Assembly (NCBI GenBank): GCA_020346605.1
Contig: CP070784.1
Location: forward strand, 2,008,105 to 2,072,104
DNA length: 64,000 nt
Reading direction: 5' to 3'
Source of the DNA: Candidatus Bathyarchaeota archaeon
GTDB taxonomy: Archaea; Thermoproteota; Bathyarchaeia; TCS64
Shown: piece after piece, positions 1 to 64,000 of the stretch
Position numbering within the stretch: the stretch's first letter is position 1
Layout: the number at the start of each line of letters is the position of its first letter
The notes under the pieces: generated by a model
Told to the model about the DNA's origin: nothing
Databases searched by the model: none
What the model saw: the letters and a program-made list of their open reading frames with translations, nothing else
Program-made: the position numbers and the translations under genes

Positions 1-213
1 ATGATCGACAAGGCCATGAGGCTATTGAAGGCGGGTAGAGTCGAGAGGTTATCGTACAACCAGTTCAACGTGATAGGGGACCATGGTACGTACAACGTCG
101 TCAGGAACCGGGAGGGCAAGATCAACTGCAGCTGCCCCGGATTCCAGAGCAGGGGAAGGTGCTCGCACTCGACTGCGGTCTTGATCATGTCGGGACAGTC
201 GAGGCGAAGGTGA
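1..213 (+). CDS. SWIM-type zinc-finger protein (small, possibly truncated by window edge)
   Basis: 70-aa ORF carrying C-x-C-x8-C-x-H (CSCPGFQSRGRCSH), the SWIM zinc-finger signature. The ATG is at window position 1, so the real N-terminus cannot be verified. Confidence 0.55.
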   Translation: MIDKAMRLLKAGRVERLSYNQFNVIGDHGTYNVVRNREGKINCSCPGFQSRGRCSHSTAVLIMSGQSRRR

Positions 214-329
214 GGCCCGATTTGAGAAATTTCTTGGGAGTCGCCCCTCGAGGCTTCTCCCTGGAGGAGTGCAATCTACGGACATCAGCACTCAAGTTAT
301 AAGTTAAACTGCAATGATCTCGGACCATC

Positions 330-1490
330 ATGAGCAGTAACCTCCGCTCGCTGCTGCCTTTCTACGCGGTGATACTGCTCTGGGGTCTCGGCTCCGGGAT
401 GTTGACGCCGGTGCTCCCCCTCTACGTCCGCTCCCTAGGCTTCACCATAGATGAGTGGGGCTACCTGGTGATGGTCTACGCCGTGAGCACCTTCCTCTTC
501 GAGTGGGCGTGGGGCGCCCTCTCCGACAGGGTCGACAGGAGGTTCATCATCGCGGCGGGGCTCCTGTCGGGGGCGGCAGTCGTCCCCATCTACACATTGC
601 GCGTCTCGATCACCGTGTTCTACGTGCTCCAGTTCCTCAGGGGGGCGCTTTTCATCATGGTTGGCCCCGCCGTGAAGACACTCGTCTCGGACATGAACTC
701 CGGGGGCATCGGGCTCTCCATGGGAATGTACTCGTCCGTGAGGAGGCTCGGGAGCGTGCTGGGGCCTATCGCGGGAACGCTTGTGGCGCAGGCACTATCC
801 TACGAGTCAGCGCTACACTTGTACTCCGTCATCTACGTCATAGGCGCGGCGACGACCTTGATCTTCATCAGGGGAGCCCCTGCGTCGAGCGAGAGAGCGG
901 ACTCCTCGAGCCTGATACAGGACTGCAGAACACTGTTCTCAACGACCACGATAGTGATTCTCTTCGCGATACCTGTGATCGTCCACATGGGGAGGGCGGT
1001 GATCGGCTCCTATCTGCCCATCTACGCCCTGGAGGTCGTCGGCACATCAACAGTGGGGGTGGGCGCCCTTTTCTCCATCGGGAACGTGGCTGGATTCCTT
1101 ACGACTCCTGTCTTCGGCTGGATCTCGGACAGGTACAGCAGGGCGACGGTGGTGCTAACCTGCTTCTCACTCTCCTCGGTGGCGATGTTCAGCCTCTCCC
1201 TGGCGCGGACGAACGTGCAACTGGCCTTACTACTGATGATCTTCACGGTTTGCTTCTCCCCGCTGACGCCGCTCCTTCTGGCGATGCTGACGGACGCCAC
1301 TCCACCGGGTCTCCTTGGGACCTCCATGGGGATCTACAGCACCTTCGAGAACCTGGGCATCGTTTTCACACCCCCTTTGTATAGCCTCATCTGGAAGGTT
1401 TACTCCCCCAGTATCATCTTCGTTTTCAGTGCTATAACGCAGGTCTTTGGAATTCTCCTGGTGTTCTACGCACGCAAGAGATTGAGGTGA
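330..1490 (+). CDS. MFS transporter
   Basis: 386 aa with about 12 hydrophobic helices. MFS loop signatures GALSDRVDRRF (TM2-3) and GWISDRYSR (TM8-9). Confidence 0.85.
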   Translation: MSSNLRSLLPFYAVILLWGLGSGMLTPVLPLYVRSLGFTIDEWGYLVMVYAVSTFLFEWAWGALSDRVDRRFIIAAGLLSGAAVVPIYTLRVSITVFYVLQFLRGALFIMVGPAVKTLVSDMNSGGIGLSMGMYSSVRRLGSVLGPIAGTLVAQALSYESALHLYSVIYVIGAATTLIFIRGAPASSERADSSSLIQDCRTLFSTTTIVILFAIPVIVHMGRAVIGSYLPIYALEVVGTSTVGVGALFSIGNVAGFLTTPVFGWISDRYSRATVVLTCFSLSSVAMFSLSLARTNVQLALLLMIFTVCFSPLTPLLLAMLTDATPPGLLGTSMGIYSTFENLGIVFTPPLYSLIWKVYSPSIIFVFSAITQVFGILLVFYARKRLR

Positions 1491-1546
1491 TTCCCCATTC
1501 CTTGCAGCTGGGATAACCCTCAGGAACTGTTGTTTTGAGGCTATGT

Positions 1547-2770
1547 TCACTGACTCAGCAGCGGATCTTTCACCAGTGAAAAGTAGATCGCAGCGGCAAT
1601 CACACCCATGGCGCCCAGCATGCTCCCTAGGCTCAGGTAGCCATAGGAGAGCAGCATCCAGCCCCCCACGCCGGTCCCGAGGGTGGAACCCAGGCTCCCT
1701 GCGGCGGCGTTTATGGACATCATCGTCCCACGATGCCTGGGGACCTGCTCCAGAGTCAGGTTGTTGTTGGCCGAGGTGAGCATACCGTTCACCAGCGCGG
1801 CGGCCCAACCGAGCAGGAGGGCCACCCACAGATTGGAAATAGAGTAGTAGAGCAGCAGGAGCAGACCGGCCGGGGCCGCTGTCAAGCTCGTGACCCTCTT
1901 CCGGCCCATCCTGTTTACGATCCTGCCGCTGGTCAGGCTGCCCACGATGAAGGAGAAGGCTCCGACGATGGTCGAGACCGACGCGAAGCCCGTGGAGACC
2001 ATGAACCTCTGCCTGATGAACGAAGACGAGAAGGCCAGGTGGGTGCTCCAGACCGCCATGACGAGCAGGGAGCCGATAAGGCACGCCGCCGCTGACTTGT
2101 TCGTAAAGACGGCCCTGAAGGCCTCAGAGTAGCTCACATCCCCTCCGACGCGACCGTGGTCGCCGGGTCCCACGGGTATCCAAAAGTGGGCTAACAGGAG
2201 GCTGAGGATCGAGGTGGGCAGGACGAAGACTAGGAACACCGTGCGCCATCCGCCGAGGCCCTCAACGAAGGCTATTACCGGGGCTCCCACCAGATAGGCC
2301 AGTGCAGACGCTCCAATCATCCATCCAACGGTTCCCGCCCTTCTCTCCACTGGGAGAAGATCACCAACAAGCGCCGTGGACATCGGATTCGCCATCACCC
2401 CTGCCACGCCGACTAGGGAAAACATGAGCAGCATCACGCCGAAGTCAGGAGAGAAGGCGCAGCCCAGTGTCGACACGCACAGGAAGAGAAGCCCCGCGAG
2501 GAGAAGGGACTTGTGCCTGTACCGGACGCTGAGGAAGCCCATGAGCAGCGCCCCGAACACCCCGACGGCCGCTGACACGGTCCTGATCTGGCCCATGACG
2601 CCGACGGACACGCTGAAGGTGGCCGCGATGTCGATGAGCAGGAGCCCGGTCAGGATCCTCGGGAGTTGGAGCGCGAAGCGGGTGAGGCCCAGGGACGGCA
2701 GTATTAGTTTCTCCGAAGACCCTCCGCTCTCACTCTCTAGAGGTTGGGACGTCATGCTAGACGTGGTCAC
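1547..2770 (-). CDS. MFS transporter
   Basis: 407 aa, multi-pass hydrophobic, with MFS-like loop motif GRIVNRMGRKR. Convergent with the preceding MFS gene. Confidence 0.8.
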   Translation of the reverse strand: MTTSSMTSQPLESESGGSSEKLILPSLGLTRFALQLPRILTGLLLIDIAATFSVSVGVMGQIRTVSAAVGVFGALLMGFLSVRYRHKSLLLAGLLFLCVSTLGCAFSPDFGVMLLMFSLVGVAGVMANPMSTALVGDLLPVERRAGTVGWMIGASALAYLVGAPVIAFVEGLGGWRTVFLVFVLPTSILSLLLAHFWIPVGPGDHGRVGGDVSYSEAFRAVFTNKSAAACLIGSLLVMAVWSTHLAFSSSFIRQRFMVSTGFASVSTIVGAFSFIVGSLTSGRIVNRMGRKRVTSLTAAPAGLLLLLYYSISNLWVALLLGWAAALVNGMLTSANNNLTLEQVPRHRGTMMSINAAAGSLGSTLGTGVGGWMLLSYGYLSLGSMLGAMGVIAAAIYFSLVKDPLLSQ

Positions 2771-2812
2771 GAGTGATCAATATAATGTTTGCCCAAACTC
2801 CGAGGGGGAGTT

Positions 2813-3106
2813 CTAGCTAGGGCAGTTGACCACGATCGTCTTCGAGTACTCCCAGAGCCTCTCCTCGGAGTCGTGGGAGACAGCCCCCTTGAACTCCTGG
2901 AACTCGGCCACCGTCAGGTCCGTCTCGTAGATGAAGATATGGTCCTCCTCCACACCGAAGGGGAGGCCCCACCTCAGGAGCTCGACGCGGTGCTCACCGC
3001 ATAGCTGCTCGTGCCGAGGAAACCAGGTGTCCGCGAAGTAGCCGTAACCCTTCTCATGGGCGCTCTCCCGCCACTTGACGAAACACAGATATACGTAACG
3101 ACCCAC
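2813..3106 (-). CDS. hypothetical protein
   Basis: 97-aa ORF with ordinary amino-acid composition. A TATATAT box lies 35-41 nt upstream of the ATG on its strand. No family recognised. Confidence 0.45.
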   Translation of the reverse strand: MGRYVYLCFVKWRESAHEKGYGYFADTWFPRHEQLCGEHRVELLRWGLPFGVEEDHIFIYETDLTVAEFQEFKGAVSHDSEERLWEYSKTIVVNCPS

Positions 3107-3207
3107 GCCTTCACACCATGTCTATGTTGGGGGGTACTTGTATATATCCCAAATTCGGGTAAGGCCCTCACTATCAGTAAATTACCAAATACATGGACGG
3201 CGCTCGG

Positions 3208-3978
3208 TCATCTCTTCTCGGCCACGTACAGGACTGAGAGGTAGGGCCTCGTTACGGCTCCACCGTACTCCTCTTCAAGCAACTCGCCGATGCCGTCGTA
3301 CAGCTCCCGTCTCCTAGGCGGTTCAAGGCTCCTGTGGTCTGAGTAGGTGTCCAGGAGCTTAATGTACTGCTCCTTGGTGAAAACCCTCGACCACGGATAC
3401 CTCCGGACCTCCACCTTCCCGAATAGGCCCGAGCCATCGATGACCGCTTCCCTCTCCCTTATCTTCTCCTCGGTCGTGGGGATGTCGCTGATATCTCCCC
3501 ACTCTGGCACGACGCTCCTGTACACCCTCTGCACATCGCTGAAGAATCCGGTGTAAGGCGTCGGATGCATGTTCCAGAACAGAGCGATACTGCCCGTGTC
3601 CTTCAGTGCCTGAGCCGCCTTGAGGTAGCCGATCTCGGCTGGGATCCAGTGGAACGCCGTGGCGGATATAAGCAGGTCGAAGAAGCCCTCCTCCGGCTTC
3701 CATTCCTCGAAGGAGACGTTCCGGATCTCCACCTTCGGATAGGGTGCACAGTTCCTGCGAGCTATCACCACTAGCTCCTTCCCGATGTCCAGGCAGAGCA
3801 TCTCGTATCCGCGCTTTGCGAAGGGGATCGTGGCCTGACCTGTGCCGCAGCCGACTTCGAGTATCCTTCCTTCCGCCGGGACGCCGGAGATGCGCACGAC
3901 GTCCTCTATCAGCTCCTCGGGGTATCCGGGGCGGACCTCGTCGTACTCTCGAGCCACTCCATCAAAAATTTTTTCCAT
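3208..3978 (-). CDS. class I SAM-dependent methyltransferase
   Basis: 256 aa with SAM-binding motif I ILEVGCGTGQAT followed by an acidic residue at the end of beta-2 (MLCLD). Confidence 0.85.
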   Translation of the reverse strand: MEKIFDGVAREYDEVRPGYPEELIEDVVRISGVPAEGRILEVGCGTGQATIPFAKRGYEMLCLDIGKELVVIARRNCAPYPKVEIRNVSFEEWKPEEGFFDLLISATAFHWIPAEIGYLKAAQALKDTGSIALFWNMHPTPYTGFFSDVQRVYRSVVPEWGDISDIPTTEEKIREREAVIDGSGLFGKVEVRRYPWSRVFTKEQYIKLLDTYSDHRSLEPPRRRELYDGIGELLEEEYGGAVTRPYLSVLYVAEKR

Positions 3979-4139
3979 GGATAGTCCGCTTCAAGCGTCG
4001 TAGCTGATAGCCAAGGATATTGTGAATTCACATAATAAAAAGGGAGAACCTTCATGGAGATGGGGAGAAGAAATCGTGTTAACAATCCATTTTAGGCCTA
4101 GATTAAACTTAAAATTTCCATCGAAAATCTTGAAACCCC

Positions 4140-4658
4140 ATGAGAAGGAGTGTCTCCAGGGGGGCCTCGGGGAGCACCGTCGTCTTGGCCAGCCTGCTCT
4201 TGGTCAGCCTTGGGCTCAACGCCGGGATATGGTTCCTCAGATACAGCCAGGGGTCCGCAGCGGGGTACGATGAGGGATACGCCCTGGGCTTCCAAGCGGG
4301 ATCGGGGGGAGGCTACAACGTCAGGGACCCCACATACGCTGAGGCGATGGACTTCATCGAGATGGACGACACCGACTCGTTGGGCTACAGAGACGACTTC
4401 GACTGCACCCGATTCGCGGCCGCGTTCAAGCAGAACGCCTTCGAGGAGGGCATCAGGTGCTACTACGTGAACGTCTACTTCAAGGGATCCACGGGGCACT
4501 CGATAGTGGCGTTCGACACCGTTGACAGAGGGTTGATCTTCATCGAGCCCCAGCACGACCAGGAGGTCAACCTAGTCAAGGGGAGCTCATACTGCGAGCT
4601 CAACGACCTCCAGGGAGTCAATGATGACGTGATTATCGACTACGTCTTGATACCGTAA
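4140..4658 (+). CDS. membrane-anchored hypothetical protein
   Basis: 172 aa with an N-terminal signal-anchor helix (VVLASLLLVSLGLNAGIWFL) followed by a soluble domain. No family recognised. Confidence 0.6.
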   Translation: MRRSVSRGASGSTVVLASLLLVSLGLNAGIWFLRYSQGSAAGYDEGYALGFQAGSGGGYNVRDPTYAEAMDFIEMDDTDSLGYRDDFDCTRFAAAFKQNAFEEGIRCYYVNVYFKGSTGHSIVAFDTVDRGLIFIEPQHDQEVNLVKGSSYCELNDLQGVNDDVIIDYVLIP

Positions 4659-4702
4659 CCAGACTTCGAATATGTGGACACAGGCCCGGAACTAACATTT
4701 AC

Positions 4703-5161
4703 TTACTCTTTCATCCGCTCATGGAGGCCCGAGGTTGCAGCAATCTGCCCCTCGTGGTGTATGATCTCGGAGACCAGCCAGAGGATGGACCACTCCCGGG
4801 TCCTCCCGCCAAAGTAGTCGATCTCCTCGGCGAGGACCTCGTCGGTGAGTCTGTCCAGCTCTGCCATGAGCGCCTCCCTCCCCGCCTTCAGGTCTCCTAG
4901 AATCTTCTCAAGGGAGTAGTCACTGTTGCCCACGTAGTCGTCGGGCCAGCCCTCGGGCTTGTAGCCCTTTCCGCCGAAGAGCACCCTAGGGAGGACGACG
5001 TGGAGGATGTAGGCCTCGTGTGTGAGGAACCACCTCAATGTGTTGGCCTCCGGCGTGGGCCTCCAGTCCAGCTGTTCCTCTCTGAGTCCTTTGGTCAACT
5101 CGTCCAGCCTGTTGAGGCCTATCCCGGTAATGATCTTGATCACGTCGACTCGTGCTGACAT
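4703..5161 (-). CDS. DinB-family protein (YfiT/DinB_2-like)
   Basis: Motifs EEQLDWRP...TLRWFLTHE and C-terminal IIHHEGQIA. Paralogue of 26274..26738. Start set at MSARVD (ATG 5161) by alignment with the paralogue and a CTATATAATC box about 29 nt upstream; the ORF track start is 5200. Confidence 0.75.
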   Translation of the reverse strand: MSARVDVIKIITGIGLNRLDELTKGLREEQLDWRPTPEANTLRWFLTHEAYILHVVLPRVLFGGKGYKPEGWPDDYVGNSDYSLEKILGDLKAGREALMAELDRLTDEVLAEEIDYFGGRTREWSILWLVSEIIHHEGQIAATSGLHERMKE

Positions 5162-5216
5162 TTTGAAAAGAAGATATCCCCCACGATTATATAGGGTCAA
5201 CCCCTAGATCCGGGAT

Positions 5217-5780
5217 TCAGAGCAGTATGGACATCCTGTACTCGTCCACGTAGTCCTGGAGCAGGTAGTGCCAGTGCTCCCTTCTCAGGAGGCCCTCCTT
5301 CTCGAACCCGCACTTCTCGTAGACGTGGATGCCCCTGACGTTGGAGGTGAGCACGTGGAGGTAGACCTTGCTCAGCCCCTTCAGACCGACGATCTCGATG
5401 TTGAGCCTCGTCAGTAGGGTCCCCAGGCCTCTGTCCTGGTAGTCATCGTGGACTGCCACGCCGTACATGGCTTTGTGCCTAGTGGCCTCGTCAGTGGAGA
5501 AGTGCAGGGTGGTGTGGGCGACGACCCTAGTGGGCTCATCGGTCGGGAACGCGAGGATGGGCAGGATCCGTTCGAAGTCGAGGTTCCTGAACCACCTCTC
5601 TATGAGGTCGTGTGTGTACCTGTCGGTGAGCGTACTGAGGCTGTCCTCGGAGAGGGTGGAGTACATCTCCCATAGGGGTTCAAGGTCCTCGGGCCTCTCG
5701 GCCCGAAGCAGCAGCACGGCGCCATCCCTCAGGGCCACCTCTCTACTCCACCCCTCTATATCGGAGAAGTCGAACTCCAT
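5217..5780 (-). CDS. GNAT-family N-acetyltransferase
   Basis: 187 aa with an acetyl-CoA-binding motif of R/Q-x-x-G-x-G/A type (YQDRGLGTLLL). Confidence 0.8.
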   Translation of the reverse strand: MEFDFSDIEGWSREVALRDGAVLLLRAERPEDLEPLWEMYSTLSEDSLSTLTDRYTHDLIERWFRNLDFERILPILAFPTDEPTRVVAHTTLHFSTDEATRHKAMYGVAVHDDYQDRGLGTLLTRLNIEIVGLKGLSKVYLHVLTSNVRGIHVYEKCGFEKEGLLRREHWHYLLQDYVDEYRMSILL

Positions 5781-5885
5781 GCCTCTGAATTGGATCTGAA
5801 TGTATAAGTGGCTGATGGTTCAAGGATCCGAGTAAATAAGGTAAATTCTAGGGTCTAGGAGTGTAAAAAGAAGAAAAAGGGGTTT

Positions 5886-6104
5886 TTAAACCTCTGCCTT
5901 CTCTCTATCGAGGTACTCGACCTGATCCAGAGTCGGGTCGCGTACGTTTTCGACGTCCAGCCTCTCCGCATGGACGCCGTGAAGGGAGTCCTCGCCACTC
6001 GGCTTGGACCATAGGCCGCGAAGGTTTTCAAAGAACTTTTTAACTGCTGACATTTTGTTATGCCATCCCTTCGCTCTACTGGTAATCCAGAACCTTAAAT
6101 CCAT
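5886..6104 (-). CDS. hypothetical small protein
   Basis: 72-aa ORF that may start at the internal MSAVKK. A T-rich tract (CTTTTTCTTCTTTTT) follows on its strand. No homology recognised. Confidence 0.3.
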   Translation of the reverse strand: MDLRFWITSRAKGWHNKMSAVKKFFENLRGLWSKPSGEDSLHGVHAERLDVENVRDPTLDQVEYLDREKAEV

Positions 6105-6212
6105 TCTGAAGCCTAATGCCGTACTCCTTGAAGATACGAAAATGACCTACGCCAAAGAACAATCCTGATGAAGTATTAGGCCTACGGTCGAAGGCTCATG
6201 ATTACGCCACAG

Positions 6213-6225
6213 TTTAAAAAAAGGA
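6213..6225 (-). terminator. oligo-T tract after the metalloprotease gene
   Basis: On the minus strand a T7 run (6216-6222) lies 9 nt after the stop. Confidence 0.45.
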
Positions 6226-6230
6226 GAAGT

Positions 6231-8651
6231 TTAGATGGGCGGCCCCTGCGGCGTCTCCAGGGGCTTCGTCAGCCTCACCTTGTCCGGGCTCTCCTGGAAC
6301 AGCCTGATCTGCGATGCGCCGTACATATAGTGGGCTTTCTGGCTCTCGCACTCGGTGGAGCCCACCTGCTCGCAGAGCCAGCCCTTCAACTCGTCCAGCT
6401 TCAGGTATGCGATGGCACGGACCTGGTCGGCCGCGCCCTCGTCGGACGCCAGCGCCATCAGGTTATAGAGCACCAGGCTGTCGACCATCCGCCCCAGCTC
6501 GGCGTGGTATCCGTCTTCGTAGGTCTCCTTCCAAGTGTACGAGACGAGCCCGTCGATGACTTCGCCGAGGCTTGGCGTGTCCGGCTCCCGGGCGTGGTGC
6601 TCCACGAGCCTCGCGGCCCTCTCAGGGTGCAGTAGCCGCTCCACGGTCATGTTCGCAGCGGTCTCGGCCGCTCCCAGGGGATCGAAGGGGTGGCCCGTAC
6701 GCCCAGGGAACAGGTCCTTGGAAGGTGGCGCGGCCGTTGGGTAGAGCGACCTCACCTGCCCGAGGCCCCTGATCCTAGGCGGGATGACCTCCAGCACCCT
6801 CTTGGGCATCGCCAGGAACTCGGGGTGCAGTGTCCTTAGCAGCACCTCCAGAGCGCGCCTCTGCTCGTCCCCGGGCACTATCCTCGGGTCCTTCTGCGTG
6901 TCGCCCCGGATGGTGTGGCCGTAGTAGAGGCCGCCGATCTTGCTCGCCGCCGCCTCCAGGGAGTACCTGTGGAAGAGGTACGTGGTGACCAGGGGCTCTT
7001 CTAGGGAGGCCATCGGGGCATTGGGGAGGATCCTCCTCTCGGAGAAACTTTCCAGGGCGACCCTCCTGACCTCCATGATGCGCTCCAGCTCGTCAACGGG
7101 GTCCTCGCCGTTCACCCAGGGGTTGTCCAGGGGGTGGTCTCCCGCCGGCCCGGAGCCCTGGCCGGGCGCGTAGAGCAGCCCCCTGGCGAAGGCGTCGTCT
7201 AGGACCTTCTTGCACTCCGCCTCCTCGTCGGCCCCGTCGGGGTACTCCCTGTAACCGAAGTCGATGCAGACCTTGTCCCACTCGCCGACGCCAGCCTCGT
7301 AGGCCTCAGAGAGGTCTATCTTGCCGTCCTCGTCGAGCTTGGCCCACATCGCGGGGTAGTCCATCACAGAGGCCCTGCCGTTGACGTTGGATGCGTAGTT
7401 GTGGCCCAGCCCCAGTGTGTGCCCCACCTCGTGCACTGAGAGCTGCCTGATCCGTGCGAGGGCCATCTCCAGCATCACGGAGGTCTCCGTGCCGTCCTCG
7501 TAGTCGGCCACGAGCCCCTCTGCGATCATGAAGTCCTGTCGGATCCGTAGGGAGCCCAGTGCGACCTGCCCCTTGATGATCTCGCCCGTGCGGGGGTCGG
7601 TGACGCCTCCGCCGTAGCTCCAACCCCTCGTGGACCTGTGCACCCAGTTGATGATGTTGTACCTGATGTCCAGGTTGTCTGCGCCCTCTGGGAGCACCTC
7701 GCACCGGAAGGCGTCCTTGTAGCCAGTGGCCTCGAAGGCCTGGTTCCACCAGGCTGCCCCCTCGACCAGCGCCGTCCTTATCGGCTCCGGGGCGCCCCGG
7801 TCCACGTAGTAGACGATCGGCTCCACTGGCTCGCTAACCTCAGCATTCGGGTCCTTCTTCTTCAGCCTGTGCCGGCGGATGAACTTCTTCTGGATGGGTC
7901 GATCCACTGGCGTGTTGAAGTCCATGTAGATCACGGCTCCGAACATGGACCTGGGGTCCCATAGTCGTGGCTGGTAGTCGTCGTCTGGGAGCTGGATGAG
8001 GCTGTGGTGCTGCCTCATTGTGAGCAGCGTGGGCTCCGCTGCGACGGTCATCACGTAGCCCCCCGGGGTCTTCCCCTTGTAGGTGAGCAGCGCCTCGAAC
8101 TCTGTGTTCAGGGGGAAGTTCTTCGTCTCCGACATCCAGATCGCCGACTTCTCCGGGTCGAGTTCGTAGTCTCCCTGCTCCCTCTGCTTGAGCCTTCTGA
8201 TGACGTCCTTTTCGTCCCTCAGCAGGAACTCCGTGGCGTCCATCAGGATCCGACCCTCCTCCTCCGCCTCGACCTTGAAACCCCAGATCACGGCCTTCGC
8301 AAAGGCGTCCTCCACGTCCTTCACGCCGTCCGGGGTGTCGTTCAGCGCCCTGAAGCTGTAGTTGGGCTGGATCAGGAGGACCTTGGGGCCGACGCGGTGG
8401 AAGTACACTATCCGCGTCTTCCCCAGCTGGTTCCTGTCCAGCCCCACGTCGTTGGAGCCGAGCCCAGCTGAAAGGGCGTTCACATAGAGGAACTCCTCGT
8501 CCAGCTTGTCAACCTCGAGCCAGATCTTACCCGCCTTCTCGTCCCAGTAGAAGTCGAAGTAGCCAGGGAACGCCTCCATGCCCTCGGTCTTCTCGGATAT
8601 CGTCTCAGGCTCATATTTTACCTCTTCGTCAACCATTGAATCAAACTCCAA
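6231..8651 (-). CDS. zinc-dependent metalloprotease (DUF5117/DUF4953-type zincin)
   Basis: 806 aa with HEVGHTLGLGHN (HExxHxxGxxH). The N-terminal region (FPGYFDFYWDEKAGKIWLEV) is typical of this family. Start is TTG at 8651 or ATG at 8636. A T7 tract follows the stop. Confidence 0.85.
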   Translation of the reverse strand: MEFDSMVDEEVKYEPETISEKTEGMEAFPGYFDFYWDEKAGKIWLEVDKLDEEFLYVNALSAGLGSNDVGLDRNQLGKTRIVYFHRVGPKVLLIQPNYSFRALNDTPDGVKDVEDAFAKAVIWGFKVEAEEEGRILMDATEFLLRDEKDVIRRLKQREQGDYELDPEKSAIWMSETKNFPLNTEFEALLTYKGKTPGGYVMTVAAEPTLLTMRQHHSLIQLPDDDYQPRLWDPRSMFGAVIYMDFNTPVDRPIQKKFIRRHRLKKKDPNAEVSEPVEPIVYYVDRGAPEPIRTALVEGAAWWNQAFEATGYKDAFRCEVLPEGADNLDIRYNIINWVHRSTRGWSYGGGVTDPRTGEIIKGQVALGSLRIRQDFMIAEGLVADYEDGTETSVMLEMALARIRQLSVHEVGHTLGLGHNYASNVNGRASVMDYPAMWAKLDEDGKIDLSEAYEAGVGEWDKVCIDFGYREYPDGADEEAECKKVLDDAFARGLLYAPGQGSGPAGDHPLDNPWVNGEDPVDELERIMEVRRVALESFSERRILPNAPMASLEEPLVTTYLFHRYSLEAAASKIGGLYYGHTIRGDTQKDPRIVPGDEQRRALEVLLRTLHPEFLAMPKRVLEVIPPRIRGLGQVRSLYPTAAPPSKDLFPGRTGHPFDPLGAAETAANMTVERLLHPERAARLVEHHAREPDTPSLGEVIDGLVSYTWKETYEDGYHAELGRMVDSLVLYNLMALASDEGAADQVRAIAYLKLDELKGWLCEQVGSTECESQKAHYMYGASQIRLFQESPDKVRLTKPLETPQGPPI

Positions 8652-8827
8652 AGAACAGACGTAGTGTGTCCCTTAGACGATTAATAACTTTCTTAAGGGA
8701 ACTTGCACGATCGTCGGTATCGTGGCGAACGAAGTCTTTTAACCATCAGCGGACAATAACACATGGGGTAACGGTCCATAATTCTTTTTAAAATTCCTTC
8801 GAAAGCGGTGAATCGAAACTGAGTGAA

Positions 8828-9205
8828 ATGAAGCGCCCAGCCATACTGCTCGTTGACGACGATCAGAACATACTCAATCTGTTCCAGATGTTCCTACGTG
8901 AGGAAGGTTACACAGTGGAGACGGCGTCGACCCAGGAGGAGGCGCTGTCGATGGTGAAGGCCGTCAAGTTCGACCTAGTCATTCTGGACCTCATCCTCGA
9001 GGAAACCCGTGGAGACTGGCTGGCCCTGGAGCTTTATGAGATCGACGGAGACCTCTGCTTCCTTTTCCTCACCGGTTTCTCCAGTCCAGACATCAACCTT
9101 GAGTCACTGCCCATCAAGATCTGCGCCATACTCACGAAGCCGATATCTCTGGAGGACCTGGGAGCCTCGGTCCTCGAGGCCCTCCCAAGAGAGAGCGAGG
9201 ATTGA
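8828..9205 (+). CDS. single-domain response regulator (CheY-like receiver)
   Basis: 125 aa with acidic pair LLVDDD, phospho-acceptor D in VILDL, T in FLTGF and K in LTKP. No output domain, and no histidine kinase in the window. Confidence 0.85.
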   Translation: MKRPAILLVDDDQNILNLFQMFLREEGYTVETASTQEEALSMVKAVKFDLVILDLILEETRGDWLALELYEIDGDLCFLFLTGFSSPDINLESLPIKICAILTKPISLEDLGASVLEALPRESED

Positions 9206-9347
9206 GCTTCAGTCGATACTCGAAGTGACCAAGAGAATCTTGGATGGGTGCAGGGTCGGCAGATTCCTTGCCTTGGCGTCTTTAAGGTGATTACATCCGC
9301 AGTAGCGGCGTCAGCTCGACGTAAGCGGATGCTTAATAGATAGCCCA

Positions 9348-9941
9348 GTGAAGAATCATGTGATCATATTGGAACTGACGGACCTCCTCTGGTATGCAGC
9401 CCCCGTCGTCGTGCTGGTCCTCCTAGGTATTGTTTTCGCCTACTTCTACAACAGGCTCTACAGGTACAGTAACGCAGCCGATGCGAACCTCGGCCAGATA
9501 CGTGTGGCCCTGAAGAAGAGGCTGGACATGATTGAGCAGCTCCTTGGGGCCGTCAGGGGCTACGTCCAGCACGAGCGGGAAGTCTTCGAGAGGATCGCCG
9601 AGATGAGGGGCAGGCTGTTCGAGGGGGGAGCTGGCGAGATCTCCGAGATCGAGAGGGAGTCCAGAGGGATCACTGGGAGCGTCATGGCCGTAGCCGAGGA
9701 CTACCCCGAGCTCAGGGCCAACGAGACGGTGAGGAAGCTGATGGACGCCATCGTCAGCGTCGAGGATGAGATCGCCCGCCACAGGTACACGTTCAACAAC
9801 ATAGTTCAGGAGTTCAACACCATGGTGGACACGATACCCTCCAACCTCATCGCGAGCGCAATCGGGCACGAGAAGCTGGAGTACCTGCAATTCGAGGAGC
9901 CCCTGGAAGCGCCCGAGATCAAGGTGAAGGCTGAGAATTGA
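9348..9941 (+). CDS. lemA: LemA-family membrane protein
   Basis: 197 aa with an N-terminal TM helix and the LemA core (NRLYRYSNAADANLGQIRVALKKRLDMIEQL...YPELRANE). Confidence 0.85.
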   Translation: MKNHVIILELTDLLWYAAPVVVLVLLGIVFAYFYNRLYRYSNAADANLGQIRVALKKRLDMIEQLLGAVRGYVQHEREVFERIAEMRGRLFEGGAGEISEIERESRGITGSVMAVAEDYPELRANETVRKLMDAIVSVEDEIARHRYTFNNIVQEFNTMVDTIPSNLIASAIGHEKLEYLQFEEPLEAPEIKVKAEN

Positions 9942-11746
9942 GCGAGAGACGGCAGATCCTGACCCTCGTTGTGGTCACAGCCATCATCGGAATCTTAGCG
10001 GTGGCACTCACGGGGTACGTCGCCCTTCCAAGCTCTGATGGTAGGGACATTGTAGTTGAGGAGTACCGGGCAACTTTCCACGCCGACGGGACCCTGGAGG
10101 AGGAGTACACCTACGCGGTCAGGGTCCAGAGGTTCAGGATGCTCTACAGGAACTGGGAGGCCCCCCTCTCAGCCGAGCCCCTGGCCGAGCCTAACGTGGA
10201 GATGGTCAACGTCGAGCCCCCTGAGGGAGCTTTAGCCTACTACAAGGACCACTCTGGCACCGTGTATGTTGGCGGGCTCGGAAACGCCTACTCCAGAGAG
10301 ATCCGTTCCCTGGCGTACGACAACGAAGCTGGGGCCTTCAACCCAAATTACTATCCGCCCGGTAGGTACACTGTCAGCTACACGTTTATTGTCCATCCGC
10401 CCATTGAGCACGATGACACCCACGCCCACCTGAACCTGAAGCTCGCAGGGGAGCACATGAGATACGATCAGGTCACCATCACCTTCCAGGACGCTGAGGA
10501 CATCATCGAAGTGTACCCCCACCCGCCGAATCTGGAGGTCGAACGCCAAGGGAGCAGCATCGTGGTCACAGGTAGCTCTGAGGAGGACGAGCTCCTGGAG
10601 GTGGAGCTCCTCATGAACAGGGAGGCGCTGAACCGTCTGGAAGGCTTCCCGGAGGACGTGGCGAACGTCAAAACGAGGACCGAGAACGCAAACTCCGCCA
10701 CGAACCTCAAGTACGGCGCTGCCACCGCCCTCAGGTACGGGGCGCAGGCCTTCGCAATCGTCATGCCGGCGCTCATCTACATCGTCTACTACCGCTACGG
10801 CAGGGAGAGGGAGTACACAGTTCCCAGGTACCTCAGCTACGTCCCCAACAGGGAGCGGAAGCCGTGGCTGGTCAACCAGGTCTTCGTGAAGGGGGTGTTG
10901 GACTACGACGACGACGGCTTCTACGCCACCATTCTCGACCTGCACATGAGGAAGAAGATCAGGGTCACTACGAAGCCCGGGGGGCTCCTCATCGAGCTCC
11001 TGGACACGGAGGTCGAGGAGATCTACGAGAGGAGGGTCATCGGCTTCCTGCAGTCCCTCGCAGAGGACGGCGTCTTCGACACAGACAGGATAGAGGAGAT
11101 CATCGAGGGCCTGAAGCTGGGGGAGGAGGGCGCAGCGTACGTTCTCGGGCTCAGGAACCGCCTCGTGGAGATCACCACCTCAGTGGACAGGAGGGCGGCG
11201 TCCAAGTTCATCGTCCAGGGGAGGGGGAGGCTGCTCCCTCTGGTCGCCCTGTCCTTCGCCCCGCTAGTCGCCTCGATCGCCCTCATGGCTACGGCTCCCT
11301 TCCTAGTCCGAGGGCTCCTCTCCTCCTTTGTCCTGTCCTTCGTCTCCATCATCCAAGCGGTCATCGCAGTCTTCGCGCCCCCCGAGCTCTATGGCAGGTG
11401 GAGGGGGGACGCCTACAAGGAGAAGCTGGAGTGGGACGCCTTCGCCAAGCACCTCTCGGAGCTCTCCCAGATCAGGAGGTATCCGCCCGAGGACGTCTCC
11501 ATGTGGGGGGAGTGGCTGGTCTACGGAACGGCGCTGGGCGTCGGGGACAAGGTGGCCAAGGCGATGAGGGCTCTAAACGTGGAAATCCCAGAGGTCCACA
11601 TCGCCAGCTGGATGCCGATCTACTTCCACCCGCTGGTGGTGGCGAGCGCCCCCAGCAAGGGGAGGGTCAGCAGCGGGGGGTTCAGGGGCGGAGGGGGCTT
11701 CGGAGGCGGCAGTGGGTTCGGCGGAGGCGGGGCCGGCGCCAGGTGA
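9938..11746 (+). CDS. DUF2207-like membrane protein
   Basis: 602 aa. The start overlaps the lemA stop (ATGA). It has an N-terminal TM helix, a large external domain, C-terminal TM helices and a Gly-rich tail GGFRGGGGFGGGSGFGGGGAG, the architecture usually found downstream of lemA. Confidence 0.75.
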   Translation: MSERRQILTLVVVTAIIGILAVALTGYVALPSSDGRDIVVEEYRATFHADGTLEEEYTYAVRVQRFRMLYRNWEAPLSAEPLAEPNVEMVNVEPPEGALAYYKDHSGTVYVGGLGNAYSREIRSLAYDNEAGAFNPNYYPPGRYTVSYTFIVHPPIEHDDTHAHLNLKLAGEHMRYDQVTITFQDAEDIIEVYPHPPNLEVERQGSSIVVTGSSEEDELLEVELLMNREALNRLEGFPEDVANVKTRTENANSATNLKYGAATALRYGAQAFAIVMPALIYIVYYRYGREREYTVPRYLSYVPNRERKPWLVNQVFVKGVLDYDDDGFYATILDLHMRKKIRVTTKPGGLLIELLDTEVEEIYERRVIGFLQSLAEDGVFDTDRIEEIIEGLKLGEEGAAYVLGLRNRLVEITTSVDRRAASKFIVQGRGRLLPLVALSFAPLVASIALMATAPFLVRGLLSSFVLSFVSIIQAVIAVFAPPELYGRWRGDAYKEKLEWDAFAKHLSELSQIRRYPPEDVSMWGEWLVYGTALGVGDKVAKAMRALNVEIPEVHIASWMPIYFHPLVVASAPSKGRVSSGGFRGGGGFGGGSGFGGGGAGAR

Positions 11747-11953
11747 CTGATAGGGCTCCTCCCGAGGAAACATGTTAAACCTACCATAGGGATCCGTCTC
11801 GAAACCTTTGGGAGAAGAAGTTGTCCTCTACCTTCAGGCGCCTGCTGCTCGCGCTAGCGCAGCGACTAGCCTCCTGGGCCTGATACTGCTGATAATGGTC
11901 AGGGGGAACTTGGTTTCTTACGTATTCTCGCAGCATTGATGCTATCAAAACAT

Positions 11954-11993
11954 ACTTTGTTTTGCAAAGTGTTTAAATATCGCAAAGTACTTT
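11954..11993 (+). promoter_or_regulatory. TATA box flanked by operator-like inverted repeats
   Basis: ACTTTG(11954-59)/CAAAGT(11965-70) inverted repeat, TTTAAATA (11972-79), then palindrome AAAGTACTTT (11984-93). The GTG start at 12004 lies 24 nt after the TATA, a leaderless geometry. Confidence 0.55.
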
Positions 11994-12003
11994 ACCGTGT
12001 TCA

Positions 12004-12630
12004 GTGAATGAATTGGGCGAACAGATTGATCTCAATGCCATAGAGAGGCGGGCCTACCTCCTCTACCACGAAGACGGCCTCATCGACATCATCATAGGCG
12101 TGTGCATCATGATCTCCAGCCTGTACATATATGCGGAAATGATCTGGCTCGTGGGCTCGATAGTAGCGGTCTGGCTGCCAGTCTACATGGGCGCCAAGAG
12201 GAAGCTCACATTCCCCAGGATCGGCCAGGTGACCTTCTCCAGGAGCAGGTCGGGCAGGACCAGGAACGTCTTTTTCTTCTTCTTGGCGATGAATGTCCTC
12301 GGCGTCCTCCTTGGAGCCTATGCCTTTACGGCAGTTTCAGGGGGTTCCATTCCCGCATGGCTGGTTATCTTGGGCGAGTACTTCCCGATAGTAATCGGCC
12401 TGATAGGTGCCTCGCTCTTCTCCTTCATTGGTGCGATAACGGAGATCAAGAGATTCCACGGATACGCAGCAGTGGCACTCGTCGTCATGGGTTCAAACCA
12501 TTTCCTGGGGGTACCCTTCGCCGCCCATCTGGGGATTCTCGGGGTCGTAATCCTCACATCGGGAATAGTACAGCTCCAGACCTTCAGGCGTAAATACCCC
12601 GTCACAGAGGAGGTTCGAGACGCTGAGTGA
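12004..12630 (+). CDS. multi-pass membrane protein, unknown family (paralogue A)
   Basis: 208 aa with about 6 hydrophobic helices. Shares IDLxxIERRAY, (F/Y)PRIGxV and a C-terminal F(R/M)R..YP with the next gene. Confidence 0.7.
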   Translation: MNELGEQIDLNAIERRAYLLYHEDGLIDIIIGVCIMISSLYIYAEMIWLVGSIVAVWLPVYMGAKRKLTFPRIGQVTFSRSRSGRTRNVFFFFLAMNVLGVLLGAYAFTAVSGGSIPAWLVILGEYFPIVIGLIGASLFSFIGAITEIKRFHGYAAVALVVMGSNHFLGVPFAAHLGILGVVILTSGIVQLQTFRRKYPVTEEVRDAE

Positions 12631-12676
12631 CGAGATAGACCTCGACGAGATCGAGCGGAGGGCCTACAGGGAGACG

Positions 12677-13285
12677 GTGAAGGACGGATTCACGGAAATT
12701 CTCCTAGGAGTACTGCTCCTCTACAGCTCCCTGACCTGGCTGAGACCCGGCGTGACCTCCGCCTTCATACCCATGTTCATTATCTTCGGCCCCAGAATAT
12801 TGGAGGCCCTGAAGCAAAGGTACACTTACCCCCGTATTGGTTATGTGAAGCTCAAGGTCGAGGACGGAAGGGAGATCGCGAAGGGGATTTTCGGCTACAT
12901 GCTGGTCGTCTTCGCACTGATGGTTGTCGTGCTGGGCTCGGTCTACTGGGGCCGCTGGAGCTCCGACCTGGTCTACGGGTGGACTCCCGCGTTCATGGGG
13001 GCGATGCTGCTCGGTGGGATGCTCTACTACCAGGGAAGATCAGGCGAGGACAAGAACTACGTTTACGGCATCCTGGCACTCCTGGTCGGCATAGCGTTCT
13101 CCCTGTACGACTTCGAGCCTGTAATGATGGGGCTCGTGGACTACCTGCAGCTGACTGGTTGGGCCTCAATCCTCATCGGCCTCGTCACCTTCATGCGTTT
13201 CAGAAGCCGATACCCACTCCAGAAGGCCGAGGACAGCGAGTTAGAGGGTGTTGATGACAACATGAGCTCCGTTGGGAGGGATTGA
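12677..13285 (+). CDS. multi-pass membrane protein, unknown family (paralogue B; true start probably upstream)
   Basis: 202 aa from the first canonical start (GTG 12677). The in-frame sequence 12623-12676 encodes LSDEIDLDEIERRAYRET, which aligns with the N-terminus of paralogue A. Confidence 0.7.
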   Translation: MKDGFTEILLGVLLLYSSLTWLRPGVTSAFIPMFIIFGPRILEALKQRYTYPRIGYVKLKVEDGREIAKGIFGYMLVVFALMVVVLGSVYWGRWSSDLVYGWTPAFMGAMLLGGMLYYQGRSGEDKNYVYGILALLVGIAFSLYDFEPVMMGLVDYLQLTGWASILIGLVTFMRFRSRYPLQKAEDSELEGVDDNMSSVGRD

Positions 13286-13380
13286 GGGGATGTACGGTAC
13301 ACCTTCAACCTCATGGTGCAGCCTAGGTAGTATCCTGGGTCTCTCAACGGTGAGCCCTATACCGTCAAGGGTGGGAGCAG

Positions 13381-13698
13381 ATGCCTGACGGAGCCGAGGA
13401 GCCTTCCGGCGTCAGGAGCATCGACAAGCTGATCCACGAGCCCGCCAGGCTCCTCATAATGGCCCACCTCTACGTGGTGGAGGGCGCCGACGCCCTGTTC
13501 CTGAGGAGGCAGACGGGGCTCACATGGGGGAACCTCTCCTCCCACATGTCCAAGCTTGAGGAGGCAGGGTACATCGAGGTGGTGAAAGAGTTCGTCGAAA
13601 AGAAGCCACACACGGTGCTCCACCTCACCGTCGAAGGGAGGGAAGCCTTCGAGACATACAGGAAGAACATGAGCCAACTGTTTATAGACGCCGAATGA
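13381..13698 (+). CDS. winged-helix transcriptional regulator (ArsR/MarR-like)
   Basis: 105 aa with IHEPARLLIMAHL...LTWGNLSSHMSKLEEAGYIEVVKEF (helix-turn-helix plus wing). Confidence 0.75.
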   Translation: MPDGAEEPSGVRSIDKLIHEPARLLIMAHLYVVEGADALFLRRQTGLTWGNLSSHMSKLEEAGYIEVVKEFVEKKPHTVLHLTVEGREAFETYRKNMSQLFIDAE

Positions 13699-13822
13699 GC
13701 CATCAAGTCTGAGCATCATCCCATCTGGAGCCACGCAGCCGTGAAACTGCCCCGCGTAGTCCAGGCGCGGAGTTTGTGTGCAAAACCTTTTAGACAACGA
13801 GGGAGAAACCCGATCGATTATC

Positions 13823-15805
13823 ATGAAAAAGTTGTCTGAGTACAAGATCATGCCGATATTCCCGACGACACCAGTCAGCGACCCTCAGATCTCCCCCGAC
13901 GGGACGCGTATCCTCTTCACCTACTCCCAGGTGAACATGGAGGAGGACAAGTACGAGACGCAGATCTGGATCCAAGACTTAAAGGAGAAGAATCCGAGGC
14001 AGTTCACCTTCGGCAAACAGAACTCCACCAATCCCTGCTGGTCGCCCGACGGCAAGTTGATACTGTTCACCTCGAGCCGCCCCAGCGAGGACGACCCCAA
14101 GGAGGAGAAGAAGAAAAAGAAGGCCCAGCTCTACGTCCTCCCTGCTGACGGCGGCGAGGGAAGGCAGATCACCCAGGTCGAGGGCGGGGTCCAGAAGCCG
14201 GCGTGGTCCCCCAACGGGAAGAGTATCCTCTTTTTTTCGCATGTCTTCAAGGGGGAGAAGGCCACTGAGGAGAGCGACGTCAAGATCATCCGCAGGATGA
14301 AGTACAAGCACGACGGCCGCGGGTTCTCCGTGGGCGAGTATACCCATCTTTTCGTCGTCCCTGCGAAGGGGGGGAAGGTGAAGCAGCTCACGGACGGCGA
14401 GTACGACGTCGAGGCCGCCTCATGGTCTCCGGATGGCAAGACGATAGCGTTCATCTCCAACATGGACGAGGACGCCGACAAGTCCTTCTTCAGGAGCATC
14501 TACACCGTTCCCGTCAAGGGCGGGGAGCCCGAGCTGCTGAGGAAAGACCTCGGCAGGATTAGCGACCTACAATGGTCCCCGGACGGAAAATACATCGCAT
14601 ACACGGGTCGCGAGATTGAGGACCCCGACCTCGTCTGGCACAAGAACAGCGAGCTCTTCGTTCTTCCCGTCGGAAGGGGTAAGCCCAAGTGCCTCACAGC
14701 CGGCTTCGACAGGACCCTCAGCAGGGGCGGCGAGCTCAAATGGACGCCCGACTCCAAGGCCCTCTATGTCAAGTTCCCCAACTATGGCACCAACCACGTC
14801 TACAAGGTGACCATGAAGGGCGAGGTCGAGCCCGTCACCGAGGGGAATATGAACGTCGGCTCCTACAGCCTCGACGACGCCTGCTGCAAGGTGGCCTTCT
14901 CCGCCTCCGACGCAGTGACCCCGTCCGAACTCTGGATCTGGGACGAGGAGGGGCAGAGGAAGCTCACAGACCTGAACAAGCGCCTGCTAAAGAAGCTGCA
15001 CGTCAGCGAGCCGGAGGAGTTCTGGTTCACCGCCAGCGACGGCGTTAAGGTGCAGGGCTGGATCGTGAAGCCCTACGAGTTCAAGGAGGGGGAGAAGTAC
15101 CCGACCGTCATCGAGATCCACGGCGGGCCGCGGGGAGGCTACGGTTTCAACCTGGGAGCGGCAGAACACGAGTTCCATGTCCTGGCTGACCACGGGTACG
15201 TGGTCGTCTACACCAACCCCAGGGCGAGCACCGGCTACGGGGAGCAGTTCGCCGGCATCATCTCGGGGCACTGGGGGGAGAGGGACTACGACGACATCAT
15301 GGAGGCCACCGACTACGTCATCGAGAACTACGACTACATAGACCCGAAGAGGTTCGGGGTCCTCGGAGGGAGCTACGGTGGCTTCATGACCAACTGGATC
15401 GTGGGGCACACCGACAGGTACAAGGCTGCTGTGACCCAGAGGAGCATCAGCAACTGGTACAGCTTCCACGGGACCAGCGACATCGGCTGGATGACCCTGC
15501 CCACCCACGAACTGATCAACGGCAGCGATCCCTGGGACGACCTGGAGCTCTGCATGGAGAAGTCGCCGATAACCTACGTGAAGAACATGGTGACCCCACT
15601 GCTGATCATCCACTCCGAGAACGACCACCGATGCCCCATGGAGCAGGGGGAGCAGCTCTACATCGCCCTGAAGAAGCTGGGACGCACGACGGAGTTCGTC
15701 AGGTTCCCCGACGAGCCCCACGGACTGAGCAGGACGGGGAAGCCCAAGCACAGGGAGGAGCGGCTTCAGCACTTCGTCCGCTGGTTCGACAGGTACCTCA
15801 AGTAG
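13823..15805 (+). CDS. S9-family serine peptidase (acylaminoacyl-peptidase/prolyl oligopeptidase-like)
   Basis: 660 aa. N-terminal beta-propeller with repeated SPDG blades. Alpha/beta hydrolase domain with nucleophile elbow GGSYGG, ENDHRCP and PDEPHGL. Start moved to MKKLSEYKIMP by alignment with paralogue 17148..19118 (ORF track start 13778). Confidence 0.9.
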   Translation: MKKLSEYKIMPIFPTTPVSDPQISPDGTRILFTYSQVNMEEDKYETQIWIQDLKEKNPRQFTFGKQNSTNPCWSPDGKLILFTSSRPSEDDPKEEKKKKKAQLYVLPADGGEGRQITQVEGGVQKPAWSPNGKSILFFSHVFKGEKATEESDVKIIRRMKYKHDGRGFSVGEYTHLFVVPAKGGKVKQLTDGEYDVEAASWSPDGKTIAFISNMDEDADKSFFRSIYTVPVKGGEPELLRKDLGRISDLQWSPDGKYIAYTGREIEDPDLVWHKNSELFVLPVGRGKPKCLTAGFDRTLSRGGELKWTPDSKALYVKFPNYGTNHVYKVTMKGEVEPVTEGNMNVGSYSLDDACCKVAFSASDAVTPSELWIWDEEGQRKLTDLNKRLLKKLHVSEPEEFWFTASDGVKVQGWIVKPYEFKEGEKYPTVIEIHGGPRGGYGFNLGAAEHEFHVLADHGYVVVYTNPRASTGYGEQFAGIISGHWGERDYDDIMEATDYVIENYDYIDPKRFGVLGGSYGGFMTNWIVGHTDRYKAAVTQRSISNWYSFHGTSDIGWMTLPTHELINGSDPWDDLELCMEKSPITYVKNMVTPLLIIHSENDHRCPMEQGEQLYIALKKLGRTTEFVRFPDEPHGLSRTGKPKHREERLQHFVRWFDRYLK

Positions 15806-15853
15806 CCCGACCATCCCCTTTTTAACCCTATTTTCCATCCATATTGTCTCAAG

Positions 15854-16252
15854 ATGAGCACAGAGCCACTTTTCAGGAAGATCGACTGCGTACGGCTCCA
15901 CGTCACAGACCTCGAGGACGCCCTGTCTTTCTACCGCGAGAGGCTGGGCCACCAACTGACCTGGAGGACAGAGGGCTCCGCGGGCCTCAGGATGCCCGAG
16001 ACCGACGCTGAGATAGTGCTTCAGACGGAGCGTGAGGGTGAGGAGATCGATCTCCTCGTAGACTCCGCGTATACAGCCTCGAAACGGTTCGAGGACTCAG
16101 GAGGAGAAATAGTCGTTCCACCCTTCGACATCGCCATGGGGAGATGCTCCGTCGTGCGCGACCCCTGGGGGAACGAGCTCGTCCTACTGGACGCCAGCAA
16201 GGGCCGCCTTACAACCGACGCCGATGGGAACGTTATCGGCGTGGAGAAGTGA
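15854..16252 (+). CDS. VOC-family (glyoxalase/bleomycin-resistance fold) protein
   Basis: 132 aa with IDCVRLHVTDLEDALSFYRERLG ... VRDPWGNELVLL. Confidence 0.8.
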   Translation: MSTEPLFRKIDCVRLHVTDLEDALSFYRERLGHQLTWRTEGSAGLRMPETDAEIVLQTEREGEEIDLLVDSAYTASKRFEDSGGEIVVPPFDIAMGRCSVVRDPWGNELVLLDASKGRLTTDADGNVIGVEK

Positions 16253-16268
16253 GGAAGCCTTCGGCGGT

Positions 16269-16982
16269 CTACCACCACTGCTCGTACCTGATCCGATCGC
16301 TACGGGCGCCCATGCACTTGAGGACCAGCGTCATGTCCTGCCCCATCGGAGGGGGGCCGCAGACGTAGAAAAGGGAGTCGAGGTTTACGGGGATCTCCCG
16401 CAGCAGGCCAGCTGATATCCTACCCGTCGGACCGTCCCAGGACTCCTGCCCAGGCCGTGTGACCGTGAAGACGCACCTGATGTCCTCGTTTGTCGCGTCG
16501 ATCTCCTCCAGCTCCCTACGGAAGACGATCTCTGACGGGGTTCTGACGCTGTAAACCAGAGTCGCATCAGTGTCGATGGCTCCCTCGTGGACGTACCTGA
16601 GGATGCTCACGAGTGGCGTGATGCCTATGCCGCCTGCCAGCAGCACCAACGGGCCGCCCATCTCCTCGCTGTAGTAGAAGTCCCCCTGGCCGCCGTCGAC
16701 GTACACCGTTTCGCCCACCTCGGCGTGCTCGTGGAGGAAGCTGGTGACAGGGTTCTCTCCAGCGGCTCTGACTGTGAGCTCTATCGAATCCCTGGTCGTC
16801 GGGGAGGAGGTTATGGTGTACCCCGCCACGCCCCGCACCCCTTCGAGGTCTAGGTAGAAGTCAACCCACTGACCTGGGCGGAAGGAGAACTCGCGCCCGC
16901 CGAGGTCGAGGAGGAAGGACTTCACGCTCGGCGTCTCCCGGCGGATCCTCGATATCTCTGCCCTCACGAGCATCTCAGTCAC
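16269..16982 (-). CDS. FAD/NAD(P)-binding oxidoreductase (ferredoxin-NADP reductase-like)
   Basis: 237 aa with FAD-binding segment AGYTITSSP and NAD(P)-binding LLAGGIGITPL. No Fe-S domain. Confidence 0.8.
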   Translation of the reverse strand: MTEMLVRAEISRIRRETPSVKSFLLDLGGREFSFRPGQWVDFYLDLEGVRGVAGYTITSSPTTRDSIELTVRAAGENPVTSFLHEHAEVGETVYVDGGQGDFYYSEEMGGPLVLLAGGIGITPLVSILRYVHEGAIDTDATLVYSVRTPSEIVFRRELEEIDATNEDIRCVFTVTRPGQESWDGPTGRISAGLLREIPVNLDSLFYVCGPPPMGQDMTLVLKCMGARSDRIRYEQWW

Positions 16983-17147
16983 ACCGATGGTGAATCATTT
17001 TAGACCGTACTCAAATTTCAACGTACCCCCTCGATCCACCTTCGTTCCATTCCGGCTTCCATCCATGTGGCCACCAGAGCCGGAGAGCGACAGTTCCTTC
17101 GACTAGAAAACGATTTAGGAAAACAGCTCCACCATACTACGACAACG

Positions 17148-19118
17148 ATGAAGAAACTCGAGGACTACAAGATCATGCCCCTGTTCGCCTCGACTCCTGT
17201 GGGCGACCCGCAGGTCTCCCCGGACGGTGGCAGGATCCTGTTCACCCACTCCACCATCGACATGAAGGAGGACAAGTACCGCACCCACATCTGGCTCCAA
17301 GACCTGGGGGAGAAGAATCCCAGGCAGTTCACCTATGGCGCCGGCAGCGAGAGCTACCCCCGCTGGTCACCGGACGGCAAGGAGGTGCTGTTCCTGACGA
17401 ATAGGGAAGGCATCGGGAAGAACGACAAGAAGCCAACGCCCCAGATCTACGTTCTGAGGGCCGACGGGGGCGAGGCGAGGAAGGTCACCGACATGGAGGA
17501 GGGCGTCCAGCGCCCAGAGTGGTCCCCCAACGGTAGGAGCATCCTGTTCCTGTCCAGGGTATTCAAGGGGGAGAAGATGGACGGCGAGAGCGACGTTAAG
17601 GTGATCAGGCGTGTCAAGTACAGGTTCGACGCCCAGGGCTACTTCGTGGAGAAGTACACCCACCTGTTCACCGTCCCTGCCAAAGGGGGGAAGGCCAAGC
17701 AGCTGACGGAAGGGCTCTACGACGTGGAGTCCCCGGTATGGTCGCCGGACGCGAATAGGATAGCCTTCGTATCCAACCTCGACGAGGACGGCGACATCTC
17801 CCGGTACAAGCACATATACGTGGTCCCAGTGAAGGGGGGAGCCCCCGAGGTACTGCTCAGATGGAACGGGACCATCAACAGCATCTCCTGGTCGACATGC
17901 AGAGGGTACATCGCCTTTATAGGGCGCATCATCGAGGACCCGAGCCTGGTCTGGCACAAGAACAACGAGGTCTTCCTTCTTCCGGTCGAGGGCGGCGAGC
18001 CTAAGTACCTCACCGGCGATCTGGACAGGACGGTCTCCGGCGCAGCCCTGAAATGGTCTCCCGAATCAGGCGGCGTCTATTTCAAGATCAACGACCACGG
18101 TGAGACTCACATCTGCCGTGTGGATCTGGACGGCGCGGTGGAAAGGGTCACCGAGGGGAAGATGATGGTCGGCGACTATAGCATCGACGGGTCAGGCTCC
18201 CTCATCGCCTTCAACTGCACGGACAGCGCGACCCCCTACGAGCTCTGGATCAGGGACGGGAAGGGCCAGAGGAGGCTCACCGAGCTGACGAAGGGCTTCA
18301 TGAGGAAGCAGGTTATCAGCGAGCCGGAAGAGTTTTGGTTCACCGCCAGCGACGGCGCAGAGGTCCAGGGATGGATCATCAAGCCCCACGGATACGAGGA
18401 GGGCGAAAAGTACCCCACCTTGTTTGAGGTGCACGGCGGCCCCAGAGGTGCCTACGGGTACAGCTACGGCGCGGCGAACCACGAGTTCCAGGTCCTCGCC
18501 GGCCATGGCTACGCCGTGGCCTACACGAACCCCAGGGGGAGCACGGGTTTCGGCGAGGAGTTCGCCGGGGTCATCTCGGGCCACTGGGGGGAGAGGGACT
18601 ACATGGACGTCATGGAGGCTGTGGACCATGTGACTGGGGCCTACCACTACGTCGACGGCGACAGGCTCGGAATACTGGGTGGCTCCTACGGCGGTTACAT
18701 GACAAACTGGGTGGTGGGCCACACGGACAGGTTCAAGGCAGCGGTTACGATGAGGGGCATCAGCAACTGGTACAGCATGATGGGCACCAGCGACATCGGC
18801 TGGCAGGACCACGACGTCTCCTGGGGCAAGAACGCCTGGGAGAACCTGGACGAGATCATGAGCAAGTCGCCGATCAGCTACCTGGGGAACGTCACCACGC
18901 CTCTGCTGATCATCCACTCCGAGAACGACTTCAGGTGCCCCGTGGAGCAGGACGAACAGATGTTTATCGGACTCAAGAAGCAGGGGAAGGAGACGGAGTT
19001 CGTCAGGTTCCCCGACGAGTCCCACGGCCTCTCCAGGGGCGGCAAGCCCAAGCACAGGCTAGAGCGGCTCAGGCACATCGTTCGGTGGTTCGACCGCTAC
19101 CTCAAGGGGGACGAGTAG
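17148..19118 (+). CDS. S9-family serine peptidase (paralogue)
   Basis: 656 aa, colinear with 13823..15805 (MKKLEDYKIMPLF..., GGSYGG, ENDFRCP, PDESHGL). ORF track start 17067 rejected in favour of ATG 17148. Confidence 0.9.
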   Translation: MKKLEDYKIMPLFASTPVGDPQVSPDGGRILFTHSTIDMKEDKYRTHIWLQDLGEKNPRQFTYGAGSESYPRWSPDGKEVLFLTNREGIGKNDKKPTPQIYVLRADGGEARKVTDMEEGVQRPEWSPNGRSILFLSRVFKGEKMDGESDVKVIRRVKYRFDAQGYFVEKYTHLFTVPAKGGKAKQLTEGLYDVESPVWSPDANRIAFVSNLDEDGDISRYKHIYVVPVKGGAPEVLLRWNGTINSISWSTCRGYIAFIGRIIEDPSLVWHKNNEVFLLPVEGGEPKYLTGDLDRTVSGAALKWSPESGGVYFKINDHGETHICRVDLDGAVERVTEGKMMVGDYSIDGSGSLIAFNCTDSATPYELWIRDGKGQRRLTELTKGFMRKQVISEPEEFWFTASDGAEVQGWIIKPHGYEEGEKYPTLFEVHGGPRGAYGYSYGAANHEFQVLAGHGYAVAYTNPRGSTGFGEEFAGVISGHWGERDYMDVMEAVDHVTGAYHYVDGDRLGILGGSYGGYMTNWVVGHTDRFKAAVTMRGISNWYSMMGTSDIGWQDHDVSWGKNAWENLDEIMSKSPISYLGNVTTPLLIIHSENDFRCPVEQDEQMFIGLKKQGKETEFVRFPDESHGLSRGGKPKHRLERLRHIVRWFDRYLKGDE

Positions 19119-19193
19119 CCCCCTATATTCACACCTCTTCCCAGACTCGAATGACATAAAAACTTGTTAAATTGAAATAGAACTCGTTGAGCC

Positions 19194-19571
19194 ATGAGCG
19201 CCCTCGGTCTGCTCCTCAGGATAGTCTTTGTGACGATAGTGACCTCTTCGTCCCTCTGGATCGCAGGGAGGATGATCGTGGGTGCCGACAAGGCAAAGTT
19301 CTCCGACGCCTTCTGGATTGTCGCCCTTGGGATCGTCGTGGAGTCGCTGGTGAGGTCCTTCGTCACCGGGTTCATCGCGCCCCTGGTGCAGCTTGTGGTC
19401 TGGCTCTACTTGGTAAGGCACTACTTCGACACTGGCTGGGGATCGGCCCTCTTCATCTCAATTCTGGCCAGCGTCGTCTTCATACTGGCGACGATAGGGC
19501 TGGCGGTGCTGCTGAGCGTACTTGGTCTTACCTTCCTCAGCGCACCAAGCCCGACTCCCTTTATCTTTTAA
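19194..19571 (+). CDS. small membrane protein, unknown function
   Basis: 125 aa with four hydrophobic segments. AT-rich TTGTTAAATTGAAATA lies upstream. No family recognised. Confidence 0.5.
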   Translation: MSALGLLLRIVFVTIVTSSSLWIAGRMIVGADKAKFSDAFWIVALGIVVESLVRSFVTGFIAPLVQLVVWLYLVRHYFDTGWGSALFISILASVVFILATIGLAVLLSVLGLTFLSAPSPTPFIF

Positions 19572-19604
19572 ATAAAGATAATGTGATAGTCGTCACGAGG
19601 GAAA

Positions 19605-20849
19605 ATGAGGAACCTAACGAAGAAAGACGTCCTCGACTACATGCTCGCCTGTACGACGCTCTCGACTGGCGGCGGAGGCGTGGCCCCCTCCCTCGAGACG
19701 GTAGAGAAGCTCGTGGACGAGACCTTGGACGCAGGTTACGAGCTGAAGCTCATCGGCCTCGACGAGGTGCCCGACGATGCGGTCGTCTTCTCGGCCTGCG
19801 GGACTGGCGGTGACATCAGGTCCGAGATGAAGGAGAAGTGGACCGGCTTCCCCAGGATGAGGCTGACCAGGGACAGGAGGTACGCCGTGGACTACTCGGC
19901 TAGGCTGACCGAGATAATCCACCAGGCCGACAGGGAGTGGTGTCCACTTAACACCTGGTCGGAGCTGCCGGGCCCGGGCTTCTCGGCAGAAGCGGCGAGG
20001 AGGCTCACCGAGATCGTCGGCGCCGAGCCCTACTCCGAGATCCAGTTCGAGGTCGCCCCGGAGTTCTACAGGCTGATCTGCAGGCTCGCCAGCGAGGGAA
20101 AGCCCTACATAGACGCCACCGTTGCCGGTCACAGAGCCGCACCTGAGATCTCCCAGAATGGCCTCAACCTCGCCAACGTCCCCCCTACACCATCGGTCTA
20201 CGCGACACGCCTAGGAGACCTCCTCGTTCTGGAGAAGACCCTCTGCTTCCAGAGGATGGAGGAGATCGTCGAGGGGATCTCAACCTACTCCGGCGGAGGC
20301 TGCAGGGGGGTCCACGCCGTGGCGGGATCGGACCTGAAGAGAGCGGCCTTCCCCGGCGCCCCATCCCTGACTATGAAGGTCGGGAAAGCCATCAGGGGAG
20401 CGCTGAAGTCGGGGAAGCCCCCAGTGGACGCGATGATCGGGGTCCTAGGCCCGATCGGCTACAGGCTGTTCGAGGGAGAGATCTCCGACTACTGGCAGGA
20501 GGGGAAGTACAGCTTCATCTGGGGGACAGCCAAGATTAGGGGCACAGGCGCCTTCGCCAGCCACGACATGAAGATCTGGTACAAGAACGAGCACCACATA
20601 TCCTGGCTCGATGGGGAGCCCTACGTCACCAGCCCGGACGGGATCAACGTCGTCGACGTCGAGACGGGGTGGGGGCTCGCCAACTTCTGGCCCGCCGAGT
20701 GGGAGGCAGGGAGGAGAGTCGCCGTCGTCGGCGTGAAGGCCGAGGACCGTTGGGAGACCCCGATGGGCCTCAAGCTCTTCGGACCGCAACACTTCCGGTT
20801 CGACATACCACACGTACCCATCGACAAGGCGTATAAGAGCTTCGACTAA
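19605..20849 (+). CDS. DUF917-like protein
   Basis: 414 aa. The N-terminal glycine loop LSTGGGGVAPS and the length fit DUF917. Assignment is from motif memory only. Confidence 0.6.
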   Translation: MRNLTKKDVLDYMLACTTLSTGGGGVAPSLETVEKLVDETLDAGYELKLIGLDEVPDDAVVFSACGTGGDIRSEMKEKWTGFPRMRLTRDRRYAVDYSARLTEIIHQADREWCPLNTWSELPGPGFSAEAARRLTEIVGAEPYSEIQFEVAPEFYRLICRLASEGKPYIDATVAGHRAAPEISQNGLNLANVPPTPSVYATRLGDLLVLEKTLCFQRMEEIVEGISTYSGGGCRGVHAVAGSDLKRAAFPGAPSLTMKVGKAIRGALKSGKPPVDAMIGVLGPIGYRLFEGEISDYWQEGKYSFIWGTAKIRGTGAFASHDMKIWYKNEHHISWLDGEPYVTSPDGINVVDVETGWGLANFWPAEWEAGRRVAVVGVKAEDRWETPMGLKLFGPQHFRFDIPHVPIDKAYKSFD

Positions 20850-20852
20850 CCT

Positions 20853-20864
20853 CTTTTTTCTTTA
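20853..20864 (+). terminator. oligo-T tract
   Basis: CTTTTTTCTTTA immediately after the DUF917 stop codon. Confidence 0.4.
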
Positions 20865-20924
20865 AACTGAATCTGCCCCAGCAAACCCTTTTACCGATTG
20901 CACAACACAGGGGACAAGATAGCC

Positions 20925-22109
20925 ATGCCCCGACAGGATTATGGAAGGCTTGCAAGAAGCTACTGGGAGAGCCCCATTGTTAAGGAGGTCTTCAGGGAGC
21001 TTGAGGCGATCAAGCCCGAGATCATCGAGGAGTGGAAGAGGATCGCCCGCATCTACGCGCCCTCAGGGAAGGAGAAGCCCCGGGCCGAGTACCTGACAGG
21101 GAAGTTCCGCGAGTACGGCATAGAGAACGCCCACATAGACGGTCACGGCAACGCCGTCGCCCTCATCGAGAAGGGCGAAGGGCCCACCGTGGCGTTCCTG
21201 GCCACAATGGACGACCTCGCCACCGTGGCGGACCTCGTGAAGATGTGGGACGGGCCCATCGAGGAGAGGGACGGTAGGCTGATGGGACCGGGGACCAACA
21301 TCGGCTCCATCTGCGCAGCCGGGCTGGCCCTGGCCAGGCTATTCACCCTCCCAGAGGTGGACTTCGATGGCAGGATCTACTTTGTAGGCGTCACCCAGGA
21401 GGAAACCGGGCTCGCTGGCACCAAGGGCTTCATCGGAGATCACCCTGGGGAGCTGGACTATCTCGTCGACATGATGGGCGGCGCAGGCAGGATGAGCTAC
21501 GGTGCCCTGGGCATCCACTGGTTCAAGGTCCACTATAAGGGGCCACGAGCCCACACCTTGCGGGGTCCCGGGCCGAACGTGACAAAGGGCGTCGCCAAGT
21601 CGGTGACCCGGATATTCTCCATGGAGTTGCCGCAGGAATCGTTCCTGAACATATCGATGCTGGGGGCGGGCAAGGTCTACAACCACAGGAGCGATGACGG
21701 ATGGCACTCGGTGGACCTCAGGTCCGTGGACAACGACGCCTTGAAGGCTGTGAAGGACGAGATACTGGGGATCGCCGAGGAGACGGCCAAGGAGGAGGGG
21801 CTGGAGTGGTGGATCGAGCCTTTCTCAGAGACGCCGGCCGGCCAGATCCCCAGGGCGAGGGAGTCGAAGCTGGTTAGGGTGGCCGAGGAGGTGACGAGGC
21901 TGATGGGGATCGAGCCCTCGCTGAGCAACAGGGGGTCCTGCAACATGAACGCAGGCGTCGCCGTCGGTATCTCGACGATCAGTACCGGTGGTGACAGGGG
22001 TGGGGGCAGGGACTCGCAGGAGGAGTACGCCAACATCGAGCCGGCGATGGCAGGGATAAGGTTGAACTTCCTCATAGGCTACATACTGACATCGGGGAAG
22101 CTGAGATAG
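20925..22109 (+). CDS. M20-family peptidase-like protein (ArgE/DapE/peptidase T fold), atypical metal motifs
   Basis: 394 aa from ATG 20925. Layout PSGKEKPRAEYL...GHGNAVALIEKGEGPTVAFLATMDDL...QEETGLAGTKG is M20-like, but the usual H-x-D reads T-M-D. Confidence 0.7.
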   Translation: MPRQDYGRLARSYWESPIVKEVFRELEAIKPEIIEEWKRIARIYAPSGKEKPRAEYLTGKFREYGIENAHIDGHGNAVALIEKGEGPTVAFLATMDDLATVADLVKMWDGPIEERDGRLMGPGTNIGSICAAGLALARLFTLPEVDFDGRIYFVGVTQEETGLAGTKGFIGDHPGELDYLVDMMGGAGRMSYGALGIHWFKVHYKGPRAHTLRGPGPNVTKGVAKSVTRIFSMELPQESFLNISMLGAGKVYNHRSDDGWHSVDLRSVDNDALKAVKDEILGIAEETAKEEGLEWWIEPFSETPAGQIPRARESKLVRVAEEVTRLMGIEPSLSNRGSCNMNAGVAVGISTISTGGDRGGGRDSQEEYANIEPAMAGIRLNFLIGYILTSGKLR

Positions 22110-22123
22110 AGAGGGTCCGATAG

Positions 22124-23143
22124 ATGGTAGCCATAACCCACGAAAGTTCGATGGCGGTCTACAACCGCCTACTGAGGTACCCGCCTGAGGGACCACTCGT
22201 CCCTAGCAAACCTTCTCGACCAGATGCCTACGCCTTTAACGGCAAAAGCGTGGTTGCGCTGGTCCGCTGCGGGAACAGGATCAAGGGCATCAAGGAAGCC
22301 ATCAGTCTCATGGGTGGGCTGGAACCCCTCGTCGAGGGAGTCGACGGCGAGATACTGATAAAGCCGAACTGCAACACAGACGACCCCTACCCTAGGGACA
22401 CCCACCCGGAGACCGTGAGGACCGTCGTCGAGGCCCTCATCAGAGCCGGCTTCCGGGCCGACAAGATTGTCCTCGGGGAGACGTCGGGCCGGGCCAGGGG
22501 GCTGCCTACACGCCACACCTTAGAGAACATCGGGATGAAGGCGGTCGTCGACAACCTGGGTCTGCAGGTTGCCTGCTTCGAGGAGGAGGAGTGGGCGACG
22601 GTCAAGCCCCCTGGGAGCTCATACTGGCCCGATGGCATCAAGATACCCAGGAAGGTTTACGAGGCCGAGAGGGTGATCCTGGCGCCCATCATGAGGCCGC
22701 ACAGCACTGCCACTTTCACGATATCCATGAAGCTGGCGGTGGGAATGCTGGACTCAGTGGGCCGGGAGTGGCTCCACGACGGGGAGGACCACCACGAGAA
22801 GCTCGTCGAGCTCAACCTCGCCTACTCCGCTGACCTCATCGTCGCCGACGCCACACAGATCATCACTGGCTACAGCCCCTCGGTCGTGGCGGAGCCCAGA
22901 GTCATCGTCGCCGGTAGCAACAGAGTCGCCACGGACGCTGTCTGCGTGGCCCTCATGAAGCTTCATGGAGCGGATCGTGTGTCAGACAGACCGGTGCTGG
23001 AGCACGGGCAGTTCACCTTCGCTAGAGGACTAGGACTAGGATCTCCACTCCTCGCGGACATCGATCTGCGAACATCCGATTTGGTCGGAGACAGTAGATT
23101 CGAGTCTCTGGCCTCAGGCATCGAGGAGGAGCTTCGGGGCTAA
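22124..23143 (+). CDS. DUF362-domain protein
   Basis: 339 aa with ILIKPNCNTDDPYPRDTHPE and GSNRVATDAVCVALM motifs typical of DUF362. Confidence 0.65.
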   Translation: MVAITHESSMAVYNRLLRYPPEGPLVPSKPSRPDAYAFNGKSVVALVRCGNRIKGIKEAISLMGGLEPLVEGVDGEILIKPNCNTDDPYPRDTHPETVRTVVEALIRAGFRADKIVLGETSGRARGLPTRHTLENIGMKAVVDNLGLQVACFEEEEWATVKPPGSSYWPDGIKIPRKVYEAERVILAPIMRPHSTATFTISMKLAVGMLDSVGREWLHDGEDHHEKLVELNLAYSADLIVADATQIITGYSPSVVAEPRVIVAGSNRVATDAVCVALMKLHGADRVSDRPVLEHGQFTFARGLGLGSPLLADIDLRTSDLVGDSRFESLASGIEEELRG

Positions 23144-23149
23144 CAGCCT

Positions 23150-24145
23150 CTAATCGAACCTCAGCTCCTTCCAGCCCCCGTCGGGGGTCTGGTAACGTGC
23201 GCTCTTCGGGAACTCGTAGGGCTTGTAGACCACCCTGGTCAGCTTCCCCCTGAGCCTCGAAGCCGTCGCCTCCCATCCGTCCCTCTCAAGGTCCTCCGCG
23301 AGCTGCCGGGTGCTCAGCCGCTGCCCCGTGACGCCACCCCCGTCCTGAAGCGCCACGAAGGCCCAAGCATCCCTGAAGGCCTCCACCATGGAGTCTTCAT
23401 CGGCGTACCTGGCCCTCACCTCCTCGGGCATCCCATCGGCCTCGTCCTGGGTCAGAGACGTGGGCTTGAGGGCCTTCCCCGGCGGTGCTGCGACTCCCAG
23501 AGTGTTCACAGCGATGTTGTGCTGCTTCAGCTCCAGAGCCAGACACTGGGTCAACCCTTCGAGACCGTACTTCGACGGGCAATACGCCGTCTCCGCCACG
23601 AACCCCTTCACGGCCGAGGCCGAGGTTACGTTGACGATGCTCCCTCCTCCTTGTTCCCTCATGGCGCCCATGAACCCCTTCGCCAGTAGGAACGGGGCCC
23701 TGAGGTTGACGGCGATAGTTCTGTCCCAGTCATCAACGGTCATCTCATCCAGAGTCTTCCAGGAACTCATCGCCGCATTGTTGAAGAGGGCGTCCAGCCT
23801 CCCGAAGGTCTCCAACACCTCACCCACGAGGCCGCGAATCTCTCTTACATAGGATAGGTCCGTAGGAACGGTGAGCACCTCGCCACCCCTCGCATTGATG
23901 ATGTCCTCCGTCTGCTCCAACTCGGAGAGCGTGCGGGCGACCGAGACCACCCTGGCCCCCTCGAGAGCGTAGGCCAGAGCCACCGAGCGCCCGAAGCCCC
24001 TTCCAGAGCCCGTTACGAGAGTCACCTTTCCGTCAAGCCTCTTCAATCCAGAACCCGATCGAACGAGTCCCTCCGAGGCTTTAATCCTTCCCCAAGGCCC
24101 GGGAAAAATCCTTAACCACATGAGACGATTACAGTTCTGACTCAT
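23150..24145 (-). CDS. SDR-family oxidoreductase with C-terminal extension
   Basis: VTLVTGSGRGFGRSVA (TGxxxGxG) and YCPSK (YxxxK). The start is probably internal: TTG 24046 gives MKRLDGKVTLVTG, and ATG 24121 is also possible. The ORF-track start at 24145 abuts the divergent gene's ATG at 24147. Confidence 0.8.
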   Translation of the reverse strand: MSQNCNRLMWLRIFPGPWGRIKASEGLVRSGSGLKRLDGKVTLVTGSGRGFGRSVALAYALEGARVVSVARTLSELEQTEDIINARGGEVLTVPTDLSYVREIRGLVGEVLETFGRLDALFNNAAMSSWKTLDEMTVDDWDRTIAVNLRAPFLLAKGFMGAMREQGGGSIVNVTSASAVKGFVAETAYCPSKYGLEGLTQCLALELKQHNIAVNTLGVAAPPGKALKPTSLTQDEADGMPEEVRARYADEDSMVEAFRDAWAFVALQDGGGVTGQRLSTRQLAEDLERDGWEATASRLRGKLTRVVYKPYEFPKSARYQTPDGGWKELRFD

Positions 24146-24146
24146 T

Positions 24147-25133
24147 ATGTCTGAATTTCTGAAGGTTCAGAACCTCGAGGCTTCAAGGGGGGAGAAGAAG
24201 CAGGGATATCTGAGGATCTCGGAGAAGCCCGCTGGACCCCACATGATTCCGATCACTCTGGTCAACGGCGATGGGGACGGCCCCACTGTAGTCATCAACG
24301 GCGGGGAGCATGGCTCCGAGTACAACGGCCCCGCCGCCACGCTCACCGTGATGAAGGAGCTGGACCCCGGGGAGCTCAGTGGCAGGGTGATCATTGCCCC
24401 AGTGGTGAACACCCTTGCCTTCGAGGCCCGCTGGATGCACGGAAACCCCATTGACTACAGGGACATGACCGGCTGCTACGTCGAGGAAATCCCCAGGGGA
24501 GGCTCGGGAGTTCCCAAGATCAGCTACCAGGTTGCCACCACCTTCTACAAGGAGGTGCTCAGCCAGGGCGACTACAGGCTCAACCTCCACGGCGGGGACC
24601 TGGAGGAGGACCTGCTCACAGGCACCATGTACAGGAGGACCGAGGACGAGAAGAGATCCGACGAGAACCTCGCCCTCTGCCGCGCCTTCGGCTACGACTG
24701 GATCAGGGAGAGCCTACCGAGGCCGGGGGCGCCAGCGCGCCGCAGGCTGGAGTTCCCGATGACGGTGGGTACCGAGGCCGGGGGTATGGGGCGCTGCATG
24801 AGCGACATCGTCGAGGGCGTCGTCAAAGGCATCTACAATGTGCTGAAGCACTTGGGGATGCTGGACGGCGAGCCAGAGATCCCCAGCAGGGCGAGGGTCT
24901 ACCACCCATACCACCTCTACGCAGAGCACGGGGGCTTCTTCATCTCCAACGTGATGGCGGGGGATATGGTGGAGGAGGGAGACGTCGTTGGAATAATAAA
25001 GGACCTCTGGGGGAACACCCTTGAGGAGATCGCAGTCCCCACGGACGGCGTGATCCACATGGTCACCAGCCCAGCGATCTGGGAGGGGGACGTCGTCTAC
25101 GAGATCGGCAAGGACATCAGGGAGATCGAGTAA
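24147..25133 (+). CDS. succinylglutamate desuccinylase/aspartoacylase (AstE/AspA, M14-like) family protein
   Basis: 328 aa with the Zn motif H-x-x-E (GGEHGSEYNG) and a downstream LNLHGGD. Confidence 0.8.
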   Translation: MSEFLKVQNLEASRGEKKQGYLRISEKPAGPHMIPITLVNGDGDGPTVVINGGEHGSEYNGPAATLTVMKELDPGELSGRVIIAPVVNTLAFEARWMHGNPIDYRDMTGCYVEEIPRGGSGVPKISYQVATTFYKEVLSQGDYRLNLHGGDLEEDLLTGTMYRRTEDEKRSDENLALCRAFGYDWIRESLPRPGAPARRRLEFPMTVGTEAGGMGRCMSDIVEGVVKGIYNVLKHLGMLDGEPEIPSRARVYHPYHLYAEHGGFFISNVMAGDMVEEGDVVGIIKDLWGNTLEEIAVPTDGVIHMVTSPAIWEGDVVYEIGKDIREIE

Positions 25134-25134
25134 G

Positions 25135-26142
25135 ATGGGCGGTTTCAAGCCTCTCGATGTCAAGCCCGGGGAGAAGACCTTCGGCTACGTGAAGGTGGTC
25201 GACAACCTCGCCGTGGCGTTCGACATGCCCGTGGGTGTGGTGAACGGCGCGGAGGGGGGTCCGACGCTGATGGTGACAGGCGGCTTGTACCCGACGGAGT
25301 ACTGCGGCGTTGAGGCGGCTTCACGGCTCTATAAGGCAGTGGAACCCAGGGATCTCAGGGGAAGGTTCATCGTCGTGCCCGTGGTGAATATGTCGGTTTT
25401 CAGGTTTAGGACACCGTGGCTCAACCTCAGGTCCTCCATAAGCCCCTTCGACGGCGGCAACATCAATAACAGCTTCCCCGGGAACCCGGAGGGCAGGCCC
25501 ACGAGGAGGCTGGCCCACGCCCTCTTCAAGTTGGTGAGGGAGACAGATTACCACGTCGACTTCAGGGGAGGGGACCTCCCGGAGTCACATCTAGATCACA
25601 CCATCTACCTGAGGGTCGGGGAGCCCATCGATGAGACCTCCGAGACCATGGCGAAGGTCTTTGGACTGCCGTATGTCCTCCCCGGGACCCCTGAGATTGG
25701 GCACACCAGCCCAGGCACCCTTATCTACGAGGCCGTGACCGCCGGAGTCGCCTCCATAATTAGCGAGGCCGGCTTGGGCTACAGGACGCAGCCGCTGGAG
25801 GAGTTCGTGATGGCTCACGTCGACGGCACGCTGAACCTGCTCAAGCATTTCGGGATGCTGGAAGGGGAGCCCTCGAGGCCGAGGGACCAGAGGTTCTTGG
25901 ACATGGAGTGGCAGGGGGTCACGGCGCCGGTCGCCGGAGTCTTCCAAGCGCTGGCCGACCACGGCGACATCCCGGAGGAGGGCCAGCTCATCGGCAGGAT
26001 CACAGACCTCGACGGCTCCACGCTTAGCGAGCTGCACTCCCCCATCAATGGCGTGGTGCACACGATGTACGTGAGGCGCGTCGTCTACCCTGGAGACAGG
26101 CTCTTCACGCTCCTGAGGATAGATGAGCCCACTGGCTGGTGA
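25135..26142 (+). CDS. AstE/AspA-family paralogue lacking the His ligands
   Basis: 335 aa, colinear with the preceding gene, but the motifs read GGLYPTEYCG and VDFRGGD (H to Y and H to R). The start is 2 nt after the upstream stop. Confidence 0.75.
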   Translation: MGGFKPLDVKPGEKTFGYVKVVDNLAVAFDMPVGVVNGAEGGPTLMVTGGLYPTEYCGVEAASRLYKAVEPRDLRGRFIVVPVVNMSVFRFRTPWLNLRSSISPFDGGNINNSFPGNPEGRPTRRLAHALFKLVRETDYHVDFRGGDLPESHLDHTIYLRVGEPIDETSETMAKVFGLPYVLPGTPEIGHTSPGTLIYEAVTAGVASIISEAGLGYRTQPLEEFVMAHVDGTLNLLKHFGMLEGEPSRPRDQRFLDMEWQGVTAPVAGVFQALADHGDIPEEGQLIGRITDLDGSTLSELHSPINGVVHTMYVRRVVYPGDRLFTLLRIDEPTGW

Positions 26143-26240
26143 GGACTCCCTCCCTTCATCTTTTCACGCGGAGCCCGTGAGAACGCCGACCGGGAGCCTC
26201 CAATATATATAGGATCTCCAGCATCATTGTTGGAAAACCC

Positions 26241-26250
26241 TTATACCTTA
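26241..26250 (+). promoter_or_regulatory. TATA-like box for the DinB paralogue
   Basis: TTATACCTTA centred about 29 nt upstream of ATG 26274, a leaderless geometry mirrored at the other DinB gene. Confidence 0.4.
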
Positions 26251-26273
26251 TTGATTCCTTGCAATCCTTGCTC

Positions 26274-26738
26274 ATGTCTGAGAAAGTAAAGACGATTAAG
26301 GCCTTCGCGGAGGTCGGATTCAGCCGTCTTGATAGAGCAACCAAGGACCTGACTGAGGAGCAACTGGACTGGAAGTCCTGCTCTGAGGCCAACACTATAC
26401 GATGGATCATGACGCACATCAACAGCGAGCTGTACACCTTCATACCCAAGATACTGAAGGCCGACAAGGAGTATACGCCTGAGGGCTGGCCCTCGGACTA
26501 CATCGGCAACGAGAGCTACTCCCTTGAGAAGATCATGAAGGACTACGTAGAGGGGAAGGAGAAGGTACTAGAAAAACTGGGCAAGGTCACTGAGGAGACC
26601 CTGGCCAAGGAGATGGACTGGTTTTACGGTAAGGTACCTGTGGAGAACTACCTGATGCTGGCAGTTTCCGAGATACTGCACCACGAAGGGCAGATCGCAG
26701 CCATCCTCGGCGTCGAGAAACGGATGAAGGGTACATAG
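26274..26738 (+). CDS. DinB-family protein (YfiT/DinB_2-like)
   Basis: 154 aa from ATG 26274 with EEQLDWKS...TIRWIMTHI and C-terminal ILHHEGQIA. Paralogue of 4703..5161. Confidence 0.75.
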   Translation: MSEKVKTIKAFAEVGFSRLDRATKDLTEEQLDWKSCSEANTIRWIMTHINSELYTFIPKILKADKEYTPEGWPSDYIGNESYSLEKIMKDYVEGKEKVLEKLGKVTEETLAKEMDWFYGKVPVENYLMLAVSEILHHEGQIAAILGVEKRMKGT

Positions 26739-26750
26739 GCACCAATAAAA

Positions 26751-26771
26751 TTCCTTTTTTTCTTTTTTATT
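26751..26771 (+). terminator. oligo-T terminator between convergent genes
   Basis: TTCCTTTTTTTCTTTTTTATT, 13 nt after the DinB stop. Confidence 0.5.
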
Positions 26772-26833
26772 GAGACAATGTCAAGTCGTGTGGCTTATTG
26801 AAGTTGAGGTTCCCCAACAATCGACGAGTTTCT

Positions 26834-27808
26834 CTAGGAAGGCAGTTCTATTTCAATCCCCGTTACTTCCTCGAATCGATCTGAAAAGTTCGTCTGAATC
26901 CTTGGGTGGCTCAACGCCATATGGCCCCGCCTCCCCTCCAGTATCCCCCAGAAACACCGGTGGGCCTCGTAGTACTCGACATTTTCGCTGGCTAAGGGGT
27001 TTTTCAGCTGGTAGAGGTTGAAGTATCGGTCGGTGAATTCGTGGAAATCCACGTCCAGATCGGGGAGGAGGGGGGGCGCAGCCTGGGCGCAGATCACCTT
27101 TGTACATGCCACGTCGTACGCCGCGTCCCAGACCCTGAACCCCGGCCAGTCCAGCACGCCACTCACCCGGTCGCCCTCCATTAGGATATTCAGGGGATGG
27201 AAGTCGCCGTGGCAGATGACAGGGTCAACCGGATCTGGTAGGATGTTGTCCCAGAGCCATCGGAATCCCCCGTCCAGCCAGTCGAAGCCACGATCGTCGA
27301 TCAGCCTCCTGACCCTGCTGAGCGTGCGATCCCGGGAGTAGGTGGGACTCGTGATCCCCATGGATTCCAGCTTCCTGACGAGGGGGTTCGGGTCGATGCG
27401 GTGCAGTGAAACGTGCGCCTCTGCCAGGGCCTCGGGCAGGTTCTCCTTCATCTCCAGCATGGGGACCCCGGGCATGCGCTCCATGACCATGAACACGCCT
27501 CCGAGGAAAACCGTGTCGGTGCACGTGAGGTGGACGCGGGGGGCAGGATAGCCCTCATCGGTGACAGCGTTCTGGACAGAGGCCTCGAAGAGGCACTGAG
27601 AGGGCGGTGTCTTCTCACTGTAAAGGCGCAGTATGAGGGGCCCTGACAACTCCTCCGTAGCACCGGTCAACTGGAATCCGTAGATCGATGTCTCATATCC
27701 TCCGGTGATGGGAGATGGCCTAGCTGAGTAAGCGAGGCCCGGGTCTTGGAACTCTTTCCTGAGGTAGGCCAGAAGTTTCTCCGGGATTCCGCCTAACACC
27801 TCATCCAT
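26834..27808 (-). CDS. phosphotransferase-family kinase (APH/choline-kinase fold)
   Basis: 324 aa with catalytic-loop motif ICHGDFHPLNIL and metal-binding VLDWPGFRVWD. Confidence 0.8.
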   Translation of the reverse strand: MDEVLGGIPEKLLAYLRKEFQDPGLAYSARPSPITGGYETSIYGFQLTGATEELSGPLILRLYSEKTPPSQCLFEASVQNAVTDEGYPAPRVHLTCTDTVFLGGVFMVMERMPGVPMLEMKENLPEALAEAHVSLHRIDPNPLVRKLESMGITSPTYSRDRTLSRVRRLIDDRGFDWLDGGFRWLWDNILPDPVDPVICHGDFHPLNILMEGDRVSGVLDWPGFRVWDAAYDVACTKVICAQAAPPLLPDLDVDFHEFTDRYFNLYQLKNPLASENVEYYEAHRCFWGILEGRRGHMALSHPRIQTNFSDRFEEVTGIEIELPS

Positions 27809-27822
27809 CCTCTCCTCACCGG

Positions 27823-28887
27823 TTACCCCAGTCTACTGAGCAGTGCCTCGAACTCGGGGAGCTTCAGACCGGTCTTCTCCACCAGGAGCCTGTAGACCTT
27901 GTGGAGGTGGTCCGAGGACTCCTTCATCAACTCGAGGGCGCCTGCCCGGAGCCCGACCTGTTCCGCGCCCATGGCGAAGGAGGAGGAGACGTCCATCAGC
28001 CTCCTCCCCATGGCGAGGACCTCGAAGTACTCGATGCCCCTGACCTCGGCGCCCGAGGCCTCCTCGTAGGACTCCAGGATGATGTCCCTCAGGGCGGGGT
28101 CGTCGTAGGTGCTCATAAGCAGCATCGTCCACGCCAGGTCCGCCCTGTAGTCCCCGGCCATCGCTGCCGTCCAGTCCAAGACCACGAGGGATCCGTCCTC
28201 CCTCTGCAGCACGTTCTCCGTGTGGTAGTCCTGGTGGAGGATGGACAGCTCGACGGGAGTGACATCGGCGGCGTGCTCCTCGAGCCAACCGATGACGGGC
28301 CGGAGCCAGCTGATGTTCGTCTCCTCGATCCTCGCCTTGGCCCTTGCGAAGATCTCTTCCAAGTAGTCCCGGGTGTCCCCCTGCAGGAACTCCCCGGGGA
28401 AGAGGCTGGCGCCGTCCAGACGGTGGAGTTGGACCCAGATCCTGGTGAACCCGGCCATCAGGGAGCGGGCTTCCTCCTCGGGGACGCTGTGGAGCGCTTC
28501 GGAGAGGGTCCGCCCCCTTACGTACTCCATGACCGTGAACGGCCCGCCGAGGAGGGAGGCGTCCGTCTCCAGATGGAACAGCTCGGGGGCCGGGAAGCCC
28601 GCCTCGAAGAGCCTTGAGATCACTTTGTACTCGTCTGTGGCCTTTTGTGTGGCGTGGTCGCCGAGGAAGAGCCGTATGACCCTCTCCTCCCTAGCGCGTC
28701 TGCCTGCCTCCTCGTACTCCACGACGTAAGTGTAGAGCTCCGCCTCCCAACCTCTGGTTATGTCCCTGAGCTCAGAGACGGTCAGCCCCCCACGCTCCGG
28801 GTGGAGACGCCCGTAGTATTCCTCGATCCTCTCCTTCGTGACGAAAGAGGAATTCTCCCCTGATGCAACCTTGTTTCCTGTCGTCAA
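27823..28887 (-). CDS. phosphotransferase-family kinase (APH/choline-kinase fold), paralogue
   Basis: 354 aa with ILHQDYHTENVL and VLDWTAAMAGDYRADLA. Confidence 0.8.
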   Translation of the reverse strand: MTTGNKVASGENSSFVTKERIEEYYGRLHPERGGLTVSELRDITRGWEAELYTYVVEYEEAGRRAREERVIRLFLGDHATQKATDEYKVISRLFEAGFPAPELFHLETDASLLGGPFTVMEYVRGRTLSEALHSVPEEEARSLMAGFTRIWVQLHRLDGASLFPGEFLQGDTRDYLEEIFARAKARIEETNISWLRPVIGWLEEHAADVTPVELSILHQDYHTENVLQREDGSLVVLDWTAAMAGDYRADLAWTMLLMSTYDDPALRDIILESYEEASGAEVRGIEYFEVLAMGRRLMDVSSSFAMGAEQVGLRAGALELMKESSDHLHKVYRLLVEKTGLKLPEFEALLSRLG

Positions 28888-29153
28888 TTTTCTATCGTCT
28901 CTCGGAGCCGATGTTTAACCTGAACAGCCACTCGATTACTCTTAAACATATGTTACCCGCTGCTTCTGGCGGTCCCCGCCACGAGCAGTGAGTAGGAGGA
29001 AAGGCACAGAGGAGGAGAGTCTATTATAGCTGTCCAAGCTCCAGAGGCCGTCCTTGGGCTCGCGCCGGAGACATCATTAAGTAGGAGCGAATGGGTACAC
29101 CAAGATCAGAAACCGGCATCTAGTGAACGCCATTAAAGGGTTGAGATAGTGCC

Positions 29154-29816
29154 TTGGAGAAGAGCCTTCTGGCGATCATCGCTCACCCAGACGATGAGAC
29201 ATTCGGCTGCGGAGGAACCCTCGCGCTCCACGCGGAGAAAGGCTACAGCGCAGGGGTGCTCTCCCTCACGTGCTCGGAAGACGAGAGGCGGCGCGAGCTG
29301 AACGAAGCCGTTGAAGTCCTCGGCCTAGATGAGCCCATCGTCTTCGACGAGAGGACCCTCAGCCCCGGCTCCGGCCTGATCCGACGGATCTCCGACGTGA
29401 TCGTCGAGCACAGACCCGAGATCGTCTTCACCCACCTCCCGATGGACTACCACAGGGAGCACAGGGTCGCTCACAACCTCGTCGTGGAGGCAGTCGAGTG
29501 GGCGGCCCACACCACGGCCTACGAGGAGCCGTGGCAGGTGAGGAGGCTGCTGCTGGTTGAGGTGAACACCCTCATACCGTTGCCCCACGTCCTCGTAGAC
29601 ATCTCGGACGTCTACGAGAGGAAGGCGGAGGCTATAAGGCGGTACGCCACGCAGGTCGCCAAGTTTGACTGAGGGTACTACCAGAGGTTCGACAGGAGCA
29701 AGGCGGAGCTCAGGGGGGTGCAGGGGAATTGCCGTTTCGCCGAGGCGTTCCTCGAGGAGCCTCTGGCACGGAACGGCCCCTTCTACGAGGTAAAAGCCAC
29801 CAAGAGCCTTCTCTGA
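29154..29816 (+). pseudogene. PIG-L/LmbE-family deacetylase (BshB-like) interrupted by in-frame TGA at 29670-29672
   Basis: N-terminal AHPDDETFGCGGT and HREH motifs. The ORF stops after AKFD, but the same frame continues as GYYQRFDRSKAELRGVQGNCRFAEAFLEE, which contains the family's C-terminal (Y/F)AEAF motif. Total length would be about 220 aa. Confidence 0.7.
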
Positions 29817-29891
29817 TTTTGCTTTCTTGGAAGTTCCGAGAAAATCTTTAAACCCAACATACTGGTTGAATACACCGACAGGTGGAGCCCA

Positions 29892-30836
29892 ATGAATCTG
29901 TACGGACTCAAGGTGATCGACTTCCACTCCCACGTCCCGCTGCAACGCTCGGGCCGCCGGCGGAGCTGGAGGCAGAGGATGGTGGAGAGGTACGGCGAGG
30001 AGAGGACCGACATCATCCTGGAGAACTCGAGGCGCTACAGGGACGAGTGGAGGAAGATGTGGGCCTTCGGCCCCCCGGAGGAGGCGGTCCACAGCGACCA
30101 GGAGCAGGCGGACCGCTGGGTCGCCGACATGGACGCTAAGGGCCTGGAGAGGGTGAACTTCGTGATGGGCGGCGGCAACGAAAACCTCGCCAAGATCGTT
30201 GAGATGCACCCTGACAGGTTCACCGGCTTCGCCCACCACGGCGTCGTCAGCGAGGGGGCCGACAGGGAGCTGGAGAGGGCGGTCGAGGAGCTGGGGCTCA
30301 GGGGATTCAAGATGATCGCCTCCAGCCAGAGGACGTCCATCGACGACGAGTCCGCCTACCCGGTCTGGGAGATGGCTGAGAAGCTCAAGGTGCCGGTGCT
30401 CATCCACTTCGGCGTCCTGGGAGGCGGCGGCGGGCCCGCCTACGACCTCAGGAACATGAACCCCCTGACGCTGTGGAAGGTCTGCTCCGAGTTCCCCACC
30501 CTGGAGTTCGTGATCCCCCACTTTGGAGCCTGCTACTGGCGCGAGCTGCTGCAACTCTGCTGGCAGTGCCCCAGCGTCAGCATCGACACCTCGGGAAGCA
30601 ACCAGTGGATGAGATGGATGCCCGACGACCTCAACATGAAGGCGCTGTTCAGGAAGGCTGTGGAGACCGTAGGCCCCGGCAGGATCATCTTCGCCACCGA
30701 CTCCAGCTACTTCCCCAGGGGCTTCGCCGTGGAGTATCTGAGGGAGCAGGTCAAGGTCTGCTACGACATGGGGCTGGAGCAGAGCAGTATCGAGAAGATC
30801 TTCCACGGGAACGCCGCGAGGCTCCTGAAGCTATAG
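29892..30836 (+). CDS. amidohydrolase_2-type metal-dependent hydrolase
   Basis: 314 aa with VIDFHSHVP, HFG and ATDSSYFP motifs (TIM-barrel amidohydrolase pattern). GGTGGAG lies 4 nt upstream of the ATG. Confidence 0.75.
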   Translation: MNLYGLKVIDFHSHVPLQRSGRRRSWRQRMVERYGEERTDIILENSRRYRDEWRKMWAFGPPEEAVHSDQEQADRWVADMDAKGLERVNFVMGGGNENLAKIVEMHPDRFTGFAHHGVVSEGADRELERAVEELGLRGFKMIASSQRTSIDDESAYPVWEMAEKLKVPVLIHFGVLGGGGGPAYDLRNMNPLTLWKVCSEFPTLEFVIPHFGACYWRELLQLCWQCPSVSIDTSGSNQWMRWMPDDLNMKALFRKAVETVGPGRIIFATDSSYFPRGFAVEYLREQVKVCYDMGLEQSSIEKIFHGNAARLLKL

Positions 30837-30875
30837 TGAGGGCCTCACGGCTCTGATGGGATCCATCCACCCGTT

Positions 30876-32681
30876 TTGAAAGGTTTTTATTACGTTCCGG
30901 CTTTGATTAGCAGAACAGGGCAATCAATCGGGGTTAAATTGACGGAGAACACGAATCCACCAGCCCACGAACTCTACTCCAGCCACGTCGAGGGAGTGGA
31001 AGGCTCCAAGGTCGCCCCCAGGCTCTGGGGAGACATCCCCACCACGATGAGGGAGGCACACAGGCTCCTCTTGAAGAAGAGGGGAGAATATGGGGCCGCG
31101 CCCGACGCCCTCGAGGAGCTCAAGAGGGAGATGAAGGGCAACCTCAGGAGAATGGGGGTCCTGACGTCCAAGGTCGAGGAAGGCATCGACCGCATGGATG
31201 GGGGCGTCGTGGAGACAGGGCAGCAGCCCTATTGCCTTGGCGGCTCCAGCCTCATCCTCAACAAGATCGCCTATATCCACAGCCTCAGCGAATTGTGCGA
31301 CGGGGACCTCACACCACTGTTCTACGTCGCAGACTACGACGGCGTCCAGCCCGAGCTGCTCAACACGAGGCTGCCCAGCCCCTCCCCCAGGGGGCTCCTG
31401 ATCACGTACCCTACCGGCCCGGAGGAGACCGACGTCCCCATCTACAGGGTCCCGAACCCCGACGAGGACTGGCTGAGGAGTACGCTGGAGAGGATCGAGG
31501 GGAGCTACAAGGGCATCCTGGGAGATGTTGATGGGGGCGTCCGGTCCAGGACGCTTCTGAACCTCGCCCACTGTTTCACCGTGCTGAGAAACTCGTATCA
31601 CTCGACGGAGAACGTCTCGGACTGGTCCACCAAGACGATCGGCTCGGTCGTCAACCTCGAATCCGACCTCGGGGTCCCCATCTACCCATTCTCCATGCCC
31701 GGCACCCGCCGCCTCTTCCAAGGGGGTTACGAGCTGCTCCTTGCCGAGTCGAACCGGAGTAGATTCGTCGAGGCCTCCAACGATGCGTGCGGACTGGTGG
31801 AGGACTCCGGGTATCGGAGCCAGATAGGACGGCGGTCCGAGGACTACGTGCCCTTCTTCTTGGAGTGCCCGACCCCTGGCTGCAAAGGCAGGAGGGTTGA
31901 GCTGAAGTACCGCAGAGACCCGGGCTCCGCCAGCGCATCCGTCTCGGGGAAGTGCCCCCGTTGCGGCGAGGTCCACGAGTTTTCCTTCGACGCCAGCAGC
32001 CCCGACCTCACTGAGATCGTCGGCATGATCAGCCCAAGGGTCGACTCGCGGCAGGTCATCGTGGACTCGGTGATCCCCGTGCTGGCCCACGTGGGCGGCC
32101 CGGGGGAGACGAGCTACTACGCTGAGGTGATCCCTGCGGCGAAGGCGTTGGGGATACCGTTCCCCGTCTACCTCAGGTACAACAGGACTTTCTATAACAC
32201 CCCCTGGAATGCGGCCCTTGCGGAGAGGATCAGGGAGAGAAGCCATCCTACCATCGCCGGTGAGGGGCTGTTCTCCGCATTGAGCGGGTGGGTGGACGCC
32301 CGGAACGCCGGCGACGGGGAGAAGCTCAGGGGAGCCCATTCGGATATCAAGGGCTCCATCGAGGCCTCATACAGTGGACTACTCAACGCCCTGCAGTCCC
32401 TTCAGTCGGAGATCGACTCGATAAAGCGGAGACTGAGCGAGTCAGGAGACAGGCAGCCCCTGATAGCAGAGATGCGGGGCAAGCAGGACGAGGCTAGGCT
32501 CATCGAGCACTACCTGTCCATGGCCTTCGGCCGATTCAGCCCGGAGAAGTTCGGTCAGGAGGTGAACTGGGCCTGGCTGGACCTGGCGGCGGCCTCGGGG
32601 CTCGGGGACGTCATGGGGGTCTTCCTGCGCGAATACAATGAGAACACGCCGAACTCGTCGATGTTCTACATCAACCTCTAG
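30876..32681 (+). CDS. bshC: BshC-like protein (putative bacillithiol cysteine-adding enzyme) with Zn-ribbon insert
   Basis: 601 aa. The core VETGQQPYCLGGSSLILNKIAYIHSL...PLFYVADYDGVQPE matches the GGQQ...(W/Y)VAxxDHD region I recognise from BshC. The start is uncertain: TTG 30876 or TTG 30939, which lies downstream of a TTTTTATTA box. Confidence 0.65.
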   Translation: MKGFYYVPALISRTGQSIGVKLTENTNPPAHELYSSHVEGVEGSKVAPRLWGDIPTTMREAHRLLLKKRGEYGAAPDALEELKREMKGNLRRMGVLTSKVEEGIDRMDGGVVETGQQPYCLGGSSLILNKIAYIHSLSELCDGDLTPLFYVADYDGVQPELLNTRLPSPSPRGLLITYPTGPEETDVPIYRVPNPDEDWLRSTLERIEGSYKGILGDVDGGVRSRTLLNLAHCFTVLRNSYHSTENVSDWSTKTIGSVVNLESDLGVPIYPFSMPGTRRLFQGGYELLLAESNRSRFVEASNDACGLVEDSGYRSQIGRRSEDYVPFFLECPTPGCKGRRVELKYRRDPGSASASVSGKCPRCGEVHEFSFDASSPDLTEIVGMISPRVDSRQVIVDSVIPVLAHVGGPGETSYYAEVIPAAKALGIPFPVYLRYNRTFYNTPWNAALAERIRERSHPTIAGEGLFSALSGWVDARNAGDGEKLRGAHSDIKGSIEASYSGLLNALQSLQSEIDSIKRRLSESGDRQPLIAEMRGKQDEARLIEHYLSMAFGRFSPEKFGQEVNWAWLDLAAASGLGDVMGVFLREYNENTPNSSMFYINL

Positions 32682-33805
32682 CCCCGGACGACCTTCTCGT
32701 AAATCTCCTCGTACTGGCTGAGGACCCTTTCAGAGGTGTACCTCTCCAGCACCGTCCTGCGCGCAGCCTCGCCCAGCCTCCTCCTGAGGGCTCCGTCCTC
32801 GCTGAGCTCAAGAATCCTCTGGGCGATGGCCTCCGGGTGCTTCGGCTGGACCAGGAATCCGTTGACGCCGTCCTCGACGATCTCGGGAATCCCGCCGACC
32901 TCCGTGGCGACCACTGGGAGTCCGCAGCTCATCCCCTCCAGCAGGGTGAGGGGAGCACTCTCAGTCTCCGAGCAGAGGACCACGGCGTCGCTGCACCTGA
33001 GGAGGTTTGCGACGTCGCTCCTGTAGCCGGTGAGTTGTACGTTTCCGCGGAGGTCCAGGTGGTCGATGAGAGCCTCAAGCTTGTGCCTCTCGGGGCCGTC
33101 CCCGACGAGCATCAGGCGGACCCCGGGCTCCTTCTTCGCAACGATGTTAATCGCGTAGATGAGGTCCTGCACACGCTTCACCGGCCTGAAGTTGGAGATG
33201 TGGGCGACGACGATGTCCTTCTCGGCATCCCTCTCCAAGACCTCGCAGGGCGCCGGGCTGAAGGTCTCCGAGTCAACAAAGTTGGGTATGACGGCGATCT
33301 CCTTGGTGATGCCGAGGCGCTCGTAGGCCTCCTCCGCCATGAACTTGGAGACCGCCGTGACGGCGTCGGCCTCCTCCACCGAGTGAGTGTTCACGGGCAG
33401 GTAGGACCTGTCGCTGCCGAGGATCGTCACGTCGGAGCCGTGAAGCGTCACCACGTAGGGCACCCCCGTTATTCCCCTGGCCAGCAGGGCGGCGGTGGCG
33501 TGGGGGATGCTGTAGTGGACGTGGAGCAGGTCCAGCCCCTGCTGCTGGGAGACCCTGAACATCTCCGAGCCGAGGGCGATGGTGTAGGGCGGGTACTTGA
33601 AGAGGGGGTACTCGACGACCGTGACGAGGTGGACGTAGACGTTGTCGTGGTCGACCCCCTGGATCGCCACTGGCCTCTCGTACGTGATGAAGTGGACCTC
33701 GTGGCCCCTCCCAGCCAGCTCGACGCCCAGCCTGGTGGCGAGGATTCCGCTCCCTCCGACTGTGGGGTAGCAGGTGATGCCTATCTTCAACTTTGTCGAA
33801 CTCAA
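32678..33805 (-). CDS. bshA: N-acetyl-alpha-D-glucosaminyl L-malate synthase BshA (GT4)
   Basis: 375 aa. N-terminus KLKIGITCYPTVGGSGILATRLGVELAGRGHEVHFIT and FKYPPY are hallmarks of BshA. A GT4 EX7E region (VATEVGGIPEIVEDGVNG) is present. It shares a CTAG stop overlap with bshC. Confidence 0.8.
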   Translation of the reverse strand: MSSTKLKIGITCYPTVGGSGILATRLGVELAGRGHEVHFITYERPVAIQGVDHDNVYVHLVTVVEYPLFKYPPYTIALGSEMFRVSQQQGLDLLHVHYSIPHATAALLARGITGVPYVVTLHGSDVTILGSDRSYLPVNTHSVEEADAVTAVSKFMAEEAYERLGITKEIAVIPNFVDSETFSPAPCEVLERDAEKDIVVAHISNFRPVKRVQDLIYAINIVAKKEPGVRLMLVGDGPERHKLEALIDHLDLRGNVQLTGYRSDVANLLRCSDAVVLCSETESAPLTLLEGMSCGLPVVATEVGGIPEIVEDGVNGFLVQPKHPEAIAQRILELSEDGALRRRLGEAARRTVLERYTSERVLSQYEEIYEKVVRG

Positions 33806-33887
33806 AACGCGCCGCGTTCAGTGGGAGACATGGAAGGAGGCTATTTTAACCATTTTATTCCTGAAAACGGGAGGGTTCGCTGAGCTG

Positions 33888-34409
33888 TCAAGTGGGCGTG
33901 TTCATGGTGAGGATGCCAACCATCGTCTTTGCGTCCTCGATGACGTTCTCTTCAATCAATTTGAGGACTTCGCTCAGCTCCATGGCCTCGACGCTGATTT
34001 CCTCGTCAGGCTCGGGCGCGCTGCCCACGTCTTTGAGGTTCCGGGCCACGTAGAAGTGGATGACCTCGCTGCTGTACCCGGGCGCCATGAAACAGCTGAG
34101 AATCCGCTTGACCTCCCCGGCCTCGTATCCGGTCTCCTCCACGAGCTCCCGCCTGACGCAGTCCTCTATCGCCTCTCCGGGTTCGAGGGTTCCTGCTGGG
34201 AGCTCCAGCAGCATCTTGCCTGCGGCGTACCTGTACTGCCTCACGAGCACTATCCTCCCGTCCGGGAGAACCGGCACGATGGCCACAGCCCCGGGGTGCC
34301 TGATGACGTTCCTGTACGTCCGCCTGCCACTGGGGAGCTCCACCTCATCCTGAAGGAAGCTGAAGTTCCTCCCCTCGTGGATCAGCTTCGAGTTTATGGT
34401 CTTCTCCAT
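33888..34409 (-). CDS. NUDIX hydrolase (ADP-ribose pyrophosphatase-like)
   Basis: 173 aa with Nudix box GTLEPGEAIEDCVRRELVEETGY. Confidence 0.9.
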   Translation of the reverse strand: MEKTINSKLIHEGRNFSFLQDEVELPSGRRTYRNVIRHPGAVAIVPVLPDGRIVLVRQYRYAAGKMLLELPAGTLEPGEAIEDCVRRELVEETGYEAGEVKRILSCFMAPGYSSEVIHFYVARNLKDVGSAPEPDEEISVEAMELSEVLKLIEENVIEDAKTMVGILTMNTPT

Positions 34410-34419
34410 CTTCGCCTCC

Positions 34420-35892
34420 TCAGTACCTGCTCCGGCCCCAATACCCCTCGGTGTAGTCCAACAGGTGCCTGAGGTCGTTTCGGTCTATGGCCGCCTCGGC
34501 CTCCCTCTGGGCCATCTCAAGGACCTCACCCTCGTCGACGGTCTTCACTACGCCGTCCTCCATGAGCACGTCGCCGTCGACCAACACCGTCGCGACGTCG
34601 TTCCCGTTTGCGTAGTAGGCGACTCGATCCACGGCCATGTTCATGGGGTACATGTGGGGCCGACGGGCGTCGACCAGGATGATGTCCGCCCTCTTCCCGG
34701 GCTCTAGGGAGCCCAGCTCGCGGTCCAGCCCCATCGCCTTGGCGGCGTCCACGGTGGCCATCTCCAGCACTTTCCCCGGCGGCATGACCCGGGGATCCCT
34801 GTAGTGGCGCCTGTGGTACCTCATGCACTGGAACATGTGCCTGAACATGTCGAAGCTCCTGTCGGGGGCGGAGGCGTCGGACCCCAGCATCACAGTGACG
34901 CCGACGTCCAGCAGCTCGGGGACCGGACACCTCGCGGTCATAGAGGCGACAGCGCTGGGGTTGTGCACCACCCTCGTGTCCGTCCTCATGAGGAGCCCTA
35001 TCTCCTCGTCCGTGAGGTCCGTGGAGTGGGAGAGCAGCGCGTCAGGGCCTAGCAGGTCGAGCTCGTTGTGTGCGAACTTCACAGTCCCACCCGTGTGACC
35101 GTCCTGCGTGAAGAGCACACCGTACCTCTTCGAGAGCTCCCTCGCGGCCTGCGCCATGTACTTGACGTCCTCGAGCTCCGACCCCGTGATGGGCGTTCTC
35201 TCCGGGTGCGACGTGGGCAGCATCATGCAGACGTTGACTCTGCCGTCCTCCCTGTTCCACCTCCTGATCAGCGCCTCGCTGACACTCAGCTGGTCCTCGA
35301 AGGAGACCTCGTGGTCGCTCCTCTCCCAGCCGTCCCACCTGGAGTACCTCCTGGGGAAAGGGGGTCTCCTGGGCCCGACGGCGAGGTACTCCCTGACCCC
35401 GACCTTCTCGACGGCGCCGCAGTGGCGGTCACCGTAGGCGGTGTCGTCCGTCCTCATGACGCTGTCCCCGCCCCCGAAGAAGGTGAGGCTGCAGGTCACC
35501 CCGAACCTGAGCCGCTCCACGGCCGTCAGCAGCGCCTCCGCCTCCCAGAACTCCTCCGTGGAGCCCTCCGCGTAGACCCTGTCGCAGGCCTGGTACCATA
35601 GGTCGTTGTGCATTCCCAAACTCTTGATGAGCCCATGGCCGGCGTGGCTGTGCCCGTCGAGCAGCCCTGGCATCACGATCTTCCCGGAGGCGTCGATGGT
35701 CCTGGATGCGGAGTGCTTGGACCCCAGCTCCGCGGAAGAACCGACTTCCAGGATTTGACCGCCGTCCACCGCCACGGCGCCGTCCTCCAGCACCCTCCTG
35801 CCCGGGTCCATAGTGATGACGGTGCCACCAGTTATCAGAATGTTTACCAATGCAGTACAGGCTTGGTGTATGCTGTTAAAAAATCGTACCAC
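34420..35892 (-). CDS. amidohydrolase (chlorohydrolase/aminohydrolase, deaminase-like)
   Basis: 490 aa with ILITGGTVITMD...VMPGLLDGHSHAGHG (HxH), and downstream HTGG and GSDA motifs. Confidence 0.75.
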   Translation of the reverse strand: MVRFFNSIHQACTALVNILITGGTVITMDPGRRVLEDGAVAVDGGQILEVGSSAELGSKHSASRTIDASGKIVMPGLLDGHSHAGHGLIKSLGMHNDLWYQACDRVYAEGSTEEFWEAEALLTAVERLRFGVTCSLTFFGGGDSVMRTDDTAYGDRHCGAVEKVGVREYLAVGPRRPPFPRRYSRWDGWERSDHEVSFEDQLSVSEALIRRWNREDGRVNVCMMLPTSHPERTPITGSELEDVKYMAQAARELSKRYGVLFTQDGHTGGTVKFAHNELDLLGPDALLSHSTDLTDEEIGLLMRTDTRVVHNPSAVASMTARCPVPELLDVGVTVMLGSDASAPDRSFDMFRHMFQCMRYHRRHYRDPRVMPPGKVLEMATVDAAKAMGLDRELGSLEPGKRADIILVDARRPHMYPMNMAVDRVAYYANGNDVATVLVDGDVLMEDGVVKTVDEGEVLEMAQREAEAAIDRNDLRHLLDYTEGYWGRSRY

Positions 35893-35998
35893 CGGCTTCT
35901 GTCATACGCTTGGAGGCGACTCGCTACATGCCTATGGAATGAAATCGACGTGGAGAGGGTATTTTAATAGAATAACCATGCTTAATATCGGGAAATCC

Positions 35999-36940
35999 AT
36001 GGCTCAAACGACCATGAAAGCCGATGTCACACCCGAAGAGGAGCAGACCTCGACCTTCTCCATCGTGGCCTACGACCAGGAGAACGGCGACCTAGGGGTC
36101 GCCGTCCAGTCCAAGTACTTCTCCGTGGGCCCCGTAGTCCCCTGGGCCGAGGCGGGCATCGGTGCGGTGGCCACACAGGCTTACGTGAACGTCTCCTACG
36201 GCCCCAGGGGGCTGGAGCTCCTCAAGGACGGCCTCAGCGTCGAGGAGGTCGTCGAGGCCCTCACCAAGGACGACGAGGGAAGGGATAGGAGGCAGCTCGG
36301 CATCGTCGACTCGCGGGGCAACGCGGCGACTTACACGGGGCCGGTGTGCACCCCATTCGCGGGGGGGAGGCTCGGGGAGAACTACGCGGTCCAGGGCAAC
36401 ATTCTGGAGGGCGAGGGCGTGATCGACGCCATGGCGGAGGCCTTCGAGGCTGCACACGGCGAACTCGCTGAGCGCCTCGTGGTCGCCCTGGAGGCCGGGG
36501 AGGAGGCGGGTGGCGACGCTAGGGGGAGGCAGTCGGCTGCGCTGCTGGTCGTCAGACACGGTGCAGGCAGGTCCGGATACGGTGATAGATACGTCGAGCT
36601 TAGGGTCGACGACCACGAAACCCCCATAATGGAGCTCAGGCGCCTCCTCAACCTACAGTTCTCAAACGGGTTCGCCTACAGGAGCCACGGGCTCTTGGAC
36701 GAAGGGAAGAACGAGGAGGCTCTGGAGATCGCCATCAAGTCAGCGATCCTGAGCCCCGAGAGCGACATCGCCCACCTCGCCCTTTGCAGGGCATACTACA
36801 TGAACGGCGCCACGGCGAAGGCGGTCGAGGAGTACCAGCTGGCAAAGGCGATCAACGAGAAGGTGGACTTCTCCGTCAACCGCAGCGAGAGGTGGAAGTT
36901 CATCCTAGAGAACGAGGAATTCTCCCAGACCACGAAGTAA
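35999..36940 (+). CDS. DUF1028 (Ntn-hydrolase-like) protein with C-terminal TPR-like tail
   Basis: 313 aa from ATG 35999. TFSIVAYDQENGDLGVAVQSKYFSVGPVVPWAEAGIGAVATQ is the DUF1028 N-terminus. An ATTTTAATAG box lies about 30 nt upstream. The ORF track start 35813 overlaps the neighbouring gene. Confidence 0.75.
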   Translation: MAQTTMKADVTPEEEQTSTFSIVAYDQENGDLGVAVQSKYFSVGPVVPWAEAGIGAVATQAYVNVSYGPRGLELLKDGLSVEEVVEALTKDDEGRDRRQLGIVDSRGNAATYTGPVCTPFAGGRLGENYAVQGNILEGEGVIDAMAEAFEAAHGELAERLVVALEAGEEAGGDARGRQSAALLVVRHGAGRSGYGDRYVELRVDDHETPIMELRRLLNLQFSNGFAYRSHGLLDEGKNEEALEIAIKSAILSPESDIAHLALCRAYYMNGATAKAVEEYQLAKAINEKVDFSVNRSERWKFILENEEFSQTTK

Positions 36941-37023
36941 GCGCGTCGCGCCCATCGCCGACTGGGACTATAGCTGGGGCCTAAAGATAAATAGGTGGAG
37001 ATAACCATTCATGCGATTTATCC

Positions 37024-38820
37024 ATGTCAGAGTTCGAAGTTCTGATTGAGAACGCCCGGGTCGTCGATGGTTCAGGTAAGACCCCCTACGTGGGCTCCAT
37101 CGGCGTGAGGGGCGGAAAGGTCGCGGCGCTGGGAGAAGTCAAGGGCGACGCCGTCAAGGTCGTGGACGCCACAGGGCTGTACGCAACGCCGGGCTTCATC
37201 GACGCCCACAGCCATGGGGACGGTACCATACTGTTCTACCCCAAGTGCGACAACTACGTGAGGCAGGGTGTGACCACCTTCGTCGGCGGCCAGTGCGGTG
37301 GCTCCCCGGCTCCCGTCGGCGAGATGAGTGGCCTCCCCGGCCTGACCAGAGACTACATACAGGAGCTGGAGCCTCACAAGTACTACCCTGAGAAGACCGT
37401 CTTCCCCATCGAGGAGGTGAACGCCCTGATGAAGGAGAAGTTCGGCTGGAACATCACCTGGAAGACCATGGCCGACTGGTTTGAGGTCGTCGAGTCCAAG
37501 GGCGTCTCCATGAACTGCGCGCCCTTGGTGGGCCACGGCACCGTCCGGCTTAAGGTCCTGGAGAACGACTACAAGCGCCACAGCACCAAGGAGGAGCAGG
37601 AGCAGATGGAGGCCCTCATCAGGGAGGCGATGGACCAGGGCTGCATCGGCATGAGCAGCGGCCTTGACTACGACCCCAGCGTATGGGCCCACATGGACGA
37701 GATCAACGGCCACGTCGCCATTCTCAAGGACTACAAGGACTCTGTCTATGCCCCCCACTGGAGGAGAACGGGCCGAAGGAGGGAGGTCAAGTTCGGGGAC
37801 ACCCGGAGCAACAAGGTCGACGGCCTCATGGAGTCCATCAACACCTGCCGGGTCACAGGAGTCCCCACGCACCTCGCCCACCTGACGCCTGGCTGGAGGC
37901 TGGTGCCCGAGGGGAATGACATGATGGAGGAGATGAACCTCAGGACTACGCTGAAGTTCATCGACGACGCCAGGGAGGAGGGGATGGAGCTCACATACGA
38001 CTCGATGCCCTGGTTCATCCTCGGCGGCTTCAGTGTGATGCCCTACCTGAGTAGCCTCCTCACCCCCTGGCTCAGGGAGCAGGGGAGCAGGGAGAGGTTT
38101 AGCGAGTGGCTCAAGGTCCCAGACTATAGGAAGGAGGTGCAGGACGCTATCTCGGGTGGTAGGTGGTTCATCAGGCTCGCATACAACCCCAACACCAACC
38201 CCCAGTGGGCGGAGAATATCTGGGTGGTGAAGCACAAGTCGCCCGGATGCGACGACAAGACCGTAGCTATGATCGCCAAGGAGAGGGAGAAGAGTTGGAT
38301 GGAGACCTTCTTCGACCTGATCTGCGAGGACCCGGACGGCAGGGGCGTCGCCGTGGGCGTTGCGGAGAGCGGCAACTTCCCGTGGAAGCCCTACAGGGCG
38401 CTGTTCTTCCAGCACCCGGTCTTCGCACTGAGCCTGGACCAGTCAGTTGTGGACCATACTAGGCAGCAGGAGACCCCGCCGTACTCAATGCCAGGCATCA
38501 ACCCCTTCAGCGCCTTCGTGGGCTTCCTGATAAAGTTCGTGAGGGAGATGAAGCTCTTCACGATAGAGGAAGCCGTCAGGAAGATTTCTACCAACGCCGC
38601 CGAGCAACACTACTTGAAGGGGAAGGGAAAGATCCTGCCGGGTTACGACGCAGACATCACCGTCTTCGACCTGGACGGGCTCAAGGTCCTCGGCGACCCC
38701 ATCGAGCCTAGGAGGTACCCTAAAGGGATCGAGCACGTCTTCGTCAACGGGACTGCCGTAGTCGAGAAGGGGCAACACACCGGCACCACTCCTGGGAAGA
38801 TCGTGAAGAGGAGTACCTGA
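37024..38820 (+). CDS. N-acyl-D-amino-acid deacylase (D-aminoacylase) family amidohydrolase
   Basis: 598 aa with IENARVVDGSGKTPYVGSIGVRGGKVAALGE...ATPGFIDAHSHGD, the characteristic N-terminus. Confidence 0.8.
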   Translation: MSEFEVLIENARVVDGSGKTPYVGSIGVRGGKVAALGEVKGDAVKVVDATGLYATPGFIDAHSHGDGTILFYPKCDNYVRQGVTTFVGGQCGGSPAPVGEMSGLPGLTRDYIQELEPHKYYPEKTVFPIEEVNALMKEKFGWNITWKTMADWFEVVESKGVSMNCAPLVGHGTVRLKVLENDYKRHSTKEEQEQMEALIREAMDQGCIGMSSGLDYDPSVWAHMDEINGHVAILKDYKDSVYAPHWRRTGRRREVKFGDTRSNKVDGLMESINTCRVTGVPTHLAHLTPGWRLVPEGNDMMEEMNLRTTLKFIDDAREEGMELTYDSMPWFILGGFSVMPYLSSLLTPWLREQGSRERFSEWLKVPDYRKEVQDAISGGRWFIRLAYNPNTNPQWAENIWVVKHKSPGCDDKTVAMIAKEREKSWMETFFDLICEDPDGRGVAVGVAESGNFPWKPYRALFFQHPVFALSLDQSVVDHTRQQETPPYSMPGINPFSAFVGFLIKFVREMKLFTIEEAVRKISTNAAEQHYLKGKGKILPGYDADITVFDLDGLKVLGDPIEPRRYPKGIEHVFVNGTAVVEKGQHTGTTPGKIVKRST

Positions 38821-38825
38821 GCACC

Positions 38826-38848
38826 TTTTTTCATTTACATCATTTTTT
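38826..38848 (+). terminator. double oligo-T tract
   Basis: TTTTTTCATTTACATCATTTTTT begins 6 nt after the stop of 37024..38820. Confidence 0.5.
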
Positions 38849-38889
38849 AATCCTTTCCGCGTAGACATCTTGGACTAGGAGATATTGGG

Positions 38890-39759
38890 ATGCCCGGCGA
38901 ATACGGCTGCCAGAACATGGTCGGCAGGATGAGGAGGGCCCTCGTCAAGAGGCCGGATGAGGGCTTCGCTGTCGACGACTGGGAGAGATGGCACTACGCA
39001 GGGCCTATCGATTTGGAGGAGGCCCAGAAAGAACACGACGCGTTCTCCCAGATGCTGAGGGACGAAGGGATCGAAGTCTTGTATCACCCCGAGCCTCAGC
39101 CGGATCACTCTGACTCTATCTTCACGTACGACCCAGCAATAGTCACCGATGAGGGAGCGATAATCCTCCGGATGGGGAAGCCCCTCAGGAGGGGAGAGGA
39201 GGGGCCCATGGCTCGGAGGCTCACCGAACTCGGCGTCCCAATACACTACCGGATACATGGTGACGCAACGGTGGAGGGCGGGGACACTCTCTGGCTCGAT
39301 GAGAACACGCTGGCCCTGGGGCAGGGTTTCAGGACCAACGCGGAGGGACTGACGCAGATGACGGAGGCGCTGGAGCCACTGAACGTCGAGGTAATCCCCG
39401 TGGAGCTCCCGTACTTCTTCGGCCCCGAGGCCTGCCTCCACCTCATGTCCCTGATCAGCTTCGCTGACGCCGATCTGGCGGTGATCTTCTCGTCGCTGAT
39501 TCCTGTGCCCTTCTGGAAACTCCTCAATGAGAGGGGAGTTGACATCATCGAGGTCCCCGAGGAGGAGTTTGACGTGATGGGGACTAACGTCCTCGCCCTC
39601 GAGCCCAATAGATGCCTGATGCTCGAGAACACCCCCATAACCAGGGGCAGGCTCGAGGAAGCGGGATGCACAGTGCTGACCTACAGGGGGGTGGAGATCT
39701 CGCTCAAGACGGAGGGCGGGCCTACCTGCCTCACCAGACCGATACTGAGGGACAGATAG
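38890..39759 (+). CDS. amidinotransferase-fold enzyme (DDAH/arginine deiminase-like)
   Basis: 289 aa with TVEGGDTLWLDENTLALGQGFRTN and C-terminal nucleophile context GGPTCLTRPILRD. Confidence 0.75.
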   Translation: MPGEYGCQNMVGRMRRALVKRPDEGFAVDDWERWHYAGPIDLEEAQKEHDAFSQMLRDEGIEVLYHPEPQPDHSDSIFTYDPAIVTDEGAIILRMGKPLRRGEEGPMARRLTELGVPIHYRIHGDATVEGGDTLWLDENTLALGQGFRTNAEGLTQMTEALEPLNVEVIPVELPYFFGPEACLHLMSLISFADADLAVIFSSLIPVPFWKLLNERGVDIIEVPEEEFDVMGTNVLALEPNRCLMLENTPITRGRLEEAGCTVLTYRGVEISLKTEGGPTCLTRPILRDR

Positions 39760-39850
39760 GTAAAGCGGTCCCTCCTAACAGTAGGGGCTACCAGCCAGAC
39801 ACGTGGATCGCAAGTGTAAATTATGTAGGGGGTTAATTTTACGCGATGTT

Positions 39851-40900
39851 ATGAGCGTCTCATTTTTAGGAGGCGGCATCTCCGGGCTCCCGAGGCTCAG
39901 GGACAGCCGCAGGAGGAGGATCTCCAGCTACGACAGGACCGGCGGCAACAGGGACTCCATCGTCGTCCCCGTGGGGGAGACAGCGATCCTCGCGGAGATG
40001 GAGGGAGCTGGCTGCGTCAAGCATATCTGGGTTACCATCCGGAGCAGCGACAAGTGGTACTTGAGGAAGCTGGTGCTCCGGGCCTACTGGGACGGTGAGG
40101 AGGAGCCCAGCGTCGAAGTTCCAATAGGCGACTTCTTCGGCATCGGCCACGGTGTCACCCACAACTACGTCTCTGCGCCGCTACAGATGAGCCCACAGGA
40201 TGGGAAGGGGTTCAACTGCTGGTGGCCGATGCCTTACGGGAGGGGCGCCCGGATCACTGTGGAGAACCAGGGGGGAAAGAACTGCGAGGCTTTCTACTAC
40301 TACGTGGACTACGAGGAGTACGAGGAGCTGGAGCAGGGGCTCGGGAGGTTCCACGCTACTTGGCACAGGGAGAACCCAACGGACGGGATACCCGACGAGG
40401 GGATGGAGAACAGGGCTTGGATGTTCACGGGGGAGAACCCCGACGGGGCGGGGAACTACCTGCTCCTGGAGGCCGAGGGGAAGGGGCACTACGTGGGGTG
40501 CAACGTCAACGTCCACAACCTCAGGGAGACCGAGGAGTTCAACTGGTACGGGGAGGGGGACGACATGATCTTCATCGACGGTGAGAAGCTACCGAACATC
40601 GTCGGCACCGGGACCGAGGACTACTACGGGATGAGCTGGTGCCCCACCCAGGAGTACTGCGGGCCCTACCACGGGCTCCCGCTGCCCGGAGGAAAAAACT
40701 GGAGCGGAAAGGTGACCTGGTATAGGTACCACATCCTGGACCCGGTGTACTTCGAGAAGTCCATCAGGGTCACAATCGAGCACGGTCACGCCAACCATAG
40801 GACCGACGACTACAGCAGCACCGCCTACTGGTACCAGACCGAGCCCCACATGAAGCTCAAGCCTCTGCCACCCGTCGATGAGAGGCTGCCGAGGGAGTGA
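39851..40900 (+). CDS. DUF2961 (GH172-like) protein
   Basis: 349 aa from ATG 39851. SSYDRTGGNRDS near the N-terminus and VKHIWVT fit DUF2961. Confidence 0.7.
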   Translation: MSVSFLGGGISGLPRLRDSRRRRISSYDRTGGNRDSIVVPVGETAILAEMEGAGCVKHIWVTIRSSDKWYLRKLVLRAYWDGEEEPSVEVPIGDFFGIGHGVTHNYVSAPLQMSPQDGKGFNCWWPMPYGRGARITVENQGGKNCEAFYYYVDYEEYEELEQGLGRFHATWHRENPTDGIPDEGMENRAWMFTGENPDGAGNYLLLEAEGKGHYVGCNVNVHNLRETEEFNWYGEGDDMIFIDGEKLPNIVGTGTEDYYGMSWCPTQEYCGPYHGLPLPGGKNWSGKVTWYRYHILDPVYFEKSIRVTIEHGHANHRTDDYSSTAYWYQTEPHMKLKPLPPVDERLPRE

Positions 40901-40901
40901 A

Positions 40902-42446
40902 GTGAGGGTCGGAGTCTTCAGCCCCAACGACCCGAGGCCCTGGGTCAGGGAGGACAACATCGGCCACATGATAGGGCAGGAGCGGCTGCTCGTCGACTTC
41001 CTTGAGAGTTCGGGCGTCGATGTTGTCAGGGGCGGAGAAGGCCTCCCCGAGATGGACCAGATTGCCTGGAACACTAGGTTGGTCAACGACCACATCAGGA
41101 GGATAGCCGCCTCGAGGCCCTCCACGCTGATCATCAACCAGGGCTCCTGGACCTTCCCTTGGGACTCCGTCGACGCCGTGAAGAGGTTCATGGCTGAGAC
41201 CGACGACGTCGCCAGGGTGCTGATGTACAGCCACAAGGACCCCAGCGTCCCCGGGCTCGTCGCCGGGATGGCAGCAGGAGGGGGACTGACCAGGATCGGG
41301 ATACCCTTCTCCCATGTCTTCGGGGACATCGAGGGCGACCCGGAGGTGGGGAAGGCGATCCTCTCAGTGCTGAGGTTCAACGAGAGGAGGGCGGAGGGCG
41401 CCGCGAAGGCGAGGGAGGTCATCCGTGAGCTGAAGGTCCAGAAGTACCTGGCCCTCGGCGGGATGAGCCTTAAGATGCCCACGACCACCGCCGACGTGGA
41501 CCAGTGGCAGAAGCTGTTCGGGGTGAGTTACGAGGCCCTGGACCAGTCGGAGCTGCTGGCTAAGGCCGGGGCGATGGTGGAGTGGGAAGGGAAGCCAGGG
41601 GAGAGCGATTACAGGATCCTTGACCAGAGGCTCGCGAAGGCCGCCTCAAACCTCAGGGATCATGGCAGCTTCGACTTCAGCAGAGAGAAGCTCAGGGGCT
41701 TCGACAAGATCGTTCAGCAGCTGAGCCTCTACTACGCGGGGCTGGACATCGTGGAGGAGTACGGCGTAACCTTTTGCGGGGTCAAGTGCCAGGACGAGCT
41801 CAGCAGCAGGTACTGCACCGTCTGCCTCCTATCCGCGTTCCTGAACAACGACGTGGGCCCCGACGGGGAAGGGAAGCCCATCGTGCCGGTAGCCTGCGAG
41901 AACGACATGGATTCGGCGCTCACACAGCTGATGATGCACCTGGTGACCGGTGAGCCGTCCGGCTTCGGGGACTTCAGGGACGTGGAGGACGGCGTGCTCT
42001 ACATAGTGAACTGCGGGCAGCACCCGCCTCACTTCTTCGGGGGTCCGGAGATGGAATCCTCGGAGAAGCTGGACCTGGTCGAGTACATGGGGCAGGAGGT
42101 GTTCTACGACGCCGGCGGCAGCTCCGTGAGGGGTCGGACGCCGGGTGGGCACCTGATGACCGTCGCCAGGCTGGGCCGCGAGAACCTGAGGTACAGATTG
42201 GTTGCGGCCGTCATAGAGACGCTGGACGTGGACCCGTCGGAGCACGAGAGGTACAACCCGTCCTGGCCGATTATCAAGGGGAGGATAATGATGCCAGACG
42301 AGGAGCTCATCGGGGTCTGGCCCTGCAACCACCTGGGCTTCTGCTACGAGGACATCACGCCCGAGCTGGCGGAGATGTCCCACAGGTTAGACATCGGGTA
42401 CACCATCTACGATGGTGAGGGCAGGAAGTACCAAAAGCCCACCTAG
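40902..42446 (+). CDS. L-fucose/L-arabinose isomerase-family protein
   Basis: 514 aa from GTG 40902, 1 nt after the upstream stop. GVKCQDELS...VACENDMDSALTQLMMHL...GFGDFRDV...IVNCGQHP resembles the FucI-like catalytic domain. Confidence 0.6.
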   Translation: MRVGVFSPNDPRPWVREDNIGHMIGQERLLVDFLESSGVDVVRGGEGLPEMDQIAWNTRLVNDHIRRIAASRPSTLIINQGSWTFPWDSVDAVKRFMAETDDVARVLMYSHKDPSVPGLVAGMAAGGGLTRIGIPFSHVFGDIEGDPEVGKAILSVLRFNERRAEGAAKAREVIRELKVQKYLALGGMSLKMPTTTADVDQWQKLFGVSYEALDQSELLAKAGAMVEWEGKPGESDYRILDQRLAKAASNLRDHGSFDFSREKLRGFDKIVQQLSLYYAGLDIVEEYGVTFCGVKCQDELSSRYCTVCLLSAFLNNDVGPDGEGKPIVPVACENDMDSALTQLMMHLVTGEPSGFGDFRDVEDGVLYIVNCGQHPPHFFGGPEMESSEKLDLVEYMGQEVFYDAGGSSVRGRTPGGHLMTVARLGRENLRYRLVAAVIETLDVDPSEHERYNPSWPIIKGRIMMPDEELIGVWPCNHLGFCYEDITPELAEMSHRLDIGYTIYDGEGRKYQKPT

Positions 42447-42498
42447 CTCTACATCCACTCGCCGCTTTGAGCGGCGACTCCTATCGCAGATCTCCGGC

Positions 42499-43455
42499 CT
42501 ACCTCAGGATGTGCCCTTTACCTGCGAGGAATCTCTCGACGTCTTCGAATGTCGGTATCGCCTCAACGTCGCCGCGTACCGTGACGCAAAGGGCTCCGGC
42601 GGCGTTGGCCACCTCCAGAGACCTCTCAAGGGTAAAGCCCCTCAGCCTGCAGGAGAGGAAGGCCGCGTCGAAGGCATCACCCGCCCCGACGGTATCGATC
42701 ACTGGGACCTCGTAGGCGGGCTTCATCGCCTTCTCCCCGTCGGAGGTGGCGACGTAGGCCCCCTTGTCGCCCAGCTTAACGACAACGGTGTGGGGCCCCA
42801 AGGAGATGAGCTTCTCCGCCGCCCCCTCAGGATCGCTGTCTCCCACCATTATCTCCGCGTCCTGGGTGTCCGTGAAGACGATGTCCGTGGAGCCTATGTA
42901 TCCAGAGATCACCCTCCTGGCCTCCTCTGGGCTCCAGAGCTTGAGCCTGATGTTTGAGTCGAAGGACACCTCCACGCCGGCGTTGCGGGCGACCTCAAAA
43001 GCTCTCTCCACCGCCTTCCTGCAGGAGCCGCTCAGCGCCAGGGTGATCCCGGTGGTGTGGAAGACCTTCGCCGAGGAGACGTAATCGACATCGACGTCAT
43101 CTGGTCCCAGCCTGCTCGCCGCTGATCCCCTCCTGTAGTAGTAGATGACGCTCTTCCCTGGCAGGGGGTAGTCCCTCTGTACGAAGTAGAGGCCCGTGGG
43201 GGCCTCGCGGTCGAAGGCGACATGCGATACGTCCACGCCCTCCCCCTTGAGGAAGTTGTGGATGTAGTGCCCCAGCTCGTCGTCCCCCAGCTTGCTGATC
43301 CATCCCGCAGCATAGCCCATCCTGACGGTGCCGACGGCGACGTTGGACTCCGTCCCCGCGGCGTGCTTCTCGAAGTAGTTGACGTACCTGAGAGGTCCGG
43401 AGGTAAACGCGTTGAGCTGGATCATCGTCTCCCCCATCGTCACTATCTCAAGCAT
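42499..43455 (-). CDS. kdgK: PfkB-family sugar kinase (2-dehydro-3-deoxygluconokinase-like)
   Basis: 318 aa with N-terminal GETMIQL...AGTESNVAVG, C-terminal DTVGAGDAF, and adjacency to eda. Confidence 0.8.
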   Translation of the reverse strand: MLEIVTMGETMIQLNAFTSGPLRYVNYFEKHAAGTESNVAVGTVRMGYAAGWISKLGDDELGHYIHNFLKGEGVDVSHVAFDREAPTGLYFVQRDYPLPGKSVIYYYRRGSAASRLGPDDVDVDYVSSAKVFHTTGITLALSGSCRKAVERAFEVARNAGVEVSFDSNIRLKLWSPEEARRVISGYIGSTDIVFTDTQDAEIMVGDSDPEGAAEKLISLGPHTVVVKLGDKGAYVATSDGEKAMKPAYEVPVIDTVGAGDAFDAAFLSCRLRGFTLERSLEVANAAGALCVTVRGDVEAIPTFEDVERFLAGKGHILR

Positions 43456-43461
43456 ACAGGA

Positions 43462-44148
43462 TCACCCCGTTTGCCCTCCGGCACTCTTCGCCTCAGATAT
43501 CCATACAATGCATCGCTCTACCTTTTCCTTTATCTCCCCGTACATGCCCCCCTCCACCAAGTCCCTCCTGATCAAGTCGGAGCCGATGTTCAACGCGACT
43601 GCCCCGGCGCCGATCCAGGCGGTGATGTCGTCCCTGTTGGCCTTGACGCCGCCCGAGGGCATCAACTGGGTGTGGGGCATGGGTCCTAAGATGGATTTGA
43701 CGAACCTGGGGCCGAGTGTGCTGGCTGGAAAGAGCTTTATGATCGCCGCCCCCATCTCCTCGGCCTCCGTAATCTCGGTCGGTGTCTGGCAGCCGGGGAT
43801 GTACAGCACCCTCCGCCGGTTGCAGAGCCCGGCCACGCCGCGGTTGAACGACGGTCCCACCACGAAGGCAGCCCCGGCGTTGATATAGGACGCCGCCGTA
43901 CCGAGATCGATGATGGTCCCCGCTCCCAGGACCACGTCGGGCAGTTCCCCAGCGCACCACTCAGAGAGAGCGCTGAAGACGTCGTACGCGCGATCCCCTC
44001 TATTTGTGAACTCGACGACCCTCGCCCCACCCCCATGGCACGCCTCCACCACGCTCCGGGCCACCTCCGACACGCCGCTGTGGAAGACCGGGATCAGCCC
44101 CGTTCCGAGAATCTCGTCGATAACCCTGCGCCTCTCCAACTTGGGCAT
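43462..44148 (-). CDS. eda: KDPG/KHG aldolase
   Basis: 228 aa with LIPVFHSG...GGARVVEFTNR...PGCQTPTEI...IKLFPA...MPSGGV pattern. GGTTTAAAATAG box lies upstream. Confidence 0.8.
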   Translation of the reverse strand: MPKLERRRVIDEILGTGLIPVFHSGVSEVARSVVEACHGGGARVVEFTNRGDRAYDVFSALSEWCAGELPDVVLGAGTIIDLGTAASYINAGAAFVVGPSFNRGVAGLCNRRRVLYIPGCQTPTEITEAEEMGAAIIKLFPASTLGPRFVKSILGPMPHTQLMPSGGVKANRDDITAWIGAGAVALNIGSDLIRRDLVEGGMYGEIKEKVERCIVWISEAKSAGGQTG

Positions 44149-44354
44149 CGCGACACCGGTCTTCAGTTAGTCTGATCTATTTTAAACCTCGCGCCGGACA
44201 ATTGGAGCCCCAAGGTATCCTTATTTTGAGTCTTTTTCGACTTCGTCGGACGTGGAGAATCGGGTGATCCCATAAAGGCTTAAGGGCTCACAGTTCGACG
44301 CTGAGTTCTCGTGGAGCGGAATCTTAAAGTGCATTCGCCCGCGTTATCCATCTG

Positions 44355-44507
44355 ATGTCGAAGAAAGAGCTGGACGCGGCCTTGTGCGAGAGCTGCGGTC
44401 AGCCCCTGTTCCTGGACAAGGAGGAGTGCAAGGCTTTCATCGAGGGCAGGATGAAGGAGGGCTTCATCGTCTGCAGCTGCTGCGGGACGGAGACAAAGGC
44501 AAAGTAA
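44355..44507 (+). CDS. small zinc-ribbon protein (50 aa)
   Basis: MSKKELDAALCESCGQPLFLDKEECKAFIEGRMKEGFIVCSCCGTETKAK, with CxxC...CxCC. It is below the ORF-track cutoff and is preferred over the antisense 84-aa ORF 44280..44534. Confidence 0.4.
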   Translation: MSKKELDAALCESCGQPLFLDKEECKAFIEGRMKEGFIVCSCCGTETKAK

Positions 44508-44589
44508 CGCCAGCCTCTCCTTTTCAACACTCACATTGCCCTGTCACGCGCTATTGCTAAAATCGTTATATCGCGAGTAGACCGGTTAT

Positions 44590-46197
44590 TCAGTGTCTAT
44601 GGTGTCTCATTTGCGTAACCACGAACGTAGCCAGCGCCGCCCCAAGTGCGATCGATATGCCCGGGAAACCGGGTATCCCTGTCTGCCCCGAGGGTGATGA
44701 TGGGGATTCGAGCTGGCTCACGGACCTCTGCTGAATGGTTACTGAGCAGGTGTCGACATCAGCTTGATATCCTTCCTTCTCGACGCCCACAAGGACGCTG
44801 TATGTCCCAGCCTCGATGCCTTCAGTGCTCAGGGTCACCTCGTAGCTCCCTGACCCTTGGGACGGGAGGGCGAAGTCCTCACCGTCGAAGGAGACTGTGG
44901 CCTCGGCGTCACTAACAGGTCTGCCGTCCTGGTCGGTGACGCCTACGGTCACCGTCAGAGGTGTGCCCTCGGTGAGCGTCGAGGCGGAGAGAGTGGTCGA
45001 GACGGCCAGGCTGAGGACCACGGGGGCGCGGCTGTTCAGCGCGAAGCTGGTGTCTGTGAGGGTGATGCTGATGGAGGTGGTGATGGAGTACTCGTTGTTG
45101 TTGTAATAGAAGTCCGAGGAGCTGACGATACCCGTGCCTAGGTGGACGGTCATGTCCTTCCAGCTGGTCTCGATCGGGGTGAATCCCGAGTAGCTGCGGG
45201 TTTTCCCGTGGACCGTGACGTACGCGTCGCCTACCGTGACCTCCCTCTCGGGGAGGTTGTCGATGCTGGCGTAGACGAGGTCGGCAAGGGGCACACCGTC
45301 GAGCTCCAGGGGGAAGAGGACGGCGCCGGCGAATGAGCCGTCCTCGGAGGCGATGGAGACGCCGTCCTCGTCGGCTGTGTGCCACGTGTAGCTGTCGTAG
45401 GGGACGTTGATCTGGACCCGGGTCTCGTCCTCGGTGGAGACGTACTGGATCGTGCTCCTCTGCTTAACCAGGATGTGGCCGCCTTGGACGTCCGCGATCA
45501 CCCAGGTACTGTCCCATTCCCCTTGGCTCGACGACGTCCCGGTGCCCATGGAGCCCGTAAACGTGGAGTCGTCGACGTGCCATGAGATAGTGTCCCCGGG
45601 CTCGACGCCCCACGTGGCGTATACCGCGGCGGCCGGGGGATCGGGGGGGCTGGTCCCCAGGGTGTCGAGGATGTGGGAGATGAACTGGGGGAGGAGCTCG
45701 TCCATGTAGCCGTAGGCGTCCATGTCGTCCAAGGGCGAGTAGAAGAACAGGAAGAGGAACCTCCCGTGGACGAACACTCGCTCCCGGGGGACGAACCTCT
45801 GGTAGAGGGGGCCGTTATTCCCCTGGTAGCCCAGGCCGCTGATGTACTCCTGGTCCACGGCCTGGAGCCGGTACTCGTCCTCGGCGGCCTCGGGGGTGGC
45901 GAACTCGATCACCTCCTGCCAGACGATGGCTTCGCCCCTCTGGTAGCTGGCGAGGATGATTGTCACCGGTTGCTCTCCCAGGATGAAGTCGTTGGGGACT
46001 CCCCCGATGTCCTCCATGAAGGCCACATACTCTGGGTACGTGTACAGGTCAGCCAGCAGGGTGTAGCCCTCGGCCTCCATGAGCATATCCAGAGCCGTCA
46101 CCTCGGCCGAAGCTGACGGAGCGGGGGCGAGGAATGGTCCAACACACAGCCCTACCAGCAGAACGATCAGGATGACGCTCTTCTTGTCACCGTTCAT
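44590..46197 (-). CDS. secreted protein with PGF-CTERM archaeosortase sorting signal
   Basis: 535 aa from ATG 46197. Signal peptide MNGDKKSVILIVLLVGLCVGPFLAPAPSASA, an Ig-like C-terminal domain, then SPSSPSGQTGIPGFPGISIALGAALATFVVTQMRHHRH (PGF + TM + basic tail). Confidence 0.75.
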   Translation of the reverse strand: MNGDKKSVILIVLLVGLCVGPFLAPAPSASAEVTALDMLMEAEGYTLLADLYTYPEYVAFMEDIGGVPNDFILGEQPVTIILASYQRGEAIVWQEVIEFATPEAAEDEYRLQAVDQEYISGLGYQGNNGPLYQRFVPRERVFVHGRFLFLFFYSPLDDMDAYGYMDELLPQFISHILDTLGTSPPDPPAAAVYATWGVEPGDTISWHVDDSTFTGSMGTGTSSSQGEWDSTWVIADVQGGHILVKQRSTIQYVSTEDETRVQINVPYDSYTWHTADEDGVSIASEDGSFAGAVLFPLELDGVPLADLVYASIDNLPEREVTVGDAYVTVHGKTRSYSGFTPIETSWKDMTVHLGTGIVSSSDFYYNNNEYSITTSISITLTDTSFALNSRAPVVLSLAVSTTLSASTLTEGTPLTVTVGVTDQDGRPVSDAEATVSFDGEDFALPSQGSGSYEVTLSTEGIEAGTYSVLVGVEKEGYQADVDTCSVTIQQRSVSQLESPSSPSGQTGIPGFPGISIALGAALATFVVTQMRHHRH

Positions 46198-46362
46198 ACG
46201 CAATGTTACACCTCCTTTCGATTTTAAGGAGATGGTGGGGATACAGTCGGCGAATATATCAGATTTATGGAGTCTGATTCTCCTGACCGAGTTGGAAGTC
46301 GACGAGGCGCCCCCTGTCTCCAACTCTTATCCCCGGTCGAGGGTAGTCTTCCCTGATGGAAT

Positions 46363-46833
46363 ATGGTCACAGTTGAGACGTTGCTGGATGTGGTGCCCAC
46401 CGTGAGCCTGATCGTGGTGCTCGCATACTACGCCATGCAGATCAAGATCCTGAACAAGAACCGGAGGCTGCAGATGATCCAGCAGCTCTGGGACTGGATA
46501 TCCACAGAGGAGGGCTACAGTAACCTCAACGAGCTCATGACGATGAAGTGGGAGGACTACGAAGACTTCAACCGAAGGTACGGCGCAGAAAACAACCCCG
46601 ACTCCTACGCCAAGAGGTTCGCGGTCTGGAGGAAGATGAACGGCCTGGGCTACCTGGTCAAGGAGGGCGCGGTGGACGTCGAGACTGTGTACGAGCACGC
46701 AGGCGGCAGGATCATCTGGATGTGGATGAAGTTCGAGCCGATAGTCCAGGAGATCCAGAAGAACTTCCCCTACATCGGCAAGTGGTGGGAGTATCTGGCA
46801 AAGGAGCTGCAGGTCGTTCAACGGCGGCGGTAA
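46363..46833 (+). CDS. hypothetical protein with N-terminal TM helix
   Basis: 156 aa with VVPTVSLIVVLAYYAMQI anchor and a Trp/Glu-rich soluble part. No family recognised. Confidence 0.5.
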   Translation: MVTVETLLDVVPTVSLIVVLAYYAMQIKILNKNRRLQMIQQLWDWISTEEGYSNLNELMTMKWEDYEDFNRRYGAENNPDSYAKRFAVWRKMNGLGYLVKEGAVDVETVYEHAGGRIIWMWMKFEPIVQEIQKNFPYIGKWWEYLAKELQVVQRRR

Positions 46834-46944
46834 GATCGGCTCGAGTTCCCAACGTTCTGGTCAAGTGCCCCAACGTAGATAGCCACCCTTTCTCTTTCCC
46901 AACTTTTATCACTTGAGAAGGACTATGAGGCTTGGAGTTGTTCG

Positions 46945-47940
46945 ATGTCTACTAGAGAGAAGATAGTCAGCCTTACGCCGCTGGAGCCGGATTTCTTCAA
47001 GGCGAACTTTGGGAGATGGATCGATTTCCAAGAGGTTGATCTGGCGATACTTCCGGGGGACGCGTCAGAGGAACAGGTGTGCGAGGCGGTCGCCGATGCC
47101 ACGGTGATCTTCGGCGACGGCAGGCACTTCATCCCCGTTACCCGTAGGATTATGGAGGCGGCGCCGAGGCTGAAGATCATCCAGATGCCCAGCGTGGGCT
47201 ACGACGAGGTCGACCTCAAAGCAGCGGACGAGCTCGGGATCCCCGTGGCCAACACGCAGGGCTGCAACGCGCCGTCCGTGGCGGAGCACGCGATCATGTT
47301 CATGCTGGTCCTGCTAAAGAGGGGGCTGCTCAACCACGAGGCGACGCTCAGGGGTGAATGGCCGCAGATGGACATAGCCGTCGGCGGGAAGGTCTTGGAG
47401 CTCGGCGGAAAAACCCTGGGCATCCTAGGGCTCGGTGCAATAGGGACCGAGGTGGCGAAGAGGGCCCGGGTTTTCGGCCCCCAAATCATCTACAACAAGC
47501 GCAGCAGGCTCCCAGAGGACGAGGAGAAGAGACTGGGAGTCGAGTACGCCGGCTTCGACGAGCTGCTCCAGCTGTCGGACATCCTTTCCGTCCACGTCCC
47601 GCTGACCCCGGAGACCTGGGGCATGATCGGCAGGGAGGAGATCGCGATGATGAAACCGGGCGCCATACTCCTGAACCTCGCGAGAGGAGGGGTCGTGGAC
47701 GACGCGGCGCTGGCCGAAGCGCTGAGGGAGGGGAGGCTATCCGGCGCTGGGCTGGACGTCTTCCAGGACGAGCCACTGGGGCCTGGTAGCGTCTTCGTCG
47801 GTGTAGAGAACGTCATGACGTCGCCCCACGTGTCTGGCGCATCGAAGGAGACCATGGGCAGGGGTTTCAAGATGTGCGGGGAGAACTTGGCCAGGGTGTT
47901 CAGGGGCGAGGACCCGGAGTACGTGGTGAACCTGAAATAG
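46945..47940 (+). CDS. D-isomer-specific 2-hydroxyacid dehydrogenase
   Basis: 331 aa with NAD motif GKTLGILGLGAIGTEVAKRA, LNLARGGVVD and SPHVSG. Confidence 0.85.
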   Translation: MSTREKIVSLTPLEPDFFKANFGRWIDFQEVDLAILPGDASEEQVCEAVADATVIFGDGRHFIPVTRRIMEAAPRLKIIQMPSVGYDEVDLKAADELGIPVANTQGCNAPSVAEHAIMFMLVLLKRGLLNHEATLRGEWPQMDIAVGGKVLELGGKTLGILGLGAIGTEVAKRARVFGPQIIYNKRSRLPEDEEKRLGVEYAGFDELLQLSDILSVHVPLTPETWGMIGREEIAMMKPGAILLNLARGGVVDDAALAEALREGRLSGAGLDVFQDEPLGPGSVFVGVENVMTSPHVSGASKETMGRGFKMCGENLARVFRGEDPEYVVNLK

Positions 47941-48087
47941 GCGGCCCCCTGCACTACGCCCTGAACTCAAGACACAATTCTGTCCTTTCATTTGCATCAA
48001 ACCTCGTCGGAGTCCAATCCGCATCAAATTAACGGCAAGTGGGACACCCCTCAAAAAACAGATATGGAGACACGACAACTCAGATCC

Positions 48088-49623
48088 ATGACCTACCTCG
48101 TCGGCACAGACATCGGGACCCTCGGCACGAAGACCGTCATCACCGACACACAGGGCAACGTCCAAGCCTCCACCTACCAGGAGTACGGCGTCCTCAACCC
48201 CCAGCAGGGATGGGCGGAGCAGTGGCCCGAAGTCTGGGCCCAAGCCACCTACGCCACCATCAGACAGGCCATCAAGCAGTCCAAAATCAACCCCGCCGAC
48301 ATCGCCGGAGCCTCCATCAGCAGCCTCTACGGCGGAAGCGGCATCCCCCTCGACTCGGACATGAGGCCCCTACGCCCCTGCATCATCTGGGCTGACCGCA
48401 GGGCGACCGAGGAGTGCCGCTGGCTCAGGGAGAATATCGGAGTCGACCACCTCTACGAGGTCACAGGCAACGTCGTCGACCCCTACTACGGCTACACCAA
48501 GATGCTCTGGATCAAGGGCAACGAGTCCGAGATCTGGGGGAGGCTCCACAGGTTCGAGACCCCCAACGCCTACTGCATTAGGGCCATCACAGGGGAGGAG
48601 AGCGTCGACTACAGCAGCGCCGGCAACTACGGAGGAATATTCGACATCCACGGCCGGGACTGGTCCGAGGAGCTAATGGAGCGCCTGGGGATCCCGCGAG
48701 CCCTGTTCCCCGAGAAGATCTTCTCATCCGAGGAGGTCGTGGGGGAGACCACGCGGGAGGGCTCGCGGCTCACCGGCCTCAAGATCGAGACGCCCGTCTG
48801 CGCGGGGGGCATCGACGCCGCCGTTAGCGCCCTGGCGGGGGGAGCCATCCAGGACTGCGACCTGGCCTCCATGCTCGGCACCTCCATGTGCAACGGCGTG
48901 ATCAACCACACCCCCCGCCTCTCCCCCCGCATGGTCAACTTCCCCTACGTCGTCAACGGCCGGCGCTACACCTACAGCTTCACCGGGATCACCACCGCCG
49001 GATACTGCGTCAGGTGGTTCAGGGACCAGCTGGGAGCGGAGGAGGTCAAAGAGGCGGAGAGGACGGGCGTCGACGCGTACAGGATCCTGGACGAGGCGGC
49101 CGAGAAGGTCCCGCCCGGGAGCGAGGGGCTCGTCTTCCTCCCCCACCTCATGGTCGGCGAGCGCGCCCCCTACTGGGACGAGCACCTCAGGGGCGGCCTC
49201 CTCGGCCTCGGGGTCTACCACACCAAAGCCCACGTCTTCAGGGCGGTCCTTGAGGGAGTTGCCTATGCCATGAGGTATAGCCTGGAGGCGGCCTGGGAGG
49301 CGGGGGTCGAGATCAACAGGGCGACCCTCGTCGACGGCGGTGCCAGGTCCCCTCTCTGGAGGCAGATCATCGCCGACGTCACGGGCGTCTCCATGAGCTA
49401 CATCCCCGATGCGCAGGGAGCGCCGCTGGGGGACGCCATCCTCGCCGGCCTCGGCACAGGCGTCCTCAAGGACCACGCGGTCATCGACAGCTGGATAAAG
49501 GAGAAGATACCCACCAGGCCCAAACCGGGGAACTCCGAGACCTACGACAGGATGTACGCCATATACAAGAGGTGCCTGGAGGCCAACGGCACCGTGTTCG
49601 AGGCCATGAGCGCTAATCCATAG
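48088..49623 (+). CDS. FGGY-family carbohydrate kinase (xylulokinase-like)
   Basis: 511 aa from ATG 48088 (alternative ATG 48064). YLVGTDIGTLGTKTV phosphate-1 loop and C-terminal GGARSPLWRQIIADVTG. Confidence 0.85.
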   Translation: MTYLVGTDIGTLGTKTVITDTQGNVQASTYQEYGVLNPQQGWAEQWPEVWAQATYATIRQAIKQSKINPADIAGASISSLYGGSGIPLDSDMRPLRPCIIWADRRATEECRWLRENIGVDHLYEVTGNVVDPYYGYTKMLWIKGNESEIWGRLHRFETPNAYCIRAITGEESVDYSSAGNYGGIFDIHGRDWSEELMERLGIPRALFPEKIFSSEEVVGETTREGSRLTGLKIETPVCAGGIDAAVSALAGGAIQDCDLASMLGTSMCNGVINHTPRLSPRMVNFPYVVNGRRYTYSFTGITTAGYCVRWFRDQLGAEEVKEAERTGVDAYRILDEAAEKVPPGSEGLVFLPHLMVGERAPYWDEHLRGGLLGLGVYHTKAHVFRAVLEGVAYAMRYSLEAAWEAGVEINRATLVDGGARSPLWRQIIADVTGVSMSYIPDAQGAPLGDAILAGLGTGVLKDHAVIDSWIKEKIPTRPKPGNSETYDRMYAIYKRCLEANGTVFEAMSANP

Positions 49624-49629
49624 CCCAGC

Positions 49630-49749
49630 TCACGCCCAGACATTGAACTCCATTCCGCACTCGGGGCACCTGAGCTCGTTCTTCCCCGATCTGAGTCTGA
49701 TCCTGGCCGAGAAACCGCAGCCTGGACACCTAACGTTCTTGGAGCTCAT
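49630..49749 (-). CDS. small zinc-ribbon protein (39 aa)
   Basis: MSSKNVRCPGCGFSARIRLRSGKNELRCPECGMEFNVWA, with two CPxCG knuckles. Same strand as the PadR gene and 81 nt downstream of it. Below the ORF-track cutoff. Confidence 0.45.
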   Translation of the reverse strand: MSSKNVRCPGCGFSARIRLRSGKNELRCPECGMEFNVWA

Positions 49750-49830
49750 GGGGCATCAGTACCCCATAATTTTTGAGCTTGATAAACTTTCGCGGAGGCA
49801 CGAGGATGTGAGAAGGAGCAGCCCACGGCC

Positions 49831-50172
49831 CTACTGGGTGGCGACCTTCGGCTGGTACTCCTGGAAGATGTCACCGTAGGCCCTGCAGAAGTACTCGCAG
49901 GCCTCCATGGCCCCCGTTCTCCCCCTCTCCGTGAGGCGGTAGATCTTCCTTCTGCCCTCCTGTCGGGCCTCCACGAGCCCGTTCTTCTCCAGCTCGCCGA
50001 GCGCCGGATAGAGCGTGCCGGGGTTCGGCCTAGTCCCCCGCCGCGCCTCGAGCTCGTCGGCGATCTCCTGTCCGTACATGTCTCTCTTGGTGAGCAGCCA
50101 GAGGATGGTGAAGGATAGGAGGCCCCTCATGTCGCAGCAGTTTGGGATGGGGTTCTCGCAGCAGTCTTCCAT
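49831..50172 (-). CDS. PadR-family transcriptional regulator with Cys-rich N-terminal extension
   Basis: 113 aa. MEDCCENPIPNCCDMRG precedes the PadR winged helix (FTILWLLTKRDMYGQEIADEL...GTLYPALGELEKNGLV). Confidence 0.8.
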   Translation of the reverse strand: MEDCCENPIPNCCDMRGLLSFTILWLLTKRDMYGQEIADELEARRGTRPNPGTLYPALGELEKNGLVEARQEGRRKIYRLTERGRTGAMEACEYFCRAYGDIFQEYQPKVATQ

Positions 50173-50190
50173 TGCGTATTATTGGACGAC

Positions 50191-50224
50191 CGATACATTT
50201 AAATTATTGCATGGAATAGTATCG
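50191..50224. promoter_or_regulatory. divergent promoter with inverted repeat around a palindromic TATA
   Basis: CGATAC (50191-96) and GTATCG (50219-24) enclose ATTTAAAT (50197-204). The TATA centre is about 27 nt from the PadR ATG (50172). Further CGATA/GATACG copies lie at 50231-48. Confidence 0.45.
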
Positions 50225-50250
50225 GATGTCCGATAATAGTGTGATACGAC

Positions 50251-51024
50251 ATGGTTGAGAACAGCGAGAAGATCAAGGAGCACGTGAGGGAGACGTACTC
50301 CCAGGTCGCCCAGAGGGCGCAGGCATCCTGCGGATGCGGCTGCGGGACGGCGTCGACGGCGAGCTGCTGCGGCCCCGTCTCCAAGGACGCCTACGTCCAG
50401 GGGATAGGCTACTCTCTGGAAGATATCAAGGAGCTCCCGGAGAGCGCCGTTGGCGCCGCCGCGGGATGCGGAAACCCCACGGCCATCGCCGGGCTGAAGG
50501 AGGGCGAGGTGGTCCTGGACCTGGGCTCAGGGGGAGGGATAGATGTCTTCCTCTCCGCGAAGAAGGTGGGCCCCAAGGGCAAGGCTATCGGCGTTGACAT
50601 GACCGACGAGATGCTGAACCTTGCACGCAAGAACGCCGAGGAGCTGGGCTTCGAGAACGTCGAGTTCAGGAAGGGCGACATCGAGGACCTCCCTGTGGAG
50701 GACGAGTCCGTCGACGTCATCATCAGCAACTGCGTCATCAACCTGGCCCCCGACAAGGATAAGGTCTTTAGGGAGGCCTACAGGGTGCTCAGGCCCGGCG
50801 GAAGGATAACCGTCTCCGACATAGTCACCGACGGCCCGCTGCCCCAGGAGATCAAGGACAACCCCGACGCCTGGGCGGCATGTGTCTCGGGAGCCCTCGA
50901 CAAGGAGGAGTACCTGCAGAAGATCAGGGACGCCGGCTTCCAGGATGTCAAGGTGCTGGACTGCAGGGGATTCGGCCTCGTCTACAGCGCCGAGGTAGAG
51001 GCATTCAAGGGAGCGCACGGCTGA
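50251..51024 (+). CDS. arsM: arsenite S-adenosylmethionine methyltransferase
   Basis: 257 aa. N-terminal Cys cluster CGCGCG...SCCGP, GCGNPTA, SAM motif [23 protein letters not shown] and AWAACVSGA correspond to the conserved ArsM cysteines and motifs. Confidence 0.9.
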
Positions 51025-51028
51025 AACG

Positions 51029-51292
51029 ATGTCGGAGTGCTGCGCCCAGACTGAATACCAGACCTGGAAGCGAGATTCCGAGCAGACGCTAATTGAGCTC
51101 CCCCCGGCGCTCGGGTTCGGCGAAGACATCACTCTGGCCAATGGAAACGTCGTGCTGCTCAGCGACGAGACTATGAAGTACCTGGAAGCGCTGAACCGAG
51201 TGATCCTCATTGAGGAGGACAGGGTGCTCAGCCTCGGTGAGACCGTCGCAAGGGTGCTCGACTTCTATAGAAGGTTCGTAAGGTTCGCCTGA
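51029..51292 (+). CDS. hypothetical protein (N-terminal vicinal Cys pair)
   Basis: 87 aa starting MSECC. The ATG is 4 nt after the arsM stop. No family recognised. Confidence 0.5.
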   Translation: MSECCAQTEYQTWKRDSEQTLIELPPALGFGEDITLANGNVVLLSDETMKYLEALNRVILIEEDRVLSLGETVARVLDFYRRFVRFA

Positions 51293-51307
51293 GCCTCCCA
51301 TTTTCTT

Positions 51308-51324
51308 GAATTAATTATTAATTC
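51308..51324. promoter_or_regulatory. 17-nt perfect palindrome overlapping the presumptive TATA region
   Basis: GAATTAATTATTAATTC, 29-45 nt upstream of ATG 51353. Confidence 0.5.
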
Positions 51325-51352
51325 ATAATCCCCCTATGAGATATGGGTACAA

Positions 51353-52963
51353 ATGGCTCACAGGCTCTTCTCTGACGTGCCACAGATCATCTCCATCGTG
51401 AGGGCCTCCCTCGACGGCGCCGTGAACCTGAAGAAAGAAGTGAGAGAACACCTCGAGATAGGCGATGGTTCGGTAGTACACATGAACATCGGCGATGAGG
51501 TGACCCTATCAAAGGAGGGGGGCGAGGGCGTCGAAGTGCCCATCAGGGGCAGGGGAATCGTCCTGCCGATTGAAGCCATCGCAAGGCTGGGCTTGGAAAA
51601 AGGGGGCCTCGTCGGCTTCGTCCAGAGGCCGGGGGCCATCGCGGTCAAGAGGGTGGAGCTCGAGGAGGAGGGTGCAGATTTCTCATCGCTCTTCGACCTG
51701 GAGACGCCGACTGTGATCACCAGGAGGGTGGAGACCAACCCTCTTCCTGAGGAGCTGCTCCCAGCGCTCATCGAGAGGAACAGGGATCTGAAGCTGAACC
51801 ACGAACTGGAAGGATTCCTCAAGGGGAGGCAGACCCTAGAGGCGCTTAAGACCAGGGAGATCCTCGGAGTGCCCGAGAACTCGGACACCGAGCTCAGGGA
51901 GGCGCTCACCGCGCAGAGGCTGGACAAACAGGAGAGCGACGGATCCTGGGGAGGGGGCGTCACCGCTACGGCGAGGATGCTCAGGGAGATGGCCGAGCTG
52001 GACCTTAACAGGGACGACCCCGGCGTGAAGAGCGCCGCCGCGTGGCTGCTGTCGAGGCCCGAGTCGCCCCACAACCCGGGGATGTTCTTCCTGAGGGACG
52101 AGCTGGTGGGGGAGCAGGTGGAACTGGTCGAGAGGCGGACGAAGCAGAAGACCGGGAGTCGACCCAGGTTCAGGAAGCTATTAGCCTCGGAGAACAAGCT
52201 CGTGGCCCAGGGCGACCCAATGATCAAGAAGGCGTGCGGCCCCCGCATCATGTGGCCCAACTCAATCGTCGTCGAGGCCTTGCTCAAGGCGGGATACGAG
52301 GACGATGAGCGCGTCCAAGCGAACCTGGGGATGCTGTCCCACGGCCACTGGTGCGAGTGTGGGTACCAGCACGGCAGGAGCGGATGGAGAGAGAGTAGGG
52401 GGACTCTCACCGACGAGGAGATCACAAACCTGGAGCGCAAGTTTATCAACCAGTACAGGTTCGGCCACCCTGGGCTGAGCAGCCTGGAGGAGCTGGCTGA
52501 GAAGGACCTGGCCCACAAGGTGGGGCCGAAGCTCCCAAGGGTCTCTGAGACGGAGGAGGACGGAGTCCGGAGGTACCCCCTGTACCGGGAGGGGCAAGTC
52601 CAGGGCTGCGAGCTCCTGACCGCGAGGGCACTCCACCTGACGAAGGACGAGAGGCTCAGACGCCTCGTCGAGGCATACCTGTGGCGGCTCGCCGCGGTCC
52701 AGAGGGAGGACGGCAGGTTCCACTACATCGGCAGGAGCGGCCGCTACGTGAACAACGTCTTCCACGAGCAGCAGCCGGGGATGTTGGAGTTCTTCGCTAG
52801 GTTCGACCACCCCGTCTCCCACGTCGTCATCCACCGTTCCCTCCCCTGGATCGTGGAGAACCAGAACGAGGACGGCTCGTGGGGGCAGGAGCCGCACAGG
52901 GACGTCGCCACCCTGGCAGTCGTGAGGGCGCTGGACAGGATAGGGTTCTTCGGGGAGCCCTGA
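51353..52963 (+). CDS. fusion protein: two AbrB/SpoVT-like domains + prenyltransferase/terpene-cyclase-like repeat domain
   Basis: 536 aa. The N-terminal segments AVNLKKEVREHLEIGDGSVVHMN and GIVLPIEAIARLGLEKGGLVGFV look AbrB-like. The C-terminal part carries QESDGSWGGG, REDGRFHY and NEDGSWGQE repeats. Confidence 0.6.
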   Translation: MAHRLFSDVPQIISIVRASLDGAVNLKKEVREHLEIGDGSVVHMNIGDEVTLSKEGGEGVEVPIRGRGIVLPIEAIARLGLEKGGLVGFVQRPGAIAVKRVELEEEGADFSSLFDLETPTVITRRVETNPLPEELLPALIERNRDLKLNHELEGFLKGRQTLEALKTREILGVPENSDTELREALTAQRLDKQESDGSWGGGVTATARMLREMAELDLNRDDPGVKSAAAWLLSRPESPHNPGMFFLRDELVGEQVELVERRTKQKTGSRPRFRKLLASENKLVAQGDPMIKKACGPRIMWPNSIVVEALLKAGYEDDERVQANLGMLSHGHWCECGYQHGRSGWRESRGTLTDEEITNLERKFINQYRFGHPGLSSLEELAEKDLAHKVGPKLPRVSETEEDGVRRYPLYREGQVQGCELLTARALHLTKDERLRRLVEAYLWRLAAVQREDGRFHYIGRSGRYVNNVFHEQQPGMLEFFARFDHPVSHVVIHRSLPWIVENQNEDGSWGQEPHRDVATLAVVRALDRIGFFGEP

Positions 52964-53011
52964 AGTCCCAACTCTTTTATCCGGATCCGCGACAGAGGGA
53001 TACAAACCGAA

Positions 53012-53896
53012 TTGGAGTACGGCGCTCAATCCGAGTACGGCCGCCTCAGGAAGGTGCTGATGCACTGGCCCACGGAGGAGATGAGGAGGATCACACCGGG
53101 GAACAGGGGCTCGTACCTCTTCAGGGACGTGGTCTACTGGAAGGAGTTTCAAAGGGAACACGACGTCTTCACGGACGCGCTGAGGGGGGAGGGGGTCGTT
53201 GTGCTCCTGATGGAGGACCTCCTCCAAGAGGGGAACTCCAGGACCGCCGCGAACCTGCCCAACCTCGTCTACACGAGGGACGTATGCACAGTGAATAGTC
53301 AGAGGGCCTACACGCCGAGGGTGACCTACCAGGCCAGGTACGCCGAGCCCCTCCTCGTCGAGAGGGTGATGAAGGAGCTCGGGATCTCCATCGCCCACTG
53401 TGTCACACCTCTAGGGGTCGTCGAGGGGGGAGACTTCGTCTAGCTCAACGAGGGGACCGTGATGATGGGCTTCGACACCCGGAGCAACGAGGTCGGTGTC
53501 GAGGAGTTCGTCGCCGTCATACTGCCCTCCTTCCGAGTCCATCTGGACGGGGCGCTGATGATGGCCACCGACCTCGCCCTGTTCCACAAGGCCTCCCTCG
53601 GCCTCTTCCCGGCATATGTGTATGACCGGAATGGGGGGGTGGAGATCGCCTACTTGGAAGAGTACCTGAAGGGAAAGGGGGTGGAGCTCGTCTACGCAAA
53701 CGACACCGAGATACGGATGTTCGGCACCAACATCATCGGCCTCGGCGGGGGCAAGTGCGTCTCATACGAGTGGAACGAGATGATCATGGGAATCTTGGAG
53801 GAGCGGGGCTTCGACGTCATCGGCATACCGGGGAGCCAGCTCAGCATCGGGGGCGGCGGACCCCACTGCAGGACCTGCCCCATACTCCGGGACTGA
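53012..53896 (+). pseudogene. amidinotransferase-fold (arginine deiminase/DDAH-like) gene interrupted by in-frame TAG at 53441-53443
   Basis: The two ORFs 53012..53443 and 53459..53896 are in the same frame. Reading through gives VVEGGDFV[TAG]LNEGTVMMGFDTRSN ... GGGGPHCRTCPILRD, colinear with 38890..39759. Confidence 0.7.
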
Positions 53897-54712
53897 TCAG
53901 AGCCTCAGGCCGTTGGAGGCCCTTTTCCCGTCCACGTACAGGTTCCCCTCCCCGGCAAGTGCGAAGTGGCCCTCCGATATCATCTGGATCGAGAGCGGGA
54001 AGATCACCCAGTCACCCCTCTCCTTGAGCCTTTCCTGGTGCTCGTCGACGACCTTCCTGAGGAGCTTCCTGTCGTCGTTGAGGTCGGCTGTACTGACTCC
54101 TTCGGGGAGCTCCACGGGCACCGGCTCCGAGATGACTAGCACCTCGCCGTGGTCCACCTTCTCCCTGACGATGTGGGTGGAGGCCCTGAGCTCCGTCTCG
54201 CCCGCCAGGATGGCGTCCCTGACGACGTGGATCCCGACGTACTTCCTGTCCTCCCCGTCCATGATGGAGAGGTCGGCAGGGTGGACGTTTAGCATCCTAC
54301 CAGCGAACCGCTCCAGCAGCGGCTGCGTGGTAACGCTCATGTAGCCGGCCAGCGCAACCACGTCGATGGCGTGGGGTTCGACGGCGTCAAGGACCAGCCT
54401 GTCGAACTCCGGGCGCAGCGTCAGGTCGCCGGCCCTCTTCACCCCGCGGGCCCTGTAGAAGTCCCTGATATCGACGCACTCGTAGGCGATGCCGTGCTCC
54501 TCGGCGATGTCCTTTGCCTTGCACCTCTTGCTTCCGTCCCTCTTCAGCCTGTCGTCGCTGACGTCGGTGAAGATGAGCACTACTTCGTAGCCGGAGCCCT
54601 CACGGCGGGAGAAGTCGATGATCTTCCTAGCGTTGGTACCCGAGCCCGAGACGAAGCACGCCACGCGCATCCTCCTTCCGGAGTCTGGGGAGAAGAGGGG
54701 TGTGGGTTCCAT
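53897..54712 (-). CDS. formyltransferase (PurN-like) with C-terminal extension
   Basis: MRVACFVSGSGTNARKII, LAGYM and NVHPADLS motifs. The start may be ATG 54670 (MRVACF) rather than 54712. Confidence 0.7.
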   Translation of the reverse strand: MEPTPLFSPDSGRRMRVACFVSGSGTNARKIIDFSRREGSGYEVVLIFTDVSDDRLKRDGSKRCKAKDIAEEHGIAYECVDIRDFYRARGVKRAGDLTLRPEFDRLVLDAVEPHAIDVVALAGYMSVTTQPLLERFAGRMLNVHPADLSIMDGEDRKYVGIHVVRDAILAGETELRASTHIVREKVDHGEVLVISEPVPVELPEGVSTADLNDDRKLLRKVVDEHQERLKERGDWVIFPLSIQMISEGHFALAGEGNLYVDGKRASNGLRL

Positions 54713-54842
54713 GTTTGATAACTTGGGCCACTAATATTTGAAGAAGGTGCAGCCCGGGCCGCTCAGTTTCACCCATCTCCCCGGCCCAAGTTGATGCGTC
54801 CCATTTATAGCCTGTCGCCCGACTCAATTGGCCTGACCCATT

Positions 54843-55007
54843 ATGGCTCAGGAGACGATTATCGAGATCGCGGAAGACCCCCCAGCCGATGAGATCAATG
54901 ACGCCCTAACCGTCTGCGGGGCGTGCCACCACCTGGTGCCCAGGACGATGGTCTGCCTCTACTGCGGCGCCCCGATCCTTTTCAAGGAGCCGGGAGCCGT
55001 GAGCTAG
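54843..55007 (+). CDS. small zinc-ribbon protein (54 aa)
   Basis: MAQETIIEIAEDPPADEINDALTVCGACHHLVPRTMVCLYCGAPILFKEPGAVS, with CxxC-x11-CxxC. Below the ORF-track cutoff. Confidence 0.4.
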   Translation: MAQETIIEIAEDPPADEINDALTVCGACHHLVPRTMVCLYCGAPILFKEPGAVS

Positions 55008-55052
55008 CGAGTTGTTTTATACTTTCTGAAACACCTGTTTCCTCGAACCAAG

Positions 55053-55895
55053 TTGTCAGACAAAGTGGAGAAGGTTTTCATAACCATAGACATGGAGGGG
55101 ATCAGCGGCATCGTCGACGGACGTCAGACGGGACGTGATCCAGGAGAGTACGCGACCGGCCGGAAGCTGATGGTGGGCGATCTCAACGCCGCCGTCGAGG
55201 GAGCCCTTGCAGCGGGCGTCAAGGAGGTCGTCGTCTCCGACGCCCACGGGGGCATGAAGAATGTCCAGCCCGAGGAGGTGCACGAGGAGGCGTACCTCAT
55301 CAGGGGCTCGCCCAAGCCCTGGTCGATGATGGAGGGGATCGGCGACGAGTTCGACGCAGCCCTCTACGTCGGCTACCACGCCATGAAGGGAACGGAGAAC
55401 GGCATCCTCGCCCACACTATCTCCGGGGGAACCGTGGACGGCATCTGGATCAACGGCAGGGAGACCGGGGAGTTCGGTCTCAACGCCGCCCTCGCGGGCT
55501 GGCACGGCGTCTCCTCGGTGTTTATAGCGGGCGACGCAGCCGTCGCGGCGGAGGCCAGATCCTTCGTCCCCAACATCAGCGCTGCGGTGGTCAAGTGGGG
55601 CGTCGGGAGGCAGGCGGCCAAGTGCCTCAACCCGAAGAAGGCGAGGGCCCTCATCAAGAAGACAGTGACCGAGGCGCTGGGAACCGTCGGGAGCGTCCAG
55701 CCCTTCGTGGTCGACGAGCCCGTCGAGTTCAAGCTCAGGTTCACCAACTCGGTGGGAGGCGACGCAGCTGGGATGCTGCCCTATGCAGAGAGAATCGACG
55801 GCAGGACCATAAAGGCGACCTTCGACGACTACCCTCTGGCCATGAGGGGGCTCAGGGGCGCCATCTCCCTGGGCGGCGGCGCCCTGCGCCGCTGA
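55053..55895 (+). CDS. M55-family D-aminopeptidase (DppA-like)
   Basis: 280 aa with KVFITIDMEGISGIV at the N-terminus, the hallmark of peptidase M55. Start is TTG 55053 or GTG 55065. Confidence 0.85.
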   Translation: MSDKVEKVFITIDMEGISGIVDGRQTGRDPGEYATGRKLMVGDLNAAVEGALAAGVKEVVVSDAHGGMKNVQPEEVHEEAYLIRGSPKPWSMMEGIGDEFDAALYVGYHAMKGTENGILAHTISGGTVDGIWINGRETGEFGLNAALAGWHGVSSVFIAGDAAVAAEARSFVPNISAAVVKWGVGRQAAKCLNPKKARALIKKTVTEALGTVGSVQPFVVDEPVEFKLRFTNSVGGDAAGMLPYAERIDGRTIKATFDDYPLAMRGLRGAISLGGGALRR

Positions 55896-55960
55896 ACCCC
55901 ATTTTTCTAATGTTTTTCGAGCAAAAACGTTTTATGCAACGGCCCTCCCGTGAGTGAGAA

Positions 55961-56539
55961 ATGGACCTGACGCCCCTGCTGGCCTCCTTCGCGCTTTTCT
56001 CGCTGATGGAGTTCGGGGACAAGACTCACATCGCTGTCATAACGCTGTCCATGAAGAACCGGGCGGTGGACGTCTTCGTCGGGGCCCTCGCCGCCTTCGC
56101 GATCGTGGACGGCGCCAGCGTCCTCCTGGGGGGTTTCATCGCGGACCTGCTGCCTACCTACTGGATCAACGTCGGCTCGGGCATCCTCTTCCTCGTCTTC
56201 GGCGTCCTCACCCTCATCGGCAAGGAGGAGGAAGGGGAGGTCGTGGAGGGGAAGAAGAACGCTATAATCTCCGCCCTGAGCCTGGTCACACTGATGGAGC
56301 TGGGGGACAAGACGCAGTTCACCTCCTTCGTCCTGGCGGCCCGCTACGGTAGCCCGCTCCTCGTCTTCCTGGGCATCATGCTGGGCTCCGCCCTCATCAC
56401 GGGCAGCGGCGTCGTCATCGGTAAGGGGCTGCTCAAGATCGTGCCTGAGCGCTACATGAGATACATCGCAGCAGCGTTGTTTATCCTGTTCGGGGTCGTC
56501 TTCCTAGCCGGCGCCCTCCTGGGAATCGAGATCCTCTAG
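55961..56539 (+). CDS. GDT1/TMEM165 (UPF0016) family cation transporter
   Basis: 192 aa, 6 TM, with two E-x-G-D-K-T motifs (EFGDKTH, ELGDKTQ). Confidence 0.85.
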   Translation: MDLTPLLASFALFSLMEFGDKTHIAVITLSMKNRAVDVFVGALAAFAIVDGASVLLGGFIADLLPTYWINVGSGILFLVFGVLTLIGKEEEGEVVEGKKNAIISALSLVTLMELGDKTQFTSFVLAARYGSPLLVFLGIMLGSALITGSGVVIGKGLLKIVPERYMRYIAAALFILFGVVFLAGALLGIEIL

Positions 56540-56592
56540 CACCCGGGGCCGGCCCAAGGAAACTATTTTGAGGCGCCGTACGACTCCCTGAG

Positions 56593-57114
56593 ATGGGAGA
56601 GAACCAAGTGAGTATCGGCGACCGCAAGATCGTCCTCGTAGCAGCGCTAATCCTAGTCTCAGGGCTGGCCTGGTGGTACATGGGAGCCAGAGGGCCGGAA
56701 GAGGGAATCATGGTTGGTTCGAGGGCGCAGGACTTCACAGTGGTGGGCCTCGAAGGCGACAGCTTCGTCCTCGCCGAGCATCGAGGCGAGCTGGTGATCA
56801 TCGACTTTATGACGACGTGGTGCGGGCCGTGCGAGCTCCAGCTACGGGAGCTCGAGGAGCTCTACGACAGCGGCAGCGGGTTCAGAATCATCTCTGTGGA
56901 GATCGACCCGACGCTCCGTGAGCAAGCCTTCCAAGTCTGGGCGACCGACAAGGGGTTCAAGTGGCTAGTCGGCCAGTCCCCGGAGGCTGGCAGACAGTAC
57001 AAGGTGGGCACCATACCCACAATTGTCGTCGTGGACAAGGAGGGCGAAATCGTGTACAAGGCCAACTTCACGACGTTCGAGCAGCTCAGGAGCCTCGTAG
57101 AGCAACACGGCTAA
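56593..57114 (+). CDS. membrane-anchored TlpA-like thiol:disulfide oxidoreductase
   Basis: 173 aa with an N-terminal TM helix and a thioredoxin fold carrying WCGPC. Confidence 0.8.
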   Translation: MGENQVSIGDRKIVLVAALILVSGLAWWYMGARGPEEGIMVGSRAQDFTVVGLEGDSFVLAEHRGELVIIDFMTTWCGPCELQLRELEELYDSGSGFRIISVEIDPTLREQAFQVWATDKGFKWLVGQSPEAGRQYKVGTIPTIVVVDKEGEIVYKANFTTFEQLRSLVEQHG

Positions 57115-57230
57115 CCAGCCCACGCCCAGTACAGCCCAAATCCTCAGACTGGTAGGCTCCGGAGCCCGGTCGACGCCCAGTGCAACAGTTTTATGGAGTC
57201 CAGCTGTAATGGTCGATCGATGGGATTCTG

Positions 57231-58520
57231 ATGGATCCTCGGATTGTGTTGATCGGCGCCGGGAGCAGCGAGTTCGGCTTCAACTCCGTGCTCGACGCCC
57301 TGAACATCGAACAACTGCGCGGGTGCAACCTTGTACTCCACGACATCGACGCCGGTAGGCTGGAGACGATGGCGAGCCTCGCTGGGAGGATGGTGGAGGC
57401 GACGGGATCGGGGATCGAGCTGGAGTCGACCATCGACAGGATGGAGGCCCTCGCGGGCGCCGACTTCGTCGTCCTCTCCATCGAGGTGGACAGGATAAAC
57501 AGGTGGAGGATGGACTGGGAGATCCCCTTCAAGCACGGGATCAGGCAGGTCATCGGCGAGAACGGCGGCCCCGGTGGACTCTTCCATACCCTCCGGAACG
57601 TGCCCCCCATCCTTGCGATCTGCCGTGACATGGAGGATCTCTGCCCCGATGCCCTGCTCTTCAGCTATACTAACCCCGTCTCACGTCTCTGCCTCACCAT
57701 CGACAGGTACACAGAGATCAGGTCCGTGGGGCTCTGCCACGAGGTGGAGCACCAGATGCGGCGCCTCTCCAAGGTGATGGGCGTCCCTACGGCTATCGTC
57801 GATGCGGTCTCCGCTGGACTCAACCACTTCAGCTGGTTCTTGGAGCTGCGGCTCAAGGACGGCGAGGACGCCTACCCCATGCTCAACGAGGGGCTCAAGA
57901 GTGTGGAGCACGGCTTCCAACCGCTCTGCCGGGCTATGTACGACAAGTTCGGCCTCTACCCCTCAACGGACGACAACCACATGGGGGAGTACCTGGCCTA
58001 CGGGTGGCAGGCCTGCCCCGAGGTGGACAGGAGCCCCAGCTGGATAGACAGGATGGAGGCGTCGGGCAACGAGAAGTGGCTCGGCGTCAAGAGGATCATC
58101 GACGGCGTGGACCCCCTGGACGTGGAGGGGCGCCTCTCCGGGGAGAGGGTGATGCCCATCATCGCCGGCATCGTATCCAACAGCCGCCACCTGGAGTACC
58201 AGGTGAACCTCCCCAACGAGGGGCAGGTGAGCAACCTCATCGAGGGCGCCGTGGTCGAGAGCCCCGCCGTCGTCGACGGCAGCGGAGTCCACCCCGTCCA
58301 CGTGGGCCCCCTCCCCGACGGGCTCGCAGCCCTCTGCAACATCCAGATCATGGTGCAGGACCTCGTCGTGGAGGCCGCAGTCAACGGCGACAGGGAGATC
58401 GCCCTCCAGGCGATGCTCGCCGACCCAGTGGTGCAGGACCTGCAGGCGGCGAGGCTGGCCTTCGAAGAGCTTATGGAGGCCCACGCCGATCTCCTACCCC
58501 AATTCATGGAGGAGAGCTGA
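57231..58520 (+). CDS. glycoside hydrolase family 4 (NAD/Mn-dependent)
   Basis: 429 aa with Rossmann IVLIGAGSSEFG and a GLCHE motif. Confidence 0.8.
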   Translation: MDPRIVLIGAGSSEFGFNSVLDALNIEQLRGCNLVLHDIDAGRLETMASLAGRMVEATGSGIELESTIDRMEALAGADFVVLSIEVDRINRWRMDWEIPFKHGIRQVIGENGGPGGLFHTLRNVPPILAICRDMEDLCPDALLFSYTNPVSRLCLTIDRYTEIRSVGLCHEVEHQMRRLSKVMGVPTAIVDAVSAGLNHFSWFLELRLKDGEDAYPMLNEGLKSVEHGFQPLCRAMYDKFGLYPSTDDNHMGEYLAYGWQACPEVDRSPSWIDRMEASGNEKWLGVKRIIDGVDPLDVEGRLSGERVMPIIAGIVSNSRHLEYQVNLPNEGQVSNLIEGAVVESPAVVDGSGVHPVHVGPLPDGLAALCNIQIMVQDLVVEAAVNGDREIALQAMLADPVVQDLQAARLAFEELMEAHADLLPQFMEES

Positions 58521-59237
58521 TTGCACATAGTGTTCATCGGGGCGCACCCCGACGACGAGACGTCGGCCAGCGGCACCATCGCCAAGTACACCGCCCAAGA
58601 CCACAGGGCCACCATCGTGATGGCGACCCGTGGCGGACGGGGCCACTGGAAGATCCCCAGCGACGAGCTGGAGGCGATCCGGGAGGAGGAGATGGGGAAT
58701 GCGGCGGAGATCCTAGGGGCGAAGGTCAGGTTCCTGGACCACAGGGACGCCGACGTCCCCGGTGGAGACGCTTTCAGGGAGGAACTCGTGGACGTGGTTA
58801 GGGAGCTGAAGCCGGACGTGGTCATCACCTTCCACCCGCAGGTGTGGAGGGACGACCACAGGAGGGTAGGCCTGGCCGCGGCGGACGCCTGCTTCAAGGC
58901 CTGCCTCCCCCTGGTGGAGACCCGGTTCCCGGCGCACAGGCCGGTGCCGGACATCTACTTCATCGGTAGGCCCATGGTCCCCGTGGAGCCGGACACGTAC
59001 ATCGACATCACCGACCACATGAAAGTCAAGCTCGAGGCCTTCAGGCAGCACAGGAGCCAGTGGGTGAAGTGGGACATCGACGATGACGACAGCACCATGC
59101 CCATCGAGGAGATCGAGGCCATGATGCGCCACAGGGCCCGGCAGCGCGGCATGGAGTCAGGGGTCACCTACGCAGAGGCCTTCATCTCGCAGTACCTCCG
59201 CAAGAGGGCCCTCGACTTTTTCCCGCTGAAGCGGTGA
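58521..59237 (+). CDS. PIG-L/LmbE-family deacetylase
   Basis: 238 aa with FIGAHPDDETSASG, HRSQ and TYAEAF. The TTG start directly abuts the GH4 stop. Confidence 0.85.
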   Translation: MHIVFIGAHPDDETSASGTIAKYTAQDHRATIVMATRGGRGHWKIPSDELEAIREEEMGNAAEILGAKVRFLDHRDADVPGGDAFREELVDVVRELKPDVVITFHPQVWRDDHRRVGLAAADACFKACLPLVETRFPAHRPVPDIYFIGRPMVPVEPDTYIDITDHMKVKLEAFRQHRSQWVKWDIDDDDSTMPIEEIEAMMRHRARQRGMESGVTYAEAFISQYLRKRALDFFPLKR

Positions 59238-59277
59238 CCCCCAAGGACCGCTATTGTCCCGCCTCTCCACTCAAGAA

Positions 59278-59290
59278 GGAAAAAAATGTG
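59278..59290 (-). terminator. oligo-T tract after the FTR1 gene
   Basis: On the minus strand a T7 run (59280-59286) lies 14 nt after the stop. Confidence 0.45.
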
Positions 59291-59299
59291 TAAGAATTC

Positions 59300-60160
59300 C
59301 TAGATGTTGCCCCTGTTCCTGGTGTACAGGTAGTATCCGATGACGGCCCAGTATCCCAGATAGACGATCACCCTGAGCCACTCAGGATTGCCGTCGTAGC
59401 CCACCAGCGCCTTTAGTATCGACCCGACAACCCCCTTCTCGTGGAGCGCCGGGTAGCTGCCATCGGGGTTCACAGGCGGGTTCACGTCGAAGGCGGGCTC
59501 CCCGAGGGGGCCGAGGTCGACGCCGACCTTCTCCCCAGCCTCGATGAGCTCGTGGACCCCGTAGCCGGCCAAGCCAGCGGCGAAGACCACCAGCAGTATA
59601 CTGGTGTAGGTGAAGAACGCCTTGACGTCGAGCCTGCGTGTGCCCCTGACCAGGAACACCGCCAGCACCAGCACGATGGCGCTCCCGGCGAGCAGCCCGA
59701 TCAGGGTCCCCGTGGGGTCCTGGAAGAAGGACGTGGAGAGGAAGAGCACGGTCTCCAGCCCCTCCCGGAAGACGGCGACGAAGCTCAGGGCAGCGATTCC
59801 GTAGAGCTCGCCTGAACCGATGGCGACTTCGATGTTCTCCTCTAGCTCGCCCCTGATGCCCCTGGAGTGCTTGATCATCCAGAGGATCATGTAGGTGAGC
59901 ACCGCCACTGCCGTCAGTGACGCCACGCCCTCGAAGAGCTCGGCAGCGAACTCGTCGAGGCCTCCGTAGACCACCTGCAGGGCGATGCCCAGCATCAGGC
60001 TGACGGCGATCGCCGCACCGGCTCCGAGGTAGGCGTAGGCATTAAGGCGCTCCTTTCCCACTCTCCTGAGGTAGGATACCATGATGGCGACTATCAGCGC
60101 CGCCTCCAAGGCCTCCCTGAAGGTGATCAGCAGGCTTGGGAATAGTCCTTCATACATCAT
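59300..60160 (-). CDS. FTR1-family high-affinity iron permease
   Basis: 286 aa, about 7 TM, with two REXLE motifs (REALEA, REGLET). Confidence 0.85.
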   Translation of the reverse strand: MMYEGLFPSLLITFREALEAALIVAIMVSYLRRVGKERLNAYAYLGAGAAIAVSLMLGIALQVVYGGLDEFAAELFEGVASLTAVAVLTYMILWMIKHSRGIRGELEENIEVAIGSGELYGIAALSFVAVFREGLETVLFLSTSFFQDPTGTLIGLLAGSAIVLVLAVFLVRGTRRLDVKAFFTYTSILLVVFAAGLAGYGVHELIEAGEKVGVDLGPLGEPAFDVNPPVNPDGSYPALHEKGVVGSILKALVGYDGNPEWLRVIVYLGYWAVIGYYLYTRNRGNI

Positions 60161-60172
60161 TTTAACGCACCA

Positions 60173-60192
60173 AATTTAGGCTGTCCTAAATT
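60173..60192. promoter_or_regulatory. 8-4-8 perfect palindrome in the FTR1 promoter
   Basis: AATTTAGGctgtCCTAAATT, 13-32 nt upstream of the FTR1 ATG (60160), occupying the expected TATA position. Confidence 0.5.
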
Positions 60193-60277
60193 CCTTCTCC
60201 CGCTACACCCTTGAACCGTCGTATATATACCTTTCACACGGCGACGACGCCCAGACGGAAAAAGGCTTAATGCCCGC

Positions 60278-61165
60278 TTGGCGCAAGATAGTTTGGTCTC
60301 AAGGTTGTCTACATCACTACTTGAGAGGGAGAGCAACTGGAGGCGGGGGTCGATCCCCAGGGTCGATTACCACTGCCACATTTCCATGACGGAGTACTCG
60401 GACATCGAGCACCCCACCGTGGTCTCGGTCACACTGGAGGAGTTCCTCGCGGACCTCGACGAGGCTGGAATCGAGAAGGCTGTGGTCCTAGCCGACGGCA
60501 GGACAACCCCGGAGCAGGTTTCGGCGTTCGTGGGACAGGCGCCGGAGAGGCTGATAGGCTTCGGATACGTTAACCCCGTGGAACAGGGGGCCTCCGACGA
60601 GGTACGGCGCCAGAGGAACGAGCTGTCGCTCTTCGGATTGAAGCTCTACCCGACATCCGACGGATTCCGTGTCAACGACGAGAGGGCCTTCGAGGTCTAC
60701 GAGGCCGCAACCGATCTGGGGATGCCGGTGATGTTCCACCACGCGGGGATGCCGTCGCCGGGGGACCTGCTAAGGCACTCCGACCCCGCTCTCATCGACG
60801 AGGTGGCGCACAGCTTTCCCGGGCTCAAGGTCGTCCTCGCCCACCTGGGCTACCCCAGGGTTGACGAGACCCTCTATGTCGCCAGGAAGCACAGGAACGT
60901 CTGGTGCGACGTGAGCTGGCCCTACGGGGATGTCAACCATCCGAGCTACGCTTACATGCTCTGGAGGGACCTTTTGACCGCGCTGAACCTGGGCGTGTTG
61001 AACAAGATGGTGTTCGGTACCGACTACCCGGGGGTCCGGCAGAGGCCCTACGTGGACCTGCTAATGTCCGTCAACAGGTACGCGCCCCACCCCGATCTCA
61101 GGATACCCGAGGAGAGGCTAACAGCCATCCTTGACGAGAACGTCAAACCACTGCTACCGGATTGA
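60278..61165 (+). CDS. amidohydrolase_2-type metal-dependent hydrolase
   Basis: 295 aa with VDYHCH, FHHAG, VLAHLG and GTDYP motifs. The TTG start is uncertain. Confidence 0.7.
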   Translation: MAQDSLVSRLSTSLLERESNWRRGSIPRVDYHCHISMTEYSDIEHPTVVSVTLEEFLADLDEAGIEKAVVLADGRTTPEQVSAFVGQAPERLIGFGYVNPVEQGASDEVRRQRNELSLFGLKLYPTSDGFRVNDERAFEVYEAATDLGMPVMFHHAGMPSPGDLLRHSDPALIDEVAHSFPGLKVVLAHLGYPRVDETLYVARKHRNVWCDVSWPYGDVNHPSYAYMLWRDLLTALNLGVLNKMVFGTDYPGVRQRPYVDLLMSVNRYAPHPDLRIPEERLTAILDENVKPLLPD

Positions 61166-61249
61166 AATCACACGCATGTCGCAGATGAGAGGCGTAGTTT
61201 TTCCTCCGTACTACCGGCGGCCAGTACCGGCGTTGGGATCAGGTTTATA

Positions 61250-62512
61250 TTGAACATCCCTGCGAGTGAGGAGGAAGGGGTTCTACCGAACCCGCTGGCC
61301 ATATCGCCTCCCCAACGATACCCGGATGGTTCAACCATGGTAGAACCCCAACGCTCCAACAGCAACACCCTTCTGGCCTTCCTCGCCTCCACCCACTTCA
61401 TCATCCACGTCTACACGCAGCTCCTCCCTGTGCTGCTGCTACCGCTGAGGGACGAGCTCGGCGTCAGCCTGGTGCAGATAAGCCTGCTGGCCTCTGTCCC
61501 CCGGCTCCTCAACGTCGTCACGTACATCCCGTCGGGGATCACCGCCGACAGGTACCCCGCGCTCATCCTGACGGCGAGCTTCGTCGTCACCGCCCTAGGG
61601 GCCCTGTTGATACCGATCTCCAAGGATTTCAACTTCATACTGGTCGGGTTCGCGCTCCTCTCCCTCGGATCCACCCTGTACCACCCCCCAAGCCTGAAGC
61701 TGGCGAGCGAGTCCGACGCCCGCAGGATGAGCCTGGCTATGGGGATCCATAATGCCGGCGCCAGCCTTGGGTTCGCCGCGGGGCCGCTTCTGGTCGGCGC
61801 GCTAATGCCGAAGTTGGGCTGGAGAACCTCGTTCTTCATCTGGGTGCCTCTGACCCTGACTATGGCTGGGATCTCCTTCGTCTACGGCACGAGGAGGCTC
61901 CGGTCGAGTGAGGCCGAACCCGGGGCCCCCCTGCTTGAGGGAGGATTGAAGTCGATCCTGACCCTCGGCTTCGTCACAGTGGTCGCCATGTCCGTGCTGG
62001 TTGAGGGGACTTTCAACGTGCTCTTCACGTTCATGCCCACCTATTTCACCCTGGAGAGGGGTATGTCCTACGGCCTGGCGAGCGTAATCTCCGGGCTGGG
62101 GCCCCTCACCGGCCTCGTCGGCTCCTTCGCCGGTGGGTTCTCCGGGGACAGGTTCGGCAGGTACAGGATGGGCGTCGTCGTGCTCCTCGCCGTCTCCGCG
62201 CTCATGGCGCTCTTCCCCTACTCGACAGGGCTCTGGACCCTCGCCGCTGCCTACGCCGTGTATAGGTGCCTGCAGGCGGCGTTCATGCCTCTGATGAACT
62301 CGATGATCGCCGCCCACAGCAGCCCCGAGCGCAGGAGCCTCTCCTTCAGCATCAACTTCGTGGCGGTAAACGTGTTCGGCGCAGTCGTCCCCACGGCGAC
62401 CTCCGTCCTCATCGAGAGGTATGGTACCACCGTCATCTTCCCCATCTCCATCGCGGCGCTGGTACCCACCATGGGGCTCATAGTACTGCTGGGGAAGATA
62501 AGAAAGACCTGA
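61250..62512 (+). CDS. MFS transporter
   Basis: 420 aa with about 12 helices and loop motifs GITADRYP and GGFSGDRFGRYR. The start could be ATG 61337. Confidence 0.8.
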   Translation: MNIPASEEEGVLPNPLAISPPQRYPDGSTMVEPQRSNSNTLLAFLASTHFIIHVYTQLLPVLLLPLRDELGVSLVQISLLASVPRLLNVVTYIPSGITADRYPALILTASFVVTALGALLIPISKDFNFILVGFALLSLGSTLYHPPSLKLASESDARRMSLAMGIHNAGASLGFAAGPLLVGALMPKLGWRTSFFIWVPLTLTMAGISFVYGTRRLRSSEAEPGAPLLEGGLKSILTLGFVTVVAMSVLVEGTFNVLFTFMPTYFTLERGMSYGLASVISGLGPLTGLVGSFAGGFSGDRFGRYRMGVVVLLAVSALMALFPYSTGLWTLAAAYAVYRCLQAAFMPLMNSMIAAHSSPERRSLSFSINFVAVNVFGAVVPTATSVLIERYGTTVIFPISIAALVPTMGLIVLLGKIRKT

Positions 62513-62725
62513 CAAAGCTCGCCACCGATTAAAGACAATCTCTTTCATCAAGAATAACTGTAATTCGTCGAATCTGACTTCACAGTCTTAATGTGATGAT
62601 AACAAGAGGGGGATCGCGAACACAGACAGGCGTGGATCAGGGCGGTTACACGCCCCTCAAAATGCATGCTTCCCCATGACATAGTGACATATTTAGATGA
62701 TTGGGTTTGTCGCATACGCGTTGTT

Positions 62726-62735
62726 AAAGAAAAAA
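62726..62735 (-). terminator. oligo-T tract after the collagen-like gene
   Basis: On the minus strand TTTTTTCTTT lies 14 nt after the stop at 62749. Confidence 0.4.
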
Positions 62736-62748
62736 GCAGGTAGCGTTG

Positions 62749-63309
62749 TCAAAGTACCATGGCAACGACGTCAACTCGTGCTGGCATTGGCGTAAATAGT
62801 CGGATGATTACCTCGGAGGGGCCCGGTTCTATAGGGACCGCGATTACTGCATAACTGAACATGTCATCCACATGTGACCACGGGTAGTTCCTATGGATGT
62901 CCGGGTAAACGTTAACATGTATTGAGTCGCCGCTGAAAGCGTAGTAATTAATTACGAACAATACCAATTTCGGCTCCAAGGATTCGAAGTTGAACAAGAA
63001 ATCAGTCACAAATTCAGTTGTTACAAAGCTGTAGCGTTTGACCTCGTACCCCTCTCCGAGAACCCACCGAGGCCCCTGTGGACCGATTGGGCCTTCCGGT
63101 CCCTGTATTCATTGTGGACCTTCTGGGCCTTGCTCACCCTGCAGGCCTACAGGTCCAGGAGCTCCCTCAGGACCAGGTTGTCCTTCAATGCCTGGTGGGC
63201 CAGCAGGTCCGGGTTCACCTGGCGGACCAGCCGGTCCGGGTTCACCCGGTGGGCCAGAGGGTCCAGGAATCGACTGAATGTCGTCGATCTGTTCTTGGAG
63301 GGAGGTCAA
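62749..63309 (-). pseudogene. collagen-like (G-X-Y repeat) protein with C-terminal globular domain, interrupted by in-frame TGA at 63109-63111
   Basis: ORFs 63109..63309 and 62749..63009 are in one frame. There are 17 G-X-Y triplets, then TGA in a Gly position, then [14 protein letters not shown] and an approximately 105-aa non-repeat domain. The start is TTG. Confidence 0.6.
63193..63257. repeat. 27-nt tandem repeat (about 2.4 copies) inside the collagen-like gene
   Basis: Units 63193-63219 and 63220-63246 are near-identical and encode GEPGPAGPP on the minus strand. A partial third unit follows. Confidence 0.7.
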
Positions 63310-63459
63310 TGTCGCCCATATATTTGCTAGGGCGCGCGCTTAGAGCTTAGAGCGCAAACGCGCTAACCACCGCTGGCAGAGAATGAAAACTGATAGGCAG
63401 CACTCACGATCGAGGAATCATACAGAGGCCATCTAATTCTAACAACTCTACAATAAGTT

Positions 63460-63828
63460 GTGAAGAAATTTACCTTTAAAAGAATCCCGTCTCATAATCT
63501 TTATGTCATAATAAACAATTATGAAGACGCGAAGGAAGAAAACGCGCGAACAATGCAACGACTCCCATGGTACGATGAGAACAAGCGCAGCGGATTACTC
63601 GTGACTCTAGGTTTGATTACCATCGTGCTGATCGCCGCTTACATCCGGTATGCTGACGGCGCTAGCAGTACGGAGACTATTTTGGTGCTTGTCATCGTCG
63701 CAACGCTTGCCATTTTGGCGCGTCAATTTCTTCGATGGCTCAGGGAGCAATCAATCTGCTGGTGGACGGGCCACCCTGACACGTCGTGGGAAGGTAATCG
63801 CGATGGCGAAAGGCGAGGGGAGATGTAG
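63460..63828 (+). CDS. hypothetical membrane protein
   Basis: 122 aa with a GTG start and two hydrophobic helices (LLVTLGLITIVLIAAYI, ILVLVIVATLAILA). Lies in the lower-G+C region. No family recognised. Confidence 0.4.
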   Translation: MKKFTFKRIPSHNLYVIINNYEDAKEENARTMQRLPWYDENKRSGLLVTLGLITIVLIAAYIRYADGASSTETILVLVIVATLAILARQFLRWLREQSICWWTGHPDTSWEGNRDGERRGEM

Positions 63829-64000
63829 GTGAGTTATTTAATAGATGACATTCTCCTTGCGATGCTCTTCCTCATGATCATTATAATGATCTTCCTACAG
63901 ATCGATCTGCTGAAATCTGACCCGGCTCAATGGCTGGCGATATTAAACATGAACTCGAACATGAGGTTCTGGAACTTTGCCGAGAAGTTACAGCCCACGA
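63829..64000 (+). CDS. hypothetical membrane protein, partial (runs off window)
   Basis: A GTG directly after the preceding TAG opens MSYLIDDILLAMLFLMIIIMIFLQ..., which stays open to the window end. Confidence 0.25.
   Translation, partial: MSYLIDDILLAMLFLMIIIMIFLQIDLLKSDPAQWLAILNMNSNMRFWNFAEKLQPT

Follow-up and report, generated by a model that had tools for sequence, protein, structure and literature searches.

An in-frame TGA interrupts a BshB-like PIG-L deacetylase gene in a Bathyarchaeia genome and is probably a recent nonsense mutation

Does the in-frame TGA that divides a PIG-L/LmbE deacetylase gene in a Bathyarchaeia genome mark a gene that was lost very recently, an error in the assembly, or a codon that is still read as sense? 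The gene occupies positions 29154-29816 on the plus strand of the window, by which we mean the whole stretch of 64,000 nucleotides analysed here. Its open reading frame begins with a TTG start codon at 29154, runs through codons 1-172 (29154..29669) and meets a TGA at codon 173 (29670..29672), in the context GAC TGA GGG. Past this stop the frame stays open for another 47 codons (codons 174-220, 29673..29813; GYYQRFDRSKAELRGVQGNCRFAEAFLEEPLARNGPFYEVKATKSLL) up to a TGA at 29814-29816. The latter is the natural stop of the gene, as the closing CTC TGA is common to all four of the aligned sequences, namely the window copy and its nearest relatives. Neither a second stop nor a frameshift was found in codons 174-220, which we refer to as the tail. 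Termination at codon 173 gives a product of 172 aa and read-through one of 220 aa, which falls within the 215-242 aa spanned by homologues. A sequence-only reading of this DNA had proposed that the TGA splits the gene and that the read-through protein would have the normal size of about 220 aa, and both proposals are confirmed; its count of 48 codons past the stop is right about the continuing frame but includes the terminal stop. With its TGA at codon 173, the window copy lacks the unbroken frame of about 220 aa that characterises the family.

The portion of the gene upstream of the stop matches PF02585 with 75.3 bits (cut-off 28.2) over residues 6-114, corresponding to profile positions 1-129. 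The entire Pfam PIG-L domain and the metal-binding motifs are thus located before codon 173: AHPDDE lies at residues 10-15 and DYHREH at residues 98-103, with H100 and H103 forming the HxxH pair. In our family alignment (A1), H11, P12, D13, D14, E15 and H103 are invariant and H100 is present in at least 90% of sequences. The tail has no Pfam match of its own because the Pfam PIG-L model ends at residue 114. It does carry the AEAF motif that had been recognised by comparison with the intact paralogue at 58521..59237, and in A1 the four residues concerned (A196, E197, A198 and F199) are invariant across 17 homologues including that paralogue.

In its fold, the read-through protein resembles two groups of characterised deacetylases. 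An AlphaFold2 model of it (mean pLDDT 88.5, pTM 0.87) matches BC1534, TT1542, B. subtilis BshB and Pyrococcus Dac over their full length with TMq values of 0.80-0.85 (0.84-0.85 to 2ixd and 0.83 to 1uan). BC1534 (BcZBP) and B. subtilis BshB1 (2ixd, 6p2t and 6ull) are GlcNAc-malate deacetylases of bacillithiol synthesis, and the window gene shares with them the full-length PIG-L/LmbE fold (TM 0.81-0.85), the HPDD and HxxH metal motifs and a C-terminal YAE(A/G)F strand; the family profile aligns with the solved structures 2ixd and 6p2t through the C-terminal YAEGF (E ~1e-27). The window gene stands beside a true BshA gene and a weakly matching BshC-like gene. However, identity to BC1534 and BshB1 is only 24-26%, the host is an archaeon and this copy is interrupted by a stop. 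Scores against the BshB1 (TIGR04001, 97.7 bits) and BshB2 (TIGR04000, 59.2 bits) models also fall below the respective cut-offs of 182.5 and 195.25. Fold and context thus justify the name BshB-like, and the gene is at most a putative BshB. The second group, the archaeal diacetylchitobiose deacetylases (Dac) of Pyrococcus (8bgn, 3wl4 and 3we7), likewise has the PIG-L fold (TMq 0.80-0.82) and an archaeal host, but these enzymes are about 267-272 aa long as against 220 aa for the read-through protein, and no chitin-pathway neighbours are evident beside the window gene, which adjoins BshA, BshC-like and Amidohydro_2 genes instead.

The state of the stop column in other genomes indicates what the codon was before it became TGA. 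We searched the window's own genome and those of 40 relatives in all six frames and recovered the orthologue in 17 genomes (16 related ones and the window's own), and an internal stop occurs at only one of these 17 loci, that of the window; the 16 relatives are uninterrupted. A large protein database yielded 871 homologues, of which the best 120 are likewise uninterrupted and are 215-242 aa long; homologues carry the label Candidatus Bathyarchaeota. Each of these 120 extends past the stop column by 40 residues or more, so that orthologues do not naturally end at this point, and the similarity of the tail, which the sequence-only reading had allowed might prove spurious, holds in formal alignments. 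The residue occupying the column among the best 120 homologues is mostly Trp (W 96, E 10, D 6, G 6, R 2). The nearest relative (P0003, 90% amino-acid identity) has GAC TGG GAT in place of the window's GAC TGA GGG, and its gene is present with TGG and with the same neighbours on three independent JGI metagenome contigs (L013-L015). A single G-to-A transition at 29672 thus accounts for the stop relative to the nearest relative's TGG, as the same reading had suggested. Searches for a second assembly from the same population, by exact look-up of the 172-aa product and by two metagenome pattern scans that permitted either TGA or TGG, returned no match.

Protein identity between the tail and that of the nearest relative is 91%. 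We estimated omega between the window and L013 by the Nei-Gojobori method, splitting the gene at codon 173. Codons 1-172 differ by 25.5 synonymous and 20.5 non-synonymous changes (omega 0.23), and codons 174-220 by 11.5 and 4.5 (omega 0.08). Among the best 120 homologues, the mean frequency of the top residue is 0.79 in the tail and 0.77 upstream. Given the 91% identity and the omega of 0.08, the open frame of the tail is not a product of chance. These patterns of substitution indicate that translation of the tail persisted for nearly the whole period after divergence from the L013 lineage. This leaves three possibilities: a very recent stop, a tail that is translated even now, or a stop that is not genuine.

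The model also suggests what termination at codon 173 would cost the protein. Residues 172-190 are predicted to form a long helix and residues 196-202 a strand, both with high confidence, and the stop removes both. Having lost the C-terminal helix and the core strand bearing AEAF, the 172-aa product is likely to be unstable or to lack activity, even though it would keep the metal motifs.

We consider several ways in which the gene might nevertheless yield an active enzyme, one being that the 172-aa product is active alone or is complemented by a separately translated C-terminal peptide. The first version can appeal to the position of the full Pfam domain and the metal ligands upstream of the stop, and the second to an in-frame GTG at 29718 with a GGAG 9 nt upstream of it. 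However, none of the 120 closest homologues is so short, the lost part contains invariant residues besides the core strand, initiation at the GTG would give only 32 residues and miss most of the helix, and the GGAG is absent from the nearest relative; we regard an active short or split enzyme as highly improbable. Slightly less so, though still very unlikely, is a useful readthrough of the UGA by tRNA-Trp or another near-cognate tRNA, whether merely tolerated or regulatory, that would supply the full-length enzyme. Near-cognate reading of UGA by tRNA-Trp is a classic leak. It is discussed in PMC13092985 and PMC4150775, and here it would restore the native residue, Trp; the undegraded tail and the presence of another undegraded single-stop gene on the same contig also agree with it. 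Against it, the stop is found in none of the 16 related genomes and none of the 120 best homologues. The stretch of 100 nt running on from the stop shows no more stable folding than shuffled sequences do (z = +0.48; the same region in the nearest relative has z = −0.94), so the stable hairpin that programmed readthrough might use was not found downstream of the TGA, and no Rfam element was found around the stop. TGAG, the context of codon 173, is moreover the commonest four-base stop in the genome, with 63 cases among the 331 genes whose C-termini align to relatives and in which we counted stop usage. The one tRNA-Trp of the genome (anticodon CCA) has a normal anticodon stem of 5 bp, not the 4-bp stem of the tRNA-Trp form that has been linked to UGA reading (PMC13092985), and no suppressor tRNA with a UCA anticodon was found in this genome, which is estimated to be 93% complete. 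The suggestion of programmed readthrough or recoding, raised in the sequence-only reading, finds no support in orthologues, RNA signal, selenocysteine machinery or suppressor tRNA. The remaining form of recoding, in which this TGA stands for selenocysteine or TGA is translated as an amino acid in this organism, is the least credible of all and in effect refuted. A single observation speaks for selenocysteine: with introns allowed, ARAGORN labelled the locus at genome positions 1799299-1799393 (L016 403-494, minus strand) 'SeC (tca)', and without introns 'Pro (cgg)'. Both labels are mistaken. This sequence fits the general Rfam tRNA model, has an acceptor stem of 7 bp, lacks a long extra arm, and forms a bulge-helix-bulge with 3-nt bulges (GGA and AAA) around a 4-bp helix; the intron so defined is 17 nt long and sits at the canonical position 37/38, and without it the loop reads CU-UCG-GA, that of a tRNA-Arg(UCG). 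Neither a selenocysteine tRNA nor a match to SepSecS was found in the genome, at the completeness given above, and the homologue column holds Trp rather than Cys. Reassignment of TGA to Trp throughout the genome (of the table 4 type) is rejected, since TGA terminates 146 of the 331 conserved genes (44%; TAG 132, TAA 53), the tRNA-Trp is unaltered and the PIG-L gene itself ends naturally in TGA. None of these alternatives, whether readthrough, an active short or split enzyme, selenocysteine or a different genetic code, has much evidence behind it, and even taken jointly they have little claim on belief.

A more serious competitor is that the TGA is an artefact of sequencing, assembly or consensus calling, or a minority allele, and that the true gene has TGG and is intact; we think this unlikely but far from negligible. 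The genome is a 2.30-Mb Bathyarchaeia MAG (GC 57.9%) whose 104 contigs are linked by spacers of 100 N, with an estimated contamination of 6%, and no independent assembly with the same base was found in the collections searched. The gene is otherwise perfect and its tail is under purifying selection, and such an absence of decay is equally expected from an error. On the other hand, the site lies about 30 kb from both ends of a 65.8-kb contig (genome positions 2007404-2073170), the eighth longest, whose GC content (60.4% vs 58.1 +/- 1.7 for the bin) and tetranucleotide make-up (distance rank 35 of 51) do not stand out within the bin, and we therefore reject the idea that the contig is a foreign contaminant. 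We screened for disrupted genes by taking ORFs from 1.17 Mb of three relatives, running tblastn in both directions and keeping the best-scoring frame per place, which gave 572 query genes, 679 alignments and 201,000 aligned residues. The screen recovered the PIG-L TGA as a positive control. Only four of the 572 genes are hit by stops, five frameshift-like junctions occur, and in the reverse direction the relatives carry a similar or higher disruption load. The assembly is not noisy, and a level of about 1% disrupted genes is ordinary and like that of the relatives. The window's contig does contribute two of the four stop-hit genes while holding 24 of the 679 alignments (binomial P ~0.007); this clustering fits either relaxed selection on accessory hydrolase genes or a local assembly problem, the latter being a point in favour of an artefact. 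Hypermutation or damage of the G-to-A kind is rejected, as comparison with L013 gives 74 sites with G in the relative and A in the window but 115 with A in the relative and G in the window, and so is systematic base-calling error, as the contig's stop sites have no motif in common.

We therefore favour a recent nonsense pseudogene or loss-of-function allele, which we consider the likely explanation and which is an event of an ordinary kind. That option, too, had been named in the sequence-only reading, and it is supported by the TGG of the relative and by the intact orthologues. Under this explanation, a G-to-A transition would have converted TGG to TGA at codon 173 of a 220-aa PIG-L/LmbE deacetylase, and translation would now end there by ordinary termination, releasing the 172-aa product. 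The event would be very recent because the tail has no second lesion and bears the signature of purifying selection and because the other genes of the cluster are undamaged. The nonsense allele would be fixed, or at least the majority allele, in the population sampled. Any residual need for the deacetylase might be met by the paralogue at 58521-59237 or else by rare near-cognate UGA reading by tRNA-Trp, which would restore the native residue. In having a single Trp-to-stop transition in a conserved gene with intact orthologues, the locus is like ordinary unitary nonsense pseudogenes and segregating loss-of-function alleles, and its only oddity by comparison is the clustering of single-stop genes on one 65.8-kb contig. 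On its own the stop is of little consequence, being a textbook case of Trp changed to a stop in a gene that is not essential.

The genes around the PIG-L gene are conserved and appear undamaged. Between 26259 and 33805 the window contains, in order, a DinB gene, two divergent APH-type kinase genes, the PIG-L gene, an Amidohydro_2 gene (29892..30836, plus strand; PF04909, 133.8 bits), a BshC-like gene (30876..32681, plus strand) and a convergent gene for a GT4 glycosyltransferase of the BshA type (32678..33805, minus strand), the last three being intact. The BshA assignment is strong (TIGR03999, 418.6 bits vs a cut-off of 273.7), whereas the BshC-like protein of 601 aa is a weak match (PF10079, 34.5 bits; TIGR03998, 39.3 bits vs a cut-off of 265.8); linkage to a bshA gene is clear, that to a bshC gene tentative. 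The cluster is conserved in the nearest relatives (L013-L015), in which the PIG-L gene is intact beside Amidohydro_2. We accordingly reject Amidohydro_2 as a substitute specific to this genome for the broken deacetylase, as it also adjoins the intact PIG-L gene in those relatives.

If the gene is dead, the deacetylase step must be supplied elsewhere, as had been pointed out from the sequence, and the genome offers one other PIG-L gene for it. This is the paralogue at 58521..59237 (plus strand), which is intact, 30% identical to the interrupted gene and matches TIGR04001 with 107.5 bits, below the cut-off. It is a possible back-up deacetylase and the sole candidate for the step. An annotation of this genome should flag the BshB-like step of the archaeal cluster as disrupted, and metabolic reconstructions should not presume that it works unless the paralogue substitutes.

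The cluster itself is of wider interest than the stop because bacillithiol has never been shown in archaea; a 2020 review notes that BshA and BshC homologues occur in archaea while bacillithiol is undetected there (PMC7278568). The stretch from 26259 to 33805 has the make-up of a bacillithiol-type thiol pathway in an archaeon, a group in which the thiol was never detected (PMC7278568). This archaeal bacillithiol-type cluster is conserved in Bathyarchaeia; it is the more interesting object, and a finding separate from that of the stop.

The second stop-hit gene on the window's contig encodes a protein of the amidinotransferase/DDAH fold and is interrupted by a TAG at 53441-53443 (plus strand), where an orthologue has Trp. 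One might suppose that this TAG and the TGA at 29670, both in undegraded single-stop genes, are not independent but reflect a process shared within the lineage. We judge this very doubtful. If true, the process could be, for instance, tolerated or conditional stop-codon readthrough in Bathyarchaeia, under which cells would still produce the PIG-L enzyme, in reduced amount and with Trp at the UGA codon.

Several further observations concern interrupted genes in this genome and its relatives. The TAG at 53441-53443 stands in the context ...VVEGGDFV*LNEGTVMMGF..., and the orthologue with Trp is that of relative G019 (GGDFVWLDEETVMMGY), making this the second TGG-to-stop transition on the contig. 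Elsewhere, the gene at genome C1:1574455-1575572 has one TAG, one TAA and a shift of frame relative to its orthologue in relative G015, and is an older pseudogene with multiple lesions, unlike the single-lesion genes of the window. Another stop-hit gene, near genome position 2,196,800, has two TAGs close to its end. Among the relatives, the homologue of the gene at genome positions 2300204-2301850 (L018, G015:C21, ~3490-5123) has two in-frame TAGs and a frame junction, and the window genome's gene has Ser and Glu at the TAG positions. By a loose count over the genome and its relatives, TAG is the commonest internal stop, and it also terminates 132 of the 331 conserved genes.

What the first reader, a model, noticed from the sequence alone, without database searches (positions are those of the whole stretch)
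49831..50250. PadR-family regulator with CC-x7-CC N-terminal extension divergent from arsM: candidate non-ArsR arsenite sensor
The 113-aa PadR protein begins MEDCCENPIPNCCDMRG, with two vicinal cysteine pairs immediately before the winged helix. Its gene is separated by only 78 bp from the divergently transcribed arsM. Established As(III) sensors (ArsR/SmtB family) bind arsenite through three thiolates whose positions arose independently several times. I am not aware of a characterised PadR-type arsenic sensor. The intergenic region contains a palindromic ATTTAAAT TATA flanked by CGATAC/GTATCG and additional CGATA-type half-sites that could be its operator.
Basis: partly seen in the sequence, partly recalled or inferred. 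Interest (0 to 1): 0.6.

Follow-up and report, generated by a model that had tools for sequence, protein, structure and literature searches.

The report
Cysteine-rich PadR repressor guarding archaeal arsM
A small PadR-type DNA-binding protein with conserved cysteines sits back to back with an arsenic-methylating gene, sharing a promoter with two copies of its own binding site, in many sediment archaea; it is probably an untested, non-ArsR type of arsenic sensor.

Summary
A 113-aa PadR-family gene (49831-50172, minus strand) starts MEDCCENPIPNCCDMRG and lies 78 bp from a divergent, bona fide arsM.

- **Linkage.** In 59 of the 80 best related loci, from several archaeal phyla, arsM sits immediately upstream and divergent.
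- **Cysteines.** The first pair (C4, C5) is common but dispensable.
- **Correlation.** All 59 arsM-linked proteins have at least 4 cysteines in these motifs, against 4 of 20 unlinked ones. The unlinked ones fall in about 7 separate clades, and each has lost the helix pair.
- **Promoter.** The intergenic region has one TATA box flanked by two 16-bp palindromes, TATYGG-N4-CCRATA, 40 bp apart. This layout is kept across phyla. In 301 genomes of the class it occurs only where this PadR occurs.
- **Displacement.** Other arsM genes in the class carry ArsR or HgcC-type cysteine-rich regulators instead.

The most likely reading is a thiolate-based As(III)/MAs(III)-responsive repressor of arsM and of itself. 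No biochemistry exists. I found no description in the literature. The closest precedent is MarR_ars. I class it as a new variant of a known kind.

The parts
49831..50172 (-). padR-CC gene: 113-aa short (single C-terminal helix) PadR-family winged-helix regulator
   Evidence: ORF. Pfam PF03551 at 68 bits. AF2 model with pLDDT 86: helices 15-29, 34-45 and 51-63, wing 67-80, helix 82-111. Foldseek top hits are 1xma, Rv3488, LmrR and hsRosR.
50134..50163 (-). Codons for the N-terminal cysteine tail, C4 C5 ... C12 C13 (CC-x6-CC), immediately before helix 1
   Evidence: C12, C13, D14, M15, R16 and G17 are invariant in alignment A1. Their codons vary synonymously. The tail is disordered in the AF2 model, with pLDDT below 50 at residues 1-3 and 11-13. 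The first pair is variable across loci.
49885..49899 (-). Codons for C92-E-Y-F-C96 in the C-terminal (dimerisation) helix
   Evidence: Both cysteines are present in 56 of 59 arsM-linked homologues and in 0 of 20 unlinked ones.
50180..50195 (.). Operator Op2, TATTGGACGACCGATA. It lies next to the TATA box on the padR side, between the TATA box and the padR start.
   Evidence: A site at this position is present in 60 of 60 linked loci.
50197..50204 (.). Palindromic TATA box ATTTAAAT, probably shared by both divergent transcription units
   Evidence: It is the only conserved AT-rich element between the two operators in nearly all loci. Its centre is 28 nt from the padR ATG (leaderless) and 50 nt from the arsM ATG. 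There is a precedent for one TATA element driving two start sites 49 bp apart in P. furiosus (PMC6640164). Start sites here are inferred, not measured.
50220..50235 (.). Operator Op1, TATCGGATGTCCGATA (a perfect 7+2+7 palindrome), on the arsM side, over the predicted arsM transcription start
   Evidence: Two sites are found in 51 of 60 linked loci, and the start-to-start spacing is 39-41 bp in 43 of those 51.
50241..50245 (+). Shine-Dalgarno-like GTGAT, 5 nt before the arsM ATG (inferred)
   Evidence: The same position reads GGTGG or GGTGA in most related loci (as the reverse complement of CCACC/TCACC).
50251..51024 (+). arsM, SAM-dependent arsenite methyltransferase (257 aa)
   Evidence: NF008823 at 337 bits against a cut-off of 263. 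Methyltransf_31. Cysteines at 27, 29, 31, 39, 40, 73, 161 and 211.
49630..49749 (-). 39-aa double-CPxCG zinc-ribbon ORF, 81 nt downstream of padR on the same strand. It is a lineage-specific companion.
   Evidence: tblastn finds it just downstream of padR in L008, L009, L013, L015 and L016 at 59-76% identity. It is absent from the other loci.
51029..51292 (+). 87-aa ORF (MSECC...) starting 4 nt after the arsM stop. It is lineage-specific.
   Evidence: Homologues are found only in L008 and L029. It has no Pfam or NCBIfam family.

Best explanation
The gene encodes a dimeric, short-type PadR-family repressor, here called PadR-CC. Without ligand it binds two 16-bp palindromic operators (TATYGG-N4-CCRATA, 40 bp apart, about four helical turns) that flank a single palindromic TATA box.

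Op2 lies between the TATA box and the leaderless padR start. Op1 lies over the predicted arsM start. Occupancy of both would therefore block RNA polymerase recruitment in both directions, repressing arsM and padR itself.

Trivalent arsenic, either As(III) or the ArsM product MAs(III), is bound by cysteine thiolates. These come from the flexible N-terminal tail (C12 and C13, assisted by C4 and C5) and from the C-terminal helix (C92 and C96), near the dimer interface. Binding changes the dimer geometry, releases the DNA and switches on arsenic methylation.

Shown here:
- family and fold;
- conserved linkage to arsM;
- the conserved operator and TATA layout, and its exclusive co-occurrence with the gene;
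- the correlation between the cysteine set and arsM linkage.

Inferred:
- repression rather than activation;
- the transcription start sites;
- the ligand and its coordinating residues.
For: 1. **Linkage.**
   - arsM lies immediately upstream and divergent in 59 of the 80 best loci. These come from Bathyarchaeia, Methanocellales, Methanosarcinaceae, Hydrothermarchaeota, Methanomethylicota, Thorarchaeota and Nitrososphaeria.
   - In a draw of 301 genomes of the class, 48 carry a close homologue. In 40 of these arsM is side by side with it, and 4 more are cut by contig ends.
   - No other neighbouring gene is conserved, so the unit is the two-gene module.
2. **Operator.**
   - Every linked locus has at least one copy of the palindrome, and 51 of 60 have two. 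Spacing is 39-41 bp in 43 of those 51, around one TATA box.
   - The exact double site occurs in 27 of 301 genomes. All 27 are PadR-CC-positive, and the site is always next to the gene. The reversed-pattern control gives 0.
   - In the window it occurs only here.
3. **Cysteines.**
   - C12 and C13 are invariant.
   - At least 4 cysteines are present in 59 of 59 linked proteins against 4 of 20 unlinked (Fisher 2e-13, not corrected for phylogeny).
   - The C92/C96 pair is present in 56 of 59 linked against 0 of 20 unlinked.
   - On the tree the unlinked proteins form about 7 separate groups, at least 4 of them forced by supported branches. Each has lost a helix cysteine.
   - The three linked proteins that lack a helix cysteine (L050, L067, L084) each keep at least four tail cysteines: L050 and L084 have four, L067 has six.
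4. **Displacement.** Other arsM genes of the same class are paired with ArsR carrying CxC (L088, L097, L099) or with HgcC-type cysteine-rich AbrB proteins (L100, L102, L104, L106).
5. **Precedent.** MarR_ars uses a vicinal Cys36/Cys37 pair plus the distal Cys157 to sense As(III)/Sb(III) and release its operator (10.1101/2021.08.12.456183).
Against:
- The AF2 monomer leaves the tail disordered, and I could neither model a dimer nor read the model's coordinates. Proximity of C12/C13 to C92/C96 is therefore unproven.
- Four cysteines could equally form a structural Zn site, or sense another soft metal or oxidation.
- The genome already has a classical ArsR (CQC) with ACR3 elsewhere, so a second arsenic sensor is not strictly needed.
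- The only other double-operator promoter in the genome precedes a GlmS-N-like amidotransferase with no known arsenic link.
- About 120 of 165 arsM-bearing genomes of the class lack this regulator. G123, with a 73%-identical arsM, is one of them.
- The linked-versus-unlinked statistics come from the 80 loci most similar to the query.
Confidence: 0.62

Rival explanations
1. Same repressor and operators, but the cysteines sense something other than arsenic. Candidates are thiol oxidation (disulfide stress) or another thiophilic metal such as Cd(II), Hg(II) or Zn(II). In this reading arsM is one output of a general thiol-stress regulon.
For: - Short PadR relatives include hsRosR (oxidative stress) and Rv3488. 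Both are among the best sequence and fold matches.
- Unlinked Methanocellales relatives sit behind a pyridine-nucleotide disulfide oxidoreductase.
- A second candidate target in this genome is an amidotransferase, not an ars gene.
Against: - The full cysteine set is found only where arsM is the partner, and is lost each time the partner changes.
- The Methanocellales variant next to the oxidoreductase lacks the first pair and C96.
- ArsR and HgcC occupy the same place at other arsM genes.
- The hosts are anaerobes, in which oxidative disulfide signalling is less expected (inference).
Confidence: 0.15
2. The four conserved cysteines form a structural Zn(Cys)4 clamp that ties the N-terminal tail to the C-terminal helix. 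The real effector, if any, binds elsewhere, for example in an LmrR-like pore at the dimer interface, or the protein is a constitutive autoregulator.
For: - Four invariant cysteines in two pairs are typical of zinc sites.
- F21 and F95, which are invariant, align with the LmrR pore residues V15 and W96.
Against: - Vicinal CC pairs are poor zinc ligands but classic arsenite ligands (established chemistry; ArsR, ArsD and MarR_ars).
- The number and position of tail cysteines drift (2 to 6, with spacing x3 to x7). In L067 loss of C92 goes with six tail cysteines, and L050 and L084 lose helix cysteines yet keep four tail cysteines. This fits a plastic three-thiolate site, not a rigid structural one.
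- AF2 does not pack the tail.
Confidence: 0.1
3. PadR-CC is an arsenic-dependent activator, or a dual regulator, of arsM rather than a simple repressor. Op2 abuts the TATA box on the side where the BRE for arsM-directed transcription would lie.
For: - Seen from arsM, Op2 lies immediately upstream of the TATA box, the usual place for archaeal activators (and general knowledge of archaeal promoters).
- I found no separate arsM-oriented BRE-like purine run in the loci. The GGAA(A) run lies on the padR-oriented side.
Against: - Op1 covers the predicted arsM start, and Op2 covers the stretch from the TATA box to the padR start. Both are repressor positions.
- Every characterised PadR-family member I know of is a repressor (from memory).
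- MarR_ars and ArsR work by derepression.
Confidence: 0.08

Closest known systems
MarR_ars (AdMarR_ars of Achromobacter deleyi As-55; Yu et al., bioRxiv 10.1101/2021.08.12.456183)
   Same: A non-ArsR winged-helix repressor that lies next to an arsenic gene and binds its own promoter and that of its target. It uses a vicinal Cys pair (C36/C37) plus a distal C-terminal Cys (C157), and is released from DNA by As(III)/Sb(III).
   Different: It belongs to a different protein family. The window protein has no MarR hit: its Pfam match is PadR. MarR_ars is bacterial, its target is arsV, and it acts on sigma-70 promoters. Here the system is archaeal, with a shared TATA box, two 16-bp palindromes and arsM as target.
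ArsR/SmtB As(III)-responsive repressors (R773 ArsR, AfArsR, CgArsR)
   Same: A small dimeric winged-helix repressor of ars genes. It is autoregulated, and the presumed ligand site is made of three or more thiolates whose positions vary between lineages. ArsR occupies the equivalent place at other arsM genes of the same class.
   Different: It is not a family member. Only a sub-threshold NF033788 match was found (25 bits against a cut-off of 55), and there is no CxC in the DNA-binding helix region. The cysteines lie in an N-terminal tail and in the PadR-specific C-terminal helix.
Short (subfamily-2) PadR regulators: LmrR (L. lactis), Rv3488 (M. tuberculosis), hsRosR (H. salinarum), Cth-833 (1xma)
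   Same: The fold and size match: a winged helix plus one long C-terminal helix, with TM-scores of 0.65-0.73. All use palindromic operators and autoregulate. Rv3488 is reported to bind Cd (from memory; only the PDB titles were seen here).
   Different: None of them has the CC tail or the CxxxC helix motif, and none is linked to arsenic genes. LmrR binds planar drugs between W96 and W96'. Here the equivalent residue is F95, flanked by C92 and C96.
HgcC (NCBIfam NF040962), cysteine-rich AbrB-type proteins upstream of arsM/hgcAB
   Same: A small cysteine-rich DNA-binding protein placed directly at arsM in sister Bathyarchaeia (L100, L102, L104, L106; 102-120 bits against a cut-off of 70). It appears to play the same role.
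   Different: It has an unrelated fold (swapped-hairpin barrel), lies on the same strand upstream of arsM rather than divergent, and is itself uncharacterised.

Membership tests
PadR family (Pfam PF03551), short subfamily 2 | Sequence match to the PadR winged-helix model above the curated threshold | tested here: met
   PF03551 at 68.0 bits against a cut-off of 27, covering residues 23-86. 43 PDB PadR chains match by phmmer.
PadR family (Pfam PF03551), short subfamily 2 | Fold: three helices, a beta wing and a single long C-terminal helix, about 110 aa | tested here: met
   AF2 model with pLDDT 86 and those elements. Foldseek probability 1.00 to 1xma, Rv3488, LmrR and hsRosR.
PadR family (Pfam PF03551), short subfamily 2 | Homodimer that binds a palindromic operator in its own promoter | tested here: inconclusive
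   Two conserved 16-bp palindromes lie upstream of the gene and co-occur exclusively with it. Dimerisation and binding are not testable with these tools.
ArsR/SmtB metalloregulators | Match to the ArsR-type HTH (PF01022 / NF033788) above threshold | tested here: not met
   No PF01022 hit. NF033788 scores 25.3 bits against a cut-off of 55.
ArsR/SmtB metalloregulators | As(III) site of three cysteines, for example CxC in helix 3 or a C-terminal triad | tested here: not met
   There is no cysteine between residues 14 and 91. The cysteines are at 4, 5, 12, 13, 92 and 96.
MarR_ars subfamily | MarR-family fold with conserved Cys36/Cys37/Cys157 | tested here: not met
   No MarR Pfam hit for the window protein. 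Only the logic is shared: a vicinal pair plus a distal cysteine.
Thiolate-based As(III)-responsive repressor (functional class, not a family) | At least three conserved cysteines whose presence tracks linkage to arsenic genes | tested here: met
   At least 4 cysteines in 59 of 59 arsM-linked proteins against 4 of 20 unlinked. The helix pair is in 56 of 59 against 0 of 20. There are about 7 independent losses on the tree.
Thiolate-based As(III)-responsive repressor (functional class, not a family) | DNA binding relieved by As(III)/MAs(III); As-S coordination | not testable with these tools
   Needs EMSA, a reporter assay and spectroscopy.
ArsM arsenite methyltransferase (the partner gene) | Curated model score and the conserved catalytic cysteines | tested here: met
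   NF008823 at 337 bits against a cut-off of 263. N-terminal Cys cluster, GCGNP C73, SNCVINL C161 and ACVSGA C211. The correspondence to CmArsM C44/C72/C174/C224 is from memory.

The most novel reading that the evidence does not exclude
PadR-CC would be the founding member of a PadR-scaffold class of metalloid sensors ("PadR_ars") and the main switch of arsenic methylation in a large part of the Bathyarchaeia and several other archaeal lineages. In this reading:
- a flexible vicinal-cysteine tail and a CxxxC on the dimerisation helix together capture As(III) or MAs(III);
- one symmetric TATA box flanked by two operators gives coordinated, ligand-gated bidirectional transcription;
- together with ArsR, MarR_ars and HgcC, this would show that arsM has recruited at least four unrelated cysteine-decorated DNA-binding folds.
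Probability: 0.55. Interest if true: 0.72.

Novelty: new variant of a known kind. Interest (0 to 1): 0.62.

Why it matters
- **Ecology.** Bathyarchaeia are among the most abundant archaea in anoxic sediments and paddy soils. Microbial arsenic methylation there controls arsenic mobility and rice straighthead disease.
- **Regulation.** Knowing which regulator and operator switch arsM on in these uncultured archaea gives a concrete, testable handle: a 113-aa protein and a 78-bp DNA fragment.
- **Sensor diversity.** It adds another scaffold to the short list of direct arsenic sensors.
- **Tools.** It offers a compact sensor-plus-operator part for biosensors.
- **Archaeal transcription.** It is a clean natural example of a ligand-gated bidirectional archaeal promoter built on one TATA box.

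Tried and rejected
- **Literature.** Six searches looked for prior descriptions or precedents and one for archaeal bidirectional promoters. None turned up a PadR-type arsenic sensor. Apparent PadR hits were surnames or generic mentions. Only open-access papers are covered.
- **A larger ars operon.** The other neighbours are unrelated housekeeping genes that differ between loci: tRNA synthetases, NDK, inositol-phosphate synthase, glycosyltransferase and ADI-fold genes. The idea was rejected.
- **A wider regulon through the amidotransferase.** Only the two closest orthologues (86% identity, L108 and L109) carry an operator. The other 27 homologues examined have none.
- **Chance adjacency, or an untranslated N-terminal extension with the true start at M15, as many gene callers assumed.** Both are rejected.
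- **Contigs labelled as bacteria.** L013, L023, L071, L072 and L080 nest among near-identical archaeal sequences on the tree. I treated them as probable mis-binning, not as bacterial occurrences.

Full report
**Observation**

The ORF 49831..50172 on the minus strand encodes 113 aa beginning MEDCCENPIPNCCDMRG. It is a PadR-family protein: Pfam PF03551 scores 68 bits against a cut-off of 27, and 43 PadR chains of the PDB match by sequence.

The divergent gene 50251..51024 is an arsenite methyltransferase. NF008823 scores 337 bits against a cut-off of 263. It carries the N-terminal Cys cluster and the GCGNP, SNCVINL and ACVSGA cysteines. The gap between the genes is 78 bp.

The spacing of the two pairs is CC-x6-CC, not x7. 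The extension is translated, because C12, C13 and D14 are maintained through synonymous codon changes across 78 loci.

**Structure**

An AlphaFold2 model built on 36 homologues (pLDDT 86) shows the following elements:
- a disordered tail (residues 1-13);
- three helices;
- a beta wing;
- one long C-terminal helix (82-111).

The best fold matches are the short PadR proteins 1xma, Rv3488, LmrR and hsRosR. C92 and C96 therefore lie on the helix face that forms the dimer-interface pore in LmrR. This is an inference. No dimer could be modelled.

**Conservation of the cysteines**

A search of 5.8 billion proteins gave 146 homologues, mostly from Bathyarchaeia metagenomes. In an alignment of 36 of them, C12, C13, D14, M15, R16 and G17 are invariant. 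ACEYFC (C92, C96) is conserved except in one subclade. The first pair, C4/C5, is frequent but not universal.

**Genomic context**

A scan of one genome per GTDB species found 516 relatives, and the best 80 loci were fetched.

- In 59 of the 80, an arsM homologue (46-84% identity) lies immediately upstream and divergent.
- The hosts include Bathyarchaeia, Methanocellales, Methanosarcinaceae, Hydrothermarchaeota, Methanomethylicota, Thorarchaeota and Nitrososphaeria.
- No other neighbour is conserved. The unit is a two-gene module.

In an even draw of 301 genomes of the class, 48 carry a close homologue and 165 carry arsM. The 48 break down as follows:

| Situation | Genomes |
|---|---|
| padR and arsM side by side on one contig | 40 |
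| Cut by contig ends (three show a partial arsM: L007, L013, L021) | 4 |
| Not adjacent, or no arsM found | 3 |
| arsM position not listed | 1 |

**Cysteines track arsM**

I counted the cysteines in the 16 residues before DMRG together with positions 92 and 96.

| Measure | arsM-linked | Unlinked |
|---|---|---|
| At least 4 cysteines in the two motifs | 59 of 59 | 4 of 20 |
| Both helix cysteines (C92 and C96) | 56 of 59 | 0 of 20 |

The Fisher test on the first row gives 2e-13, not corrected for phylogeny. A maximum-likelihood tree built without the tail places the unlinked proteins in about 7 separate groups among linked ones. At least 4 changes are forced by well-supported branches. Each group has lost C92 or C96.

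The unlinked groups sit beside other genes: a pyridine-nucleotide disulfide oxidoreductase in Methanocellales, a MarR-like gene, or a GNAT gene. The three linked proteins that lack a helix cysteine (L050, L067, L084) all keep at least four tail cysteines, and L067 has six. The site therefore looks plastic. This is typical of arsenite sites and atypical of structural zinc sites.

**Promoter and operator**

Written with padR to the right, the intergenic regions of the linked loci share one layout:
1. the arsM ATG;
2. a Shine-Dalgarno-like GGTG;
3. the palindrome TATYGG-N4-CCRATA (Op1);
4. 12-16 nt;
5. a TATA box (ATTTAAAT or ATATATAAAT);
6. 1-2 nt;
7. a second palindrome (Op2);
8. 5-8 nt;
9. the padR ATG.

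In the window, Op2 is 50180-50195, the TATA box is 50197-50204 and Op1 is 50220-50235. These are the only two matches to the pattern in 64 kb, with 0.17 expected.

- With up to one mismatch, all 60 linked loci have at least one site and 51 have two. Spacing is 39-41 bp in 43 of those 51.
- The exact double site occurs in 27 of the 301 genomes. All 27 are PadR-CC-positive, the site is always beside the gene, and the reversed-pattern control finds none.
- The TATA centre is 28 nt from the padR ATG, which implies a leaderless mRNA. It is 50 nt from the arsM ATG.
- If one symmetric TATA box drives both directions, the start sites fall near 50176 and 50225. A P. furiosus promoter has been shown to do this in vitro, with start sites 49 bp apart (PMC6640164).
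- Under that assumption, Op2 lies between the TATA box and the padR start, and Op1 lies across the arsM start. Both are repressor positions. The start sites are inferred.

**Displacement by other regulators**

I fetched twenty arsM loci of the class that lack this PadR.
- Six have an ArsR-family gene, and the two sequences inspected carry CVC or CAC. In several the ArsR is divergent from an ACR3-arsM operon (L088, L089, L093, L095, L097, L099; PF01022 and PF01758).
- Four have an HgcC-type cysteine-rich AbrB protein directly upstream (L100, L102, L104, L106; NF040962 at 102-120 bits against a cut-off of 70).
- The rest have no obvious adjacent regulator.

The window's own genome also has a classical ArsR (CQC) divergent from ACR3 at C1:212714-214157. 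Efflux and methylation therefore appear to have separate switches.

**Regulon**

The genome has one more double-operator promoter with identical geometry, at C1:529487-529542. It lies in front of a 346-aa GlmS-N-like class-II amidotransferase. The arrangement is kept in the 86%-identical orthologue of another PadR-CC-positive genome (L108). It is partly kept in L109 and absent from the 27 more distant homologues examined. Its meaning is unknown.

**Comparison with known systems**

I found no paper describing a PadR-type arsenic sensor. A 2024 review of bacterial metal sensing does not contain the word PadR.

Non-ArsR arsenic sensors do exist. MarR_ars uses the vicinal pair C36/C37 plus C157, and As(III)/Sb(III) releases it from DNA. 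Notes from this scan report HgcC/AbrB-, MerR- and TrmB-type candidates at arsM elsewhere. I confirmed only the HgcC assignment here.

The present protein is therefore a new scaffold for a known strategy, not a new strategy.

**Verdict**

- Direct regulation of arsM and of itself by this PadR through the two palindromes is very likely, about 0.85.
- That the signal is trivalent arsenic bound by the conserved thiolates is likely but untested, about 0.6-0.65.
- Rivals are another thiophilic metal or redox signal, a structural zinc site, or activation instead of repression.

Noticed in passing
outside the window: G000:C1:529487-529542 (locus L107:1429-1484): This is a second promoter with the same double operator (TATTGCACATCCAATA and TATTGGATGCCCAATA, 40 bp apart, with TTTTTATATAA between them). 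It lies 16 nt before a 346-aa GlmS-N-like class-II glutamine amidotransferase without SIS domains. The layout is conserved in the 86%-identical orthologue L108, partly in L109, and not in the more distant homologues. It is a candidate second regulon member of unknown role.
   Followed up: partly
window 49630-49749 (-): A 39-aa double-CPxCG zinc-ribbon ORF lies downstream of padR on the same strand. It is a real small gene, conserved in the same position in L008, L009, L013, L015 and L016 (59-76% identity), but only in the closest lineages.
   Followed up: partly
window 51029-51292 (+): An 87-aa ORF (MSECCAQ...) starts 4 nt after the arsM stop. It has homologues only in L008 and L029 and no known family. 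It is a lineage-specific accessory with a vicinal Cys pair.
   Followed up: partly
L100:3466-3768, L102:2439-2762, L104:2412-2774, L106:3645-3926: In other Bathyarchaeia, arsM is preceded on the same strand by a roughly 100-aa cysteine-rich AbrB-type protein. It scores above the cut-off on NCBIfam NF040962 'HgcAB-associated protein HgcC'. This is another uncharacterised candidate metal(loid) regulator in the same niche.
   Followed up: partly
outside the window: G000:C1:212714-214157: A classical ArsR (with CQC in the DNA-binding region) lies divergent from an ACR3 arsenite efflux gene. The organism thus has separate regulators for arsenic efflux and arsenic methylation.
   Followed up: partly
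L042, L053, L057, L059, L082 (Methanocellales): A PadR-CC variant that lacks the first Cys pair and C96, but has extra C-terminal cysteines, follows a Pyr_redox_2 disulfide oxidoreductase on the same strand. It precedes eRF1 and arginyl-tRNA synthetase genes. No arsM is nearby, and four of the five loci have no operator match upstream.
   Followed up: partly
L088:3680-4402, L095:2004-2717: A cysteine-rich DUF5714 protein (PF18978) lies directly downstream of arsM in ArsR-ACR3-arsM operons of other Bathyarchaeia.
   Followed up: no
L013, L023, L071, L072, L080: These contigs are labelled as Patescibacteria, Krumholzibacteriaceae, Acidoferrum and Methylomirabilota. They carry padR sequences that nest among near-identical bathyarchaeal ones on the tree. 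They are probably mis-binned archaeal contigs.
   Followed up: no
L012, L020, L023, L025, L027, L039 (genus g3 clade): These loci have a 92-bp intergenic region with a third, tandem operator copy on the arsM side, abutting Op1.
   Followed up: no

Follow-up and report, generated by a model that had tools for sequence, protein, structure and literature searches.

Swapped-hairpin beta-barrels formed by a single chain are very few, and the known ones are MraZ (UPF0040; 1N0E, 9QLG) and PhS018 from Pyrococcus horikoshii (2GLW), both of the "cradle-like" type. In the MraZ fold, a single chain forms what is a dimer in the SpoVT-AbrB domain, and MraZ binds DNA via the basic residues of its DXXXR motif, the contacts being K13, R15, and R86 (PMC12957436). 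This motif carries the DNA-contacting arginine and is D11...R15 in AbrB (PMC12957436). In SpoVT, an AbrB domain is followed by a larger GAF sensor. Here we describe a protein family that, by its predicted fold, adds one more single-chain barrel and in which the barrel is permanently attached to a large helical domain, an alpha/alpha toroid. Both folds are already well known, and their fusion is real and undescribed in the literature searched.

The gene lies in the window, the 64,000-nucleotide stretch of a Candidatus Bathyarchaeota genome that was analysed. The ORF is present exactly where the original prediction had placed it.

51353..52963, plus strand: complete ORF of 536 aa plus TGA stop, starting with ATG (ORF list, translation check, full-length homologs)

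Full-length homologs share 34-60% identity with the product, referred to below as the window protein. On reading the sequence, no signal peptide or membrane segment is apparent, and the product would be a stand-alone cytoplasmic protein. Its two modules are an N-terminal one (residues 10-132) and a C-terminal alpha/alpha toroid (residues 133-536). The AF2 model of the full-length protein has a pLDDT of 93.9 and a pTM of 0.92, and that of the N-module a pLDDT of 92.5. The peptides on which the prediction was based were all located in the translation: SLDG...EVTL at residues 19-52 (slightly different from the earlier numbering of about 14-55), GRGI...KRV at 66-101, QESDGSWGGG at 193-202, HGHWCECGYQHG at 330-341, REDGRFHY at 451-458, and NEDGSWGQE at 505-513.

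Two tandem AbrB/SpoVT-like domains had been proposed for the N-terminus. The N-module divides into three segments.

51380..51520, plus strand: AbrB-like repeat 1, beta-beta-alpha-beta-beta, residues 10-56 (DSSP of AF2 models, column statistics)
51521..51676, plus strand: AbrB-like repeat 2, beta-beta-alpha-beta-beta, residues 57-108 (DSSP, Pfam, SpoVT alignment)
51677..51748, plus strand: extra beta-hairpin and ETNPxP linker, residues 109-132 (conservation, AF2 strands)

In a Foldseek search with residues 1-132, the top PDB folds are MraZ (prob 1.00, TM 0.50, 113 columns) and PhS018 (prob 0.99). In the models, the N-module is thus a swapped-hairpin barrel of two beta-beta-alpha-beta-beta units, which would make it a single-chain, pseudo-dimeric barrel of the AbrB/MazE/MraZ type with an extra beta-hairpin. 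Sequence similarity between the two halves is not detectable by BLASTP, so that "tandem" is to be understood in terms of structure only. Repeat 1 gives NCBIfam AbrB/MazE hints below threshold. Repeat 2 carries a G-x-R-I-x-L-P motif that aligns with G-R-V-V-I-P-x-E-I-R-x-x-L in the N-domain of SpoVT, and the N-module profile matches this domain (2ro5) with E=0.078. The Pfam model MazE_antitoxin (PF04014) covers residues 69-100 of the window protein (E=0.069), but its score of 13.6 bits fails the gathering cutoff of 24.7 bits. Among 56 family members, the same model reaches E<=0.01 in four and E<=5 in ten, with a best E of 1.6e-7. The proposed AbrB-like fold therefore stands on structural grounds, with sequence matches below threshold in the window protein, and the relationship to the SpoVT/AbrB domain is supported at the family level, not from the window sequence alone. 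The hairpin, with strands at residues 112-117 and 121-128 in the AF2 models, joins the barrel to the toroid together with the linker. Its D115 and R124 are invariant, also in a sister family described below.

As in MraZ and PhS018, one chain provides both barrel halves. However, MraZ is a small, stand-alone, ring-forming protein encoded in the dcw cluster, whereas the present gene lies outside a dcw cluster and its barrel continues into the extra hairpin and a toroid of 400 aa. The Pfam model for MraZ matches neither the window protein nor any of the 56 members, and the likeness to MraZ is limited to the fold. SpoVT may be alike in its logic, with an AbrB-type module followed by a larger C-terminal sensory domain. 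It differs in that its barrel, like that of AbrB, is made by two chains and its sensor is a GAF domain instead of an alpha/alpha toroid. The sub-cutoff Pfam score and the lack of R15-equivalent arginines also set the window protein apart from SpoVT and AbrB.

The remainder of the protein had been assigned to prenyltransferase/squalene-cyclase-like toroid repeats, and it contains the following features.

51749..52960, plus strand: single alpha/alpha toroid of the terpenoid cyclase/prenyltransferase fold class, residues 133-536 (Pfam, PDB profile, Foldseek, DSSP)
51929..51949, plus strand: QW-like motif 1, QESDGSW, residues 193-199 (alignment, translation check)
52235..52261, plus strand: CGPRIMWPN motif with invariant Cys295, residues 295-303 (conservation, AF2 model)
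52349..52375, plus strand: WCECGYQHG motif, residues 333-341 (conservation, translation check)
52607..52609, plus strand: Cys419 of a Q-G-C-E motif (conservation, AF2 model)
52700..52720, plus strand: QW-like motif 2, QREDGRF, residues 450-456 (column statistics, translation check)
52862..52882, plus strand: QW-like motif 3, QNEDGSW, residues 504-510 (alignment, translation check)

This assignment is borne out by Pfam, PDB profiles, Foldseek, and a helical DSSP pattern. SQHop_cyclase_C matches the window protein with 28.9 bits (cutoff 26.1) and 55 of the 56 members at E<=0.01. When the family profile is compared with the PDB, squalene-hopene cyclase (SHC; E=1.3e-10) and ent-copalyl diphosphate synthase (E=1.8e-7) are matched, and class II cyclases are the only significant hits (E=1.3e-10 to 2.8e-6). 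They also appear in the Foldseek search with the full model, together with thioester-containing proteins of the alpha-2-macroglobulin (A2M)/complement group, all being distant.

SHC, ent-CPP synthase (5BP8), Rv3377c (6VPT), MstE (6SBB), and drimenyl-PP synthase (7XR7) share the toroid and the QW-type motifs with the window protein, which has three QxxxGx[WF] motifs, beginning at residues 193, 450, and 504. In motif 1, Q193 and S198 are invariant and G197 and W199 nearly so. Motif 3, with invariant Q504, G508, S509, and W510, is the segment behind the SHC sequence matches. However, class II cyclases possess a DxDD acid and a pair of beta and gamma toroids, whereas here there is one toroid, and a regular-expression search for DxDD or D.D[DE] in the window protein was empty. 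The consensus of the 56 members lacks it as well. The full-length NCBIfam models are also far from satisfied (hopene_cyclase, 26 vs 431 bits; squalene_cyclas, 24 vs 323).

The most conspicuous feature of the toroid is its cysteines. The window protein has four in all (C295, C334, C336, and C419), and all are conserved. The CGPRIMWPN motif immediately precedes the helix 300-312. Cys334 is invariant, also in the sister family, and Cys336 comes close to invariance in the core family, with most members of the sister family keeping it. Cys419, invariant in both families, begins the helix 418-427. Many arginines of the toroid are invariant too, conservation reaches 85% or more in 29% of its columns, and its conserved motifs sit in loops directly before helices. 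Class II cyclases are not known to have such an invariant Cys cluster. The four cysteines argue for metal or thiol chemistry instead of an isoprenoid ligand.

A conserved Cys-Gly at the start of a helix is also found in the thioester-containing domain (TED) of alpha-2-macroglobulin and complement C3/C5, which ranks first in Foldseek when the full model is searched (E=5e-5 to 1e-3, prob 1.00) and is likewise a single alpha/alpha toroid flanked by beta domains. The motif is CGEQ in TED and CGPR here (C295-G-P-R in the core family, C-E/G-x-R/K in the sister family). Since there is no Gln at position +3 of Cys295, a thioester is impossible. TED further differs in its low TM-scores of about 0.3 and in that the window protein is cytoplasmic, with no apparent signal peptide. 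The Pfam model TED_complement matches one of the 56 members (E=0.085).

At least 115 representative clusters share the fusion as a fixed architecture. The taxonomic survey places it in Bathyarchaeia and Asgard archaea (Heimdall- and Promethearchaeota) as well as in Chloroflexota, Poribacteria, and Lentisphaerae. A sister family with 20-24% identity has the same barrel-toroid layout, and a more distant relative is fused to TerB_N. Full-length homologs in many phyla and the sister family with its identical layout show that the fusion is not an artefact of assembly or gene calling. The members are named "hypothetical" or, automatically, "PrlF antitoxin" in their sources. No description of the architecture was found in these names or in the literature searched, in agreement with the initial impression that it was not a recognised one, and literature searches for the fusion and for cyclase-like proteins of these archaea returned nothing relevant. 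The product is conserved among sediment archaea and bacteria and uncharacterised, and the functions considered below are hypotheses.

Whether the barrel could bind DNA depends on its residues. Repeat 1 has a conserved signature, LKKxVRxxL, whose basic residues K27, K28, and R31 are kept in 75%, 96%, and 88% of members, respectively. K28 and R31 are at AbrB DNA-contact positions, R31 being the equivalent of R23 of AbrB. The equivalent of AbrB R15 is Lys or Arg in 64% (repeat 1) and 68% (repeat 2) of the 56 members, and in repeat 2 of the sister family it is Arg or Lys in 9 of 14. In the window protein, these positions are Ala23 and Gly68. The Asp of DXXXR is out of register in both repeats, so that the MraZ motif is not kept in register in this family. 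The AbrB DNA-contact arginines are only partly kept. The pI of the barrel has a family median of 8.4, but it is 5.2 (acidic) in the window protein. The most conserved residues of the barrel (P10, Q11, E49, R92, K99, D115, E117, and R124) are not at classical DNA-contact positions and may form the interface with the toroid instead. Mean pairwise identity is 50.5% in the toroid vs 40.7% in the barrel. In typical transcription factors, this order is reversed.

We tentatively favour a regulator in which a Cys/metal-centred toroid controls the AbrB-like barrel, although we stop short of calling it probable. The toroid, one of the squalene-cyclase fold class, has lost, or never had, the DxDD acid, and its pre-helix loops would hold a Cys3-4 centre ringed by invariant Arg, Trp, and Gln. 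The ligand of this centre would be a metal, as Zn or an Fe-S cluster, or else a small molecule, either anionic or reactive towards thiols. The occupancy or chemistry of the site would be transmitted via the rigid hairpin and linker to the barrel, which would contact DNA with K27, K28, and R31 at the start of the repeat-1 helix and with the Arg of repeat 2, in the manner of AbrB, SpoVT, and MraZ. By passing a signal from the Cys centre to a DNA-contacting barrel, the protein would be a one-component regulator and perhaps a "trigger enzyme", for which PutA and BirA offer a comparison. A one-component sensor had already been suggested in the original prediction and is a reasonable hypothesis, not a finding. 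What the analysis establishes is the two folds, their fixed fusion, the conserved cysteines, and the missing DxDD; binding of a metal or ligand, binding of DNA, and coupling of the modules are inferred. The isoprenoid or other hydrophobic ligand proposed with it has nothing pointing to it; isoprenoid genes are not conserved near the homologs, and DxDD is absent.

The regulator reading is favoured by the best folds of the N-module, MraZ and PhS018, since the MraZ fold binds DNA (PMC12957436). It is also favoured by the retention of K28, R31, and the R15 equivalents, by the basic median pI, and by the Pfam MazE_antitoxin matches of some members. The high share of conserved columns, the pre-helix motifs, and the protein's only cysteines, all conserved, speak for the toroid as a binding or catalytic module. 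No neighbouring gene is conserved across phyla, as judged by neighbour clustering at 25 and then 83 loci and by annotating 95 neighbours at 10 other loci in bulk with Pfam. The gene is thus autonomous, as expected of a self-contained one-component protein. Further in favour, the gene in this window is preceded by an AT-rich region of its own that contains a unique palindrome.

51307..51325, no strand assigned: perfect 19-bp AT-rich palindrome TGAATTAAT-T-ATTAATTCA (sequence; unique in the window)

The palindrome stands 27 bp 5' of the ATG, occurs once within the window (0.01 expected), and could serve as a promoter or operator. Homolog loci do not share it, which makes it an uncertain part of the system. 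In fact, no upstream operator motif is shared among the homologs in 42 non-redundant upstream regions, and this counts against a regulator. So do the higher conservation of the toroid, the off-register Asp of DXXXR together with Ala23, Gly68, and the acidic barrel of the window protein, and the mismatch between the best-conserved barrel residues and the DNA-contact positions. The pTM of the full model indicates a rigid integral domain, not a tethered DNA-binding domain. Moreover, separate regulators adjoin the gene in several loci (AraC in L002, ArsR-X in L029, and ECF sigma-X in L040; X is an unannotated family discussed below). We know of no prokaryotic transcription factor with an alpha/alpha-toroid sensor domain, which also speaks against the regulator.

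Nearly as likely as the regulator, and likewise not probable in itself, is an enzyme or a high-specificity binding protein whose barrel no longer binds DNA. The Cys3-4 centre, probably a Zn-thiolate, would carry out thiol or alkyl-transfer chemistry or bind an anionic substrate via invariant Arg, and the barrel would be a fixed structural lid or a docking domain for a peptide or protein substrate. Zn-bearing alpha/alpha toroids are known in LanC/LanCL, the protein prenyltransferase beta subunit, and GH127. A conserved Cys cluster at helix N-termini may be a feature shared with these Zn-thiolate enzymes, and the "W-C" of W333-C334 recalls the "WCxG" motif of LanC. The ligand set differs, being a putative Cys3-4 here vs Cys2His, Asp-Cys-His, or Cys3Glu there. 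No member matches the Pfam models for LanC (PF05147) or GH127 at E<=5 (0 of 56), and Prenyltrans (PF00432) matches three of the 56 weakly (best E=0.096); these Pfam results weigh against this reading. In its favour are the better conservation of the toroid, with its dense invariant Cys, Arg, Trp, and Gln in pre-helix loops, a layout frozen across the sister family down to D115 and R124, the rigid model, and the lack of a conserved operator. The same is true of the DXXXR motif, which is degenerate in the family and absent from the window protein with its acidic barrel. However, all characterised swapped-hairpin barrels of the AbrB/MazE/MraZ type known to us are DNA-binding, MraZ among them (PMC12957436), K28 and R31 are highly conserved, and pathway genes around the gene are not.

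Family X also bears on the enzyme reading. Searches of Pfam, NCBIfam, and the PDB gave it no identity apart from a weak hint of BtrH_N. Of 44 dereplicated loci, 7 have it within 6 kb of the gene, and three of these have it immediately upstream on the gene's strand. Some family-X proteins are fusions with an ECF sigma factor or an ArsR HTH, and regulation may therefore be supplied separately. Against this, family-X loci often lack the gene, as do both of those examined. Family X is absent from the window. We treat the link as facultative.

A role in nucleic-acid repair or modification is improbable. In it, the barrel would hold DNA or RNA, and a toroid face rich in Arg, with its Cys residues possibly forming an Fe-S site, would act on a lesion or modification by recognising or processing it. 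The protein would then be a repair or modification factor of a new kind. This role was suggested by the neighbours. MutS is divergent upstream in Heimdall/Promethearchaeota loci, with MutL beside it in some, and is also found in one Bathyarchaeia locus. Nine loci, in two different arrangements, have Fpg/Nei within 1-3 kb, RuvC-RuvA-UvrB is upstream in one Dehalococcoidia genome, and on a Hydrogenedentota contig the gene of the sister family is followed by AlkZ-like and TfoX_N genes. The TerB_N fusion of the distant relative and the many invariant arginines of the toroid would also fit. However, these neighbours cluster by lineage, as inherited synteny does, and their frequency is near chance, about 0.25-0.3 per +-6 kb locus as a rough estimate, not a computed control. 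The only repair genes among the 95 neighbours from the 10 other loci were one RecA and the known MutS of L018, there is no repair gene near the target in the window, and Pfam, NCBIfam, PDB profile, and Foldseek searches show no likeness to a known nuclease, glycosylase, or helicase. The DNA-repair neighbour theme is not significant.

A class II terpene cyclase of the SHC type or an antitoxin of the PrlF/MazE type, to which a SQHop_cyclase_C score just above cutoff and the JGI label of several members as the antitoxin component of YhaV-PrlF could point, can in practice be regarded as refuted, since both the catalytic motif and the toxin partner are missing: DxDD or D.D[DE] is nowhere in the protein, the single toroid has about 400 aa vs about 630 aa in SHC, the hopene_cyclase score is far below its cutoff, the SHC matches are limited to QW repeats, no toxin family adjoins the gene in the window or in about 80 homolog loci, and 536 aa with a rigidly attached toroid is unlike an antitoxin.

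For annotation, SQHop_cyclase_C matches in these genomes should not be taken for hopanoid or terpene cyclases, and family members labelled "PrlF antitoxin" are misannotated. Should the barrel bind DNA, the toroid would represent a new type of sensor domain. Otherwise, the family would add a new branch with a Cys/metal centre to the terpenoid-cyclase/prenyltransferase fold, one that occurs in subsurface microbes that are still poorly understood. It is possible, but rather unlikely, that the protein is the founding member of a new class of prokaryotic regulators or DNA-directed enzymes in which a Cys/metal toroid of the squalene-cyclase fold is the sensory or catalytic module of a single-chain AbrB/MraZ-type DNA-binding barrel. 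It would then, to our knowledge, represent the first transcription factor with an alpha/alpha-toroid sensor and the third natural single-chain swapped-hairpin barrel.

Some features of the surroundings were considered separately. The neighbours in the window are PadR, ArsM, and an arginine-deiminase-like gene. A link to ArsM was rejected, as ArsM adjoins the gene only in this genome; the methyltransferases near the homologs in L006 and L017 are generic and lack the cysteines of ArsM. An in-frame TAG in the deiminase-like gene raised the possibility of pyrrolysine, which was rejected because TAG is a common stop codon here. A defence system was likewise dismissed, with no match in PADLOC. Two arrangements recur within lineages: MutL-MutS, the target gene, and PF00144 in Heimdallarchaeota, and a Bathyarchaeia-type order of the target gene, a 202-aa ORF, an epimerase, and Fpg.

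The gene encoding the target protein of 536 amino acids lies where the original prediction placed it, at 51353-52963 on the plus strand, running from ATG to TGA. No competing long ORF in the ORF list suggests a rival gene over this interval, and the ORFs antisense to it are low-complexity shadows. The peptides quoted in the prediction were all found in the translation, at the following positions.

Residues 19-52: first AbrB-like stretch
Residues 66-101: second AbrB-like stretch
Residues 193-202: QESDGSWGGG
Residues 330-341: HGHWCECGYQHG
Residues 451-458: REDGRFHY
Residues 505-513: NEDGSWGQE

The fusion of a DNA-binding-type N-terminal module with a C-terminal alpha/alpha toroid, as originally proposed, is real and conserved across a family, and the literature searched contains no description of it. 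What is new is the domain architecture, together with a new branch of the toroid fold; both kinds of component were already known. At least 120 full-length clusters are related to the target (34-60% identity, 95-100% of length). When 1.84 billion representatives were searched exhaustively, 115 matches fell below 1e-30. Since nearly all of these are full-length or contig-truncated fragments, barrel and toroid travel together across the family. Source names of the members are all "hypothetical protein" or the automatic "PrlF antitoxin". The hosts, with taxonomy taken from named sources and genome titles, are listed below.

Archaea: Bathyarchaeia; Heimdallarchaeota; Promethearchaeota
Bacteria: Dehalococcoidia; Anaerolineae; Chloroflexia; Poribacteria; Lentisphaerae

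A sister family with 20-24% identity, which includes one Hydrogenedentota member, retains both barrel repeats, the hairpin and the toroid. D115 and R124 of the hairpin and C295, C334 and C419 of the toroid are invariant in this family, and C336 is found in most of its members. Two further proteins match in part in the representative search. P0245 (905 aa) combines a TerB_N domain with a match to the target profile at positions 65-332 (barrel repeat 2 to mid-toroid), and in P0251 (1376 aa), a BlaR1/M56 peptidase, the tail matches the QW repeats only.

Sequence matches of the target's own barrel are faint. Pfam MazE_antitoxin gives only E=0.069, and NCBIfam hints of AbrB and MazE fall below threshold; some homologs pass MazE_antitoxin (best E=1.6e-7). 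When a profile built from residues 1-132 is used, repeat 2 matches the SpoVT N-domain at E=0.078, and the register is the canonical one (G-R-V-V-I-P-K-E-I-R-R-T-L versus N-R-I-T-L-P-E-E-V-L-E-K-L). Comparison of the two barrel halves with each other detected no sequence similarity. Modelled separately by AlphaFold2 (pLDDT 92.5), residues 1-132 form two beta-beta-alpha-beta-beta units and then an additional beta-hairpin. The best PDB fold matches are MraZ (1N0E, 9QLG; prob 1.00, TM 0.50, 113 columns) and PhS018 (2GLW; prob 0.99). The LEC2 B3 DNA-binding domain scores lower (prob 0.41-0.54), and entries for the p97/CDC48A N-domain lie close to noise level (prob <0.1). To our knowledge, PhS018 is the other known single-chain swapped-hairpin barrel besides MraZ. 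MraZ is described in PMC12957436 as the one-chain equivalent of the dimeric SpoVT-AbrB domain. The predicted structure thus bears out the "tandem AbrB-like domains" of the prediction; more precisely, the module is modelled as one pseudo-dimeric barrel in a single chain.

The toroid assignment is also sound, with no close solved relative in the PDB by family profile or Foldseek. Pfam SQHop_cyclase_C matches residues 446-513 of the target (28.9 bits versus a gathering score of 26.1) and 55 of the 56 aligned family members at E<=0.01; SQHop_cyclase_N is below threshold. A PDB search with the family profile found squalene-hopene cyclase (SHC, E=1.3e-10), ent-copalyl diphosphate synthase (E=1.8e-7) and Rv3377c (E=2.8e-6), in alignments confined to QW-type repeats. 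The full-length AlphaFold2 model, for which the 56 members were aligned, has high confidence (mean pLDDT 93.9, pTM 0.92) and is helical from residue 132 to the C-terminus. Its Foldseek matches in the PDB are alpha-2-macroglobulin/complement thioester-domain proteins (E=5e-5 to 1e-3) and the class II terpene cyclases SHC, MstE and drimenyl diphosphate synthase (E=3e-4 to 1e-2), all with query-normalised TM-scores <=0.35.

A class II cyclase identity was rejected because a motif search of the target found neither DxDD nor anything similar, scores fall far short of those for full-length cyclase models (26 versus 431 bits) and there is only one toroid. Among the 56 members, LanC and GH127 gave no match, and TED and Prenyltrans no meaningful match, even at E<=5. 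The hallmark of this toroid is a putative cysteine centre. The target contains exactly four cysteines, which are the four conserved in the family, and the AlphaFold2 model places them at, or immediately ahead of, the N-terminal ends of helices 300-312, 335-338 and 418-427. Other invariant blocks (QxxDGSW, NPGMFF, CGPRIMWPN, WCECGYQHG, QGCE and QNxDGSWG) are also placed at or just before helix N-termini. In alpha/alpha toroids, the loops leading into the inner helices share one face, which leads us to infer one conserved pocket that holds a centre of three to four cysteines. The folds named in the prediction stand, and its idea of an isoprenoid sensor is unsupported.

Our tentative preference is for a regulator, perhaps a trigger enzyme, whose AbrB-like barrel would be controlled by the state of a metal or ligand at the toroid Cys centre. 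In favour of DNA binding, all characterised barrels of this type bind DNA, as far as we know. K28 is conserved in 96% of members and R31, equivalent to AbrB R23, in 88%; a basic residue occupies the R15-equivalent position in 64% of members for repeat 1 and in 68% for repeat 2, and the family median pI of the barrel is 8.4. Against DNA binding, the Asp of DXXXR is out of register, the R15-equivalents of the target are Ala23 and Gly68, its barrel is acidic (pI 5.2), and the best-conserved barrel residues differ from the classical contact positions. Also against it, the toroid is better conserved than the barrel (mean pairwise identity 50.5% versus 40.7%; columns conserved at >=85%, 29% versus 15%), a whole-chain pTM of 0.92 points to a rigid assembly in the model, and no operator-like motif is common to the upstream regions of 42 non-redundant homologs. 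The next reading, an enzyme with a Cys/metal centre whose barrel is structural or substrate-binding, is nearly as likely as the regulator. An enzyme directed at nucleic acid is improbable, and the identities carried by automatic labels, terpene cyclase or PrlF antitoxin, are effectively excluded.

The gene start is preceded by a perfect palindrome that is unique within the 64-kb window (0.01 expected). It matches the position expected of the archaeal TATA region and is not conserved upstream of homologs. This and other features around the target are as follows.

49831-51292: divergent PadR, arsenite methyltransferase and 87-aa ORF, upstream of the target
51307-51325: 19-bp AT-rich palindrome TGAATTAAT-T-ATTAATTCA, 27 bp upstream of the target ATG
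53012-53896, plus strand: interrupted arginine-deiminase/amidinotransferase-like gene, downstream of the target

The arsenite methyltransferase matches NF008823 (337 bits versus a cutoff of 263). The PadR facing it carries two N-terminal Cys-Cys pairs (MEDCCENPIPNCCDMRG), and the 87-aa ORF starts with MSECC and has no family match. Together they resemble a module for arsenic methylation, with a Cys-rich PadR as its unusual component. The arrangement, including the adjacency of the target to PadR and the methyltransferase, is confined to this genome. The arginine-deiminase-like gene is one reading frame with a single in-frame TAG at 53441-53443 (...GGDFV*LNEGTVMMGF...). Recoding was rejected since TAG terminates 18 of the window's 51 long ORFs; either this is a pseudogene or the sequence contains an error.

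Across 83 homolog loci, no neighbour is conserved between phyla. The best recurrent one is an unannotated family, here family X. Of the 44 dereplicated loci whose flanks could be used, seven have family X within 6 kb of the homolog, and in three of the seven it sits immediately upstream in the same orientation. Its copies, and those of a second neighbour, are listed by locus.

L046:5049-5957; L040:188-1807; L029:4165-5634; L044/L045 (several): family X
L013:6553-7599; L054:4130-5176; L056:7606-8652; L048:2140-2530: 348-aa Cys-/Trp-rich protein

With 671 clusters, family X is larger than the target family. Its motifs are G-x-SG-x-AF, CPSGP/CPCAPTC and GYD, and a weak BtrH_N hint is its only resemblance to a known family. 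One lineage (L040) has it fused to a complete ECF sigma factor, another (L029) to an ArsR-type HTH. Five paralogs surround the homolog in the Poribacteria-type locus L045, and four are on the shorter contig L044. Because family X is absent from the window and the target gene is missing from both family X loci examined, the link is facultative. In one Anaerolineae-type lineage, the 348-aa protein, for which no family match was found, is encoded 7-46 bp 3' of the homolog and in the same orientation.

Repair genes also recur near homologs (MutS/MutL, Fpg, RuvC/RuvA/UvrB, AlkZ). They are lineage-clustered and near chance expectation, by a rough estimate rather than a computed control; among 95 neighbours at ten other loci, one RecA and the already known MutS of L018 were the sole repair genes. 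In six Heimdall-/Promethearchaeota loci (L003, L011, L016, L023, L024, L060), gene order is conserved: MutS is divergent and upstream of the homolog, with MutL beside it in all except L024. Next comes a PF00144 beta-lactamase-fold gene, which follows the homolog immediately in four of these loci and after about 2 kb in L003 and L011. In another group, of Bathyarchaeia type, the order is target homolog, 202-aa ORF, epimerase and Fpg.

PADLOC gave no match, and neither tRNA genes nor Rfam families at gathering score were found in window positions 1-64000. A 577-aa secreted protein (44590-46323, minus strand) has the C-terminus ...PGFPGISIALGAALATFVVTQMRHHRH, which resembles a PGF-CTERM archaeosortase signal and so hints at an archaeal host. 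This ending has no NCBIfam match.

Follow-up and report, generated by a model that had tools for sequence, protein, structure and literature searches.

Does an in-frame TGA that falls exactly on a glycine position of a collagen-like gene mark a codon that is read as sense, an error in the assembly or a gene that has been broken? The question is raised by the only run of at least five G-X-Y triplets found in the six frames of the window, by which we mean the whole stretch of 64,000 nucleotides that was analysed. Translation of the minus strand from 63330 to 62749 confirmed every detail of the initial annotation, in which a G-X-Y repeat gene had been described with a TGA in the Gly slot of its triplet 18. 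The gene occupies 63309-62749, and all of its features lie on the minus strand. A non-collagen N-terminal segment of 15 residues (63265-63309), read from a TTG at 63309-63307, is followed by 17 uninterrupted triplets (63112-63264) that form the first part of the collagen-like region. The TGA comes next, at 63109-63111, where the homologues have GGA (Gly). The same frame then continues as IQ plus four more triplets (63067-63108), which align with GIQGLRGPIGLQG of the intact relative P0002, and enters a non-repetitive C-terminal domain of 105 aa (62752-63066) that defines the family in homology searches and was studied further with an AlphaFold2 model and Foldseek. The gene is closed by a second TGA (62749-62751), which translation and alignment identify as the natural terminator, as the C-terminus ...VL* is common to all homologues.

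With the internal stop replaced, the product matches the Pfam Collagen family PF01391 at E=3.2e-10, scoring 40 bits against a gathering cut-off of 27.2, and the 17 triplets before the stop are in phase with the 4 after it. The 27-nt tandem repeat that had been described in the gene is also real: TRF places it at 63191-63264, with 2.7 copies, 82% matches and units that encode GPPGEPGPA. Over its 187 codons the gene frame holds one internal stop, compared with 8 and 12 in the other two frames of the same strand, and past that stop it is fully open (no stop in 105 codons versus 6 to 7 in the other frames). The TTG is the only in-frame start candidate of the gene. The 3' end of an A/T-rich AAATATAT element (63318-63325) lies 9 nt upstream of it, and from a reading of the sequence this element may be an archaeal TATA box; a similar element, GAATATAT, is found upstream of the homologues at loci L003 and L004. 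A perfect 7-nt tandem repeat on the plus strand (GCTTAGA x 2.3, 63338-63353) sits just upstream of the TATA-like element. At the other end, a T-rich tract, TTTTTTCTTT (62726-62735), begins 13 nt past the terminal stop, resembles an archaeal terminator and may act as one; it is kept in L002 and L005, two loci that carry intact homologues. A scan for sigma-70 promoters and terminators was uninformative for an archaeal host.

In our assessment, with a probability of about 0.7, a rare collagen-like protein of archaea is represented in the window by a young pseudogene or a recent nonsense allele of its gene. The ancestral gene is a single one. Its product has a short N-terminal part, a stalk of collagen repeats and a beta-sandwich head at the C-terminus, and the intact relatives have an N-terminal membrane anchor in addition. 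By analogy with other collagen-like proteins, this protein may have stood on the cell surface as a trimeric stalk and head. A G-to-T change in this Bathyarchaeia genome turned the GGA of triplet 18 into TGA. Since the host reads TGA as a stop, translation would end after 66 residues and the head, likely the module for trimerisation and binding, would not be made, presumably with loss of function; it is this combination that leads to the nonsense-allele reading. That reading is based on the Gly at this position in the homologues, the same TGA in a second assembly, the use of TGA as a terminator and the lack of a recoding structure. The missing anchor, the TTG start, a GGG-to-TGG change, the lack of an intact allele and the apparently eroded loci L003 and L004 point the same way. 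The mechanism is ordinary, and the locus is of mild interest for its undescribed head domain and for a membrane-anchored collagen architecture in archaea. For annotation purposes, the locus should be labelled as one disrupted gene and not as two hypothetical ORFs (66 and 86 aa), as gene callers have done.

The derivation of the stop can be followed in the only intact relatives, a cluster of five variants from ENA metagenomes (P0002 and P0004-P0007, 147-174 aa). All five have Gly opposite the window stop, in the context GEQGREGTQ-G-IQG, and the collagen parts of the window copy and of P0002, where the stretch reads GEQGREGTQGIQGLRGPIGLQG, align residue for residue. At the level of codons, the window has CAA TGA ATA CAG GGA and L002 has CAA GGA ATA CAG GGA, so that the GGA-to-TGA change proposed in the initial annotation is exactly the difference from this intact homologue. 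On this alignment the TGA is a derived G-to-T substitution in a GGA Gly codon of one ancestral gene, and the window copy thus has a premature stop in place of a sense codon of the intact homologues, as expected of a pseudogene or nonsense allele. An independent downstream ORF had been the alternative; the intact homologue spans both parts, and its alignment with the window shows that the post-stop triplets are homologous and not coincidental. Another Gly position has undergone a G-to-T change at the junction of stalk and head, in the last triplets before the head, where protein and DNA alignments place a TGG (Trp, 63066-63064) opposite the GGG (Gly of GVP) of the intact homologue.

Whether TGA terminates translation here depends on the host, which the initial annotation had taken to be an archaeon. 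Identity and synteny both bear this out. For the GH4 gene at 57231-58520, 21 of 22 matches were to Bathyarchaeia or Bathyarchaeota MAGs (the closest at 57-81% identity), and the gene order M55 peptidase, GH4, FTR1, amidohydrolase is conserved with Bathyarchaeia MAGs at 60-82% identity. Together these identify the window as Bathyarchaeia chromosome. TGA is the commonest terminator in the window: of the 58 genes in a crude set covering 89% of its length, 27 end with it. Since it also ends the collagen-like gene at a conserved C-terminus, a code in which TGA is sense is excluded for both host and gene, and genetic codes 4 and 25 were rejected on these grounds. A window-wide hunt for other genes split by an in-frame TGA was uninformative, because same-frame adjacency is too common at 61% G+C.

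Against this background the other explanations can be weighed. A single-base change in a metagenome-type assembly invites the view that the TGA arose as an error of sequencing or consensus, or that it is a minor allele in a population that carries an intact GGA gene. We consider this improbable. A separately built Logan assembly of SRR14739666 contains a 1,750-bp contig (L001) that has the same TGA and, over about 1.58 kb (window 63977-62400), differs from the window by one base, a nearby SNP at 63179 (CAA -> CCA, GQP -> GPP). The recurrence of the TGA in this second assembly makes a simple assembly or consensus error unlikely, with the reservation that the two assemblies may derive from the same reads. 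Moreover, no intact allele of the locus was found among about 15 billion predicted proteins. The sole other database record of the locus is P0001, the 86-aa fragment downstream of the same stop, which corresponds to the ORF from the internal GTG on L001. The same contig bears on the proposal of a mobile element or virus as the bearer of the gene, with TGA translated as sense, for example as Gly (code 25) or Trp (code 4). The position of the stop at a Gly and the location of the gene in a 1.45-kb low-G+C end of the window would fit such an element, but TGA closes the gene itself at the conserved C-terminus and is a stop codon in the host, and neither a viral relative nor a nearby phage gene was found. 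L001 further runs from the low-G+C segment into the 3' end of an MFS gene, joining the region to a chromosomal gene and indicating that the junction is not an assembly chimera. Of all the readings considered, we give this one the least credence, close to none.

Recoding of the UGA by the host is the other possibility. Selenocysteine machinery has been reported in some Ca. Bathyarchaeota (PMC9499178), and the UGA might accordingly encode Sec; this is, however, very improbable. The homologues have Gly and not Cys or Sec at the site, and a bulky residue at a collagen Gly position would have no redox rationale. No Rfam family reached its gathering threshold anywhere in the window, and around the gene nothing relevant, SECIS included, appeared at E<=10. 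For a 106-nt stretch that takes in the UGA and what follows it, the predicted RNA fold was ordinary (z=-0.26 relative to shuffles), as was that of the 3' region (z=-0.10), with no stable 3' hairpin, and the oligo-T tract 13 nt past the terminal stop leaves little room for a SECIS in a 3'UTR. A selenoprotein gene was rejected on this basis. Leaky or programmed readthrough by a near-cognate tRNA, which would yield some full-length protein beside a 66-aa collagen peptide, is the least implausible of the alternatives and still, in our estimate, unlikely. The intact downstream frame, a head domain with no accelerated change and the persistence of the stop in two assemblies can be counted in its favour. 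Against it, the homologues have a plain GGA, so that a two-product design is not conserved; no stimulatory structure is present; UGA serves for normal termination of the same gene; and the established cases of recoding in archaea are limited to Sec, Pyl and a single -1 frameshift (PMC8037382). In its more specific form, with Gly or a near-cognate residue inserted at a non-Sec, non-Pyl UGA to give a low and possibly regulated level of a full-length surface protein, it is somewhat less likely again. If this were true, archaea would have their first documented case of stop-codon readthrough without Sec or Pyl, which would bear on the extent of archaeal recoding, but nothing that we found favours this reading. 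Finally, the locus could make two functional products, the 66-aa collagen peptide and a head domain from an internal start. Loci with the head alone exist (L003 and L004), and gene callers predict an 86-aa ORF from the GTG at 63007-63009, the first canonical in-frame start past the internal stop. Initiation there would nevertheless cost the product about 19 residues, among them the whole of the first strand of the model and part of the second. An ATG that overlaps the stop, in CAATGA, is out of frame with the head and leads into an unrelated 32-codon ORF, and the head-only loci themselves have no proper start. Two functional products thus appear slightly less likely than an artefact, though less remote than selenocysteine.

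How far the decay implied by the nonsense-allele reading has progressed was examined by comparing the window copy with its relatives. The window copy has a longer stalk than the intact form, the 27-nt repeat having lengthened its collagen region. Its N-terminal segment has no transmembrane helix, whereas P0002 and P0004 have the hydrophobic anchor RTILISIILSILLFYAIILTV, and no remnant of a membrane anchor was found in any frame upstream of the window gene. As further lesions, the TTG start, the Gly-to-Trp change and the absent anchor are no more than suggestive. In the head domain, lineage-specific amino-acid changes numbered 14 in the window copy, 12 in P0002 and 6 in L003, with no clear excess; the other homologues are about 50% identical to the window, so that synonymous sites are saturated. 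The open downstream frame and the lack of an excess of changes in the head domain imply either that inactivation was very recent or that the downstream part is still expressed, and the open frame together with the 14 versus 12 changes argues against an old pseudogenisation. We considered an out-of-frame ATG at 63319-63317 as the ancestral start, from which it would follow that the anchor was deleted with a shift of frame. This was rejected because the supporting alignment is not significant: for the pattern ATG..GACATTGA..AGAACA shared with L005, 152 of 1000 shuffles scored as well.

The head domain proved to belong to a very small family. When the 105-aa domain was run with HMMER against 1.84 billion representative proteins, only P0001 (the same locus), P0002 and P0003 were returned, three clusters in all. 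A profile search of a 5.8-billion-cluster collection returned the same two relatives, and a word-indexed search added no more. No relatives were found in GTDB genomes, IMG/VR or JGI metagenomes. Exact look-ups found no record of the 66-aa ORF, of the MFS protein or of the 122-aa membrane protein next to the gene. Four variants of the P0002 cluster, each of 174 aa, combine the N-terminal hydrophobic anchor with 13 G-X-Y triplets and the C-terminal domain, which is 51-52% identical to that of the window. Within the cluster (L002, L005 and L006), the collagen part, of about 45 aa, has about 7 variable sites and the 104-aa head has 2, and the anchor does not vary, indicating that X and Y positions of the stalk vary faster than the head.

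The genomic context of the intact form is cellular. On the 18.6-kb contig L005, whose G+C content is 38-50%, the intact homologue is set among ordinary cellular genes, its neighbours being a methyltransferase, a 5'-nucleotidase, a Usp protein, a formate/nitrite transporter, PhoU and an HD protein. At two other loci, L003 (180-528) and L004 (about 350-702), the head domain occurs alone, with neither collagen region nor membrane anchor and with no canonical in-frame start ahead of the first strands. Just upstream, an in-frame TAG is present in L003, and L004 differs there by a 2-nt indel. Either these loci are what remains of eroded genes, or they stand alone as genes whose start is unusual. Taken together, the sequences suggest that the family is eroding in several lineages. 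We infer that the family is one of cellular, membrane-anchored stalk-and-head proteins; purely by architectural analogy with BclA and collagenous proteins of the C1q/TNF type, they probably form trimers in which the head nucleates the triple helix.

For the head domain, AlphaFold2 with a three-sequence alignment returned, as a monomer, an all-beta domain of eight strands (mean pLDDT 74.8, pTM 0.69). The model agrees with the beta-rich C-terminal domain of about 105 aa described in the initial annotation and predicts an eight-stranded beta-sandwich. When this model, which is of moderate confidence at pLDDT 74.8, was compared with the PDB using Foldseek, nothing was found at E<=1e-3. The best matches, at TM 0.45-0.59, were generic jelly-roll or beta-sandwich folds (CBM35, GOLD, the RetS sensor and a haemagglutinin head), and C1q, TNF and BclA structures were absent from the top 50. 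A TNF/C1q jelly-roll, which had been put forward as a candidate fold, thus finds no specific counterpart in the predicted structure. Sequence searches were similarly unrewarding: Pfam gave nothing for the 105-aa domain but a sub-threshold B9-C2 match at E=0.017, and a PDB sequence search gave none better than E=0.015, to the unrelated Prp24.

A viral origin of the protein was also explored, as a search for homologues in archaeal viruses had been suggested; no relative was found in IMG/VR, or among GenBank phages by DNA and protein BLAST. PHROG matches to phage collagen-like tail fibres (PHROG 6320, 366, 5073 and others) reach E values down to 4.6e-20 and are confined to the G-X-Y repeat region, while the head has no PHROG match. 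Foldseek comparison with viral models gave weak similarities (TM<=0.62) to phage tail and host-specificity domains and to two giant-virus collagen-repeat proteins. The tail fibres thus share the repeats and a weak fold similarity of the head with the window gene, and differ from it in that the intact homologue lies among cellular genes. The possibility that the gene encodes a phage tail fibre or virion protein was rejected, since there is no homology outside the repeat and no viral genomic context. The resemblance to BclA/C1q-type proteins and phage fibres noted in the initial annotation therefore stands for the layout and does not extend to the head, for which there is no Pfam or PHROG match, no C1q, TNF or BclA structure among the top 50 Foldseek matches in the PDB and no viral relative.

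In its layout the gene can be set beside several known systems. BclA of the Bacillus anthracis exosporium, a trimer with a C1q-like jelly-roll, likewise has a short N-terminus, G-X-Y repeats that vary by slippage and an all-beta head of about 100-130 aa. It has no sequence or specific fold match to the head of the window gene, whose host is archaeal, and it is attached to the exosporium, whereas the intact relatives are membrane-anchored and the window copy is interrupted by the stop. A further comparison is offered by C1q/TNF-like collagenous proteins with type II membrane topology, such as ectodysplasin-A. P0002 has the same order of parts as these, with an N-terminal membrane anchor, a stalk of only 13 collagen triplets and a C-terminal beta-sandwich head, but neither a Pfam C1q/TNF match nor a C1q/TNF structure among the top Foldseek matches was found, and the window copy has no anchor. 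The streptococcal proteins Scl1 and Scl2 trimerise through a globular domain at the N-terminus and are anchored in the wall by the C-terminus. They and archaeal collagen-like proteins likewise carry triple-helix repeats without hydroxyproline that are rich in Pro, Glu and Gln; the globular domain is N-terminal in the Scl proteins, in contrast to the C-terminal one of an undescribed family in the window gene. QGP triplets are frequent in archaeal collagen-like proteins (PMC11923368). Such proteins are rare in archaea, as the initial annotation had stated, but they have already been catalogued (PMC11923368). The analysis uncovers a very small archaeal family in which an undescribed beta-sandwich head is joined through a collagen stalk to a membrane anchor. 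Its layout parallels those of bacterial BclA and of animal collagenous membrane proteins of the C1q/TNF type, which suggests convergent collagen stalks on archaeal surfaces.

The low-G+C setting described for the gene is also real, with a G+C content of 0.496 for 62551-64000 compared with 0.609 in the rest of the window; that of the C-terminal domain is 0.47. This 1.45-kb segment may have been horizontally acquired. It also encodes a predicted membrane protein of 122 aa (63460-63828, plus strand), with weak matches to DUF1673 and PHROG 28541, and a further hydrophobic ORF that runs off the window end.

Two minor observations concern the remainder of the window. The closest match of all, at 76-82% amino-acid identity, is to a contig labelled 'Patescibacteria group bacterium' (L007, DATLAV010000206.1, positions 1229-4139), on which GH4, the next gene and the amidohydrolase occur in the window order; this contig is probably mis-binned or mislabelled and really archaeal. 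On the plus strand, 13778-15805 and 17067-19118, which lie 1.3 kb apart, encode paralogues of about 680 aa that combine a TolB-like propeller with an S9 (Dpp5-like) peptidase. The window also holds several amidohydrolases and M20 and M55 peptidases, making this a stretch rich in peptide degradation.
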